From Torpedo marmorata (lineage: Eukaryota), in contig OZ360230.1 in the NCBI GenBank assembly GCA_977017645.1, positions 39,122,001 to 39,186,000 on the forward strand: DNA of 64,000 nt, in the 5' to 3' direction. The notes below the pieces were generated by a model. That model made no database searches, was not told where the DNA came from, and saw only the letters and a list, made by a program, of their open reading frames with translations. Shown piece by piece: positions 1 through 64,000 of the stretch (its first letter is position 1; every line of letters starts with the position of its first letter). The position numbers and the translations under genes are program-made.

Positions 1-29
1 CCGTATCTCTTACACCTTACCCTATGTAA

Positions 30-310
30 GAGCCGTGGGCTCATTAACTTACCTTGCTGCGGCGCTCCGGCGCCTCGTCGGCTTGTGGAGCGCTCGCATT
101 GTCTGTTGGGCCGTCGTCGGCCCGTTCTGTGCTCTACGCATGCGCTGGAGTGCCGACGGGCGCATGCGCAGTGTGGAGTAACGTCATGGTGCGCGTGGCA
201 GCCTGGGAAATGTAGTATGCGCGGTGGAGGGTGCGCAGTGGTTTAGGGACGGAGCTTGCGCGAATTTTCTAGAAAAGGAAAGGAAAGAGATGTTAGGAGG
301 GTGAGTGAGG
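30..310. promoter_or_regulatory. CpG-island bidirectional promoter with divergent first-exon splice donors
   Basis: CpG-dense against an AT-rich background. NRF1-type GCGCATGCGCA at 160-170 (second CGCATGCGC at ~137-145), CRE-like TAACGTCA at 179-186, ZNF143/SBS motif CTGGGAAATGTAGT at 203-216. Minus-strand donor AAG|GTAAGT at ~47-55; plus-strand ATGTTAGGAGG|GTGAGT at 290-306. Confidence 0.75.
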
Positions 311-819
311 TCTCCATATCTTTATTGACCGTTTTACATCGTTTTATATCGTTTTACAGCGTTTTTACATCATTTCAAGAACTGGTTATATTAAAGTCAT
401 TGAAGATTACTGCAAGTCACGTGTAAATAAAGGTTTTGAACATATTGGACTTTGTTAGTAAATTAATTAAAACGCGTCAAAGACAAGTATCTCACTTAGC
501 CGCCAGGTGACTATTGTTGGATCGAAGTCACCATAATACCCTATATCTATGTCTTCTAATTTTATCTCCCTCTAACATGGGGAAAGGTTTCTTGCTGCAT
601 ACTCAATTTATAAAGTCATATGGAGTTATACAGCATGGAAACAGCATGAAAACAGGCCCTTCGGTCTAATTCATCCATGCCAACCAAGTTCAAGTTCAAA
701 TGTATTGTCAGAGTACATACATGACATCACATACAACTCTGAGATTCTTTTTCCTGTGGGTCAGGCAAAAGGAGAAAGGCAGAAGGAAGAAGGCAGAAGC
801 AGAATGAAAAAGAATCAAA

Positions 820-1222
820 GTGCTTACCTGAGCTCATCCCACTTAACTGTGTTAAACCCTTTCTATCTGTTTACCTGTTCAAATAGTTTTTAAATGTTGC
901 AATTGTTCCTGCCTCTAACACCTCTTCTGGCAGCTTGTTCCATACACGAACCCTCCGTGTGAAAAACTTGCCCGTCAAATCTTTCTCCTCTTGCCTTAAA
1001 CCTGTGAATGACTCCCCTAACCTGGGAAAAGGACTGTGGCCTTCCATCTTATCTTGTCCCATAAACCTCTCTAATGTCTCATCCCTCAACCTCCTTAACT
1101 CCAGGAAGAACAGTCGTAGCTTATCCAGTCTCTTCTTATAACCCAAGCTTTTGAGTCCTGGCAACATCCTTGTGAATCTTTTCTGCACCCTATCTAGCTT
1201 TATCATGTCCTCCCTGTAGCTT
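820..1222 (-). mobile_element. CR1 LINE 3' fragment
   Basis: ORF 871-1227: RVQKRFTRMLPGL...LELRRLR...WNKLPEEV, the typical CR1 ORF2 C-terminus. Confidence 0.85.
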
Positions 1223-1473
1223 GGCATTTACAACCGGTGATCCAGATCTCTACAGGAAGTCCAGGTGCGACCTACGGAAGGCTATCTCAGCAGCAAAGAG
1301 GCAATTCCTAGGGAAGCTAGAGACAGAGTCAGATAGTCGCCAGCTATGGCAGAGATTGCAGGCCATTACATCCTACAAGTCGAAGCCGAACATTATAAAT
1401 GGCTGTGATGCTTCACTATCCGATTAGCTCAACACCCTTTATGCTCGCTTTGAAAAGGAGAATTCATCGATAC
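1222..1473 (+). mobile_element. Rex1/Babar LINE internal fragment
   Basis: DLRKAISAAKRQF...RQLWQRLQAITSYK, homologous to the linker in the 58078-59409 ORF; cut by the Gypsy LTR. Confidence 0.75.
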
Positions 1474-4152
1474 TGTTATGCCTTCGGGTTACTTGGGAGG
1501 CTTCTTAAATAACTGGGATGCGAGGTTTCTTTAACATAAATCTTTTTTACTCACTGTGCCTGACTCCATCTTAGGAAAACCCTTTTACACCCACGCATAC
1601 ATATACATACGCCACACAGTGGTGCACTACAGTTACTACAGTGAGAAGGGTGTATTCGTACTTGGTTACAAAATAGTCCACATTATCCTGACTATATAAC
1701 ATCCCTCCTACTCAAGGTAAAGAGAACTTTAGTATTCTTTATCACTTTCTTTCCAGTGCAACTTAAGTAACGGAACATACAATAGCTTATTGACACAACT
1801 ATTTTTTTTCTTCTTTTTTTTTTCCTTAGCTCTTATCGATATCGCACTGGCGGCAGTATGTTGCTTCGCCATCTTGTAGATTTGGCTGTGACCGTTGACC
1901 TCTGTGTTGCTGGTACATGTGTAGGTGATGTAGCTTGTTGTGCTTCACCTGACAACTGCTGTGTTGATGTTTCGGTACTAGTGGTTGTGGTCTATTCACT
2001 TGATACTTCTCTTGCTATTGGTGTTGCAGGCTTTGCTGGTATTAAAGCTTTCTGCTTCATCACATCTCGTGTCGGCCGGATGTGAATTCTGTTCCTCCTC
2101 AGCTGATTGTCAGAGTCTGCCTCGACAATGTATGATCTTGGTGTCTCAGCTTCTCTGATGAACTTTGCTGGGGTCCATGTTTTCATCCTCGGCTCTTGAA
2201 TATGTACATGCTGCCCTCTGAAGAGTTCTGGCAATGTTTTTGCATATTTGTTATAATGCTGGCATCCTTCTTCTTGCGTGTCAGCCAGTCTTCTTCTGGT
2301 TTGCTCCTGGTCTTCTGGAGGGTGTATTTTGCTTGGCAGAGATCTGGACCCACTGCAATTCGTCTATCGTCACAATCGCTCCACAGCAGATGCAATATCG
2401 CTGGCTCTCCACTCAGCTCTGGATCACCTCGAAAACAACAATTCATACATACGGCTGCTCTTCATCGACTACAGCTCAGCCTTCAATACCATTATTCTCT
2501 CAGTGCTGGTCAAGAAGCTACAAACTCTAGGCCTCTGTACCCCCCTCTGCAACTGGATCCTTGACTTTCTCATCGGAAGACCACAGTCAGTACGAATTGG
2601 AAACAATGTCTCCTCCTCACTGATTATCAACACAGGCGCACCCCAAGGATGCATGCTTAGTCCACTGCTCTACTCGTTATACACCCATGACTGTGTGGCC
2701 AGGCACAATTCCAATGTCATCTACAAGTTTGCTGATGACACCACAGTTGTCGGCAGAATCACAAACGGCAATGAGGAAGCAATGAGGAGGGAGATAGATC
2801 AGCTCGTTGAATGGTGTAATGGCAACAACCTTGAGCTCAACGTCAGCAAAACCAAGGAGATGATTGTGGACTTCAGGAGGAAGTCAAGGGAACATGACCC
2901 AGTCCTCATCGAGGGCTCAGTAGTGGAGAGTGTCAAGAACTTCAAATTCCTGGGTGTCAACATCTCCGAATATCTGTCCTGGAGCATCCACGTTGATGCA
3001 ATCACAAAGAACCCTCGTCAGCGGCTATACTTTGTGCGGAGATTCGGTATGTCACCAAAGACTCTCGTAAACTTCTACAGGTGTACCGTGGAGAGCATTC
3101 TGGCTGGTTGCATCACTGCCTGGTATGGAGGCGCCAACTCCCAGGACAAGAGTAAACTCCAGAAGGTTGTTAACTCGGCCTGTGACATCACAGGCACCAA
3201 ACTTCACTCCATCGAGGACATCTACATGAGGCGGTGTCTTAAAAAAGCAGCCTCTATCCTCAAGGACCCCCACCTCCCAGGCCATGCCCTCTTCACTCTG
3301 CTTCCATCGGGAAAAAGGTACAGGAGCCTAAAGACGAGCACTCAACGGCACAAGGACAGCTTCTTCCCCGCTGCCATCAGATTCCTGAATAATCAATGAA
3401 CCAAAGACACTACCTTACTTTTCGTGCACTATTGTTTATAATTTTTTATAGTAACGTCGTAAGATGGTTAATATGAATGTTAATTGCACTATGATGCTGC
3501 CGCAAAACACCGAATTTCATGACTTGTTCATGACAATAAATTCTGATTCTGATTCTAAGTTGTTCTATATCTCCTGCCATTTAGGAGTTCTGCTGGGGAC
3601 TTCATGTCAGCCCTCAAAGGTGTTGCTCATAATGATAGAAGAGCTAGGTATGGGTCTTCTTTTGTTTCGCGACACTTAACTAGTGTGCGTTTCGCAGTTT
3701 GCACTTGCCTTTCAATGAACCCATGACCTTTCGGGTAGTATGGGGATGATGTATTGATAACAAACCCATACTCTGCAGCTATCTTTCTGAATTCTTGTGA
3801 CGTGAACTGTGTTCCATTGTCACGTATTATTTGCTCGGGTATTCCTTGTTCAGCAAGGAGTGCTCTCACTTCTGAGGTGATAGTTTCCGCTCTCAGGTCT
3901 TTCACCTTTTTGACGAATGGAAGCTTAGAGTAGTAACATGCTATTATTAAATACCACTCTTCATTCTCGGTGAACAAGTCTGCTCCCACTGTGTGCCATG
4001 GCCTGGCAGGTACTTCTGTGGAAATCATTTCTTCTTTTTGTTGTGTGTTTCTGTACTTTTGACATACTTGGCATGTAGCCACTATATTTTCAATGCCTTT
4101 GTATATACCAGTCCAGTACATGGCTGACTTCGCTCTGAGTTTACATTTGGAG
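1474..4152 (-). mobile_element. Gypsy LTR retrotransposon 3' part (integrase, PPT, 3' LTR), interrupted by a Rex LINE
   Basis: ORF 3627-4169 has the integrase zinc-finger/core (MYW..CQVCQ, PWHTVGADLF, DNGTQF, GFIERQVQT). C-terminal part ETPRSYIVE..RRNRIHIR at 1992-2234. LTR TGTT...AACA at 1474-1701 is preceded on the minus strand by the PPT AGGAGGGA. Confidence 0.85.
2339..3556 (+). mobile_element. Rex1/Babar-type LINE, 5'-truncated, RT frame open
   Basis: [40 protein letters not shown]; 3' UTR with AATAAA and (TTCTGA)n tail. Confidence 0.92.
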
Positions 4153-4281
4153 TTATAAAGACTCAGCAAAATTACTAAGTTCTAATTCGCTATCCTCCCT
4201 TTAAAATGCAAGATTCACTTTATTACACCATCTTAAGATTTATAATGTTGCTCTGATGTGGCTAATACAGGTATGTTGCTT

Positions 4282-5750
4282 TCAGAATCAGAATCAGAAT
4301 TTATTGTCATGAACAAGTCATGAAATTTGGTGTTTTACGGCAGCATCACAGTGCAATTAACATTCATATTATAACCATCTTACGACGTTACTATAAAAAA
4401 TTATAAATAATAGTGCACAAAAAGTAAGGCAGTGTCTGGTTCATTGATTATTCAGGAATCTGATGGCAGCGGGGAAGAAGCTGTCCTTGTGCCGTTGAGT
4501 GTTGTCTTTAGGCTCCTGTACCTTTTTCTCGATGGTAGCAGAGTGAAGAGGGCATGGCCTGGGTGGTGGGGGTATTTGAGGAAAGAGGCTGCTTTTTTAA
4601 GACACCGCCTCATGTAGTTGTCCTCGATGGAGTGAAGTTTGGTGCCTGTGATATCACAGGCCGAGTTAACAACCCTCTGGAGTTTACTCTTGTCCTGAGA
4701 GTTGGCGCCTCCATAGCAGGCAGCGATGCAACCAGCCAGAATGCTCTCCACGGTACACCTGTAGAAGTTTACGAGAGTCTTCAGTGACATACCGAATCTC
4801 CACAGACACCTCACAAAGTATAGCCGCTGACGAGCTTTCTTTGTGATTGCATCACCGTGGAGGCTCCAGGACAGATCCTCGGAGATGTTGACACCCAGGA
4901 ATTTGAAGTTCTTGACACTCTCCACTACTGAGCCCTCGATGAGGACTGGGTCGTGTTCCTCTGACTTCCTCTTGAAGTCCACAATCATCTCCTTGGTTTT
5001 GCTGACGTTGAGCTCAAGGTTGTTGATCTATCTCCCTCCTGCACGCTTCCTCATTGCCGTTTGTGATTCTGCCGACAACTGTGGTGTCATCGGCAAACTT
5101 GTAGATGGCATTGGAATTGTGCCTGGCCACATAGTCATGGGTGTATAACGAGTAGAGCAGTGGACTAAGCACGCATCCTTGGGGTGCGCCTGTGTTGATA
5201 ATCAGTGAGGAGGAGACGTTGTTTCCAATTCATACTGACTGTGGTCTTCCAATGAGAAAGTCAAGGATCTAGTTGCAGAGTAGGGTACAGAGGCCTAGAG
5301 TTTGTAGCTTCTTTACCAGCACTGAGGGAATAATGGTATTGAAGGCCAAGCTGTAGTCTATGAAGAGCAGCCATATGTATGAATTGTTGTTTTCGAGGTG
5401 ATCCAGAGCTGAGTGGAGAGCCAGCGATATTGCATCTGCTGTGGAGCGATTGTGACGATAGGCAAATTGCAGTGGGTCCAGATCTTTGCTTAGGTACGTG
5501 TTAATTCTGGCCATGACCAGCCTCTCAAAGCATTTCATCACAGTAGAAGTTAGTGCTACTGGGCGGTAGTCGTTGAGGCAGCCCACACTACTCTTCTTGG
5601 GTACCAGGATGATTGATGCCCTTTTGAAGCAGGTGGGAACCTCTGACTGCCGTAATGAGAGGTTGAAAATGTCTGTGAACACTCCGGCTAGTTGGTTGGC
5701 ACAGATTTTCAGTACCCTGCTAGGTACGTCGTCAGGGCCTGACGCCTTAT
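4282..5750 (-). mobile_element. Rex1/Babar-type LINE, 5'-truncated
   Basis: RT ORFs 4452-4988 and 5269-5682; (TCAGAA)n tail on the plus strand; near-identical to 2339-3556 in inverted orientation. Confidence 0.92.
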
Positions 5751-6936
5751 CTCATTCATCGTTTTACACAAAATATTAAGATTTTATAATTGCTGTTACA
5801 TTTCATTTGCTCTCTATCTGCTGAACTGCAGAACCAATCTAAATACTGTTGTTTGTTTGCTAAAAAGCCTGAATCATCAAATGATTTGAATTAAGCTATA
5901 TAACTAACATGGCATGCGGGATTAGCTGAACATTTGAGTGCATAGACTTTTAATTATGAATAAGCAATAACTGTCAGAGTAATTTTAAATCAACATCCAA
6001 AATAATTTGTGAATATCACTGCCAAAAAGTCAATTGATGATCCAAGAATCCTGGAAGGCATAATGTGTGCTCAAGCACAGTTTCACTGAGAAACAAATCT
6101 GTCCATATATGGTCGGGTACATACTGGGTACTTGCCACCAGCTGATATTTCTCATTTATGTAATACCAAAAGGAAACAGTGCCACTGTGATATTTTGTCA
6201 TTGAACAAAGAAGTGTATTTAATAAAGAAAGGGCTGACATTTTGTTCTAAGCTGTCCTCTTCCTGTTATTGATACTAAACATTTGCATTGGACAATGCAG
6301 TATTGTGTATTACGATGCTCAAATAATGTTATCTGTGTTTACAGCATTCAGTGTTCCATATGAAGGTCTGAGAATTTCCTGCATACTTGTATCAAGCCTT
6401 ATCTTTGGTTGGCAGTATCTCCTTTTGGCGTTTACCCAGCTTAATTCTGAAAACATTTTGAAACCTCATTCATCCAATACGAGGGTTTCTTCTTAGTATG
6501 ATCACCAAATAAATCCGATTGAAATCTACTATGGTGCACTGTGCTTGATATCATAAATGACTAAGATTCAGAAATTATACAATATGAGAAAACGTGAAAC
6601 AAGACTATGGAGTAATTTAAGTCTGAAGATAAAACATTTTGGTACCAATGTCAAGGATAAGAAGCCAATGAAAGACAATATATAGATAGATCGCCATGCC
6701 AAATTGGGAATACCAAAAATTCTGGATCTGTTGGAAGTCTTTTAGGATACAGTTTGAGAAGTTGATGAGGATACATTAGGAAACACCAAACTTTAAGGAG
6801 ACAAAATACTTTCTAAGTTTAATAAATATTATTTTCTTTATTATCCAGGAAACATTAGCTGTAGACAATCTACTTCTTCCCTTCAAAGGAACAGGTGTAA
6901 TTTTACCTGAACTATCTCTTCCCCCAGTGAGTTACA

Positions 6937-7490
6937 TTTTTTTTTTTTTTAAATAATTTTATTTAATTTTTAAAATCACAAAATACATATATCAAAAAAA
7001 TAATATATTATTGAAAATACATGTGATATATTTACCACCCCCCCTTCCCACCCTCCCCTCCCCAACCCTCCCACGCTATCTAATAAAAAGAGAAAATAGA
7101 GTATAAAAATGTTAATTAAAAGGAAAGAAAAAGATTGAATAATAAAGTTAAGAAAGAAAGTTAGTGTTAGTATGAGGAGAAAAACTATTTCAAGCTAACT
7201 CTACTTGTATATTGGAGGTTACTTTGTCAGCGGTACTAACTTCTAGAGAATTAATTCATACCCATAATTCTCATGTATGGGCTCCAAATTTTCAGAAAGA
7301 AATGATATTTATCTCGTAAATTATACGTAATTTTTTCCAATGGTATACACGAGCGTAACTCTGCATGTAGTCTATCCAAATTTAAATCTAAATCTGATTT
7401 CCAAGTGATAGCAATACATTTTTTTGAGATTGCTAACACAATTCGTAAAAATTCTATTTGGTACATATTCAATCTATTACATTGATTCAC
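6937..7490 (-). mobile_element. L1-type LINE 3' end
   Basis: Poly(T) on the plus strand; ORF2 end KKCIAITWKSD...IPLEKITY...KIWSPY. Confidence 0.85.
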
Positions 7491-7789
7491 TTTTGCTTTA
7501 CTTTGAAAAGCCTGTGCTAGATGTATTCTTAAATCACTATCAATCATTTACCTGAGTATGACTTGCTTTCTCAAAGAGCAGGGCTAGCTAGATAATATTT
7601 GTTTTAAATTTGTAAAAATTGCGTCATGAGTCCATAACTAGAAGCAAATTAAAAAGGATTTGTGAAGAAGCTATTGAATTTGTACCTTCTAATATAAATA
7701 TGTTAGTCATTTACTTTGGGATACCAAGCCAGCATACAAGTTGTACTTGTTAAAACTCTTACAATTAATTTATTCGAAGGTGTAAGTTG

Positions 7790-8220
7790 GAGAAAATAGG
7801 ACTGGAGGGCTTGAGTTTAGAGAAGAGACTGGATAGACTAAGACTTTTCTCCTTAGAGCATAGGAGACTGAGGGATGACATTATAGCGGCATATAAAATA
7901 ATGTTGTCATAATCTTTTTGTCCTGGGTGGGGGAGTTTAAAACTAGGAGGCATAGATTTATGGTGAGAGGGGAATGACCAAAGGGGCACCTGTTTCACAG
8001 AAGAGGCTGGTAGGTACGTAGAATGAGCTGCCAGAGGAGGTGGGATAATTGCAACATTTGAAAGACATTTAGATAGATACATGGGTAGGAAAGGTGTAGA
8101 AGGATATGGTCTGAATGCAGGCAGATTGAATGAGCTCAGATGGGTAACTTTGTTGGCATGGACAAGTTGGGCTGAAGGGTCTGCTACCATGCTGTGAAAC
8201 TCCATGATTCTATGACTCTA
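7790..8220 (+). mobile_element. CR1 LINE 3' end
   Basis: Degenerate LFSLEHRRLRDD coding sequence, CR1 3' UTR, (ATGACTCT)-like tail. Confidence 0.75.
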
Positions 8221-8691
8221 AAATGTTAAGGGTGTCAATGATGGTAAGATAAGCACACGTGCTGTGATCTGTTGTCCTATGTGGAAGACAATTATAACTG
8301 TTAAGATTTTGAAATGTTGATATGTCCAGAGCATTCGGGCAAGGGTCCACAGCTTTGAATATATATTAACCAGTAGTGACACATGAGTTTTGCAAATTAA
8401 AGGAAATGATTCGCCAAACGATGATTAAGTTATTGTTCTTCCTTTAGTACTTCCTATGTAATTCCCAATGATGCTGAATTCACCAACCCCCCCATGGACC
8501 ACCTCCCATACCAGACCATACAGAATCCTTAGTAATGTTTTTTGTACTAATGCTACTCATAAATCATAATTCCCGTATATCACTGAATGTAATGGAAATA
8601 GTAGTGAGATAAACAACTAGCAAAATTAAAATTACACCTTTAAATTACAATATCATACACCCAGCAGCAATGAAAACAACAGCGCATGCTT

Positions 8692-10358
8692 TTTTTTCTT
8701 TTTTTTTATTATTTTATTTAAATTTTTTAAATCACATAATACATAATTCAAAATATATAGTTTCAAAAATACAGTGATATAAATTTCCTCCCCCCACACC
8801 CTCCCAACCCTCCCCAACCCCCCCAACCCCACTATTCTAAAAATAGAAATAGAAAAAGAAAAAAGAAAAAGAAAAAGAGATTAATAGAGATTAATAATGA
8901 GGAGAGAACCATCTGAAAACCATTTTAATCTGGAGGTTAAACTCGCCAATAGATCTGATTTCTAAAAAATTTCAAATCCTCAAACCCATAACTCTCATAT
9001 ATGGGCTCCAAATTTTTAAAAAAGAATGATATTTATTACGTAAATTATAAGTAATTTTTTCCAGAGGAATACACGAACTAAGTTCTGCATGCCATCTATC
9101 TAAATTCAAATCTAAATCTGATTTCCAAGTAATAGCAATACATTTTTTTGAAACAGCTAAAACAATACGCAAAAATTCTACCTGATACATATTCAATCTA
9201 TTCCTAATACTAAATTTTCTAATATCTCCAAATAAAAATAACATAGGATCCATTGGAAACATAACATTAAAAACTCTCTCTAAAAAATTCTTAACTTTAA
9301 GCCAAAAATCTTGAATCTTTGGACATAACCATGTAGAATGAACAAAAGAACCTACTTCATTCTTACATCTAAAGCACAAATCCGACAATGTCGGATTAAA
9401 TTTCTTTAGTTTTTTTGGTGTTAAGTATAATTGATGAAAAAAATTATATTGTACCAATCTATACCTAACATTAATAACTTTAGTCATACTTAACTTACAT
9501 AAATCCTCCCAATGTTTTTGAGCTATATTAATATTTAAATCTAATTCCCATTTTAATCTTGATTTATGTAATCCTTCATTTGGCATTTTTTTCTGAAATG
9601 ATTTATACATTTGAGAAATAAACTTATTAACATTTGCTTTAGTAATTAATAATTCTAACTCATTATACCTTGGAGCAATCAAATTTTCTCCTAATTTCTC
9701 AACCAAAAAAGCTTTAACCTGATAATAAACTAACCATGTATTATCTAATATATCAAATTTTTCTTTCAATCTTTGAAACGTAACAAATCTTCCAGCTTCA
9801 AAACAATCTTTAAAATTTTTAATTCCTTTTTGAAACCATACTTTCAATAACTGATTATTCATAGTGAACAATAAAAGTGGATTTTGATATATTGGCATAT
9901 TTAAAGAAATTATTCCTTTCCCACCTATTTCTTTATCTACCTCTGTCCATACTTCCAATAAGTGTTTAATAATCGGTGAATTTTTCTTTTTTACTGATAA
10001 TAATTTAGAATTCCACTTATAAATAATATCCTCTTTATAATTTTCTCCCATATTATTTAATTCTATATTAATCCAAGCAGAAGTTTTAGCTAAATCAAAA
10101 AATTCATTAACAAATTTTAATTGAGCTGCTTTATAATAATATTGAAAATTAGGGAGTTGCATTCCTCCCATCTCATAATTCCATGTTAACTTCTCCATAC
10201 TCACTCTTGCTAACTTCCCTTTCCATAAAAATTTCCTAACTATAAATTTTAAATCTTTAAAAAATTTTTTTGGAATTCCAAAAGGAATTGATTGAAAAAG
10301 ATATTGAATTCTTGGAAAAATATTCATCTTAATACAATTTACTCTCCCCATTAAAGTT
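8692..10358 (-). mobile_element. L1-type LINE, 5'-truncated, with 17-bp TSD
   Basis: 463-aa ORF2 C-terminus with CCHC motif (CFRC...HSTWLC); poly(A); TSD AACAACAGCGCATGCTT at 8675-8691 and 10359-10375. Confidence 0.95.
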
Positions 10359-10499
10359 AACAACAGCGCATGCTTGTAGCGCGTGCAGACGAAACCACGT
10401 GAATCGAAGCATCATTGTAATTGGGTAATAATGACAGCGCATTAGAAGGTTCAAAAAGTAAATTAGCATAGAATTTTAGCCTTGTAGGTATATTGATAT

Positions 10500-11595
10500 T
10501 GTTACGTACCAGACAGCAGCAATAGAAATTAGCCCAGACTGTGTTATATTTAAAATAATGTTTTAAATTATTAATCAACAATGATATAACACCTAATCTA
10601 ATTTATTTACACTTATCTAAACTTAACTAAACTTGTCTACACTTATCTAACTTAACCCCCAACTATGCACGAATATACTGGTGTGTGCAGAATACCCTAA
10701 GCCACTACAGCTCAAGGCCCAATTCTCGAAAGGCAGTTCCAAGTTCAGTTTCAGAAAATCAGTGATAATGACAGGTGGGCTTGAAATTGATGCGACACGC
10801 AGGCTCGAGATGGATGAGACACGCAGGCCTTAGGTGGATGTGACACGCAGGCTTTAGATGGAATTAACAGTTCATGAAGTGGGTGGAAGAGACCGGGGGT
10901 GACAGAAGGTTGATTAACTCACCAAACCCTTGTTGAGGTGCTTCAACGAAATGTCCTTTTTAGACGAGTGCCAACCGAAACTCCCCTCTTCTTTTGCGTA
11001 GGGGACATGAAGCAAGTGATGCTCACGAAGCTTCCAGAACCCTTTTTGTGGGTCAGCCGAACTCAAGTGACTCTCACTCTGGTCACCATCCAAGCGTAGT
11101 ATTTCTTCTGCAAGTAGAACCCTTTTCGTGGGTCAGTCGAACAAAAGTGCAGTATTTCTTCTGCAAGTAGAACCCTTTTTGTGGGTCAGTCAAACAAAAG
11201 TGACCTTCACTCTTTTTGGTCACGAAGTGGTCTTCTCATTCCTCAATAACTAACAGGAGGAAATCTGACAGTTTGTCTATAACCACACATTGAGGCCAAG
11301 TGGGTTTCTCATTCCCACAAAGGAGGTCGAAGAGCACTTTACTCTTGTGCTGCCTTCTTAAAATGGCCTCCTGAGCAAACTGTGCACTGTCTCTTCAATA
11401 AGCTGGTCACATGGTCTCTACTTCAGGGCTTCTTCCCTTCACTCTGCAAATGTATCAAGTTAGGAACATGCTGTCTTTGAAGCCTGCTGCTAGTTCACAG
11501 TCACTTTCCAAAACCTGCAAGGTTTGTTAAATCTGTTCTCTTAAAGGGACAGTCCCACACAAATAAAATTAACTGAAAAATGGGAGAACGCCACA
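10500..11595. mobile_element. Probable solo LTR with internal minisatellites
   Basis: TGTTAC...CA ends with near-TSD ATAT/ATAC; ~21-bp repeats at 10790-10865 and ~50-60-bp repeats at 11030-11210; resembles 54239-55089. Confidence 0.5.
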
Positions 11596-11599
11596 ATAC

Positions 11600-11779
11600 A
11601 TGTAAGCTGGGCTTATGAAAAATGTTTTTGTTGTTATAACTAACTACAGGGATATTTTTATAAAAAATAATAAATTTCTGCTGAAACACTGCACAAAAAT
11701 TTTATAGACAGTCATTTTCGTGTGACCCCCTCTGATGGTGTCACCCACTGCGGTCTGCACCCCCCTAGTGACGCCAGTG
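11600..11779. mobile_element. hAT-type MITE terminus
   Basis: Ends CCCCCTAGTGACGCCAGTG; related sequence at ~57860-57890. Confidence 0.5.
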
Positions 11780-13999
11780 CAGTAGGAGACCCCCCAGGAC
11801 CACCCCTTCAGAAAAGATGTAATCAGCTATACATTGAGCTTTTATCCTGTCAGCAGGGGGAGGGTCAAAGGGGGCGGGTATGAGTGTGTGGGAGAGTGTG
11901 GATGGATTGGTGATCTACCAGATTCCTTGTTGGAATTACAAAGGGAGTCCAGGAGCACCCTCTGGAAATATAGGGCTAATTTCTCCTCCTGCAACCTTAA
12001 TCATATCCTGTGCTGTGGCACTTCAACCAGCCCCATGTTTATCCTTTCATCAGATGTTAGCTTGAGGCAAATTAGGAATCAAGCAATAATATGTCCTTAT
12101 GTGATTTCCATCCTCATGGATTACTATTGTGCTTTTTTCAGAGATGGAAGTTTGAGCTCCCCTGTTCTTTTGTATCTTGATGATTGTCTTCATCAGTTAA
12201 CTACTATATTTCAGTGAAATATATCACTCAGTCCTTATTAGTACAGGATTCTTACCTTTAGTATTTACCATTAACACTGTGTTTGGACAAATCAGACCAC
12301 TCAATCCCTTTAAAGGGTGTAGCTAATGGCCACTTATTCAATTGGGCAGCATTTGAACAAAACACTCCCTATTGTTTTTCACAGATCATATTCTAATTAT
12401 GCATGCTATCCAATCCCCATTAAGATAACACAAAGATTCAATACACAACGCCTGGAACTGATGAGCACTCAATTATGACTTTTACACAGCCGCTGCGTAA
12501 CGAGAAATTCTCGCAAATTTCCCGCAATGTTGGCTGTGTAAAAAGGTCGTGACGGAAATTAGTAACTAATTTCCATCCCTACATTTTTCCTTCAGCAGCC
12601 CGAGACATTTTTGCGGACTGCCTGCAGTCTCAACTGAACTGCAGGCGGTCCGCAACAATGGGCTAATGAATACGACGTCCACCCTCTGAAATCACCACAA
12701 CGCAGGAAGTTAGTGTAAACATCCTTCCTGTGTGAACTGCCACTCCGGAGGGTAAGTATGCAAATTGATGATGGGAAATTCTCAGTACTTATGTCTAAAA
12801 GCCAAAAATAGTATATCATTCCAGCCATCTTATTATCCAGAAAACAACTTTTTCTTCATTGTTTCAAGTCTATGTATTCTTATTCATGCCATTGGGTCAA
12901 AAATGACAAGTAACTGCTAGTGCAGGACCATTTGATCTTAATTTGGCCAACCTACTATATATCTCAAAGGAGCAATAAATAACATTTCTTCTGTAGGTTC
13001 TTCATCTCAGACCATAATAGCATTCATCTTTCATTTTCTTTTGGTCCTTATAGTTTGGATATATCACTGTTCCTGAATTGATGTTTTTATAGGGCATATT
13101 CTCTCATATGACCAGGCCAATGATCTCGTAAAAAAATGGATTAATTTTACCTAGAACCAGGAAGAGCAGGATTATTTTTTACAGCTCTCAAGCAGTTCCA
13201 AATATTGATGTAAGGCTGCCATATGACTCTCTCTACCATTTCCATTCACCTGCTATACTGTGAGCTGATGTTACTGGTGTAGTACTTAGGAATACAGCAT
13301 CATTGTGGATGTGTTATTGTCTAGTGATCCCGAGGCCTAGGTTAAGAACCCAAATGTTGAACATTCCACCATCTTAGTTTTTTTTATACAAAGTATTGAA
13401 TAAAGAACTGGTTTCCAAAACTGCCAGATTGATATTAAACCCTAATATCTTCCAACCCTAGAGTAGGTGGTTCTTCACTGTCCTTTGAAGTCACAAGACA
13501 TTTAATTGTATCAAGGATTATAATCTGACAGACAACTCAGCATTGCCCTGCCATTAAATTAGGAATAACCAAGGCATTGATATCCTGCAAAATCATTAAG
13601 ATATGAAGACTAGTGGCAAATTTGGCAGTGGTATCTCTGATTAGCCATGGAATTGAAATTACAGTCAGGAACAGTTATTAGCTCGTGCCCTAAGGAATTT
13701 ACTACTGACCAAAGGGACATTCTGTTCCATTAGCAGATCAGATCACCAAGTTGTATACAATAGAGATGGCCCTGGATTTAGGGCACTTCTTTATTGATTC
13801 TGTGCCCACAAACTTTCATGATTTCCCATTAAACATAGGAATAGGATCCTCCTTCTCATCACTACTTTTTGCTGTCCATCAACTGATGAAAGGCTAGGGA
13901 AAATGGTAGGTGCAATTCGGATTTCTTCACTTTTTAGAGAAATCACTAAGCATAGCAGGGGTACTAAAAGTGTTCTGGATGTGGGATTTCAATGAGCAC

Positions 14000-14325
14000 C
14001 AACAATTTTTAAATATATGGTTACAGAAAGGAATTAAGAAAATAGAAAGATTGTTATGAAAGAGGCCAATTGATGTCATTTGTACTGTTAAGAAATAAAT
14101 ATGGAATACCGAATAATACTCTTTTTTGTTATTTTCAACTAAGAGGATATCTAAGGGAAAAACTAGGTTCAGACATGTTGTTACAAAATTGTAGTGAAGT
14201 GGAAACTCTTATTAGAAAAGGAAATACTAGAAAATTTACTTCTATAATATACTCTTTGTTACAAAGAGGAGCCCTTAAACAAGGACTTCATAAATCTAGA
14301 CAGAGATGGGAACAAGATCTTAATG
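14000..14325 (+). mobile_element. L1 ORF2 fragment
   Basis: KYGIPNNTLFCYFQLR...KSRQRWEQDL. Confidence 0.75.
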
Positions 14326-14354
14326 CGGCACCACACCAGTGGCTAAGGACATTT

Positions 14355-15830
14355 TAAATATTTCTGTCAGAGCCCCTGCGATTTCTACGCTAGCCTCCCT
14401 CAAGGTCCGAAGGAATATCTTGTCAGGCCCTTGGGATTTATCTACCCTTATTTGCTTTAAGACAGCAAGCACTTCCTCCTCTTTAATCTGTTAAGGTTCC
14501 ATAACCTCACTGCTTGTTTTCCTTACTTCCCACGACTCTATGCCCATTTCGAGGACTAGAGGGCATAGTTTAAGAATTCAGGGAAGGCCCTTTAGGACGG
14601 AGATGAGAAAAAATTTCTTTAGCCAGAGAAGTGTGAATCTGTGGAATGCTCTGCCACAGAGGGTGGTAGAGGCAGATTCGCTGATTATGTTCAAAAGAGA
14701 GTTAGATAAGACTCTAATGGGCAGAGGATTTAAGGGTTATGGGGATAAGGCTGGTAAGGGGTACTGATAGTAGTGATCAGCCATGATCTGTAAAATGGCG
14801 GTGCTGGCTCGACGGGCCGAAGGGCCTACTCCAGCTCCTATTGTCTATTGTCTATTGTCTATTGTCTATTTCCTTAGTAAATACTGAGGAAAAAAAAACA
14901 TTTAAGATTTCCCTCATCTCTTTTGGCACCATACAAAGCCGACCACTCTGATCTGCAAGGGGACCAATTCTGTCCCTTACTATCCTTTTGCTCTTAATAT
15001 ACCTGTAGAAACCCTTAGGATTTTCCTTCACATTGTCTGCCAAAGCAACCTCATGTCTTCTTTTAGCCTTCTTGGTTCCTTTTTTGAGATTTTTCTTGCA
15101 TTTTTTATACTCCTCATTTTCTCCATGCTGCCTATACATTTTATACACCTCTCGCTTCTTCCGAACCAGATCCCTAATATCCTTCGAAAACCAAGGTTCC
15201 CTATACCTTCTAACCTTGCCTTTGATCCTGACAGGAACATACAGACTCTGTACTCTCAAAATTTCACCTTTGAAGGTCCTCCACTTACCTTGCACGTCCT
15301 TGCCTGAAAACAACTTATCCCAATCCATGCATTCTTGATCCTTTCTCATTTCCTGAAATTTAGCCTTTCTCCAATTTAGAATCTCAACCCAAGGCCCAGA
15401 CCTATCCTTCGCCATAATTAACTTGAAACTAATGGCATTATGATCACTGGACCCAAAATGTTCCCCAACACATACCTCAGTCGCCTGTCCTGTCTCGTTC
15501 CCTAATAGGAGATCCAGTATTGGACCCTCTCTAGTTGGTACCTCTATATATTGGTTTAGAAAACTTTCCTGAACACATTTGACAAACTCCAAGCCATCCA
15601 GCCCTTTTACAGTATGGGAGTCTCAGTCAATATGTGGAAAGTTAAAATCACCTACTATCACAACTTTATGTTTTCTGCAGCTGTCTGCTATCTCTCTACA
15701 TATTTGTCCCCCTCCAGTTCAGATGCAAACCGTCCCGTCGGAACAGGTCCCACCTTCTCTGGAAGAGAGCCCAATGACCTAAAAACCTGAAGCCCTCACT
15801 CCTACACCATGTCTTTAGCCACGTGTTAAG
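14355..15830 (-). mobile_element. CR1 LINE internal segment (endonuclease/linker) with a plus-strand CR1 3' end inserted at ~14551-14870
   Basis: ORF 14852-15592: PTREGPILDLLL..HFGSSDHN..KENPKGFYRYIKSK. The insert encodes RTRGHSLRI..FFSQRSVNLWN and has a (CTATTGT)n tail. Confidence 0.88.
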
Positions 15831-16080
15831 CTGCATTATCCTTCTATTTCTAACCTACTTCTACATATGTGACTGACATTACCAGTTTACCAGCCTGAGG
15901 CCCAATTTCAGATTATTTATGGGCAACAAGGAACTTCTGTCTGATTATATATCTGCATGAATGATAATGCTTCCATTCTAAATCCCAAGTATGATCCTAG
16001 CTTTGACTAGAATCTCTCACAAAATAAACTTGCACTGTCAGTTTAACCTGCAAAATTATCCACAGCACTTGAACAATATT

Positions 16081-17312
16081 TCTTTTTCTTTTCTTTTTAA
16101 AATATTTTTATTGAGTTTAACATATAAACAAGTATACAAAAAATTTGGAGAACACATAAAAGTCATCTCATATACATACAAATACAAAAGAAAAAAAACC
16201 AGATGGAACTACCGTTATATTAACCAGTTCCTGAATCCACATGAGAGACAAGTTATGAATATACTATAAAAATCATGTTGAAACCCATATTACAAATTAT
16301 TCAAACTAAAAAGAATGGTAAAAATAAATGAACCAAACAAAAAAAACAACCTAAAAACTAAATCTAATCTATCCCCTCCCTCTAATCAAGGTTACCTTTG
16401 TAAGAAAAATGAAAAATATGGATCAGATAGCGACCTCCAGATATCGGACAGAGAATCCTCGGAACATTCAAAATTCTTAATTCTTCCAATCATGATAGTA
16501 TTCTATGAATGGGCCCCACATCTTTAGAAATTGAAACTTTCTATCTTTGATATTGTATCTAATTTTCTCCAAGCTCAAATTTGACATTACATCCTGTAAC
16601 CACTGTATATGGGTAGGTGAAGAATCATCTTTCCATTTCAATAAAATTGCTCGTCTGGCTATCAACGTGGAAAAAGCTAAGACTTTCTCCTGAGATGCAG
16701 ACAGAAGTATATCTGGTTCACGTGAAAAACCAAACAAAGCAATTATCGGACATGGTTCTATATTAATCTTGAAAATCATTGATAAATTTTGGAAAATATC
16801 TTTCCAAAATCTCTCTAAATTTGGGCATTCCCAATACATATGAATCAGTGAAGCTTAAAATTTTTTACACTTCTCACAAAGTGGATCAATATCTGCATAA
16901 AAACGAGATAATTTAAGTTGTGACATATGGATTCTATGTACCACCTTAAATTGTAATAAGCAATGCCTTGCACAAAATGAAGAAGCATTGATCAAGCTAA
17001 GAGTAAAATACCAATCTTCATCTGAAAATGTTATTTTCAAATCACGTTCCCAATCGTTCTTAATCCCAGCCATAGAGGCTGATTTTATATCCAATAAATC
17101 ATTGTAAATGCATGATGTTAATCTTCGATGAAAAAAAAACATAAGTTAACAAGTGAATCGAGGATATTAGTATTTGAGATTTGAAGAAAATCAGAAAAAA
17201 ATGTCTAATTTGTAAATATCTAAAAAAATGTCTGTTAGAAAGATTAAATTTGGCTACTAGTTGTTCAAAAGAGGCAAAGTTATCTCGAATAAAAAGATCG
17301 TTAATATTTCAA
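16081..17312 (-). mobile_element. L1-type LINE 3' part (second, older subfamily)
   Basis: QFKVVHR..CEKCK..HMYWECP..LEKIRY, frameshifted; poly(T) on the plus strand. Confidence 0.85.
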
Positions 17313-18544
17313 AATTTAGACTGTACTATCCTTGACTTACCAAATAAAATTGTTACAAAATGCATCGTCTATAAACACTGATCACTCCTTTTCTACCAAT
17401 TAGGGAAATAGTGGAATAATAAAATGCATTGCAGTCTGGAAGTCAATTTGTGGGATTAACCCTCATCCAGATTTGCAATGAGGATTACGAGGTAGGCTGC
17501 ATTTATTTGGCTCAATTTCCAACATTGTGTTTCTGATCAAGAAACTTGCTTCTGGAATCTAGTCAGAGATTAAACATAATTTTCCAACTACTTAAATGAT
17601 TTTATCAAAATAAAATCACATGCAGTCCACACTCAGACTTCCAGTACATAGTTCCGGTGGAAAATACCCTGATTGGCAATGATAAAATATGATTTCTAAT
17701 GTGAACAGCTCAAATTAAAAAAATCATCTGGCATTGTTGTTTACATTGTCAGGACTTTTCATAATAATCTGCACCCAGGGAATATTTTTTGAAGTGCAGT
17801 CATGATTATTATGAAGGCAAACTTCACACATTTACATTTGCCAAAGTCAGTTGAGTTTCCCATAATAATAAATGAAATGTTGGAAATATGCAACAGTGTT
17901 TGTGGGAAGAGAAGTGTGTCAATAGATCAGCTCAATGAGCTTTCTTCAGCAATCAATTAATTCCCAGTTCATATGATCTTGATGTTGTAGATTCTGAAAG
18001 ATATCTCACCTATAGGATCTTTATTTCCACTTTAATTTGTTCATGTGGGCTCAGTTTGATTGATTCAGCCCTTTCAGTCCATGGGCTGAAACAGTTGAAC
18101 CGAATGGAAACTTGAACTCAAAATCAAAGTTGACACTCTTGACACTGTATCCTTAAGGCTACACTATTTCCGAACATGAATCAATTTCAACAAAGTCAGA
18201 GAGTTGAGCAGCAGAGAAACAGGCTCTTTGGCCCATCACATCCCTGATGATTTTTTGTTCATCTGCTCTAGTCCCATTTGCCCACATTGGGATCATATAC
18301 TTCTACATGAAATCTACATGAAACGCTACCGTCAGAGAGCAGCAGCAATCATCAAGGATCCACACCACCCAGGACATGCTCCATTCTCACTGCTGCCATC
18401 AGGAAAGAGGTATAGGTTCCACAAGACTCATACCACCAGGTTCAGGAACAGTTGCTACCCCTCCACCATCAGACTCCTAAACAACAGACTCAATCAGAGA
18501 CTCATTTCAGGAGTCTTACTTTGCACATTATTAAATTAAATTTA

Positions 18545-18795
18545 AATAAAAAATTTAGACATACAGCACTGTAACAGGCCATTTCGGCCCTACGAGTTTG
18601 TGCCGCCCAATTTACACCCCATTAACCTACACCCCCGGTACATTTTGAAAGGTGGGAGGAAACCGGAGCCCCCGGAGAAAACCCACGCAGACTCGGGGAG
18701 AACGTACAAACTCCTTACAGACAGCGCGGGATTCGAAGCCAGGTCCGGTCCCGATCGCTGGCGCTATAAAGGCGTTATGCTAACCGCTACGCCAA
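18545..18795 (-). mobile_element. tRNA-derived V-SINE (HE1-like)
   Basis: Reverse complement of 27549-27780; A/B boxes and V-core GGAGTTTGTACGTTCTCCCC..GGGTTT. Confidence 0.85.
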
Positions 18796-18818
18796 TGGTT
18801 GAATATTTATATTCTGTA

Positions 18819-19554
18819 TTCAAGATTCAAGATTCAATTTATTGTCATAGTAATAAGACAGTGTCATATTCCATGAAATTTCTTTTTGCCTGCTGCAAGG
18901 CAGACAGATTCGCCACCGGCAGAAATTGCCTAAGAGCCTCTAACATTCCTCACAGTCAGAGAAAGAGAAGCAAAAGAGAGTCCTCCCAGAGTCACCGAGT
19001 GTCCATAGATTTGCCTCCAGCGCTTCCGCAGCCTCCGCAGCCACACAGAGTCCAGTCCAAACGATCGGCATCCCGAGCTCCAGATCCGAACCTCCAACAT
19101 GGTCAGGTCGCCCTCGGCACCCCCTCGCATCCCGGTTCTGATACCTGGTACTCCTCCAGCCAGTTCGAGCCAGCCTCCAGCAGTCTGCAGCCCGGCGTGA
19201 GTCCCCTGACAGCAGTCTCCAGCAGCCCACAGCCTCCACGGGTTCCTCGCCTCAAGTCGCCAGCAGCCCACTGCATGCACTGGTCCTTCAGCCTCAGAGC
19301 CCCTCACCGTCCCGTGGGTCGTCTCCTCCGCTTCTCCTTCTCAGACGGGGGTGGGGGGGGTGTGATCTTCCCGTCCTCTGGTGCCCTGCTCCAGTCCTCC
19401 GCTTCCCCGGAATCTGCAGCCCCTCGTGGCTGCTGCCGGTTAAAAGGCGCTGCCATCTTGGGTGCAGACCCCGTGGTCGCGGGATCTTAAATAAAACCAC
19501 TGTCAGCTCCTTTAACGGGCCCTTCAAAGCCCATGCGGAACCGACGGTAGTCGA
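18819..19554 (-). mobile_element. Non-autonomous GC-rich retro-element with (TTGAATC)n tail
   Basis: Second copy on the plus strand at ~41387-41740; ATGACAATAAA + tandem tail as in Rex-like elements; CAAGATGGC motif near 19455. Confidence 0.75.
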
Positions 19555-20518
19555 CTGCCGAGACCCAAGCGACTCCAGCCTGATCTCTTTGCCAAAAGGA
19601 CTTTTCTTAACTTCGTGTACGAACTGAGCGAGTTGGGAGTGTGTGCGACTGCAGTAATAGATCTTAGTCACATGTTCTTCCTCCAAATCATCCTCGTCAG
19701 ACAGGCCAGAATCCTTTGATTTCTTTTCATCATCACTCTCAAAATCGGCAAGAATGAAGCCCTCGTCCTCCTTATCCAGTACATCGGTGTTCAACGCCTG
19801 TTCAGGAGTCACCACTTCTTTACTCATCTGAATGAGGTGTTCTGTGTCATCGTCTTCTCTCTTGCGTTTCAAAGCATATTTAAGATGCACATTATTACGC
19901 ATTTGCTCCAATCGTTCCTCTCTTTCCTTTCTTCTTAATTCTTCATCTTTCAATTTATCAACCAGGTCACGCTCAGCCTTCTTCTGCACAAATTCAGTGA
20001 TCCAGTCCAATTCGCCCCCTGAGCTCTTGGATTTTGACTCCTTGGAGCCAACAGGGGAAATCTGCAGATCCTGGGACTACCATTGCTGTGGAAGTCGGTC
20101 TTCCAAAAGCTGGGCTGCTTCCGGTTTCTTTTTCTCTTCAAAGTCCCTGAGCCATGTGAGTGCTCTACAGATGAGACTGAGTGACTTCCCCGTCCCGGTG
20201 GGACTCCCAAATATCCCAATCTTTCCTTCATCAAGCACAATGTACAGCGCAGTCATAAATTCCTCCTGTATGGAGTAGGGTTTGAAGGGAAACGGGAATT
20301 TTGAGGTTGTTTCACCCTTCTCTTCAGCCATAACCTCTAAAACTACAGCGCACGCCCGGCACCCTGCCAATGAGCAGCGGGCCCGGCCTCGCCGACAGAT
20401 GCCGCCCAGTTACCACGAGCCGGGGTACGGTGCAATCCGGCTCCCGGCCTCTGCCGAGACCTCCTCACTGGTGCGGGCCTGGCTCGCTACCGTTCCCTAC
20501 TCTTTCCCAGGGCCGTCA
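19555..20518 (-). pseudogene. DDX11: Processed DDX11 (ChlR1 helicase) retrocopy: 5' UTR plus N-terminal coding part, disabled and 3'-truncated
   Basis: ATG at 20331: [32 protein letters not shown] (Q motif, Walker A), then [38 protein letters not shown]. No introns; stop at 20077-79 plus a frameshift; GC-rich leader to ~20518. Confidence 0.92.
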
Positions 20519-20652
20519 CATTTCTTTCTTTGTTTACATTTCTCTCTTTTGTATATGTATTTTTTCTTGAGTACAGTTTTTTTCATAACCGATAAGTAGA
20601 AATTTGACCTAGCCCGCAGGAAAGAGAATCTTAGTGTTGTATGTGATGTCAT

Positions 20653-21434
20653 CAGTGGCGGATTAATCATTAGGCTGAGTAGGCTTAAGCCTAGGGGCCC
20701 GAAAGGGATGGGGGGGCTCGAGAGCAAAAAAAAATGGTTCAATTGAGTGTACCCGTGAGTATTTTGGATGATATTTCAGTACTTTTGCATATATTGTTTT
20801 CATATCTGGAATATTACAAATATTACAAATACTATTTTGTTTTCTAAATTAGGCTCCAAACATATAAACATTTAGAAGTAATGCTTTTATGACTTTGTAC
20901 TGCAGCCGCGAGATTGTGTTTACCATGACGACGTTATTACGTCACGAGTTGGCGTTAACATGCGCGTATACTGGTTAAAGACAGGGAGCGAAGCCTGTTG
21001 GAACATGAATGCCAGTATTGTGAAATCTATAAAATGTAACGGTAAACAGAAACATTACTTTAGTAAGTCCATGTTTTACCGCTCCCTTACAAATGGTGAG
21101 AAAATCAGGAGAAGTTAGCTGTGCTATTCTCCAAGCACAGGTAAGGCGTTCTGTTTTAACTGCAAACTGTTTTCAAGTGAAGATCATGATTGATTACTCG
21201 ACAATACAAGTCAGAACGTGATTACATGAAAGCACTGCTGGAAAGAGTTGTTGCTACAATTAACTTTCTTGCTTATACATGTAGTACATTATACATAGTA
21301 CAGCGATATAAGTTATTTAACGTAACTTAACGTCACTTTATTCTATTCAATGAAGGGTGGGACAGGGGGGCAAGGTCATGGGGAGCCTTACTAAAGCTCA
21401 GCCTAGGGGCCTGGGTGGTAGTGAATCCGCACTG
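20653..21434 (+). mobile_element. hAT (Tip100/ZMYM1-like) deletion derivative
   Basis: TIR CAGTGGCGGATT / AATCCGCACTG; 8-bp TSD GATGTCAT (20645-52, 21435-42); TTF zinc-finger remnant NGEKIRRS*LCYSPSTGKAFCFNCKLF at ~21090-21170. Confidence 0.9.
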
Positions 21435-21535
21435 GATGTCATGTATGCACTCTGACAATAAATCTGAACTTTGAAATTTGAACTTTGAACTTCTCAGCCT
21501 TGCCTATTTAAGTGTCTGTTTATATGCCTCTAAAA

Positions 21536-22152
21536 CAGTGGTTTTGAAACTTTTTCTTTCCACTCACATACCACCTTAAGTAATCCCTATGCCATAAGTG
21601 TTCTGAAATTAGTAAGGGATTGCTTAAGGTGGTATGTGACTGGAAAGAAAAAGTTTCAAAACCACAGTTTTAATCGTACCTAATTGACACGTTATGTGCA
21701 TGGTTTCATAACTCCAAAGGAAATGGGCCAATGACAATTTTTCTCAAGCAAAATATTTCAGTAACAATTGGGTCTAGAGCAGTGGTTCTCAATCTTCCCT
21801 TCCCACTCACATACCACCTTAAGCAATCCCTTACTAATCACAGAGCATTTATGGCATAGGGATTGCTTAAGGTGGAATGTGAGTTTAGGGGGGCAGTTTG
21901 AAAACCAGTTTTAATCATACCTAATTGACTCGTTATGTGCACGGTTTCATAACTCCAAAGGAAATGGGCCAATGACAATTTTTCTCAAGCAAAATATTTC
22001 AGTAACAATTGGGTCTAGAGCAGTGGTTCTCAACCTTTTTTTTCCTACTCACATACCACCTTAAGTAATTCCTTATTAATCACAGAGCATCTATGGCATA
22101 AGGATTACTTATGGTGGTATGTGAGTGGAAAGAAAAAGTTTGAAAACCACTG
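21536..22152. mobile_element. Composite hAT MITE: three palindromic ~130-bp units with spacers
   Basis: Units start CAGTGGTT at 21536, 21780 and 22021 (period ~241-244); outer 8-bp TSD CTCTAAAA (21528-35, 22153-60). Confidence 0.85.
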
Positions 22153-22529
22153 CTCTAAAACATGACTTGTTAGCTATATTTAAAATTAGCTTAAACTTAG
22201 CTTCTCAATGCTAGTGCATTTGAACTTCCCCTACAATGAAGCAGTTTGTGGCTGACCACCAAGGAGAGACCTAAAGTACAATCCTTGAGGAAAGCAGCAG
22301 TCTCACCATTTTAATCAAAGGTAAGGATCATCCACGTTAAGAGGAAGTCTAAATAGCACCCCCTGATGTTCAGTAGCATTACTTCCACAAAATCTAGGGT
22401 GCTTGAAATAATGGCATAAATATGAATAAACAGGAATGATCTAATAGTCTTTACAGAGACATGGTTGCAAAATGCAAAGGTATTCCAGGACACTTAGTTT
22501 TTAGAAGTGAAATGCTAAAAAATCAGAGT

Positions 22530-22710
22530 AGAAAGCCTTGATATGAATGCGGGCTCAATTTTAACATTTAAGAAAAAATTGGACAGGTACATGGGTGGGA
22601 GAGGTATGAAGGGCTATGGACTGGGTGCAGGTCAGTAGGACTAGGGAGAAAAATGGTTCGGATCAGATTAGAAGGGCCTGTTTCTGTGCTGTAATGTTCT
22701 ATGGTTCTAT
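22530..22710 (+). mobile_element. CR1 3' end
   Basis: 3' UTR with (ATGGTTCT)-type tail. Confidence 0.65.
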
Positions 22711-22860
22711 TAAAGAATGAGACAAATGAGAAATCTTAGCTCAGAAACTCAATAAATAGTGTTGGTGCAGATGAAGCTAAAAACAGCAAGAGGCAGAAAA
22801 CATCTGTGTGAGTTGTACATAGGGTCCCATGCAGCAGGGTCAATGTAAGGCACAGTGTAA

Positions 22861-24464
22861 TGTTTTTCCAAGAATTCAATATCTTTTTCAATCAATTCCT
22901 TATGAAATTCCTCAAAAATCTTTAAAGATTTAAATTCAACTATTAGGAAATTTTTATGGAAAGGAAAGTTGGCAAGGGTAGGTATAGAAAAATTAACTTG
23001 GAATTATGAAATGGGTGGTTTACAACTTCCTAATTTTCAAAATTATTATAAAGCAGCTAAATTAAAATTTATTAATGAATTTTTTGATTTAACTAAATCT
23101 TCTGCTTGGATTAGAATAGAATTAAATAATATAGGAGAAGATTCTAAGGAAGAAGTTATTTATAAATGGGATTCTAAATTAATATCAACAAAAAGGAAAA
23201 ATTCTCCTATTCTTAAACATCTGTTAGAAATTTGGAGTAAGACGGATAAAGAAATAGGAGGAAAAGGAACGATTTCTCCTAAGATGCCTTTATATCAAAA
23301 TGAACTTATTCCATTTACTATTAATAATCAATTATTTAAAATTTGGTTTCAAAAAGGAATTAAGAAAATAAATGACTGTTTTGAAGCTGGGAAATTTATT
23401 ACTTTTCAAAGAATGAAAGATAAATTCAATATATTGGATAATACACTTTTTGCTTATTATCAAATTAGAGCATTTTTGGTTGAGAAATTAGGTTATAGTT
23501 TGATCTTACCAAGACAGAATGAATAAGAATTATTAGTTACTAAAGGAGATGTAAATAAATTTATTTCACAAATGTATAAAATGTTTCAGAGGAAAACTCC
23601 TAAAGTAGGAATTCATAAATCAAGATTAAAGTGGGAACTAGATTTGAATGTAATAATAGATGAAAATCATTGGAAAGAATTATGTAAATTAAGTATGACG
23701 AAGATTATTAATGTTAGATATAGATTAGTACAATATAATTTTTTTCATCAATTATATTTAACACCTAAAAAATTAAAGAAATTTAATCCAACATTATCAG
23801 GTTTATGTTTTAGATGTAATAAAGAGGAAGGTTCTTTTATACATTCTACATGGTTTTGTCCAAAAGTTTATGATTTTTGGTTGAAAGTTAAAAATTTTTT
23901 AGATAAAGTATTTAAGATTACATTCCCAATGGACCCTATGTTATTTTTGTTTGGAGATATTAAAAAACTTAGTATTAAGATGAAATTAAATATGTATCAA
24001 ATAGAATTTTTGCAAATTGCTTTAGCTGTTTCAAAGAAATGTATTGCTATTACTTGGAAATCTGATGTAGATTTAGGGTTAGAAAGATGGCATGCAGAAC
24101 TTCGTTCATGTATACCACTTGAAAAAATTACTTACAATTTACGTAATAAGTATCATTTCTTTTTAAAAATTTGGAGCCCATATATGAAAGTTGTTGGTTT
24201 AAGGATCTGAAAATCTCTGGACATCGGATCTACTGGCGAACCTAACCTCCATAATAGAATTAGTTTATAGATGTATTTTTAGATTGACATTCTCCTTATT
24301 CTATCTTTTTCTTTTTTTTAAATTTTATTTTATTAGATTAGAAGGGATGGGAGGGTTAGGGAGGGGAGGGTGGGTGAAAATATATCACAAGCATTTTGAT
24401 AATTTTATATTTTACCTTATGTATTTTGTGATTTAAAATTTTAAATAAAATATTTAATTTAAAA
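22861..24464 (+). mobile_element. L1-type LINE, 5'-truncated, with TSD
   Basis: ORF2 C-terminal ORFs 22969-24210; TSD AATGTAAGGCACAGTGTAA (22842-60, 24465-83); near-identical to 37257-38880. Confidence 0.95.
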
Positions 24465-25249
24465 AATGTAAGGCACAGTGTAAATCAGGAAATTACAGGT
24501 ACATGTAACAAGAGTAATACAATACTCATGTGAATTTTGATCTGTTTGTAGACTGGGTAAACAAATGAGCAGTTGTGGTGTGAAGGGCCAATTCAGAGTG
24601 GAAAAGATGTTTTCTATGTCAGTATACTATGAGGGAGCAGGTTACTTCAGGTATAGCATTACGTCCAAAAATCAGATTGAAACGAATTTTAAAAAATCAT
24701 GAGGCATGAGGTAGATTGGAAATCATTTCAAAAGGTATGACAGGAAACAAGAAACAATAACATTTATGAAATTAATACATATTTTACGTGATCTGAGGCA
24801 AAAAAAACCCAGAAAGTGCTCTGTAATCGATTTTGAAGGAAGTGGTGAGAGTACTTAAAAAGCAGTAATAGGATTGGACAGAGTTAGCATGGATTTTTGA
24901 GAAGGAAAATTGTGTTTGACATCTGGAATATTTATGTTCTTAATACCTATAAACAAATACAATTTGCATAAACTTCAAAAGATGACTCAATCATTCTGGG
25001 GTCTGTATTGTGGGCTTCAAATAATATGTTTTTATTCCAGCTCCAAAGATGTGAAAACCAAAGTTGTGCTAAAAATAATTGTACTTAATATTCCACAACG
25101 TTTGCACCGATGGAGTTGATTTTGGTCAAATAGTAGTTCAAAAAAACAAAGAATAGTGAATTGATTTTTATTTTTACCTATATCTTAAAACGAAGAAAGG
25201 CAAAGAATTTTAAGGCAGAAATTGTGAGTTTCCTTTTATTCTGACACAA

Positions 25250-26288
25250 TAGGCCATAAAATTGACCCCCCCATTTTTAGTGTGACATTTCAGGAAAAAA
25301 TTGTTTTTGTGTATTTACCTTCACAGCAGCAACATGTCCTCCTGCCCGCTGCACGCCGAGGCTCAGGCTGCTTCCCCCCCACCGTCCAAATGCTAATTGA
25401 TTGACAGGTGTGCCGGGACCTGCGGGCGCGCAAGGGTGGGAGGGAGAGAGCCAGGACATTGGGCAGGGCCCAGGCCCACCATCGCGGGGAGATGACAATC
25501 GATCTCTTGCTTTGAGGGGAGCGCTGGGCCTCGGTGATCAGGCTCCACGCTGAGTCTTTGTTCGAACAGATTGAACGAGGCGTGGGGGCAGGTGGCAGTG
25601 AGCGAGCGGCCTGTTGAGCTGAGCTTGAGAGGCTGCTCGCTCACTGCCACCCGCCCCCACGCCTCATTCAATTTGCTCGAGGGTCCGTGCACGTCGAACA
25701 AAGCCTGATCATCGAGGCCCAGCGCTCCCCTCAAAGCACTGTTGGTGAGAGCGAACGAGCGAGCAAGGGCGAGCGAGCGAGCGGGCAAGGGCGGGGAGCA
25801 AGCGGGCGGGCGGGGAGAGCGGATGGGCAAGGAGAGCGAGCGGGCGAAGGCGGGGAGAGAGCGGGCGAGGGCGAGCGGGCGAGGGCGAGCGGCGAGGGCG
25901 AGTGAGCAAGCGAGCGAGGGTGGGGAGAGAGCGGGCGGGCGGGGAGAGCGAACGGGCGGGGAGAGCGAACGGGCGGGGAGAAAGCGGGCGAGAGCGAGAA
26001 AGCGAGCGGGTGGGCGGGAAGAGCGAACGGGAGGGAGAGAGTGGGCGGGAAGGAGGGAGAAAGCGAGCCTTCTTACTGGGGGAAGTGAGAGGCGGCGACT
26101 CCAGAAAGCACGGGCCACTCAAGGGAAGGTGGTCCACGAAGGTGCGGGCCCGCTTCCTGGACTCCACTCGGTGCCCAAAATGGCGGCACCAAAACCAAAA
26201 TGTCACCTTTGCGAATAAGACCCGGGGTGGTTTTTGAGGCGATTTTTTTGGGAAAAAAGGGGGGTCTTATATGCTGTCAAATACGGTA
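25250..26288. mobile_element. Tigger/pogo-like non-autonomous element with GC-rich (GCGAGCGG)n low-complexity core
   Basis: Right end GGGGTCTTATA...AAATACGGTA; degenerate left end; microsatellite at 25750-26065. Confidence 0.55.
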
Positions 26289-26569
26289 GATGTAAAGCCA
26301 ATAGAAAACAGAAAACAATTTAAATAAATAAACAATTAAATGAAGTGGTTTTTTTAAATCTGCTTATGCTTTTTACAGAGGAATTTATTGATTGAAAAAT
26401 TTAACTTGCTAATTTGTCCACTAGAATAGTGCAAACAAAATCAGATCCTTTTTGTTTTGCAGTTGTTATTCTTAAAAGTAATTTGTAACATTTTCTCTTA
26501 AAGGCTGTGTTGATGTTAGAAGCAAGCAAGACTCACCACCTCCTTGTAGGAATTTAAAAGTGCTTTATA

Positions 26570-27435
26570 AGAACATAGAGCCATAAGATATAGGAGCAGA
26601 AGTACACCATTCAGCCCATCAAGTCCACTCCATTATTCCATCATGTGCTGATCCATTCTCAGCCCCACTCCTCTGCCTTCTCCTCATAACCTTCGATACC
26701 CGGACTATTGAGATACCTATTAATCTCTGCCTTAAATACACCCAATGACCCTTCCTCCACAGCTGCCTGTGGCAGCAAATTCCAAAGGTTCACCACTCTC
26801 TGGCTAAAGAAATTCCTCTGCATCTCTGTTTTAAATGGGCACCCTTCAATCCTGAAGTTGTTCCCTCTTGTCCTTGACTCCCCTAGCATGGGTAACAACT
26901 TTGCCACATCTACTCTGTCCAGGACTTTCAACATTCAAAATGCTTCTATGAGAACCCCCGTTTATTCCTTCTACCAAAGTGCATGAATGTACAATTTCCA
27001 ACATTGTATTTAATTTGCCATTTATTTGCCCATTCTCCTAAACTATCTAAATATCTCTGCAGCCTCTCTGTTTCCTCCTCACTACCTGCCCCTCCACCTA
27101 TCTTTGTATCATCTGCAAACTTAGCCACAAAGTCATTTATTCTGCAATCCAAATCATTAACATTCAATGTAAAAAGAAATGGCCCTAACACTGATCCCTG
27201 TAGTACACCACTGGTAACTTCCCATCAGCCAATGCTCTACCCATGCGAGTATCTTTCTTGTAATTCCATGGGCTCTCATTTTGTGAAGCAGCCTCAAGTG
27301 TGGCACCTTGTCAAAGGCCTTTTGAAAGTCCAAATATGGAACATCCACTGCATGTCCTTTGTCTCGCCTGCTTCTGGGTTCCTCAAAAAATTGTAGTAGG
27401 TTTGTCAGGCAAGATTTTCCCTTCAGGAAACCATG
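26570..27435 (-). mobile_element. CR1 LINE RT and 3' end with internal deletion
   Basis: HGFLKGKSCLTNLL, YLDFQKAFDKVPH, KFADDTK, FFSQRVVNLWN. Confidence 0.88.
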
Positions 27436-27548
27436 CAGACTTTGTTCCATCTTGCCATGCAAATTCATTTTTACACCAGTGTCCATCTGATAAAAGTGAG
27501 TTACCTTGTTATATATTTTCATTACAATTAGATTTGGATGCTGAATAA

Positions 27549-27780
27549 AGGGCGGCATGGTTAGCGTAGCAGTTAGTGCAATGTTGTTACAGCGCCAGCG
27601 ATCGGGACCGGGGTTCGAATCCAGCTGTCTGTAAGGAGTTTGTACATTCTCCCCGTGTCTGTGTGAGTTTCCTCTGGGTGCTCCCACCGTTCACAACGTA
27701 CTGGGGGTTGTAAGTCAATTGTGTGTAATTGGGCGGCACAGACTCGTGGGCTGAAAGGGCCTGTTACCGTGCTGCATGTT
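27549..27780 (+). mobile_element. tRNA-derived V-SINE (HE1-like)
   Basis: A box TAGCGTAGCAGTT, B box GGTTCGAATCC, V-core. Confidence 0.85.
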
Positions 27781-28800
27781 TTATGTACCGGTATGTATGT
27801 ATGTAAAGCTTGTAAATTCAAGAAGAGACCGTAACTATTTGGCAGAGCTAGTAATTGAGTGAAATGATTTGGCAATTACTTATATGGGTGTGAATAGGTC
27901 TCTTCCAATATTTAACACTCTTCAGATCACGTGAATGGTATGGGCTTGAGTGCTTAGTAACATCAGAGGAAAAAGTAATGCCGATGAAAAGCTATAATAA
28001 CTGGAGGTAGGTAGGTAGCAAAGAGACCTTGTAGTTAATAATGTGAGGATTGGAGGGAGGAGAGTCACTATGAAGAAGCAGAGAAATTGGAACCATGGTG
28101 GATTATAACAAATAGTTACTCTGGAAGAAGTTATGATTTAAAAGCACATTTTAGGAGTGTTCAAGAATGAAGAATGTAAAAAGTTACTGGATAATTAAAG
28201 ATTTTGGTAGATCCTTATGACAGTTAGTGGTTAAAGGATAAACTCATTGGGCTGAATGATTTACTTCTGCTGCTGTATCTTGACCTGGAATTGGGTCTTA
28301 GATAAAATGTATGTTTGCTGATAAATTTAACCTACTACTATTACCTCCTAAGGTCAAGGCAGTAATTCAGAGGATCTTTGAATTGCTGTGAATTTTCTTA
28401 ATCTATTTCATTAGACATAATATTTGAGAGTTTTATTATGTGCTAAAGACATATGGTGAAATATTCTGCAGACTGCCCTACAGTTTCTCCCCCATCTCAA
28501 TTGATAGAAATTCACAAACTCAAGACACATGAAATGACTAAGGATCCATCCTTTAAAAGTGCTTCAAAGACCCCTTGGAAGGAATCTGTTTGAAGATAAG
28601 CAGGGATCCTCTGAGATCAAGGAACCCCAACTGCCGATCCAACAGGAAAATGGAAACGGAGAATTACACAGAACCTGCATATAGCTATATTTTGGAGAGG
28701 AAATATGAGTTTTGTGGATATAACCTATGGGTTAGTCAGAGTTCTGATTTCATGCTCGCATTTTTCCAGTTTTATATAGGAAGCTGTAAGAATACTAATC

Positions 28801-29065
28801 TCAGAATCAGAATTTATTGTCATGAACAAGTCATGAAATTTGGTGTTTTGCGGCAGCATCATAGTGCAATTAACATTCATATTATAACCATCTTACGACA
28901 TTACTATAAAAAATTATAATTAATAGTGCACGAAAAGTAAGGCAGTGTCTTTGGTTCATTGATTATTGAGGAATCTGATGGCAGCGGGGAAGAAGCTGTC
29001 CTTGTGCCATTGAGTGCTCGTCTTTAGGCTCCTGTACCTTTTTCCCGATGGTAGCAGAGTGAAGT
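28801..29065 (-). mobile_element. Rex1/Babar LINE 3' end
   Basis: Near-identical to 4282-4548, including the tail. Confidence 0.9.
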
Positions 29066-29254
29066 ATCTGCTGGTATCTGCTGCAAATGCAATAATTGCA
29101 AAGCATGTTGTTGCTTTCAAATATGTAAGAAAGAAAAGTCTTGATCTAGATCAATAGGTCTGTGATCTATAATGCAAGTTTATGAAAGCAGCACAACACT
29201 TTCAAAAAATGATACAGATCACAACACGTTTAAATATTCAAAAGCACTGCAGTG

Positions 29255-30238
29255 TTTGTGTTTTGTTGAGAAAGTGTCAGGTTCAGTGGGTTCAAAGAGA
29301 GACGAGTCTGGACACAAGGGTTTGCAATCAAATGTAACTTTATTAACACAACAATTAATAAGAGAGAGAATTTATAAGGGAGCGTCGGAACATACGCACA
29401 CAATTTATAAGCGTGGGAACATACGCACACACAATTTATAAGCGAGCATGGGAACGTACGCGTACAATTCATAAGTGTGGGAAAATACGCGCACAATTTA
29501 TAAGGGAGCGTGGGAACAGACCGTAACGGGAAACAAACAGGGGAGAACGTCAAACAGTACACAATTATTAATACACACAGGCGCAGTCATTCGCACCCTA
29601 TAAGCAGGGGTTATACACAACCTCCCGGACCCCTGAATAAGGGAAGGTGGATCTGGTACCACTGTACCCACAGGGGTATACTCACGCTCTCAGACCCCTG
29701 ATCAGTTGAGAGGTGGATCTGACACGACTGTACCCGCAGGGGTATACATATGCTCTCGGACCCCTGATCAGTTGAGAGCGGCGGCTCTACTGCCAGTATT
29801 GATCTATAGTCATTTGAGCTATAGTAATACCACAGCTCAGCTTCAGTGCAGTGTGCACCTTACCCGCGACCCTTCCAAGCGGCGTCTGGTAGCGACCTGG
29901 CATGGAGCGGTGTCCGGGGCTATCACCACAAGGCAGAGAGAGAGAGAGTGTCCTCTGTGCTGGTGCTAAATACAGGGCTCTAGCCAATAAGGACGCTGAG
30001 TGTTTTGAACCAGCCAATGGCAAGGTGTGCACTGACCAGTGGTCTGAGCCCATTCTTAACTTGCATGCCACCTGCAATTTGTAACTTTGTCTATAACTTT
30101 GTAACTTTGAGCAGAACAATAAGTACACCATGTACTGACAGGTGGTGTGATTTCCGAATGAGTTTCAGGCGGGGGGGCCACGTGACCACTAGCAATAGGC
30201 AGGGAGCCTCCCCCACACACAACAGTTGGTTAGAGACA
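29255..30238. mobile_element. Probable solo LTR with minisatellites
   Basis: Homologous to 41874-42593 (TGTCAGGTTCAGTGGGTTCA..GAGACGAGTCTGGACAC); ~29-bp repeats at 29365-29515 and ~63-bp repeats at 29625-29778; ends approximate. Confidence 0.6.
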
Positions 30239-31829
30239 TATATTTGTAGATTCTGATTGTTCAATGCCTTTGTTATACTGAAAGATCTAGCAGAATAAAG
30301 CATGTTGAGTGAACTGGCCTTAGCGTTGATTTCATTGTTCAGACTGCTATGTTTCATGTGAAACCTGCAGGCAGCTCACATGCAACCAGTCTGACATTTC
30401 TGTCCTTCACTTCCTGTACCATTCCAATGAAGCTGCATGTAAGATCAAGGAACACAACTTCATTTTTGATTTGGCATTTTTGTACACTTCCAAACCCAAG
30501 ATTAATAATGTTTTTATCCAATTATGGGATGTGGGTATCTCAGATCCCCAACAATTTTTTTTTTCACTGAGTAAAAGCAGTAATTTTGCTGTTGCCATTC
30601 ACATCTCCACTACACTTATCTTTTATTTCCTTGTCTCCCATTACCATTCCCTTTTGCCTTGCATTTCTTTTTTTGATTAATTTCTCTTGCCTTCCCCCAA
30701 CACAGAGCCTCTCACTATTTCTTCTCTCCATTTACCTCTTTCCCACCTATGAATTTGTTTAAAACCTGTTTCATTAGTTTTTCCAATTCTGGTAGTAGGT
30801 TATTGAAATGAAGTGTTGACTCTGTCCACATATGCTTTGAGTTGTTCCAATGTTACTTGTTTTTTATTTATTCCGCAGGCAGTTGTGCTTCTCTGTTTCA
30901 GAAGAATTTGGAAGCCACCAGGTTTCTTCAGATGGTCTTGCCCAGTTGACGGTACCAAGTCTGCTGATTTGAACAGGGATCAAACACATTGATGTTTGAA
31001 ACAAGGAATGCTGCTGGCACTTGCATGGACAGCCCATGTACCTGACTAGCGACTGCTGGGATTAGGTTCTTTTTGATTATTCTTATGTAAAACTCCAATG
31101 ATATTTGGCAAAGATACATCATGAATTCCCAATATGAGCAAATTTATATTGTGAAGTTCTGCTTTGGGAAAAGATATATTGTGAAAAGCTCATTTGTTTT
31201 TGGATCCTGGCTCAGTGTTCCGTTAATTTATTTCATTTTACCGGTATTAAGGATGCCACAATTATCATTGATACTGAAAATGGTAATTCAAGTGAGAGTT
31301 ACTGATCAGTCTTAAATTAGCCCTGCTGGACAGTGTATAAGAATATGTAGAAATTGTAATACGAAGCAAGAACCAAACCATTCAGTTTGTCCATGTTTCT
31401 AATTTACTAAAAAAAAAAGAGTTCTAATTAGATTTAACCATCCTGTTCCTTTAATCACTTGTCTACGAGAAGATAGTACACAGAACAGTACAACTTAAGA
31501 ACAGGCCCATGGACCCACAATTTGATCTTAAAAGTTGTTGGTTGTTATCTCAACCACTCATCCCAAATACTTCAGAATGCTCTGTGTGAATAAATTTCAC
31601 CTGCTCTTTAGTTTACATGTCTTACTTTTAAATTTGTCCCAATGGTTATCTTTTCCTTACTTACTGGAAAGAATTTGTTTCAGTCTACCCTGTCTCAACC
31701 TTTTGGAATTTTAAATATTCACGGGATCTCTGCTCATCATATAAGGAAAGGAATTCACTAACAATCATATAGAAGAGGAAAGATATTTAATATGATGCCC
31801 CATACACTCAAACATGTTTTCTGAAATTG

Positions 31830-32222
31830 CATCAAAGCTTCAGGATCATCAAAATGGCCGAGAAGATCACTGGGGTCTCCCTTTCCTCTATTGACAACAT
31901 TTACTGGGAGCGTTGCTTAAATAGGGCTCAAATAATTATAGAAGATCTTTCCATCCAGCACACAGTATCCTTGACCCATCAAGAAGGAGGTACAGGAGCA
32001 TCAAAATCAGGACTGCCAGTCTGGGAAATAGCTTCTTCCCGCAGGCTGTGAGCTTGATGAACAGTATCCTGTAAACGAGTAAATCATCCCAAAATATTTA
32101 TTTATTTAAAATTATACTTTTATATATCTATGTGATTATTATGTGTATGTGTGTACACCGTGGTCCAGTGAAACATTGTATATGTACAGTTAGATGATAA
32201 TAAAGTTGAACTTGAACTTGAA
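31830..32222 (+). mobile_element. Degenerate Rex-like LINE 3' end
   Basis: IIKMAEKITGVSLSSIDNIY; AATAAA(GTTGAACT)n tail. Confidence 0.6.
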
Positions 32223-32339
32223 AATCTGAGTGAGGTACTTGAAGGCTGCCATCTATAACCCTAAAAATTCATGGGAAAAAATAATTATTAAAAAGCAGCT
32301 CTTCTCCATTAACCAGAAAGAAAGGTTGTTGATTGAACA

Positions 32340-32595
32340 ATATGGTTAGCACAGCAGTTAGTACCCAGTTAGTGTAGCGGATAGCGCAATACAACAACCC
32401 CAGCGGCCAGGGTTTGAATCAGTGCTGTCTGTAAGGAGTTTCTACGTTCTCCTCATGTCTGCGTGGGTTTCCTCCGGGTGCTCCAGTTTCCTCCCACCCT
32501 TCAAAACGTACGGGGGTTGCAGGGCAATTGGTTGTAATTGGGCGGCACGGGCTCGTGGGCTGGAAGGGACTGTTACCGTGCTGTATGTCTAAAAA
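32340..32595 (+). mobile_element. V-SINE (HE1-like)
   Basis: B-box-like GGTTTGAATC and V-core. Confidence 0.8.
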
Positions 32596-34020
32596 ATATA
32601 TAATCAACAAACATCATCACTCTTTAAGGAACCTGACAAATATTTTTGGCTGTATGACCATGGGGAAGAGGGAAGGTAGATGTGAGTGGTCTTTAGCCCA
32701 CTGTGCAATAGTCAGGGGTGCTGTCCTTTTGATCAGACATTAAACTTCAGTCCCATCAGCATTCTCTGATAAACATAAAATACACCAAACCATTCTTTTG
32801 AAGAGAGCAGTTATCCCCAATGTCCTGGCAAATAAATCTTGATACAGATTATTTTCATGCTTCTATTTGTTCATGTTTGCGGTGTGTGAAATGGCCATAC
32901 ATCAGAAGTAGTTCATCAACTGTAAAATGGTTTATGGTGCCCTGATGGTGTCATAGATGCTGGATAAAGATATGTCTGCTTATAAAATCTTCATATAGAA
33001 ATCTATTCTGCTTCATGCTAGGATGTACCCATGGATGAGGATGGCAAATATACCAATAAGCACCATTACATACTAAGGCTTGACCTTCAGAATTCTCATG
33101 CATTTGGTTTATTTAAGCTCTGTGCAAAAGCTCACACAGGCTGGCCCATCTACAGCAGTGCAGCTCTAGAAATGCCTGCTGAGGTCTTCCCTGGGTTAGG
33201 GCTCTGTGAGTGGATGTTAGCCAATAACACCGGACAATGAAGATTTTGCTTCCTGAACACTTGTGGGTGTATTTTATGGATCTTGGGCTGCTGATCACGA
33301 AAATCACCTTAAAACTTTCCTATCACATACCGTTTTTTAGATATAACTTATTTCTGTGATTCCTGTCATATTTTCAATGATGCTTCAAGCACACAAAACC
33401 ATGAAGTGCAACATGTCATTGAAAATTCATTTTCTGCATTCGCACTTGGACTTCTTCCCTGCTGATGTTGGTGCAGTCAGTGACGAACATGGTGAAAGGT
33501 TTCACCAGGACATTGCGACCATGGAAAAGAAGCAGGGCAACTGGAATCCATCAATGCTGGTCGACTATTGTTGGACACTTAGTCGGCCCTTTCACACCGC
33601 CGAGTACATGTGGGTTAACCGGGCAATTTACTCGGTAACTTACCTGGTAATCGTCCCAACCGGGCAGGGCAGGTCAAATTCGACCGGGCTCCGTGACCTG
33701 GGAGGGGGGTAATCTCGGAGACCGGCCGAGTTAACCCACCAATCGCCTTCTGGCGGTGTGAAAGCACAAATGGCTTACCAGGTAAGCTTCGTGACATCAG
33801 CGCCTGCGTGCGTGCGTCACATTGGCGGGAAGCTTAGCGTGCAGAGAGGAAGTGTGCAGAGAAGGTCAGTGGGAAATGTGCTTGTAATGTGTTGTACTGC
33901 AGTTTCACTTCCAGAGTTTTGATTTCAGATTATCTGTCAGAGCACAGTGCATTCTGACAGTCTGAACTGGTTGGATATTTTTTAAAAAACAGTAAAGACC
34001 TTAATTCAGCATTTCAGATC

Positions 34021-35325
34021 ATGGCTGGCAACTGATAGGATTCTGAAATCAGGGAGCTGCTCGCAATAAGGGGGAAATCCCGATGTTGGCAAGCATTTTT
34101 CACGAACCGTGAAAGATGGTCAAATGTATGAGCTGATAGTGGTCAGGCTGCAGGAAGCAGGCTTTGTGAATACCAAGACGCAGGTAATTAACAAACTTAA
34201 AAACCTGCGCAGGTCAATGACCATAATAGTGGGAGTGGCAAAGGCCGAATGGAGTGGCCTTACTTGCACTTGGCCTATCAGATTTGGGGTGTCAGTCCAT
34301 CGGCATCCTCTCTGTCCCTGCTGACTAACATGGGGAGGCCGGAGACCAGCGACAGCCCCCGTGCCAGCGAGGCAGGCACCTCCGCAGCATCATCAACCTC
34401 CTGTGACACTGGAACCCCACGGGATGGCCGCAGCGAGGCATTCACCCCCAGTGCGACCGCCGTCTCCTACGAGTCAAGTGATGCAGCTCAGGGAAGTGGG
34501 ATAGAGAACCCCCTGGAGGTGGACCCCCACAGCGAGTCGCCCTCCCACAGCGCGACACCATCTGCCAGCGCGAGGAGCCCAGAGCCCGTGCCATCAAGGA
34601 GGGAAATGACCACGGCACCTCGTGTGGCCCCAGCACGCCCAGGAGAGAGGCACATCAGGAAGACGGTAAGACTGCATTGCACATGAATACCATTTTTCCA
34701 AAGTGTCTGTTCAGTGCTTTTTTCCAAAGTGTTTGCTCAGTGTTTTTGCCCGTGAGGAGTCATGTGGCTTATTTCACATGTGTTCCATTGCTCTGCAGGA
34801 TCGGAGAGGAGGGGAAAGAGGAGGAGACCCACCAGGGCTCAGGAGGTAACCTCCGAGATGCGTGCGTTCCTGAGGGACATGGAGGACGAGGACCAGGAGC
34901 GTGACCGTGTGCGGCAGGAGAGGCGGATGGACCAGTATCGGAGCCTGCTCAGCGAGCAGCAGGGTGCGTTGGGGAGCAGCATTGACAGGTTTGCTGGCAT
35001 GCTGACGAACCTTCAGGACGATATACTTGAGCAGACCGGAGTCATGCGCGAGATGATGTGCCTGATCAGTCACTCTGTTGCACAACACCTCCGCCCACCC
35101 CAATCCGCCTTCCACCCTCTGCCCCCCCTCATTCTTCCTCTGTCTCCTTCCCAACAACATCCATCCACCCCATTTAACCAAAGACAGCACCCCCAGCAAT
35201 ACCCCCAGTACCCGCCTGCCACCCGAGCACCTGGGGAGGGCCGTAGGCCTCAATATGAGGAAGGGATTGAGTTTTTCACTCCCTCCTCTTCCTCATCCTA
35301 TCTACAATACCTGCATGAGAATTAA
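34021..35325 (+). pseudogene. Harbinger Myb/SANT-like DNA-binding protein, two exons, disabled
   Basis: MAGN**DSEIRELLAIRG..YELIVVRLQEAGF..QVINKLKNLRR; intron 34666-34798 (GTAAGA..CTGCAG); basic RRGKRRR motif; stops and frameshifts present. Confidence 0.8.
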
Positions 35326-35601
35326 GTCAGGGCACCAGATGTTCTTGTACTGTGTAAGTTTTTTTTATTGCAGCACAGTCAAACAAATTCTTCTAAGGTT
35401 TATGGTTACAAATGTTTGTTATAATAAGTTTTTAACCTTTTATACCTTTAACATTTGTGATTTGCACTATGTGTCTTGTTAAATTTTGCACTACAGTTGC
35501 AGTTCCACCTTCTACCTCTTTTGCATTTGTGATTTGCACTACTTGCCTTGTTACATTTTGCAATAAAGTGGAACTTAAAAGCTATATTGTTTGCCTGATG
35601 T

Positions 35602-38600
35602 TTACATAGTGGACATAATAGCCTCGCGGATAGTATGGGCACCATGCGCTTTTGACCCCCGAATAGGATCTCTCTCTGGCTGAGGGAGAACCTGTTCCTC
35701 AGTAATGTTCCACTCTGGCAAGACGTGATCCTTGTTAATCTCACATATATTATGCAGGATACAACAGGCAATAACAACATCAGACACGAAAGCGGTCCTG
35801 ATGTCCATTCGCTTGCTCAAACACCTCCAGCGACCTTTGAGCCGTCCAAAGGCATTCTCCACCACTATCCGTGCTGAGCTCAGACGCTTTTTGAATTTGC
35901 GCTTCTGCTGATTGCGAGCTCGGTGTTGAGTAAACCCCTTCATCAGCCAATTCCTGAGGGGGTAGGCAGGGTCACCGATCAGATGTGTGGGGATTTCCAC
36001 GTCGTCAACGCACATGGATACCTGTAACCAGAGCAAAGCAGAGTTGTGAGTGTCTCATACAGCTCACCCGTAGGTTTTTCATACACACATTTGTGACCAT
36101 TCCGTGCACATGTTGCAAGGGGACACATTACATATGTTTGAGCTACGCGCACATCACTGTCCAGTGAGGTATATTTACTTACTTCCCATGGGAACTGATA
36201 CCCGCCTGCATCCTCAGCCTTCCTGTAAATGGGCGAGTTGGCTAAAGCTCGAGCATCGTGGGTGCGGCCAGGTCAACCCACATACACATCAATGAAGCTG
36301 AAACCACAAAAGCACAATGCATTGATTGTCATACCGAAGACACTCATTGGCGCAGACTGATAATTTTAGCGAAGTCAAGATGTTCCTTACCTACATTTTT
36401 GAATGCAATAATTACAGTTATACCTAAAAAAGACAGATGTATTGAAAACTGAATCATATAGACCTATTTCATTGCTAAATGTAGATTATAAGATAATGGC
36501 AAAAACTTTAGCAAATAGAATGGCTAATTAATCCATGTAGATCAAGCTGGTTTTATTAAAAATAGATATTCAAAAGATAATATAGCTAGATTAATTAGTT
36601 TAATTAATGTGTATAAAAAGAAGGAAGATTTACCATTAGTATTAACGCTAGATGCTGAAAAGGCTTTTGATAGATTAGAGTGGAATTTTTTATTTAAGGT
36701 ATTGGAGAAATTTGGTTTCGGGACTACATTTATTAATTGGATTAAAACTATATATAAAGAACCATCTGCTAAAGTAATTACAAATGGACAAATTTCTTCA
36801 AGATTTCCCCTGACTCGATCTACTAGACAAGGATGTCCTTTGTCACCAGCGTTATTTACTTTGGCGATAGAACCTTTGGCAGAATTAGTTAGAAAAGATG
36901 TTAAAATTAGTTTATTTGCAGATGATGTATTGATATATATGACAAAACCTACTACATCTTTAGTACAATTGTCTGCTTTATTGAGTGAGTATGGGGAAAT
37001 ATCTGGATATAAAATTAACTCTGATAAAAGTGAAATTATGGCATTATCACAAGGGGATTATAGTAAATGTAAAGAAATTACACAATTTAAATGGGCAAAA
37101 GAAGGAATTAAATATTTGGGAATAAAGATTGATACAAAATTGGCTAATTTATATAAATTAAATTATCTACCATTGTTTATGAAAATAAAAAAAGATTTGG
37201 AAAATTGGAAAGATTTACCTATAACTTTAATGGGAAGAGTAAATTGTATTAAAATGAATGTTTTTCCAAGAATTCAATATCTCTTTCAATCAATTCCTTA
37301 TGAAATTCCTCAAAAATTTTAAAAAGATTTAAATTCAATTATTAGGAAATTTTTATGGAAAGGAAAGTTGGCAAGGGCAGGTATAGAAAAATTAACTTGG
37401 AATTATGAAATGGGTGGTCTACAACTTCCTAATTTTCAAAATTATTATAAAGCAGCTCAATTAAAATTTATTAATGAATTTTTTGATTTAACTAAATCTT
37501 CTGCTTGGATTAGAATAGAATTAAATAATATAGGAGAAGATTCTAAGGAAGAAGTTATTTATAAATGGGATTCTAAATTAATATCAACAAAAAGGAAAAA
37601 TTCTCCTATTCTTAAACATCTGTTAGAAATTTGGAGTAAGACGGATAAAGAAATAGGAGGAAAAGGAACGATTTCTCCTAAGATGCCTTTATATCAAAAT
37701 GAACTTATTCCATTTACTATTAATAATCAATTATTTAAAATTTGGTTTCAAAAAGGAATTAAGAAAATAAATGACTGTTTTGAAGCTGGGAAATTTATTA
37801 CTTTTCAAAGAATGAAAGATAAATTTGATATATTGGATAATACACTTTTTGCTTATTATCAAATTAGAGCATTTTTGGTTGAGAAATGAGATTATAGTTT
37901 GATTTTACCAAGACAGAACGAATTAGAACTATTAGTTACTAAAGGAGATGTAAATAAATTTATTTCACAAATGTATAAATTGTTTCAGAGGAAAACCCTT
38001 AAAGTAGGAATTCATAAATCAAGATTAAAGTGGGAATTAGATTTGAACGTAACAATAGATGAAAATCATTGGAAAGAATTATGTAAATTAAGTATGACGA
38101 AGATTATTAATGTTAGATATAGATTAGTACAATACAATTTTTTTCATCAATTATATTTAACACCTAAAAAATTAAAGAAATTTAATCCGACATTATCAGG
38201 TTTATGTTTTAGATGTAATAAGGAGGAAGGTTCTTTTGTACACTCTACATGGTTTTGTCCAAAAGTTTATGATTTTTGGTTGAAAGTTAAAAAATTTTTA
38301 GATAAAGTATTTAAGATTATATTCCCAATGGACCCTATGTTATATTTATTTGCAGATATTAAAAAACTTAGTATTAAGATGAAATTAAATATGTATCAAA
38401 TACAATTTTTGCGAATTGATTTAGCTGTTTCAAAGAAATGTATTGCTATTACTTGGAAATCTGATGTAGATTTAGGGTTAGAAAGATGGCATGCAGAACT
38501 TCGTTCATGTATACCACTTGAAAAAATTACTTACAATTTACATAATAAGTATCATTTCTTTTAAAAAATTTGGAGCCCATATATGAAAGTTGTTGGTTTA

Positions 38601-39670
38601 AGAATTTGAAAATCTCTGGACATCGGATCTACTGGCATACCTGACCTCCATAATAGAATTAGTTTATAGATGTATTTTTAGATTGACATTCTCCTTATTC
38701 TATCTTTTTCGTTTTTTAAAATTTTATTTTATTTTATTTTATTAGATTAGTAGGGATGGGAGGGTTAGGGAGGTGGGGGTGAGAGGGGGGGTGAAAATAT
38801 ATCACAAGTATTTTGATAATTTTATAATTTTATCTTATGTATTTTGTGATTTAAAATTTTAAATAAAATATTTAAAAAAAAAGATGTTCCTTACCAACAC
38901 TCGTGGTTGACAACAGCTTGAAGAATAACGGAGTGCCACCCCTTACAGTTGTAGGAGGCTGATTCGTCCTCCTGTGGGGCAATGATGGGAATGTGTGTGC
39001 CGTCGATGGCACCAGCACACATTGGATAATTTCTCTCTGCAAACCCGTCGATTCTCTCCTGGAGGCATTCACCTGTTGGCAGCTCAATGAAACGTTTCAT
39101 AAGGGTCGACCTCAAAGCGAGAGTCACTTGGGATACCACCAAGCACACAGTGGATATACCCACACCAAAAAGAACACTGATGGATCGATATTCACATGGG
39201 GTGGCATACCACCACAAAGCGATGGCAAGTCGCACCCGAGGTTCCAGAGGACTTCTGAAGTTTGTTACCTTGTGCCTCAATTCTGGCTCGTGGAGCTTAG
39301 ATACAAAGTTGAAGGTGCTCTTAGACATTCGAAAATGTGCCCGCCATTTCACATCATCAAATTTACACTCTATGTTTTCCCAGAGCATGGGCCCCTGTGT
39401 TCTAACTCTCTTCCACATTATTCTAGTTTCAAATTGGCATTCAAAAAAGCGCACAATAGCCATCCGTCTACGTCTACGACTAGATAACTCAGCCTGCCTA
39501 TCCTCCTCCTCCTCCTCCATCCATCTCCTCGTATGCTCCGCGAATATGCGGTCTTGTTCGTCCAGTATTTGAAACATACCATTGACAACTATGTTGACGA
39601 TAGTTGCCTGCTTCGTAATAGAGGCACAGAGTTGCAGGGCCAGCATCCGTAAATCAATACCGTTCGCCAT
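35602..39670 (-). pseudogene. Harbinger (HARBI1-like) DDE transposase, three exons: 39670-38895, 36297-36183, 36021-35602
   Basis: FRMSKSTF, GAIDGTHIPI, GWHSVILQAVV | FIDVYVG*PGRTHDAR | IGDPAYPL, VENAFGRLKGRWRCL, CCILHNICE. GT-AG junctions keep frame; one TGA replaces a conserved Trp. Confidence 0.9.
36392..38880 (+). mobile_element. L1-type LINE (RT to 3' end) in Harbinger transposase intron 1
   Basis: LDAEKAFDR, TRQGCPLSP, LFADD; poly(A); 15-bp TSD AAGATGTTCCTTACC (36377-91, 38881-95). Confidence 0.95.
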
Positions 39671-40231
39671 TACAACTGCGCGATTCGACTTCCGGTGGGA
39701 CTTCCTGTGAGTGCGTAACACGTCACTCACGACATCATCGCTGGAGGCGGGACCTCCCTTAAAATGCCCGGTTGCCGATTTACCAGGAAAGTAAGGCTGC
39801 GGTGTGAAAGGCCCCGGAGGTGCAGCCTTCCCGGGAACTTTACCCGGGTCCTAGGAGGGTCACCAAACTTCGGCGGTGTGAAAAGGCCTACTGACATGAG
39901 AGGCATCAGATGCTGAGAACAAACGAAAATCAGCAGCAAAACATTTTTAGGTCAGTTGAACTGTGAACGCAATGCGTCAACATCATTATGCGATTAAACA
40001 TGCTAAATTCAATAAAAGTTAATTTAATGTTTCTCCAACTTCCTATGTGATTCAGCAAATTTGAAATTATCTCAATAAAAGTTAATTTAATGTTTCTCCA
40101 ACTTCCTATGTGATTCAGCAAATTTGAAATTATCTTTCAGTTCAGCTTGAAGTTGTCTATCATAGTCCCCAATTTTTTTCAGGAAGCAAACCTTTTGAAA
40201 AAATTTGTTGTCCAGTGTAATTAAACCTATA

Positions 40232-40766
40232 AAAAGCACAAATGCTGGAGAAACTCAGCAGGTCAAACAGTGTCTTTTATGTAGCAAAGGTAGAAATACA
40301 TAACCGACGTTTCGGGCTTGAGCCCTTCATTAAAGTATGAGGAAATGCCGGCAGGCGTCCGAACAAAAGAGTGAGGGGGGGAAGGGGGGGTGGCAAAGGC
40401 AGGAGATGATAGGTGGAGAAAGGAGGGAGGGGACAGCAGCAAAGAGGGAGAGGAGGGATGGCTGGGTGGATGGAAAAAAACTGGAAGGACAGGTAGGGGG
40501 GAGGGGAAGGAAACGACAAGCAGGTTTAGTGGAAAGCAGAAAAGTCAATGTTAATGCCATCTGGCTGGAGAGTGCCCAGACGGAAAATAAGATGTTGTTC
40601 CTCCAATTTGCGGGTAGTCTGGGTGGGATAGTACATAAGGCCATGGACAGACATGTGAGTGTGGGAGTGTGACTTGGAATTGAAATGGTTGTCTACTGGG
40701 AGGTCGCTTTTGTTGTGGATGGAGAGGAGGTGCTCAGTGAAGCGATCTCCCAATCTACGACCGGTC
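40232..40766 (-). mobile_element. Penelope-like element 3' fragment (GIY-YIG end plus pLTR)
   Basis: TGRRLGDRFTEHL..HFN..LEEQHLIFRLGTLQPDGIN; 13-bp TSD AATTAAACCTATA (40219-31, 40767-79). Confidence 0.88.
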
Positions 40767-41386
40767 AATTAAACCTATAGGTCAACACTGGACATCACAG
40801 GACCACTGATTCAGTCACTGGCAGGCTCAATGATTTACTTCTGTTTACAGAATCAGCATAAACATGGGGTGGTATTCATTCAGTACTTATTTTGGAAGAT
40901 TTTTTTCTTTTTATATCCAAGGTTCAAGATTTTATTTTAATATAGTCAAATCCTAAGTACAGATATGCCATTATTTTTTCCAGGAGGAGATGTAATAATT
41001 ACAGACTGGACCGACCCAAATGTGTTAAAACAAATAGAACATAATGTTGCTGCCAACATTCCTGGTTCCTGCAGAAATCGTGTAAATATCAGGTCTGTAT
41101 CATAGGGTCTTGATCATATTCAGTTTCTGACTGATTATGACTTCATCCTGGGTGGAGAAATTGTCTACTTTGCAAAGACATAACCTTTATTATTTGCCCT
41201 GTGAAAGAACTATCATTTACCTCTCTTCCATAAAGCGGCAGGACTCTCACATCAACAGTATCTACCAGAAAATTCTACCAAAGCACTTTAATTATCAACT
41301 AGAAATTAAGAAGATGACATCATAAGGTGGGGAATAAGTTTGAAGGATTCAAAGAGTGACGGTCCTGGACATGTGGTGATATTAAA

Positions 41387-41740
41387 CGGACTGCTGGAGA
41401 CTGGCTCGAACTGGCTGAAGGGGTACCAGGTATCGGAACGGAATGCGAGGGGGTGCCGAAGGCACTGAAGGGTTCCTGACCGTGTCGGAGGTCCGGATCT
41501 GGAGCTCGGGTTGCCAATGGTTTGAACTGGACTCTGTGTGGCTGCGGAAGCGCTGGAGGCGAATCTACGGACACTGCGTGACTCTGGGGGGACTCTCTTT
41601 CGCTTCTCTTTCTCTGACTGTAAGAGGCGCTTCAGGCAATTTCTGCCGATGGCAAATCTGTCTGCCAGGCAAAAGGAATTTTGTGTAATATGACACTGTT
41701 TTATTGCATGACAATAAATTGAATCTTGAATCTTGAATTT
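41387..41740 (+). mobile_element. 5'-truncated copy of the (TTGAATC)n-tailed element
   Basis: Reverse-complement match to 18819-19185. Confidence 0.8.
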
Positions 41741-41873
41741 CATTTACAACGGTGATCAAATATGTGACGGAGACAGTACCCCCGCATGCAAACCGATTTC
41801 ACCATCGTACAAGTTACCTTAACTACAAATAACTACAACTGCAGATGGTTAACACAAACAATACTTGCCACCC

Positions 41874-42593
41874 TGTTGTGTTTGGGAAAGTGTCAGGTTC
41901 AGTGGGTTCACCAAGAGACGAGTCTGGACACAAGTGTTACAATCAAAGGTAACTTTATTGAACACATGGGAAACAAACAGGGGAAGACATCAAACGATAC
42001 TTAATTACACTACTACAAAATAACTATATAGACATTCACATCAGACCCAGGTTGGACTCCGATACCAATGGACGGTGCAAGCAGGCACATCAGGCTCAAG
42101 GAACTCCGATACTGGTGGCTGCTTCCCTACCACACTCTCCTGCACATGTACATACTTCACAGACAGGGACTTTCAAACACCCAATTCCCTGTATCAACGG
42201 GGGTGCGGCTCTCTGCAAGCACTGATCTATTGCAGTACTATGGCTCAACTCAGTGTAGTGCACACCTTACCCGCGACTCCTCCAGCGATGTCCGAGACTT
42301 GGACCAAGAAGCAGAGAGGAAGAAATGTGGTATGCATCTATGTTTATACTGTTCTGAGCTGGGTGATGACACTGAATCATTTAAATGAGCCAACGGTAAG
42401 GTGTGCACTAATGGGTGGCCGGAGTCCAACCTTGATTGGCAGGTGATGTGACTTCTGAATAGGTTTCAGACAGGGAGGTCACGTGATCCTCTGAAATCCA
42501 CAATGTTCCAGACAGAGAGATCATGTGATCCTCCGCAATCCACAATGTTCCAGACAGGGAGGCCACGTGATCCTCCGCAATCCACATATAACA
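41874..42593. mobile_element. Solo LTR nested in another LTR-like sequence (41763-42989)
   Basis: TG...CA ends with 5-bp TSD CACCC (41869-73, 42594-98); 42-bp tandem repeats at 42465-42585. Host begins TGTGACGGAG and ends CTCCGTGTTACA. Confidence 0.75.
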
Positions 42594-43952
42594 CACCCCT
42601 CCCCTAATAAGGAGTTACGACACTCAACTTGGATCAGATGACCCATCATGGTTCCCTTTGAGTGCATGTGAAAGGGAGTACCTACCCATCTACGCACCTC
42701 ACAATGAGTTAGTTCCCCAATGTTCGTGATCCCCAGTGTGGAGCGGCTCAGGTAGTTACCTCAGCAAGAGAACAAAGAAAAAAGAGAGCGGCTGGACAAC
42801 TCAGTCAGGATTTATACCCAGCACCTGGGGGCTGACCTCATGTGACTGGCTCACGTGACTCCATGTGACCAATTGTAAGGTGACTTCGGTGGTATCGGCT
42901 GTGGGCGGGTCTCACATTCAATGACACGGGGGTCAGAGACCTTCGACCTCTTTTCCTGTCCGACCAGTAAGGTGACCCTCCGTGTTACACATCAACATGT
43001 ATAAAGTGATCAAAAGACTTTCAGGTTCTGAGGATCAGCCTGTAACATAGAAAGAAATATCTGTTTATCGCATTATAAGACTTGTGGGATTCATAAGGAT
43101 GTTTTTCTAACATTATCCACATAAAATGTCAGTTTGAAAACTGTGCCAGTTTCAATGAGTTCTTTTATTTCATCCACTTTTCGGATTTTTTCCACTCTAT
43201 CTCCTTAAGATATGAGGATTGAAGACGGCTACAGCTGACTGGTATAAGACCCAAGGCCCATTCTTCACATCTGAGAATAATCCACGGCATCTGACCATCA
43301 GACAAATCCTGTTACAACTCTCATCAAGCATCGATCTGACATTAGTTATGCCAGTACAATTCACTAGATAGTGACTGGTATTGGGAATACTCCTGATTTT
43401 GTTTCCCTTCAGTAACATTGAAGCTGAGAAAAATTGTCTAATTATCTGCCTGGTTGCGATTAAGTATCAAATTAGTGCTCATTCATTAAATTTGAGACTA
43501 TTGTATGTAGAGGCAATTTTCAGCCACATGCTGCTGTAATTAATGAAGCCAATAGAATGGAGAAGTCTTCTGGTCTCCGTTTTATAAACAGGAATATAGA
43601 GGCAGAGGAACAGATTCAGTTATGAAATGATACTACAATTGCAGGGTTATACCTCTCAGGAAAGCTGCTTCACACTTGGGCTCTTTCCTCTGGAAAAGAA
43701 AAAAACAGAGGTTATCTGATAAAGGTCTGTAAGAATATGGAAGAGTTTGACAGGGTAGACTTAAAGAATGAGAGGTCATAGCTAAGATAGCCACAAATAA
43801 ATTCAAAGATCAGGAGAAACTTCCTTACCAAGAGAGGGGTTAAGAGGGGTGAAACTCATTGCCACAAGATCACTTGCATTGTTGTATTTAGGGGAAAGTT
43901 AGCTAAACATAGGATTAAATGAAAAAAGGTGGGAGGAGGCTTATAGAATATA

Positions 43953-44868
43953 GAATCAGAATTTATTGTCATGAACAAGTCATGAAATTCGGTGTTTTGC
44001 GGCAGCATCATACTGCAAACATTCATATTATAACCATCTTACGACATTACCATAAAAAAATATAAATAATAGTGCACGAAAAGTAAGGCAGTGTCTTTGG
44101 TTCATTGATTATTCAGGAATCTGATGGCAGCGGGGAAGAAGCTGTCCTTGTGCCGTTGAGTGCTCATCTTTAGACTCCTGAACCTTTTTCCCAATGGTAG
44201 CAGAGTGAAAAGTGCATGGGCTGCGTGGTGGGGGTCTTTGAGGATAAAGGCTACTTTTTTAAAACACCGCCTCATGTATATGTCCTAGATGGAGTGAAGT
44301 CTGGTGCCTGTGATGTCACAGGCCGAGTTAACAACGCTCTGGAGTTTACTCTTGTCCTGAGAGTTGGCGCCTCCATACCAGGCAGTGATGCAACCAGCCA
44401 GAATGCTCTCCACGGTACACCTGTAGAAGTTTACGAGAGTCTTCGGTGACATACCGAATCTCCTCAGACATCTCACAAAGTATAGCCGCTGGCGAGCCTT
44501 CTTTGTGATTGCATCAACGTGGAGGATCCAGGACAGATCCTCAGAGATGTTGACACCCAGGAATTTGAAGTTCTTGACCCTCTCCACTACTGAGCCCTCG
44601 ATGAGGACTGGTTCGTGTTCCCTGACTTCCTCCTGAAGTCCACAATCATTTCCTTAGTTTTGCTGACATTGAGCGCAAGGTTATTGTCGTTACACCATTC
44701 AACGAGCTGATCTATCTCCCTCCTGTATGCTTCCTCATTGCTGTTTGTGATTCTGCCGATAACTGAGGTGTCATTGGCAAACGTGTAGATGGCATTGTAA
44801 TTGTGCCTGGCCACACAGTCATGGGTGTATAACGAGTAGAGCAGTGGGCTAAACATGCATCCTTGGGA
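43953..44868 (-). mobile_element. Rex1/Babar LINE 3' part
   Basis: [36 protein letters not shown]. Confidence 0.9.
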
Positions 44869-44884
44869 TGGAATATTACAGTAG

Positions 44885-46710
44885 ATATCACAGAAATAGA
44901 ATGAAACAGGATGGAAGCAGGCCCTTCAGCCCAACTGATCCATGCTAACCAAGGTGCCAACTTGAGCTTGTGCCACTTGCCTGTGTTTGGTTCATATTCC
45001 TCTAAACCTTTCATATCCATGTACCTGTCTAAGAGTATTTTAAATATTGGAATTGTTCCTTTCTCTATGGCTTCCTCTGGCAATTTTCTATGTGAAAAAA
45101 TTGCCCCTCAGGTTCCCTTTAAATCTTTTCCCTTTCACCTTAAACCTATGCCCTCTGGTGTTAGACTTCCACAGCCTGGGGAAAAGATTGTGACTATTTG
45201 GCTTATCTATGTCCCTTACGATTTTATTTATCTCTATATGTCATCCTCAGCCACCTGAATTCCAAAGAAAATAGCCCCAGTCTATCCTTTTAACTCAAGT
45301 TCTCCAGTCCCAGCAACATCCTTGTGAATCTTTCTGCAGCCTTTCCAATGTAATAACACCCTTTTTATAACTGGGCAACCAGAACTACATGCAACACTTC
45401 AAGTGCAGTCTCGCCAGTGCCTTGCACAACTGTAACATAACATCCCACCACATGTACTCTATGTCCTGACCGATAAAAACATGCCAAAGCCTTTTTTGTA
45501 TATCTGTGTTGTGCTTTCAGGGAACTATGTACTTGTACTCTTAGGTCTCTCTCTATTCTAAAACACCCCCAAGGCCTTGCCATTTACTGTGTATGTCCTA
45601 CCCTGGATTAATTTATCAAAATGCAATACCTCACACTAGCCCATGTTAAATTCCATCTGCCATTCCTTGGCCAACATTCCTGGTTAATGTAGATCCTATT
45701 GTAATTTTAGATAACCTTCTTCACTGTCCACCATACCATCAATTTTGGTGTCATATGCAAAGTTACTAACCATACTTCCAAATTGTTAATATGATATAGA
45801 ACAACAGGTGATCCAGTACCGAACCCTCTGGCACACCACTGGTCACAGGCATCCAATATAAATAACTGCTTCCATAATCATACCCTGATTCATATCACCA
45901 AGCTATTTTTCTATCCAGTTGGCAAGTTCACCCTGACTCCCATGTGATCTTACCTTCCAGACTACCAGAAGGTTAAACCATATGCAGGACCTTGTCAAAG
46001 GCCTTGATAAAGACCATGCAGGCAACATCCACAGCCATGTCATCAATCCTCTCGATCACCTCTTCAAAAAACTCAAATTCATGATACACTATTTCCTATG
46101 CTCAAAGCCCATCTCTAATCAGTCCTTGCCTTTCTAAATACAGATACATTCTGTCTCTCAGAATCTTGTCTCTCTTCCAGCAACTTTCCCTATGGTTAGG
46201 TCCTATGGTTCCCAAATTTGTCCTTACAGCCCTTCTTATATAAAGGCACAACATTAACCACCCTCACGTCTAACAGGATCATCTAACATGTTGCTTGAAC
46301 ATCTTTCCTGGATACACTTGACAAATTTGTCCCATCCAATCACTATGGCAATTCTGGTTATTAGGGAAATTAAAATCACCTGCTCATATAACGCTATCAT
46401 TCCTACATCTGTCTGCAATCTCCATATATATTTGCTACTCTAATTCCTGCTGACTATTAAGAGCCCTATGGTACAATCCTCTCAAAGACAATCCCCTTCT
46501 TATTTCTATCCAGATTGCCTCACTGGACAATTCCCCATGAATATCCTATGTACTACCGTGATTTTCTCCCTAATCAAAAACGCAATTCCCTCCTTTCTTA
46601 CTTCCACCTGTAGCCTGTAGCATTGGTATCCTGGAACATTGAGCTGTGTGTCTTGGCCATCCCTCAGTCCTGGTTCTTCAGTCACTGTATTATCCCAGAC
46701 CCATGTGCTA
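44885..46710 (-). mobile_element. Old degenerate CR1 LINE
   Basis: CR1 3' UTR, ERDLRVQVHSSLK and eroded RT/endonuclease sequence homologous to 15580-15710 and 27000-27400. Confidence 0.75.
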
Positions 46711-46951
46711 ATCCATCAAGTTCATTTTATGTCATAAAATATAAATCCCTATTAGAATAATGTGGTCAGCTTTAGTCTTGTGCCACAAAACAATATATGG
46801 ATGAGGAAGCTAACAAAAAAAGCAGTAAAAATGATTGCACGCCCGTATTGTTTTTGAGCATGAAAGGGATTTGAGGTTTATAGTATAAAAAGATGTTAAT
46901 GAGGGAGCTAAGCAAAATGTATAATAGAGTATATTATTTGGATAAAAAAGG

Positions 46952-47100
46952 CCTGTACTTTGATGAAGGGCTCAAGCCCGAAACGTCGGTTATGTATTTC
47001 TACCTTTGCTACATAAAAGACACTGTTTGACCTGCTGAGTTTCAACAGCATTTGTGTTTTTTACTTCAACCACGGTGTCCACAGATTTTCGTGTTTTACT
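46952..47100 (+). mobile_element. Penelope pLTR remnant
   Basis: Near-identical reverse complement of 40232-40335. Confidence 0.8.
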
Positions 47101-47741
47101 CCTGTACTACTATTGTAAAGCAGAGGGGAAAGCTGAAAATGAACAACAAATGGTGTAGAAGAGACATGAAGAAAACTACATTTCTCACATACCTGGAATC
47201 ATCCACCATCAAGATAATATAAAGACCTACAATTATCAGTGATGAATGAGTTCTTGTACGATGGCAATAGGACATGAATGACAAATAATCTTTTCTCATG
47301 TACAGAGCAGAATTAATAGCAGAATTAATGTACTTGCTAAATTAATGGGAGATTTTACACCATTCATCGAATTTGAGAACCGTTGCTTTAAATTTTCCAA
47401 CTTGTTCGCTTTTTCTGACTTTAAGGGACATTCCAAGAAAAAAAGTGCCTGCGTAAGAAAATTGTGTGTGCATAACAGGATTCTGTGGAAAATATTGCAA
47501 TATCGAACATAATCAAGATCCAAAGATTCACTAGCCACCATTAAGACCAAGATTGCAGCTATGTTTTTTTACACAGTCCCAAATATTGGAGACCAAAAGA
47601 ATTATTATCACCTTTCAAAAATTCAGCTCATGTAGCACAGACCCAGAATTAAATTCAGGGTCCTCCAAGCAGATAGAGTGATTTATTATTGTCTTCAGAG
47701 ATTAAATGTTTCTTGTAGGCAAAAAATTTTTTTTTAAGTTA

Positions 47742-48735
47742 GTGAAACGAGAAAGTCTGCAGACACTGTTATTGTAGTAAATACACAAAAGTGCTGGAGA
47801 AACTCAGCAGGTCCCGCAGTGTCAATAGGAAGCAAAGATATATAACCAACATTTCAGGCCTGAGCTCTTTGTTAAGGTATGAGCAAAAAGCAGGCAGACA
47901 CCTGAAAAAAAAGTTAGGGGGAGGAGGGAAGAAGGGGCAGGAGGAGGAGCATGAACCAATAGCCAAGAGGTCACAGGTGGACATGGATAGGAGGGCGGGA
48001 GAGAAAAGCTGAGAATTGATCAGCGGAGGGGGTAGCTCTGTGAATGCAGAATTGGAAGAAAGGAGAAAGAGAAATAGGGAAAGAGAGAGAGACAAGTGAT
48101 GGGGGCTGGAGGAAAGAAGACATTTGGATAGGAAGTGGGGGGGCGGGGGGCTAACGGAAATTGGAGCTCGATGTTAATGTCATCTGATCGGAGGGTGCCC
48201 AGACGGAATATGAGGTGTTGTTCCTCCAATTTGTGGGTGGATTCAGTTGGGCAGTGCATGAGATCATGGACAGACACTTTGGCATGGAAATGTGGCGGAG
48301 GGATTGAAATGGGATGCCATTGGGAGCTCCCTGCCATTACAGCAGACAGAGCGAAGGTGCTCAATGAAGCGATCTCCCAGTCTGTGTCCAGTCTCTCTGA
48401 TGTAGAGGAGGCCAAAATGGGATCACTGGATGCAGTAGATGACCACTGCAGATTAACAAGTGAAGTGTTGCTTCACTTGGAAGGGCTATGTAGGGTCCCG
48501 AATGGTGATGAGGGAGGAGGTGTGGGTGCATTTGTAGCATTTGGCCTCTTGGCTGTTGGCCCGTGTTCCTCCCCTGCCCTTTCTTCCCTCCTCCTCCCAC
48601 CTTTTTATACAGGCGCCAGCCTGCGTTTTGCTCATACTCTGACAAAGATCTCAGGCCCGAAATGTTGGTTATATATCTTTGTCTCCTTTGGACGCTGTGG
48701 GATTGCTGAGTTTTTCCAGGACTTTTGTGTCTTTT
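47742..48735 (-). mobile_element. Penelope-like fragment with inverted partial pLTR
   Basis: LEEQHLIFRLGTL; 48565-48735 is an inverted copy of ~47780-47950. Confidence 0.8.
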
Positions 48736-48904
48736 TAAAGTTATTTTTTCTCAGTTTCGCTGTCTTAAATATCAGTGACATATCAGTGAACAAACTGATT
48801 TACTGTCATCATAATTGTATTTTCTACGTTATTTACTCTCTTGTTAATGGTAACTATTGTGAGGAGCTGTGGGTTATAATGTTTTGTGCATAAAGATCAG
48901 TATG

Positions 48905-49498
48905 CTTAGTAATCAAGATGTATCGACTATAACTTGGAAATAAGATATAAACTTAGGTATGGAAAGATGGAATGCAGAGATGCAGAGTTGCATTCCTTTG
49001 GAAAAAATAACATATATTATGAGAAATAAATATGGGGTATTTTTGCAAATTTGGCGTCCATATATCCAGACATTAGGCATAAATATGTAAAAGTGTTATT
49101 CCATATCTCAGGCCCTGTTGACTCTCTCAAATTTAAATAATAAAAATAATGTTGAAAACCTTGCGTCGAACTGTGAATGCCCGGGCGATCCGTATAGATG
49201 TCTTTTATAAGTAATATTATATTACTTTCTTTTTTCCTTCTTTCTTTTTTAGTTTTTAGGAAGGGGAGGGAATTTAAGGGGAGGGAATGGGTGGAGGGTG
49301 GGATTAGAAATATTAAGTAATAATTTTAATTTAAAATGTTTGAAAAATGTTATAAGGGTTTGGGCGGTGAAGGGAAAGGGGTAGATACAACTATGTAATA
49401 CAAATATAATTATAAAAGATATCTCTGAAATTAACAATGTATATTATTCATGTATGTATTACTGTGTGAAAATTTAAAATAAAATATTCCAAAAAAAA
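48905..49498 (+). mobile_element. L1 3' end
   Basis: IPLEKITY..QIWRPY; AATAAA and poly(A). Confidence 0.8.
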
Positions 49499-49766
49499 GA
49501 TGGATCGACTACCTGAGATAAAATGATTTTCATTCACGGTCTGAGATATTAATGTGGTTCCTAATAATTAATAATGGAGATAATTTCAGTATAAAACCTG
49601 AGGGATATTCCAATTGATAAACCTAGTATGTTTATTTGAAACACTATTTTTTTGTATCGTAAAATAACTGAGAGATCTGCAAAAACTACAAAGACCTGTC
49701 ACACATTTCAGTTCGGCACTTTTATTTTTTATTTAGTGCATACAGTTGTCTTTTAAAAAAAAGATT

Positions 49767-50888
49767 TTAGAAACATTTTCTGTGCACGATGTTCGCCCCC
49801 ACTTCCTTGTACTCATGGGCAGTGACCCACATCTGCTGGAAAGCCGAGAGTGAGGAGAAGATTGAGCCTCCCATCCACACGGAGTGTTTCCTCTCGGTCG
49901 GAGCGCACACCTTGACAGGGGTACCGGTTGGGGCCATTTTAGTCATCTCCTTCAGCATCCTCTCGTCCATCCCCGGGAACAAGCTGGAACCTCCGGCCAG
50001 AATCACGTTGGCGTAGAAATCTCTCCTCAGGTCGATGTCACACTTCATGATGGTGTTGAAGCAGAGCTTATCGATGCCGGGAGCTTCGATGCCGATGTTG
50101 GCCGGGAGGAAGAGGGTCTCGGGGCAGCGGAACCTTTGGTTTTGGATCTTGATGATCTGACCATCCGGCAGCTTGTAATCTTTCTCCACGTCGCAAGCTT
50201 TCTGACATATCTCGGTTTGCAAGTCCAGGGCCACGTAGCACAGCCTTTCTTTGATGTCCCTCGCGATCTCCTTCTCCGCCGTGCTGACGAACGAGACCCC
50301 ACTCTCGGTCAGGATCCTAGCCAGGTACTCGGTGAGAACCCTTCCTCCCAGCTCCAGTCTCAGCACGGCGTGGGGCAGGCAGTAGCCCTCGAAGATGGGC
50401 ACGGTGTGGGTCACTCCGTCTCCGCTGTCCATCACGCACCCGGTGATCCTGCCTGAAGCATAAAGAGCCAGCACGGCTTGGATAGCCACGTACATGGCCG
50501 GGACATCGAACCCCTCGAAGAGGATCTGGCACATCTTCTCTCTGTTGGCCAGGGGATTCAGGGGAGCCTCGGTCAGCAGAGCCGGCCTCTCGTTCGGCTT
50601 GATTTTCAAATCGTGGTCGTACACGTACCTCCAGATCTTCTCCATGTCATCCCAAGAGGTGACTATACCGTGTTCCACTGGGTATTTGATGGACAACACC
50701 CCTCGCTTAACTTGGGCTTCCTCACCAATGTAGAAATCCTTCTGGCCGGCTCCTATGATGAGTGCTTTCTGCCGAGGCTTGCCGATCATGTTGTGGAAGA
50801 CCGAACGAGGTTCCATGTCTCCTGAGAAGCCGGCTTTGATCAGACCTGAGCCATTGTCAATAACCACGCCGGGCTGCAGATCTACCAT
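49767..50888 (-). CDS. Intronless divergent actin / actin-like protein (373 aa)
   Basis: Open ORF from ATG 50888: [62 protein letters not shown]-stop. Minus-strand AATAAA at 49721-26 and 49728-33. Confidence 0.95.
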
Positions 50889-51829
50889 CCTTGCCTGGGC
50901 CCGGGATGTAGCCAACGCACCTGCCACACACTAACAAAATTGCACCAAAGATATACTTTCCAACGCTGCTTCAATCGCAATGAACTGACTCCCCCCACCC
51001 AACCTCCCCCCCCCCCCCCCGGAGCCCTTGCTTTAAAATGTCTATGAGGTTTCTCCCGTCCAATTGTGACAGTTTGGAAGAATTATGAAGACATAATCAT
51101 TGGTGGTAACCGCTGCGTCAGCTAGCAACCTCTGGCCAACCACTCAGCTCGGTCACTTTAGTAGAAGTCTCTAGCCCCTTTTACTGGATAACAATGAAGC
51201 GCAGAGCTTCGGGTCGGGACACTCTATCGAGGATCCCGACTCGAAATATTTACTGATCCACGGTTCCTGTTTGACCTGCTGAGTTCCCCCGGCAGCTCAT
51301 TGTTTGCTCAAGATTCCAGCATCTTCAGCGTTCGTGTTTCTCTACAATGAAACACACACCTGAAGTGAGGTCAATCCAACCTCATGGCAGCTCTCCAATG
51401 ATAAATGTAAAAGGTGCACACATTTAATACCTTTTCAACCTTTGTGTCTTATCTGAAATCGAATACATGCCCAGATAAATTATTACAATGTTAATTAATA
51501 CTGCGTTCTCCAGACCAAATTAATTATTTTAGGTAATTAAGGTAAGATACAATTTTATATTTTGATGTTATTCTGCTATCATCACACAATCAATGAACCA
51601 AGTGGTTTTACCTCTTTACCTTGAGCATTTGGCTCAGAGAATTGTTTATTAGTGAGTTCACCCCTAACCTCTCCCAATCTGGATATACAACACACTAGGA
51701 CTCTAATTGTATCTGAGTAGAATTTGTACTGTTTCTTGGGTGGAGACAAATGAACAATTTCCTCTGTTCACATGACTTGCGAAAACAGTTAACTAGGAAA
51801 TTCCTGAAAACTCATTGTTTCAATGGCTT

Positions 51830-52573
51830 CAGCTAGTTGAGTGGTGTCACAACAACCTTGCACTCAATGTTAGCAAAACCAAGGAAATGATTGTGGACTT
51901 CAGGAGGAAATCAGGAGAACACGAACCAAGTCCTCGTTGAGGGGTCAGCAGTGGAGAGGGTCAAGAACTTCAAATTCCTGGGTGACAACATCTCTGAGGA
52001 TCTGTCCTGGAGCCTCCATGTCCATGCAATCACCAAGAAAGCTCGCCAACGGCTATACTTTGTGATGAGTTTGAAAAGATGTGGTATGTCACCAAAGACT
52101 ATCGGAATCTTCTACAGGTGTACCGTGGAGAGCATTCTGGCTAGTTGCATCATTGCCTGGTATGGAAGTGCCAACACTCAGGACAAGAAAAAACTCCAGA
52201 GGGTTTTTAACTCGGCCTGCGGCATCATGGGCACCAGTCTTCACTCTATCGAGGACATCTACAAGAAAGCAGCCTCTATCCTCAAGGGCCCCCACCACCC
52301 AGGCCATTCCTCTTCACTCTGCTACCATCGGGAAAAAGGTACAGGAGCCTGAAGACGAGCACTCAACGGCAGAAGGACAGCTTCTTCCCCGCTACCATCA
52401 GATTCCTGAATGACCAATGAACCAAAGACTCTGCCTGACTTTGTCTTTTTCTTTTTCTTGCACTATTTTTATTTATTTTGTAAGGTGGTTTATATAAATG
52501 TTTGCACTGTGATGCGGCCACAAAGCAATGTATTTTGTGACATGTTCATGACAATAAATTCTGATTCTGATTC
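51830..52573 (+). mobile_element. Rex1/Babar LINE 3' part
   Basis: [18 protein letters not shown]; (TTCTGA)n tail. Confidence 0.88.
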
Positions 52574-52959
52574 TGTAGTTCATTTCATTATTATGCCGTC
52601 ATTTCACTTAGTAACATTTCCAAAGCTGTACTCCGAAACATCATGAAAGAAAAAAATTGCCAGCAACACTGATGAGACAGATAACTCAAAGGTGGATCAA
52701 AGGTTCCGAGTTTGGCTGTGGGATGTGGGATTGCAGATAGTGGGGCACTAACATATAGGGATGTGAAAGAGGCCAGGATTATAGTCAGGAGTTCTTGATG
52801 TTTGGTAGAGGTGTAGCAGTCTATAGAACTGGAGGACTCAGGATAAGAAAGAATTTGAAAACAAAGGTGAGAATCTTAAGATTACTGGACCAGTGTAGGT
52901 GAGTGAGTGGAGGAAAGGGTGACTGAGAAGAAGACTTTGGCTGTGTTAGGGAACAAGTA

Positions 52960-53595
52960 ACAGGGCTGTGGAATCAGTGTTGGGTCCACTGTTATTTATT
53001 ATTTACACAAACAATTTGGATGAGAATGTACGTGGCATGGTTAGTACGTTTGAGGATGACATTAAAATTGGTGATAGAGTGGGCAATGAGGAAGATTATC
53101 TGAGATTACAATGGGATCTTGATCAACTGAGTCCATGGGCCGAAGAATGGCGATGGAGTTTAATTTGGATAAGTGCAAAGTTTTGTTTATTGGTGAGAAC
53201 CCCATGGAAGAGCTCTGTGGATTGTAGTAGAATAAAAAAAAGACCTAGGGCCACAGGTACATAATTCCCAGAAAGTAACGAGACAGGTAGACAGAGTGGT
53301 GAAGAAGATGTTTGTCACACTTGTCTTCATTGGTCAGGTTACAGTTTACAAGAAGCTGGTAAAGTCATATTTAGAATACCATGTGCATTTCTGGTCACCT
53401 TGTTAATAGAAGGATGTCATAAATTGGAAAGAGCGCAAGGGTGTAATGGGGACTGGAGAGCTTGAGTTATAAGCAGAGGGTGGATAGGCTGGGACTTTTC
53501 TCCCTAGAGCATAGGAGGCCTAAGGAGAACCTTAAAAGGGTATACAAAATCATCAGAGGCATAGGGAAAGTGAATAGTCACAGTCTTTTCTGCAG
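52960..53595 (+). mobile_element. Degenerate CR1 RT fragment
   Basis: SVLGPLLFIIYTNNLD..FEDDIKIG. Confidence 0.75.
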
Positions 53596-53769
53596 ATCAA
53601 GATTCAGATTCAGATTTATTGTCAGAGTACATACATGATATCACATACAACCCTGAGATTCTTTTTTCCTGCAGGTGAGGCAGAATTACCACTTATTGGC
53701 AGTGCAAAAAAAGAACTGTCTCAACATACACATGTAAACAAATAAATGTAAACAAACTGATTGCGCAAT

Positions 53770-56031
53770 ACATGAACAAGTCACGAAATTCGGTGTTTTG
53801 CGGCGGCATCATAGTGAAAACATTCATATAAACCACCTTACAACAATAAATTAAAAAAATAGTGCACGAAAAGTAAGGCAGTGTCTTTGGTTCATTGATT
53901 ATTCATGAATCTGATGGCAGAGGGGAAGAAGCTGTCCTTGTGCTGTTGAGTGCTCCTCTTTAGGCTCCTGTACCTTTTTCCCGAGGGTAGCAGAGTGAAG
54001 AGGGCATGGCCTGGGTGGTGGGGGTCTTTGAGGATAGAGGCTGCTTTTTTAAGACACCGCCTCTTGTAGATGTCTTCGATGGAGTGAAGTCTGGTGCCTG
54101 TGATGTCACAGGCCGAGTTAACAACCCTCTGGAGTTTTTTCTTGTCCTGAGAGTTGGCACCTCCATACCAGACAGTGATGCAACTAGCCAGAATGCTCTC
54201 CACGGTACACCTGTAGAAGTTTTCGAGAGTCTTCGGTATGTTACAAATTCAAACCAGCGATGACAGAAGACGCAATGCAAAAGGGGTAAAATTGAAATTT
54301 TATATTTATTAAAGACAATTAAACATATAATTTCACAACAATTAACCCCACTATAAACATCTATAAACACTATTCTTATCTAAAGAGTGTGTGTGTATAA
54401 AGCCCAGACCATTACAGTCTGTGCCCAACCCTCATGTAAAAATGGAAAACTTTCCCCAAAACCCCCAGGTCAGTCATAAAATAAGTCAGTCCCAAAAATA
54501 CAGTCCACAAAAATTCACTCTCTATATTCAGGGTCCAAATTCAGCTCTGTGTGCTGGCAAAAAGGACTTCTTAATGAATGTTGGAGAGAGACAATGACTG
54601 TTTAAGCTTACGAATGCTTGGCCTGCTTTTCTTCTCTGATGACTTTCCCTTTTGGTAGATTCACGAGGATTGCAACTCCAAATCCGTTTTGGATTGAGGC
54701 GTGTACTTGGATCTCACAGCCTGTCTCGCTGATCTCATGCCTGTTCTCCACAAAAGTTGTTTTAACTCAGGATTTTGCTGATACAGGATGCCATGTGCTA
54801 TTCTCACAGCCTTTTCCCCTGGGATGCACAAGCCTGGATTTTGCTGTGTTCTCCAGCCTTTGCAACTCCAAAACGGAATGCTTTTTGCAGAGGTTTGCAC
54901 CTGCATTTGCAAAAGTGCAACAAAGTATCTCTCCACAGTCTGTCTCTCTCTGGTGTCTCTCTCTCTGTGAGTACAGCAAGTCCTGGGCAAGTTAACTCTT
55001 TCAGTACCAGGTTCCAGTGTGTACTCCAAAAGACTTCATCCTTTCTGCTGACCGTCCGCAGTCCAAATGGTCAGTCATGGTCCATAGCAGGTGACATACC
55101 AATCTCCTCAAACACCTCACATAGTATAGCCACTGGCGAGCCTTCTTCATGATTTCATCGACATGGAGGCTCTAGGACAGATCCTTGGAGATGTTAACAC
55201 CCAGGAATTTGAAGTTCTTGACCCTCTCCTCTACTAAGCCCTTGATGAGGACTGGGTCATGTACCCCTGACTTCCTCCTGAAGTCCACAATCATCTCCTT
55301 GGTTTTGCTAATGTTGAGCGCAAGGTTGTTGGCGTGATACCATTCAACGAGCTGATCTATCTCCCTCCTGTACGCTTCCTCATTGCCGTTTGTGATTGTG
55401 CAGACAACTGTGGTGTCATCGGCAAATTTGTAAATAGCATTGGAATTGTGCCTGGCCACACAGTCATGGGTGTATAATGAGTAGAGCAGTGGGCTAAGCA
55501 CGCATCCTTGAGGTGCGCCTGGGGTGATAATCAGTGAGGAGGAGACGTTGTTTCCAGTTCGTACTGACTGTGGTCTTCCGATGAGGAAGTCAAGGATCCA
55601 GTTGCAGAGGGGGGTGCAGAGGCCCAGAGTTTGTTGCTTCTTGACCAGCACTGAGGGAATAATGGTGTTGAAGGCTGAGCTGTAGTCGATGAAGAGCAGC
55701 CGTATGTATGAGTTGCTGTTTTCGAGGTGATCCAGAGCTGAGTGGAGAGCCAGCGATATTGCATCTGCTGTGGAGCGATTGTGATGATAGGCGAATTGCA
55801 GTGGGTCCAGACCTTTGCTTAGGTATGTGTTAATTCTGGCCATGACCAGCCTCTCAAAGCATTTCATCACAGTAGAAGTTAGTGCTACTGGGCGATAGTC
55901 GTTGAGGCAGCTCGCACTGCTCTTCTTGGGCACCGGGATGATTGATGCCCTTTTGAAGCAAGTGGGAACCTTTGACTGCAGCAATGAGAGGTTGAAAATG
56001 TCCGTGAACACTCCGGCATGTTGGTTGGCGC
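53770..56031 (-). mobile_element. Rex1/Babar LINE interrupted by a solo LTR
   Basis: RT ORF 55172-56011 and C-terminal ORF 53892-54203. Confidence 0.92.
54239..55089. mobile_element. Solo LTR
   Basis: TGTTAC...GCA; 4-bp TSD GGTA/GGTG splitting the Rex sequence CTTCGGTGACATACC. Confidence 0.75.
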
Positions 56032-58099
56032 AGGGTCGGCGTCATGGGGCGGGGGCATTTGCGGGCCATGCCCCCCCCCAAATGAGTTATTGTGCCCACC
56101 CCCCCAATTTGTTTTTCATACTTCTGCAGAGCAATTTGCTGATGTGGGGCTATGATCGAAGCGTTGCTTTTGCATCGCACGAGCTTCTTCAATTTAACAT
56201 ATATAAAAAGTCATTTTGATGCAATATGAATCCACGATAACAGCCATCGCTTCCCCTCCTCATCGCGTTAATTTAACTGTCTGCTACATCTAACTTGTAG
56301 CTTCCAGAGTTAATTGACCGGCGCAACGCCGGTAAGATGAAAGGAGTCGGACCTCGTGATATTGCGGGCTAGTTTGACATAAAAGGCTGCATTGCAAATA
56401 CTGTGGCAATTCTCTTGTTCGCTGATGGTTCCCCATTTCAGAACTTCTGAGTGAACTTATTTGGTTCCCCTCCTATTCCCACCTGCATTGGTGCCAGGCC
56501 ATTTGGCAAAATAGACATTTGAAAGTTTTGTATGTTGTTTTACTATAAATTGGAAGTTTCATGACCTTTCCTGTCTTGTTGTTTTCTGCTGACATGAAGT
56601 GGAATGGCATGTTTCACGGATACTCCTTCAAAATTCAAACCTGGCGAGCGAACCACGTGTGACAAACAAAAGTGAAAAGGACGATTGCTCTTTCTGCTTT
56701 TTCTTTCAAATGGATGACGCTCCACAGATATTGGCCAGCCATTGTCTCTGATTTGACCTCCAACACTCAACTTGGCCTGTCACATAAACGTCATTGGCTG
56801 GATGATTGAATGGCTCATCTCTTGGAGCCAAAAAATGGGGACATCAAAACTGTTAATAGAATGTTAATAGAATGCCCATCATATGGCCCAATAACAACGC
56901 CCTTATCAAAAAAATGATTGACAATCTTTAGGATAAAGCAGAGTACACAATTGGCATTCTATTCACCATCCTAAACAAAAAATACTCCCACGACTTTAAT
57001 GTGTACCATCTCCAAAATTGAATTGGCCTAAGTTACTTTCTTAGCATCTCCTAAACTCCTAAACCAGAACTTCTACTACCAGTGGGTTCATAGGAAAATC
57101 ACCATTTCCAGATTCACCTCCAGACATGGTAATTAACTGCTGTTAATTCCTTCTTCATTGCTGGATCTAGATGCAGAGTATTCACATTCAACAGTATTGT
57201 GAGTGTACTAAAAGCAGATGATTGCATCAGATTAAAAGAGAGCTTACTATCATCTTCTCAATGTCCACTTGGGTGGTCAATAAATATTAGCCATGCCAGT
57301 GTCACCCACATCCTGAAAAATGAACTGAACAAATGCCACTGTCAAATGAGCCATAACCCTTCATCAAGAATATCAATAATTACCAGTTTGTTGTTTTGAG
57401 TTGGTCAGCCAGTCAGATTGTAATTTCTCTTTAAAGATGCTTTATATAGTAATGTGTATAAATATATAGTCATATAATGGACAGAGTCCCTTAAATAAAA
57501 ACAAAATGATCCTGTGACATTTCTCACAAAACCAAAGGGCTGATGAGCTCTGAATGCTAACATGACTTATGATTTATTTTACCATAAATTCTTTTGTTTC
57601 TATCTGCATCTCAAACTTTGCATGTCGAGTGATTCCAGACTTTATTTGTATTTCTTTCGAATCACCTGTCACAGAGAGCAGTTTGCTATCCTACAAGACA
57701 GTCGCACTGTGCCGGATTCAATTTTGTCTTCAATTTGATGACAGTTGTAAATGGCATATAATATCAGATTACAATGTGAAGATGTTATGGTAATTTTGAA
57801 AAATAGTTCTAATGAAAATATTCAACAATAAATCAGTTTTAAGGACATTACTATAAAATCCTCAGTGACGCCATCAGAGGGGGTGTCACCAAAATGAATC
57901 ACGTGGTTTTGTCTCCACGCGCTATAAGCACGCGCATTTGTCTGAAATGCTGGAGGAAGGGGGAAGTATGATGGCGCAGCGGACGGAGGAGGTCCATGGC
58001 AGGTATGGCATCTGCTCCCCCTCCCCCGCTGAGTGAGTTCTCGAACGGCAGTTTGCGGTTAACCTAATGCCCCCCGATTAGATCTCTTCTGACGCCGAC

Positions 58100-59409
58100 T
58101 CTGGGTTGGCGCAGATTTTCAATACCCTGCCAGGTACGCCGTCAGGGCCTGATGCCTTGCGAGGGTTCACCCTCTTGAATGATGTTCTGACATCGTCCTC
58201 AGAGACAGATATCATAGGGTCCTCAGCCTTTTCAGGGATTCTAGTAGGCACTGTTTGGTTCTCCTTCTCCAAGCGGGCATTGAAGGTGTTCAGCTCATCG
58301 GGTAATAAAGCATCTGAGCCATCTATACTGTTCGCCCTCACTTTGTTGTCTGTAATGGCCTGCATTCCCTGCCATAGCTGGCGTGTATCTGTCTCTGTCT
58401 CTAGCTTCCTCCGGAATTGCCACTTTTCTTCAGAGATGGCCTTCCGCAGGTCGTACCAGGACTTCTTGTAGAGATCTAGATCCCTGGCCTTAAACGCCCT
58501 TGATCTCTCCTTCAGCAGGTTGTGAATCCTCTGATTCATCCAAGGCTTCAGGTTGAGGAACACCCGGTATGTACACGTGGGCACACACTCATCCACACAG
58601 GTCTTGATGAAGTCGGTGACACCTGTTGCATATTCATTCAAGTCTATGGATGAGTTCTTGAATATGTTCCAGTCCACTGATTCAAAGCAGTCCTGCAGAC
58701 ACTCCTCCGCCTCCCTCGACCATACTTTCACCGTCTTCACTACTGGTGCTGTGGTCTTCAGTCTCTGCTTGTATGCCAGGAGTAGAAGAACAGCTAGGTG
58801 ATCAGACTTGCCGGAGTGCAGTCGGTAGGCGTTCTTCATGGTGATGTAGCAGTGGTCGAGTGTGTTGGCTCCCCTGGTCTCGCATGTGACTTGTTGGTGG
58901 TAGTTTGTCAGAGACTTCTTCAGGTTGGCCTGATCAAAGTCCCCTACAATGATCGGGAAGGCATCAGGATGTGCTGTCTCATGTCTGTTTATCACAGTGC
59001 TCAGTCCCTCCAGTGCCAGCCTGACGTTAGCCTGGGGCGGAATGTACACTGCGACCAGGATGATGGCGGTGAACTCCCTCATCAGGTAGAATGGGTGGCA
59101 CTTGATCGCCAGATGTTCCAGGTCAGGGGAGCAGGACTGGGACATAACCGTCACGTCTGTGCACCACGATGAATTGATGATGACACAAATGCTGCCTCCC
59201 CTGGTTTTTCCAGATGTCGGTGTTCGGTCAGCGCGGTGGAGGGTGTAACACTCGGGCTGTAGCGCCGTGTCTGGAATGTCCGTGTTTAACCATGTTTCTG
59301 TAAAGCACATCACACAGCACTCCCTGATGTCTCTCTGATGTTGAAGTCTGGCTTGGAGTTCATCAAGTTTGTTCTCTAAAGAATGTACATTGGCCAGGAG
59401 GATGGCCAA
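58100..59409 (-). mobile_element. Rex1/Babar LINE APE endonuclease and linker
   Basis: LLANVHSLENK, CFTETWL, VYIPPQ, GDF, SDHLAV, KASGPDGVPG. Confidence 0.9.
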
Positions 59410-59411
59410 TC

Positions 59412-59828
59412 AATAAAATGCAAAAGTAAGAGTCCTTAAATAAGTGCCTGATTGAGTTTGTTGTTGAGGAGTCTGATGGTGGAGGGGTATCAGCTGTTCC
59501 TGAACCTGGTGGTGTGTCTTGTGGCACCTATACCTCTTTCCTGATGGTAGCAGTGAGAACAGAGCATGTGCTGGGTGGTGTGGATCCTTGATGACTGCTG
59601 CTGCTCTCCAATGGCAGCGTTCCCTGTAGATGTTCTCGATGGTGGGGAGGGTTTTACCCATGATGTCCTGGTCTGTGTCCACTACATTTTGCAGGGCATT
59701 TTACTCGGGGGTATTGGTGTCCCCATACCAGACCATGATGCAGCCGGTCAGCACACTTTCCACCACACGTCTGTTGAATTTTGCCAGGGTTTCCGATGTC
59801 ATGCCAAACCTCAGCAAACTCCTGAGGG
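59412..59828 (-). mobile_element. Rex-related LINE 3' fragment (same family as 18300)
   Basis: [23 protein letters not shown]. Confidence 0.8.
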
Positions 59829-60744
59829 TCTAAATCTGGAGGGCATAGGTTTAAGGTGAGGGGGGGTGGATTTATACAGAAACTGACAGGCAACCTTTTC
59901 CACACAGAGGATGGTGTTTATATGGAACAAGCTACCAGAGGAAGTGGTAGAGGTGGGTAAGATTACTGTATTTGGTCAGATACATGGATAGAGAAGGTTT
60001 AGAAGGATAAGGGCATGCTGAAAAGACTGGTTCCTCCAGCATTTCAGAGTGTTTTTACTACAATCTCAGCGTCTGCAGACTTTTGTGTTTCACTAAGGGC
60101 AAATAGGACATGCTCAGATGGGCAATTTGGACAGTATTGAAGAGGGGCTAAAAGGACTGTTTCCAAGCTGTACGTCTGTAACTGATAATTTAACATATTA
60201 TACAATGCAATAAAAGTTAAGCACAAAGGAAGTTAAATGCCAAAGAGCTTGTGCTTATTGGATTAGCTTGAAAACGAATTGCCTGCAAATAGGAGACTCA
60301 CTGGATGTACAGGTACTTTACCATTAGATGGAGCTCTTTATCCTTGTGGGTGAGGAGGAAGGATGGTGGCAAGCACATCCCATCAGGTCAGCCCAGTGGA
60401 TACAACGCAGTGAAGACTGGGGAATGCAAGAATGCTTAATTAGGATGTCTGGAAAACATTCTGGATGTTTGAAAAAAAATGTTTTCCTTCCCTCTGAAAT
60501 ATTCACTTACAGGTTCTTAGTTGCTTTGAAATTGAAAAATATTAGGTGCAATGAAAAATTAATGACTCTGCGATGCAGATTTGTAAAATGATCTTTTTCA
60601 GAAGATGAATTGGGGAATGGTTTTATATTTGTTCTTCTGTATTTTATTGGTTTCCACCAGAGGAGTTGATTTCTTTTTTGGATCCTCCTTTAAATTCTGG
60701 TAGTTTACGGGTATCTTGTGCAGTCTCTGGTGACCAAGGATAAT

Positions 60745-60990
60745 TTAATTTTAATTTAATTTAGACATAAGCACGGTCCTTCTGGCCTATTAGCCCGTGC
60801 CGCCCAAATACAACCAATTAACCTACAACCTCCATATGTTTTGAAGGGTGGGAGGAAACCAGAGCACCTGGAAGAAACCCTCGCAGACATGGGGAGAACG
60901 TACAAGCTCCTTACAGACAGCGCTGAATTTGAACCCGGGTCACTGGCGATGTAATAGCGTTGCGCTAACCGCTACACCATCCATGCCGTG
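60745..60990 (-). mobile_element. V-SINE (HE1-like)
   Basis: Homologous to 18545-18795. Confidence 0.82.
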
Positions 60991-61037
60991 AAGCCGTGTC
61001 GAGCCGTGCTAACCGTGAAAAGTTTCAATTCTGGTTT

Positions 61038-61702
61038 TTTGTTTTTTTTTTTGTTTTTTAAAAAAATATTTTATTTAAAATTTTTAAATCACAAAATACA
61101 TAAGGCAAAATATAAAATTATCAAAATACATGTGATACAATTTCTCCCCCCCCAACCACCCTCCCCACCCTAACCCTCCCACCCCCACTAATCTATAAAA
61201 TAAAAGAAAAAAAAAGATAGAATAAGGAGAATGTCAATTTAAAAAAGGACAACTATCAACTAAATCTATTGTGGAAATAAGGTTCGCCAGTCTGATCTGA
61301 TCTTCAAATTCTTAAACCAACCGCTTTTATATATGGGCTCCATGTTTTCAAAAAGAAATGATATTTATTACGTAAATTTTAAGTAATTTTTTCAAGTGGT
61401 ATACATGAACGAAGATCTGCATGCCATCTTTCTAACCCTAAATCTACATCAGATTTCCAAGTAATAGCAATACATTTCTCAGCAACAGCTAGAGCAATTC
61501 TCAAAAACTCTACTTGATACATATTTAATTTTGTCATAATACTAATTCTTTTAATATCTCCGAATAAAAATAACATAGGATCCATTGGGAGTGTAATTCT
61601 TAATACTTTGTCCAAAAACTCCTTAACTTTCAACCAAAAATCAGAAATCTTTGGACAAAACCATGTAGAATGTACAAAAGAACCTTCCTCTCTATTACAT
61701 CT
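61038..61702 (-). mobile_element. L1 3' end with 18-bp TSD
   Basis: TSD AAGTTTCAATTCTGGTTT (61020-37, 61703-20); ORF2 end. Confidence 0.92.
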
Positions 61703-62067
61703 AAGTTTCAATTCTGGTTTGTGGGTTCTGAGGTTCTGATGAGGCCAGTGTGGGACCTGCAGACTCTTCCACAGTCTGGGCAGGAGGTGTCTATTGAGGG
61801 CAAAAATAAATTAATTTGACAGTTGCATTATTTTTAGCTGTAAAATAAACAAATTTATTTCAGGCACATGTGTCTGAGGCAACAGCTTTTAAGTGGCTGG
61901 GGAATTTTGAGAATGTTTATTCTTTCTGCTGCTTATGCAGAGGTTCTGTGAGCTCTTCTACCTGGACCCTGTGTTTCCATTACCACTTGAAGCATTCTCT
62001 CTCCACTTTGAGCAGTCATGAGCTAAAACTTCCGAGAAGTTAGCAACGATGTTGCAATTGAGCACAT

Positions 62068-62699
62068 CCATATATAACCATATAACCATATAACAATTAC
62101 AGCACAGAAACAGGCCAGTTCGGCCCTTCTAGTCCATGCCAAACACGTTCTCGTACCTAGTCCCACTGACCCGCACCCGGCCCATAACCCTCCACACCTC
62201 TCTCGTCCATATACTTATCCAACTTTTCCTTAAACATTAAAATTGAACCTGCATCTACCACTTCGGCCGGAAGCTCGTTCCACACTCCCACCACCCTCTG
62301 AGTGAAGAAATTCCCCCTCATGTTTCCTCTAAACTTTTCCACCTTCAATCTCAATCCATGCCCTTGTGTATGAATCTTCCCCACTCTCAATGGAAATAGT
62401 CTGTCCACGTTGACTCTATCTGTCCCCTTCATAATTTTAAATACCTCTATCAAATCACCCCTCAACCTTCTACGCTCCAGGGAATAAAGTCCCAGCCTGC
62501 TCAACCTTTCCCTGTAACTCAAACCCAGAAACCCAGGCAACATTCTTGTAAATCTCCTCTGCACTCTCTCTATTCTTTTTATATCCTTCCTATAATTCGG
62601 CGCCCAAAACTGCACACAATATTCCAAATTTGGCCTCACCAATGCCTTATACAACTTCAACATGACATCCCAACTCCTGTATTCAATGCTCTGATTTAT
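62068..62699 (-). mobile_element. CR1 LINE 3' part
   Basis: LYKALVRPNLEYCVQFWAP..LERRRLRGDLIEVFK; (TAACCATA)n tail on the plus strand. Confidence 0.9.
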
Positions 62700-64000
62700 G
62701 TTTTCTAACGTATTATAATATAATTTTTTTTCGATTAAATACTTCCTCTTTTCTTCTGATCTCTTCTTTTGCAAATCCTTCTCCAAAAACACGATCTCCT
62801 TCTCCAAATTATCCAATTCCTGAATATATTCCTTCTTAACTTTTGCTGAATAACTTATTATTTGACCTCTTAAATAAGCCTTTAGAGCTTCCCAAATAAT
62901 AAATTTATTGTCAATCGAATTAGAATTAATCTGTAAAAATTCTTGAATTTCTCTTCTTATATAATTACAAAAATCCATTCTTTTCAATAAAGAAGAACTA
63001 AATCTCCATCTATATATATTTTTTCTTTTTCTGGAATTATACATGACATTAATAGAGGTGAATGATCAGAAATTATTCTTGCTTTATATTGTGCTTGAGT
63101 CACCCTATCTTCTAATTGTGATGACAATAAAAACATGTCTATTCTAGAATAAGAATCATGTCTAAAAGAATAAAAGGAATAATCTTTTTCTCTTGGATTC
63201 AACTTCCTCCAAATATCTATTAAATTTAAATCTTTCATCAATGGAAAAATTAATTGAAAGATCTAAACAAAGATATTATGAATTGGGAGAAAGCTCATAA
63301 AGTGTTAGCGTGGTTTTGGAACTAAATTTATTAATTGGATTAAAACTATATATAAAGAACCCTCTGCTAGAGTGTTGACAAATGGACAAATTTCTTCAAA
63401 ATTTTTTTTGACTAGGTTAACTAGACAAGGATTCCCTTTGTCACCAGCATTGTTTATTTTAGCAATAGAATCTTTAGCAGAATTAATTAGACAAGATATT
63501 AAGATTGTAGGTATTAAAGTTGGAAAAGAAGAACATAAAATTAGTTTATTTGCAGATGATGTATTGATTTACATGACAAAACCTATTACTTCTTTAAAAC
63601 AACTGAATGTTTTATTGAGAGAATATGGGGAAGGAAATACCTGGTTATAAAATTAATTCTGATAAAAGTGAAATTATGGCATTGACACAAGGAGATTATA
63701 ATAAATGTAAAGAAATTACACGATTTAAATGGTCAAATGATGGAATTAAATATTTGGAAATAAAAACAGATACAAAATTAGCTAATTTATATAAATTAAA
63801 TTATTTACCATTATTTATGAATATTAAAAAAGATTTAGAAAGTTGGAAGGATTTACCTATAACTTTAATAGGAAGGGTAAATTGTATAAAAATGAATGTT
63901 TTTCCAAGAATTCAATATCTTTTTCAATCAATTCCTTATGAAATTCCTCAAAAATTCTTTGAAGATTTAAATTTAATTATTAGGAAATTTTTGTGGAAAG
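62700..64000. mobile_element. L1 with inverted 5' segment (62700-63240 minus; 63241 to window end plus)
   Basis: Minus: endonuclease end LIDIWR..SRIDMFL..SDHSPL to YNTL. Plus: MEKLIERSKQRYYELGE..VLAW, then a deletion, then RT (TRQGFPLSP, LFADD). Confidence 0.88.

Follow-up and report, generated by a model that had tools for sequence, protein, structure and literature searches.

The 64,000-nucleotide stretch of Torpedo marmorata DNA analysed here (the window) contains a processed copy of DDX11 exons 1-7 that is joined, at an exon end, to a LINE-tailed repeat; the chimera is single-copy, broken and non-functional. It probably arose by splicing, whether in cis or in trans, between DDX11 and the repeat, followed by retrotransposition. 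Splicing into the repeat and subsequent mobilisation had been proposed in a preliminary description of this sequence, and the proposal has since gained an exon-end junction, an acceptor-like site in one subfamily of the repeat and a one-unit insertion, while the intronic source copy that it envisaged proved to be absent. Precedents for the mechanism exist among SVA and L1 elements; here the partner is not an L1 and the host is a ray, and the case consists of one dead copy.

A processed copy of DDX11 that ends at a splice donor

The DDX11 part occupies 20520-19555 on the minus strand and corresponds to exons 1-7 with six introns removed exactly, each of the 6/6 joins falling at a parental GT..AG intron. 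A search of the 6.2-Gb assembly returned eight matches: one is the retrocopy, and the other seven are separate exons of a single gene on C48; the number of DDX11 chimeras, which the preliminary description had left to be counted, is accordingly one. Exon 1 (20335..20520, minus) is non-coding and GC-rich, forms the 5' end of the insertion with a 2-nt microhomology to the host repeat, and is 88% identical, with indels, to C48:79278687-79278505, while exons 2-7 are 97-100% identical to the parent. Exon 2 (20191..20334; C48:79277888-79277745) carries the ATG at 20331, and alignment with the parent places exon 3 at 19948..20190, the spliced exons 4, 5 and 6 (87, 155 and 43 nt) at 19663..19947 and exon 7 at 19555..19662, all likewise on the minus strand. 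The 5' end of the retrocopy lies near the transcript start, as a contig of run X1 (which we guess to be RNA) reaches 20502. At 20436, within exon 1, a run X1 contig is 27 letters longer than the retrocopy, and indel differences in exon 1 also occur between the retrocopy and the DDX11 parent of the assembly.

The last DDX11 match stops at the parental exon-7 donor, CAG|gtaagt at C48:79260112, so that the DDX11 part terminates as the donor side of an exon-trapping 5' transduction does. The earlier statement that an intronless DDX11 5' part stops at an exon end at 19555 is thus correct. The parental exon 8 lies 19,057 bp downstream of this donor, behind an AAG acceptor, and starts AAC CTG (NLCV), in line with the boundary GSRQ|NLCV that the preliminary description gave for the human gene. 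No untemplated bases are present at the junction between DDX11 and the repeat.

The coding part comprises 777 nt (259 codons) and ends in phase 0. The fused frame continues for 86 further codons within the repeat to a stop at codon 346 (19296-19294), matching the in-frame run of about 86 codons into a 735-bp repeat that had been described. This extension is not made from this copy, however, because the frame is already broken by Q85* (CAG>TAG at codon 85, 20079-20077, in exon 3). Coding differences from the parent number 14/777 (1.8%), of which 11, including Q85*, change the amino acid and 3 are silent. Among proteins, Narcine bancroftii DDX11 comes closest (90%), which places the host among the batoids. 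At the 11 changed residues Narcine sides with the parent at 8, with the copy at 1 and with neither at 2; the retrocopy is decaying neutrally.

Insertion of the chimera as a single unit

The chimera interrupts an older host repeat on the plus strand, the left half of which (18310..18818) is a LINE 3' end with the C-terminus of ORF2, itself interrupted by a SINE, and the right half of which (20519..21491) carries a (TTTGAAC)n tail and is interrupted by a TIR element. In 15/19 sister copies, a match to 18310-18532 lies just upstream of a matching right half, and in sister copies 18310-18532 and 18799-18818 continue straight into the sequence from 20519 onward. The host repeat is therefore continuous across the 1.7-kb unit, which fills a single gap; the host repeat has lost ~14-18 bp there, the borders show 2-nt microhomologies, and a TSD is lacking. 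Further DDX11 sequence near the insertion was absent in the assembly search; neither it nor a TSD, both of which had been put forward as signs of independent insertions, flanks the repeat. The coding divergence of 1.8% is close to the 2.0% by which the repeat body differs from its subfamily majority, which fits one event.

Two further insertions are nested in the same short host repeat, making three with the chimera. The SINE at 18533-18798 (minus), which looks tRNA-headed and is presumably V-SINE/HE1-like, lies in the left half, 20 bp from the chimera. The TIR element at 20653-21434 measures 782 bp, ends in 11-bp terminal inverted repeats, is flanked by a target duplication of 8 bp (20645-20652 / 21435-21442), and is one that we take to be hAT-like.

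A non-autonomous repeat with a LINE-like tail

The repeat part (19554-18819, 735 bp) consists of a body at 18844..19554 (minus), assigned by marker comparison to a subfamily that we term A (A7, G33, a 20-nt deletion at 245, T285 and T301), and a 3' tail at 18819..18843 (minus), AATAAA(TTGAATC)2TTGAA, with a 7-nt terminal unit, the last 2 nt of the tail being common to the host repeat. No poly(A) was seen at the repeat 3' end on inspection of the sequence; the microsatellite tail and the lack of a TSD at the site confirm the earlier remark that neither poly(A) nor TSD is visible. From its sequence, from the tails of the family and from the many copies truncated close to this end, the tail is likely to be the priming end for reverse transcription.

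The repeat is abundant, with 8,911 first-look candidates genome-wide. Its full form, B, measures ~850 bp and has a fixed GC-rich 5' end; one junction pattern is found in 644 copies, and nearly all of the 100 of these 644 that were listed are B. The family 3' end comprises a hairpin-forming tail followed by (TTGAATC)n, and many copies are cut short close to it. An Rfam scan of the full-length copy L102 for a small-RNA head (tRNA, 5S, 7SL or snRNA) gave one chance-level hit (E 0.16), and a direct test of 24 full-length copies for TSDs gave nothing above mismatched pairs. Duplications of 8-21 bp, suggested in six copies by extrapolated BLAST ends, were dropped in the light of this direct test. 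The tail structure, the truncation near the tail and the lack of a head and of TSDs are features of a non-autonomous element mobilised by a LINE. The earlier label of a LINE-tailed repeat holds for the LINE-like tail and the marks of LINE mobilisation, but the repeat is not itself a LINE 3' end.

Aligned with the (TTTGAAC)n LINE 3' ends, the repeat tail scored 61 against a best of 46 in 500 shuffles, a difference that anchoring on the shared motif inflates; with three other tails it gave no alignment. An autonomous LINE sharing the exact tail was found neither among 100 of 228 matches that were listed nor in 30 LINE loci, and none sharing the 5' end of the repeat was found. Judging by ORF2 motifs, the partner LINE may be of the Rex1/Babar type; Pfam recognised only RVT_1 and PF09004 on such LINEs. 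The full-length B elements of the L102 type have a 5' end without a small-RNA head, which begins with what we presume to be a YY1-site-like motif. B words are very deep in run X1, although summed contig depth is a poor measure.

Microsatellite tails are tied to 'stringent' 3'-tail recognition in SINE/LINE pairs (PMC3747384), and bipartite non-autonomous LINEs are listed only for RTE, Ingi, Vingi and R2 (PMC5786205). The repeat resembles such pairs and bipartite LINEs in several respects: it codes for nothing, its 5' end is fixed, truncation from the 5' side is seen among its copies, and its structured LINE-like tail ends in a microsatellite. It differs from SINEs in lacking a small-RNA head in the scan of L102. 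Form B might itself be a bipartite non-autonomous LINE, belonging to a clade outside those listed in PMC5786205.

Subfamily A carries an acceptor-like site at the junction

The copies closest to the body in the window mostly lack the 5' end of B. In place of it, subfamily A carries a leader composed of a branch-point-like motif, a T-tract and AG, which meets the body at the exact base at which DDX11 does. The preliminary description had suggested looking for a pyrimidine tract-AG directly before TCGACT, and it is present in A, the subfamily of the window's body. The five-marker A haplotype is complete in the window's body, in 10/20 A-leader copies and in 0/38 B-leader copies; among further B-leader copies picked for G33, the deletion is present in 0/17, and the full haplotype thus occurs in 0/55 full-length-leader copies. 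In a tree of 87 copies, the body falls among the A copies with modest support, and it differs by 2.0% from the A majority.

The A leader corresponds to an internal part of a second repeat family, whose copies then continue with different sequence. Reading of its sequence shows decayed stretches resembling gag, integrase and env, together with a primer-binding-site-like motif, and on these grounds we call the family ERV-like. Leader length in A copies ranges from a few nt to ~900 nt. One of the longest is found in the segmental duplicates L083/L084 (C30:223.0 Mb and C30:222.34 Mb), where an A copy with ~900 nt of ERV-like leader forms a one-unit insertion in a LINE ORF2 end, which indicates that the RNA of the repeat carried long ERV-derived 5' sequence. 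Decayed ERV-like elements (L078-L082, L085, L086; e.g. C2:44441900-44451899) have the primer-binding-site-like motif with a short shared sequence upstream of it, and contain non-retroviral-looking filler; in L081 the motif is preceded by a long tandem array of a 44-bp unit. One internal 33-mer of the family gave 52 exact matches, part of which are A copies. The idea that A 5' ends cluster at the branch point, as a lariat stop, was discarded, for the ends spread from about -900 to +25.

We scored the sites with an acceptor matrix built from 19 DDX11 acceptors, which is small and home-made. On this matrix, 10/12 A leaders scored 6.0-7.6, equivalent to the 95-98th percentile of 1,069 AGs in intron 7, two mutated leaders scored ~2.7, and the four B sites scored between -2.2 and -3.5 (4/4). 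True DDX11 acceptors, left out in turn, scored 2.6-12.1, and the native exon-8 acceptor scored 4.7. An AG 35 nt upstream of the A junction scores higher (8.6), a second AG lies between the branch-like motif and the junction, and the junction site itself is AAG, with A at -3 in 1/19 DDX11 acceptors. Judged by its sequence, the T-tract-AG of the A leader is acceptor-like, and the element side of an exon-trapping 5' transduction is seen at this level, since the body starts right after the A-leader AG.

The parental locus and the search for a source copy

The preliminary description predicted a sense copy of the repeat in the next intron of the parent, and counted its absence among the results that would tell against its proposal. 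Intron 7 is the longest of 23 DDX11 introns in our approximate exon model, and in the one assembly available this 19-kb intron holds no A or other sense copy, no remnant and no assembly gap; a sense source copy downstream of the donor, as cis-trapping calls for, is absent from it. We do not regard this absence as fatal to splicing, as a lost allele or trans-splicing gives the same picture. Comparison of the repeat with a 200-kb parental region (C48:79,090,001-79,290,000) revealed antisense copies in introns 4 and 6 and sense B copies at 79,184,852 and 79,112,437; the sense copies, in the last intron and ~70 kb past DDX11, are B-type, 88% and 91% alike, without A markers. Neither the LTR end nor the internal part of the ERV-like element gave a match in 90 kb around intron 7. 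An intron-7 provirus lost by LTR recombination was thereby set aside as the source of A. A 950-bp repeat that is present at several other loci also occurs twice in intron 7, in the same direction and with 4 kb between the copies (C48:79241587-79242521 and 79245618-79246552).

A screen for other captures

Exon capture was screened through filtered junction patterns of 26 and 67 rows, the SAG-junction pattern being swamped by B copies. Counted by eye, the 67-row set comprised 19 B copies, 21 copies with a clear A leader and 11 with a T-tract only; a further 8, DDX11 among them, break off 0-5 nt from the AG, and the last 8 do so within the first 25 nt of the body. In the seven other near-AG rows no exon capture was proved: two have flanks that are unique genome-wide, four have repeats upstream, and the seventh was compared only with fetched loci, not genome-wide. 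Of 20 loci fetched (L161 being a neighbouring B copy), 15 have repeats upstream and five have none; genome-wide search of two of these five repeat-free flanks found them unique, the other three being L160, L167 and L169. The search for other mRNA fragments joined to the repeat at exon ends, called for in the preliminary description, yielded no second exon-end chimera among the rows checked.

In runs X1 and X2, a long spliced DDX11 contig departs from the window sequence at 19555 and continues. Contigs of four runs compared with the window, and of two with an A copy, included, among the listed matches, no piece spanning the DDX11-repeat junction or the A-leader junction; as contigs drop rare forms and the runs are not recorded as RNA, this result carries no weight for or against splicing.

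How DDX11 was joined to the repeat

With a splice donor on one side of the junction, a subfamily-specific acceptor-like site on the opposite side and nothing inserted between the two, splicing is its simplest explanation. The weight of this argument rests on the DDX11 side, because truncation near the A junction AG is common in the family and the coincidence on the repeat side is weak by itself. On the approximate exon model, a random break would fall at an exon end with a chance of 0.8% (23 ends in 2,868 nt).

It is an even call whether an A copy once lay in intron 7, was spliced to exon 7 and has since been lost. On this cis version, a 5'-shortened body of the ~850-bp form B would first have come to lie behind the ERV-like internal stretch, giving subfamily A in the structure that we observe. 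An A copy with the T-tract-AG would then have inserted in sense into DDX11 intron 7, upstream of the weak AAG acceptor, and splicing of exon 7 to it would have given an RNA running from the DDX11 start to the repeat tail, with the junction now present in the window. The protein of a tail-recognising LINE presumably copied this RNA into the older repeat on C42, leaving the small deletion and no TSD. The gene-trapping copy, absent from intron 7 today, may have been lost or may never have been fixed, and the retrocopy would have decayed neutrally. Because gene-trap insertions in essential genes should be eliminated, cis-splicing, too, predicts that no such copy remains in the intron.

Alternatively, and with less likelihood, the exon-7 donor, still unpaired because of a 19-kb intron with a weak acceptor at its far end, was joined to the acceptor on a separate A RNA, the ERV-derived leader acting as a donor-less intron, and the product was then retrotransposed; this route requires no copy within DDX11. 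The junction evidence is the same as for cis-splicing, to which are added the lack of an A copy in the DDX11 locus and A source RNAs whose leader extended for at least ~900 nt upstream of the AG (L083/L084). Against it, cis-splicing is by far the more efficient process, and trans-splicing predicts captures from other genes, which the rows checked did not contain. The data here do not separate the two versions, and we favour cis over trans on the general efficiency of cis-splicing. Among human mRNA/L1 chimeras, 15/17 have no intronic L1 and 6 end at donors, with long next introns (bioRxiv 2025.02.02.635956), which speaks for the trans version. The fuller proposition, that a non-L1 retroposon obtained a working acceptor from an ERV-like element and that its RNA was trans-spliced to DDX11 exons 1-7, is offered tentatively and we hold it to be somewhat doubtful.

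Template switching, in which A RNA was copied to the AG and synthesis then jumped to DDX11 RNA by AG microhomology, or onto the exposed 3' terminus of a splicing intermediate made up of exons 1-7, we regard as unlikely. AG is indeed common to both sides, 8/48 non-B rows (by eye count) break 0-5 nt from it, and a jump onto a splicing intermediate would also yield an exact exon end. Microhomology alone, however, would land on an exon end in about 5% of cases (12/238 AGs, on the approximate exon model), and the junction lacks untemplated bases. The CAG microhomology invoked earlier in favour of this route does not apply, since the 3-nt match exists only in form B, to which the window's body does not belong, and subfamily A shares only AG. 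It is highly improbable that a full-length DDX11 retrocopy came first and that a later truncated A insertion deleted exons 8 onward with the poly(A), for although insertions of this family leave no TSD and may remove bases of the target (L158), the deletion must have started exactly at the exon-7 end and stopped within ~18 bp of the host border without a trace of DDX11 or poly(A), and both halves are equally diverged.

Relation to known systems

The DDX11 chimera works like SVA exon trapping without being a member of that group: it resides in a ray genome, its element is an unrelated one of 850 bp and it has none of the hexamer/Alu-like/VNTR/SINE-R structure of hominoid SVAs. In human SVA_F1 (MAST2 exon 1) and chimpanzee pt_SVA_D6 (STK40 exon 1), a host exon is joined at its donor to an SVA acceptor (PMC6139936, PMC4859970), which for pt_SVA_D6/STK40 is proposed to stem from an earlier 5' transduction (PMC6139936). 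The cases are alike in that host 5' exons ending at a donor replace the 5' part of a non-autonomous retroposon mobilised in trans and, for pt_SVA_D6, in that the acceptor is proposed to have been brought by a prior acquisition, here the ERV-like leader with its acceptor-like site. The SVA cases are L1-mobilised, have poly(A) and TSD, contain one exon and expanded to 84-94 copies, whereas the DDX11 chimera exists once and includes seven exons (259 codons); its tail is a microsatellite, and it lacks a TSD.

A second parallel is provided by 17 human mRNA/L1 5' chimeras, e.g. MAP3K13, FHIT, PALLD, CREM and RAP1GDS1 (bioRxiv 10.1101/2025.02.02.635956), in which RAP1GDS1/L1PA2 is attributed to cis-splicing. 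There, too, first exons up to a donor before a long intron are joined to a sense retroelement that usually has no copy in the source intron. The partner in the human chimeras is autonomous, namely a near full-length L1 that has a TSD and poly(A), in contrast to the short non-coding element with a non-L1 tail found in the ray. The literature covered, which is incomplete, yielded no description of a case in cartilaginous fish in which an element other than L1 captured exons through splicing.

Like an ordinary L1 processed pseudogene, the chimera contains an intronless, dispersed and neutrally decaying copy of a housekeeping mRNA; unlike one, it retains its 5' end, and the 3' two-thirds, poly(A) and TSD are missing, with a microsatellite tail and a ~14-18 bp deletion at its target. 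Such retrocopies keep promoter-proximal exons and the N-terminus and lose the C-terminus. Being 5'-complete and 3'-truncated without poly(A) or TSD, they will be missed by pipelines that seek poly(A), TSDs and 3' ends.

To our knowledge, tail-recognising LINEs are thought to make few gene retrocopies. The DDX11 fossil points to one likely way for a host RNA to gain a LINE tail, namely splicing, and does so through an unusually legible chain that leads from a full-length element through an ERV-derived acceptor-like site and exon capture to unit insertion. If trans-splicing were the correct reading, tail-specific LINEs could copy genes in which they never sat, something thought impossible for them, and 5'-complete, 3'-truncated retrocopies would constitute a searchable class in sharks, rays and fishes.

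Elsewhere in the window, 49767-50930 (minus) holds an intact, single-exon, divergent actin-family frame that is open for 387 aa (Pfam Actin, E 2.8e-125) and is followed by AATAAA-like signals. These features suggest a genuine actin-like gene without introns, and not a recent retrocopy.
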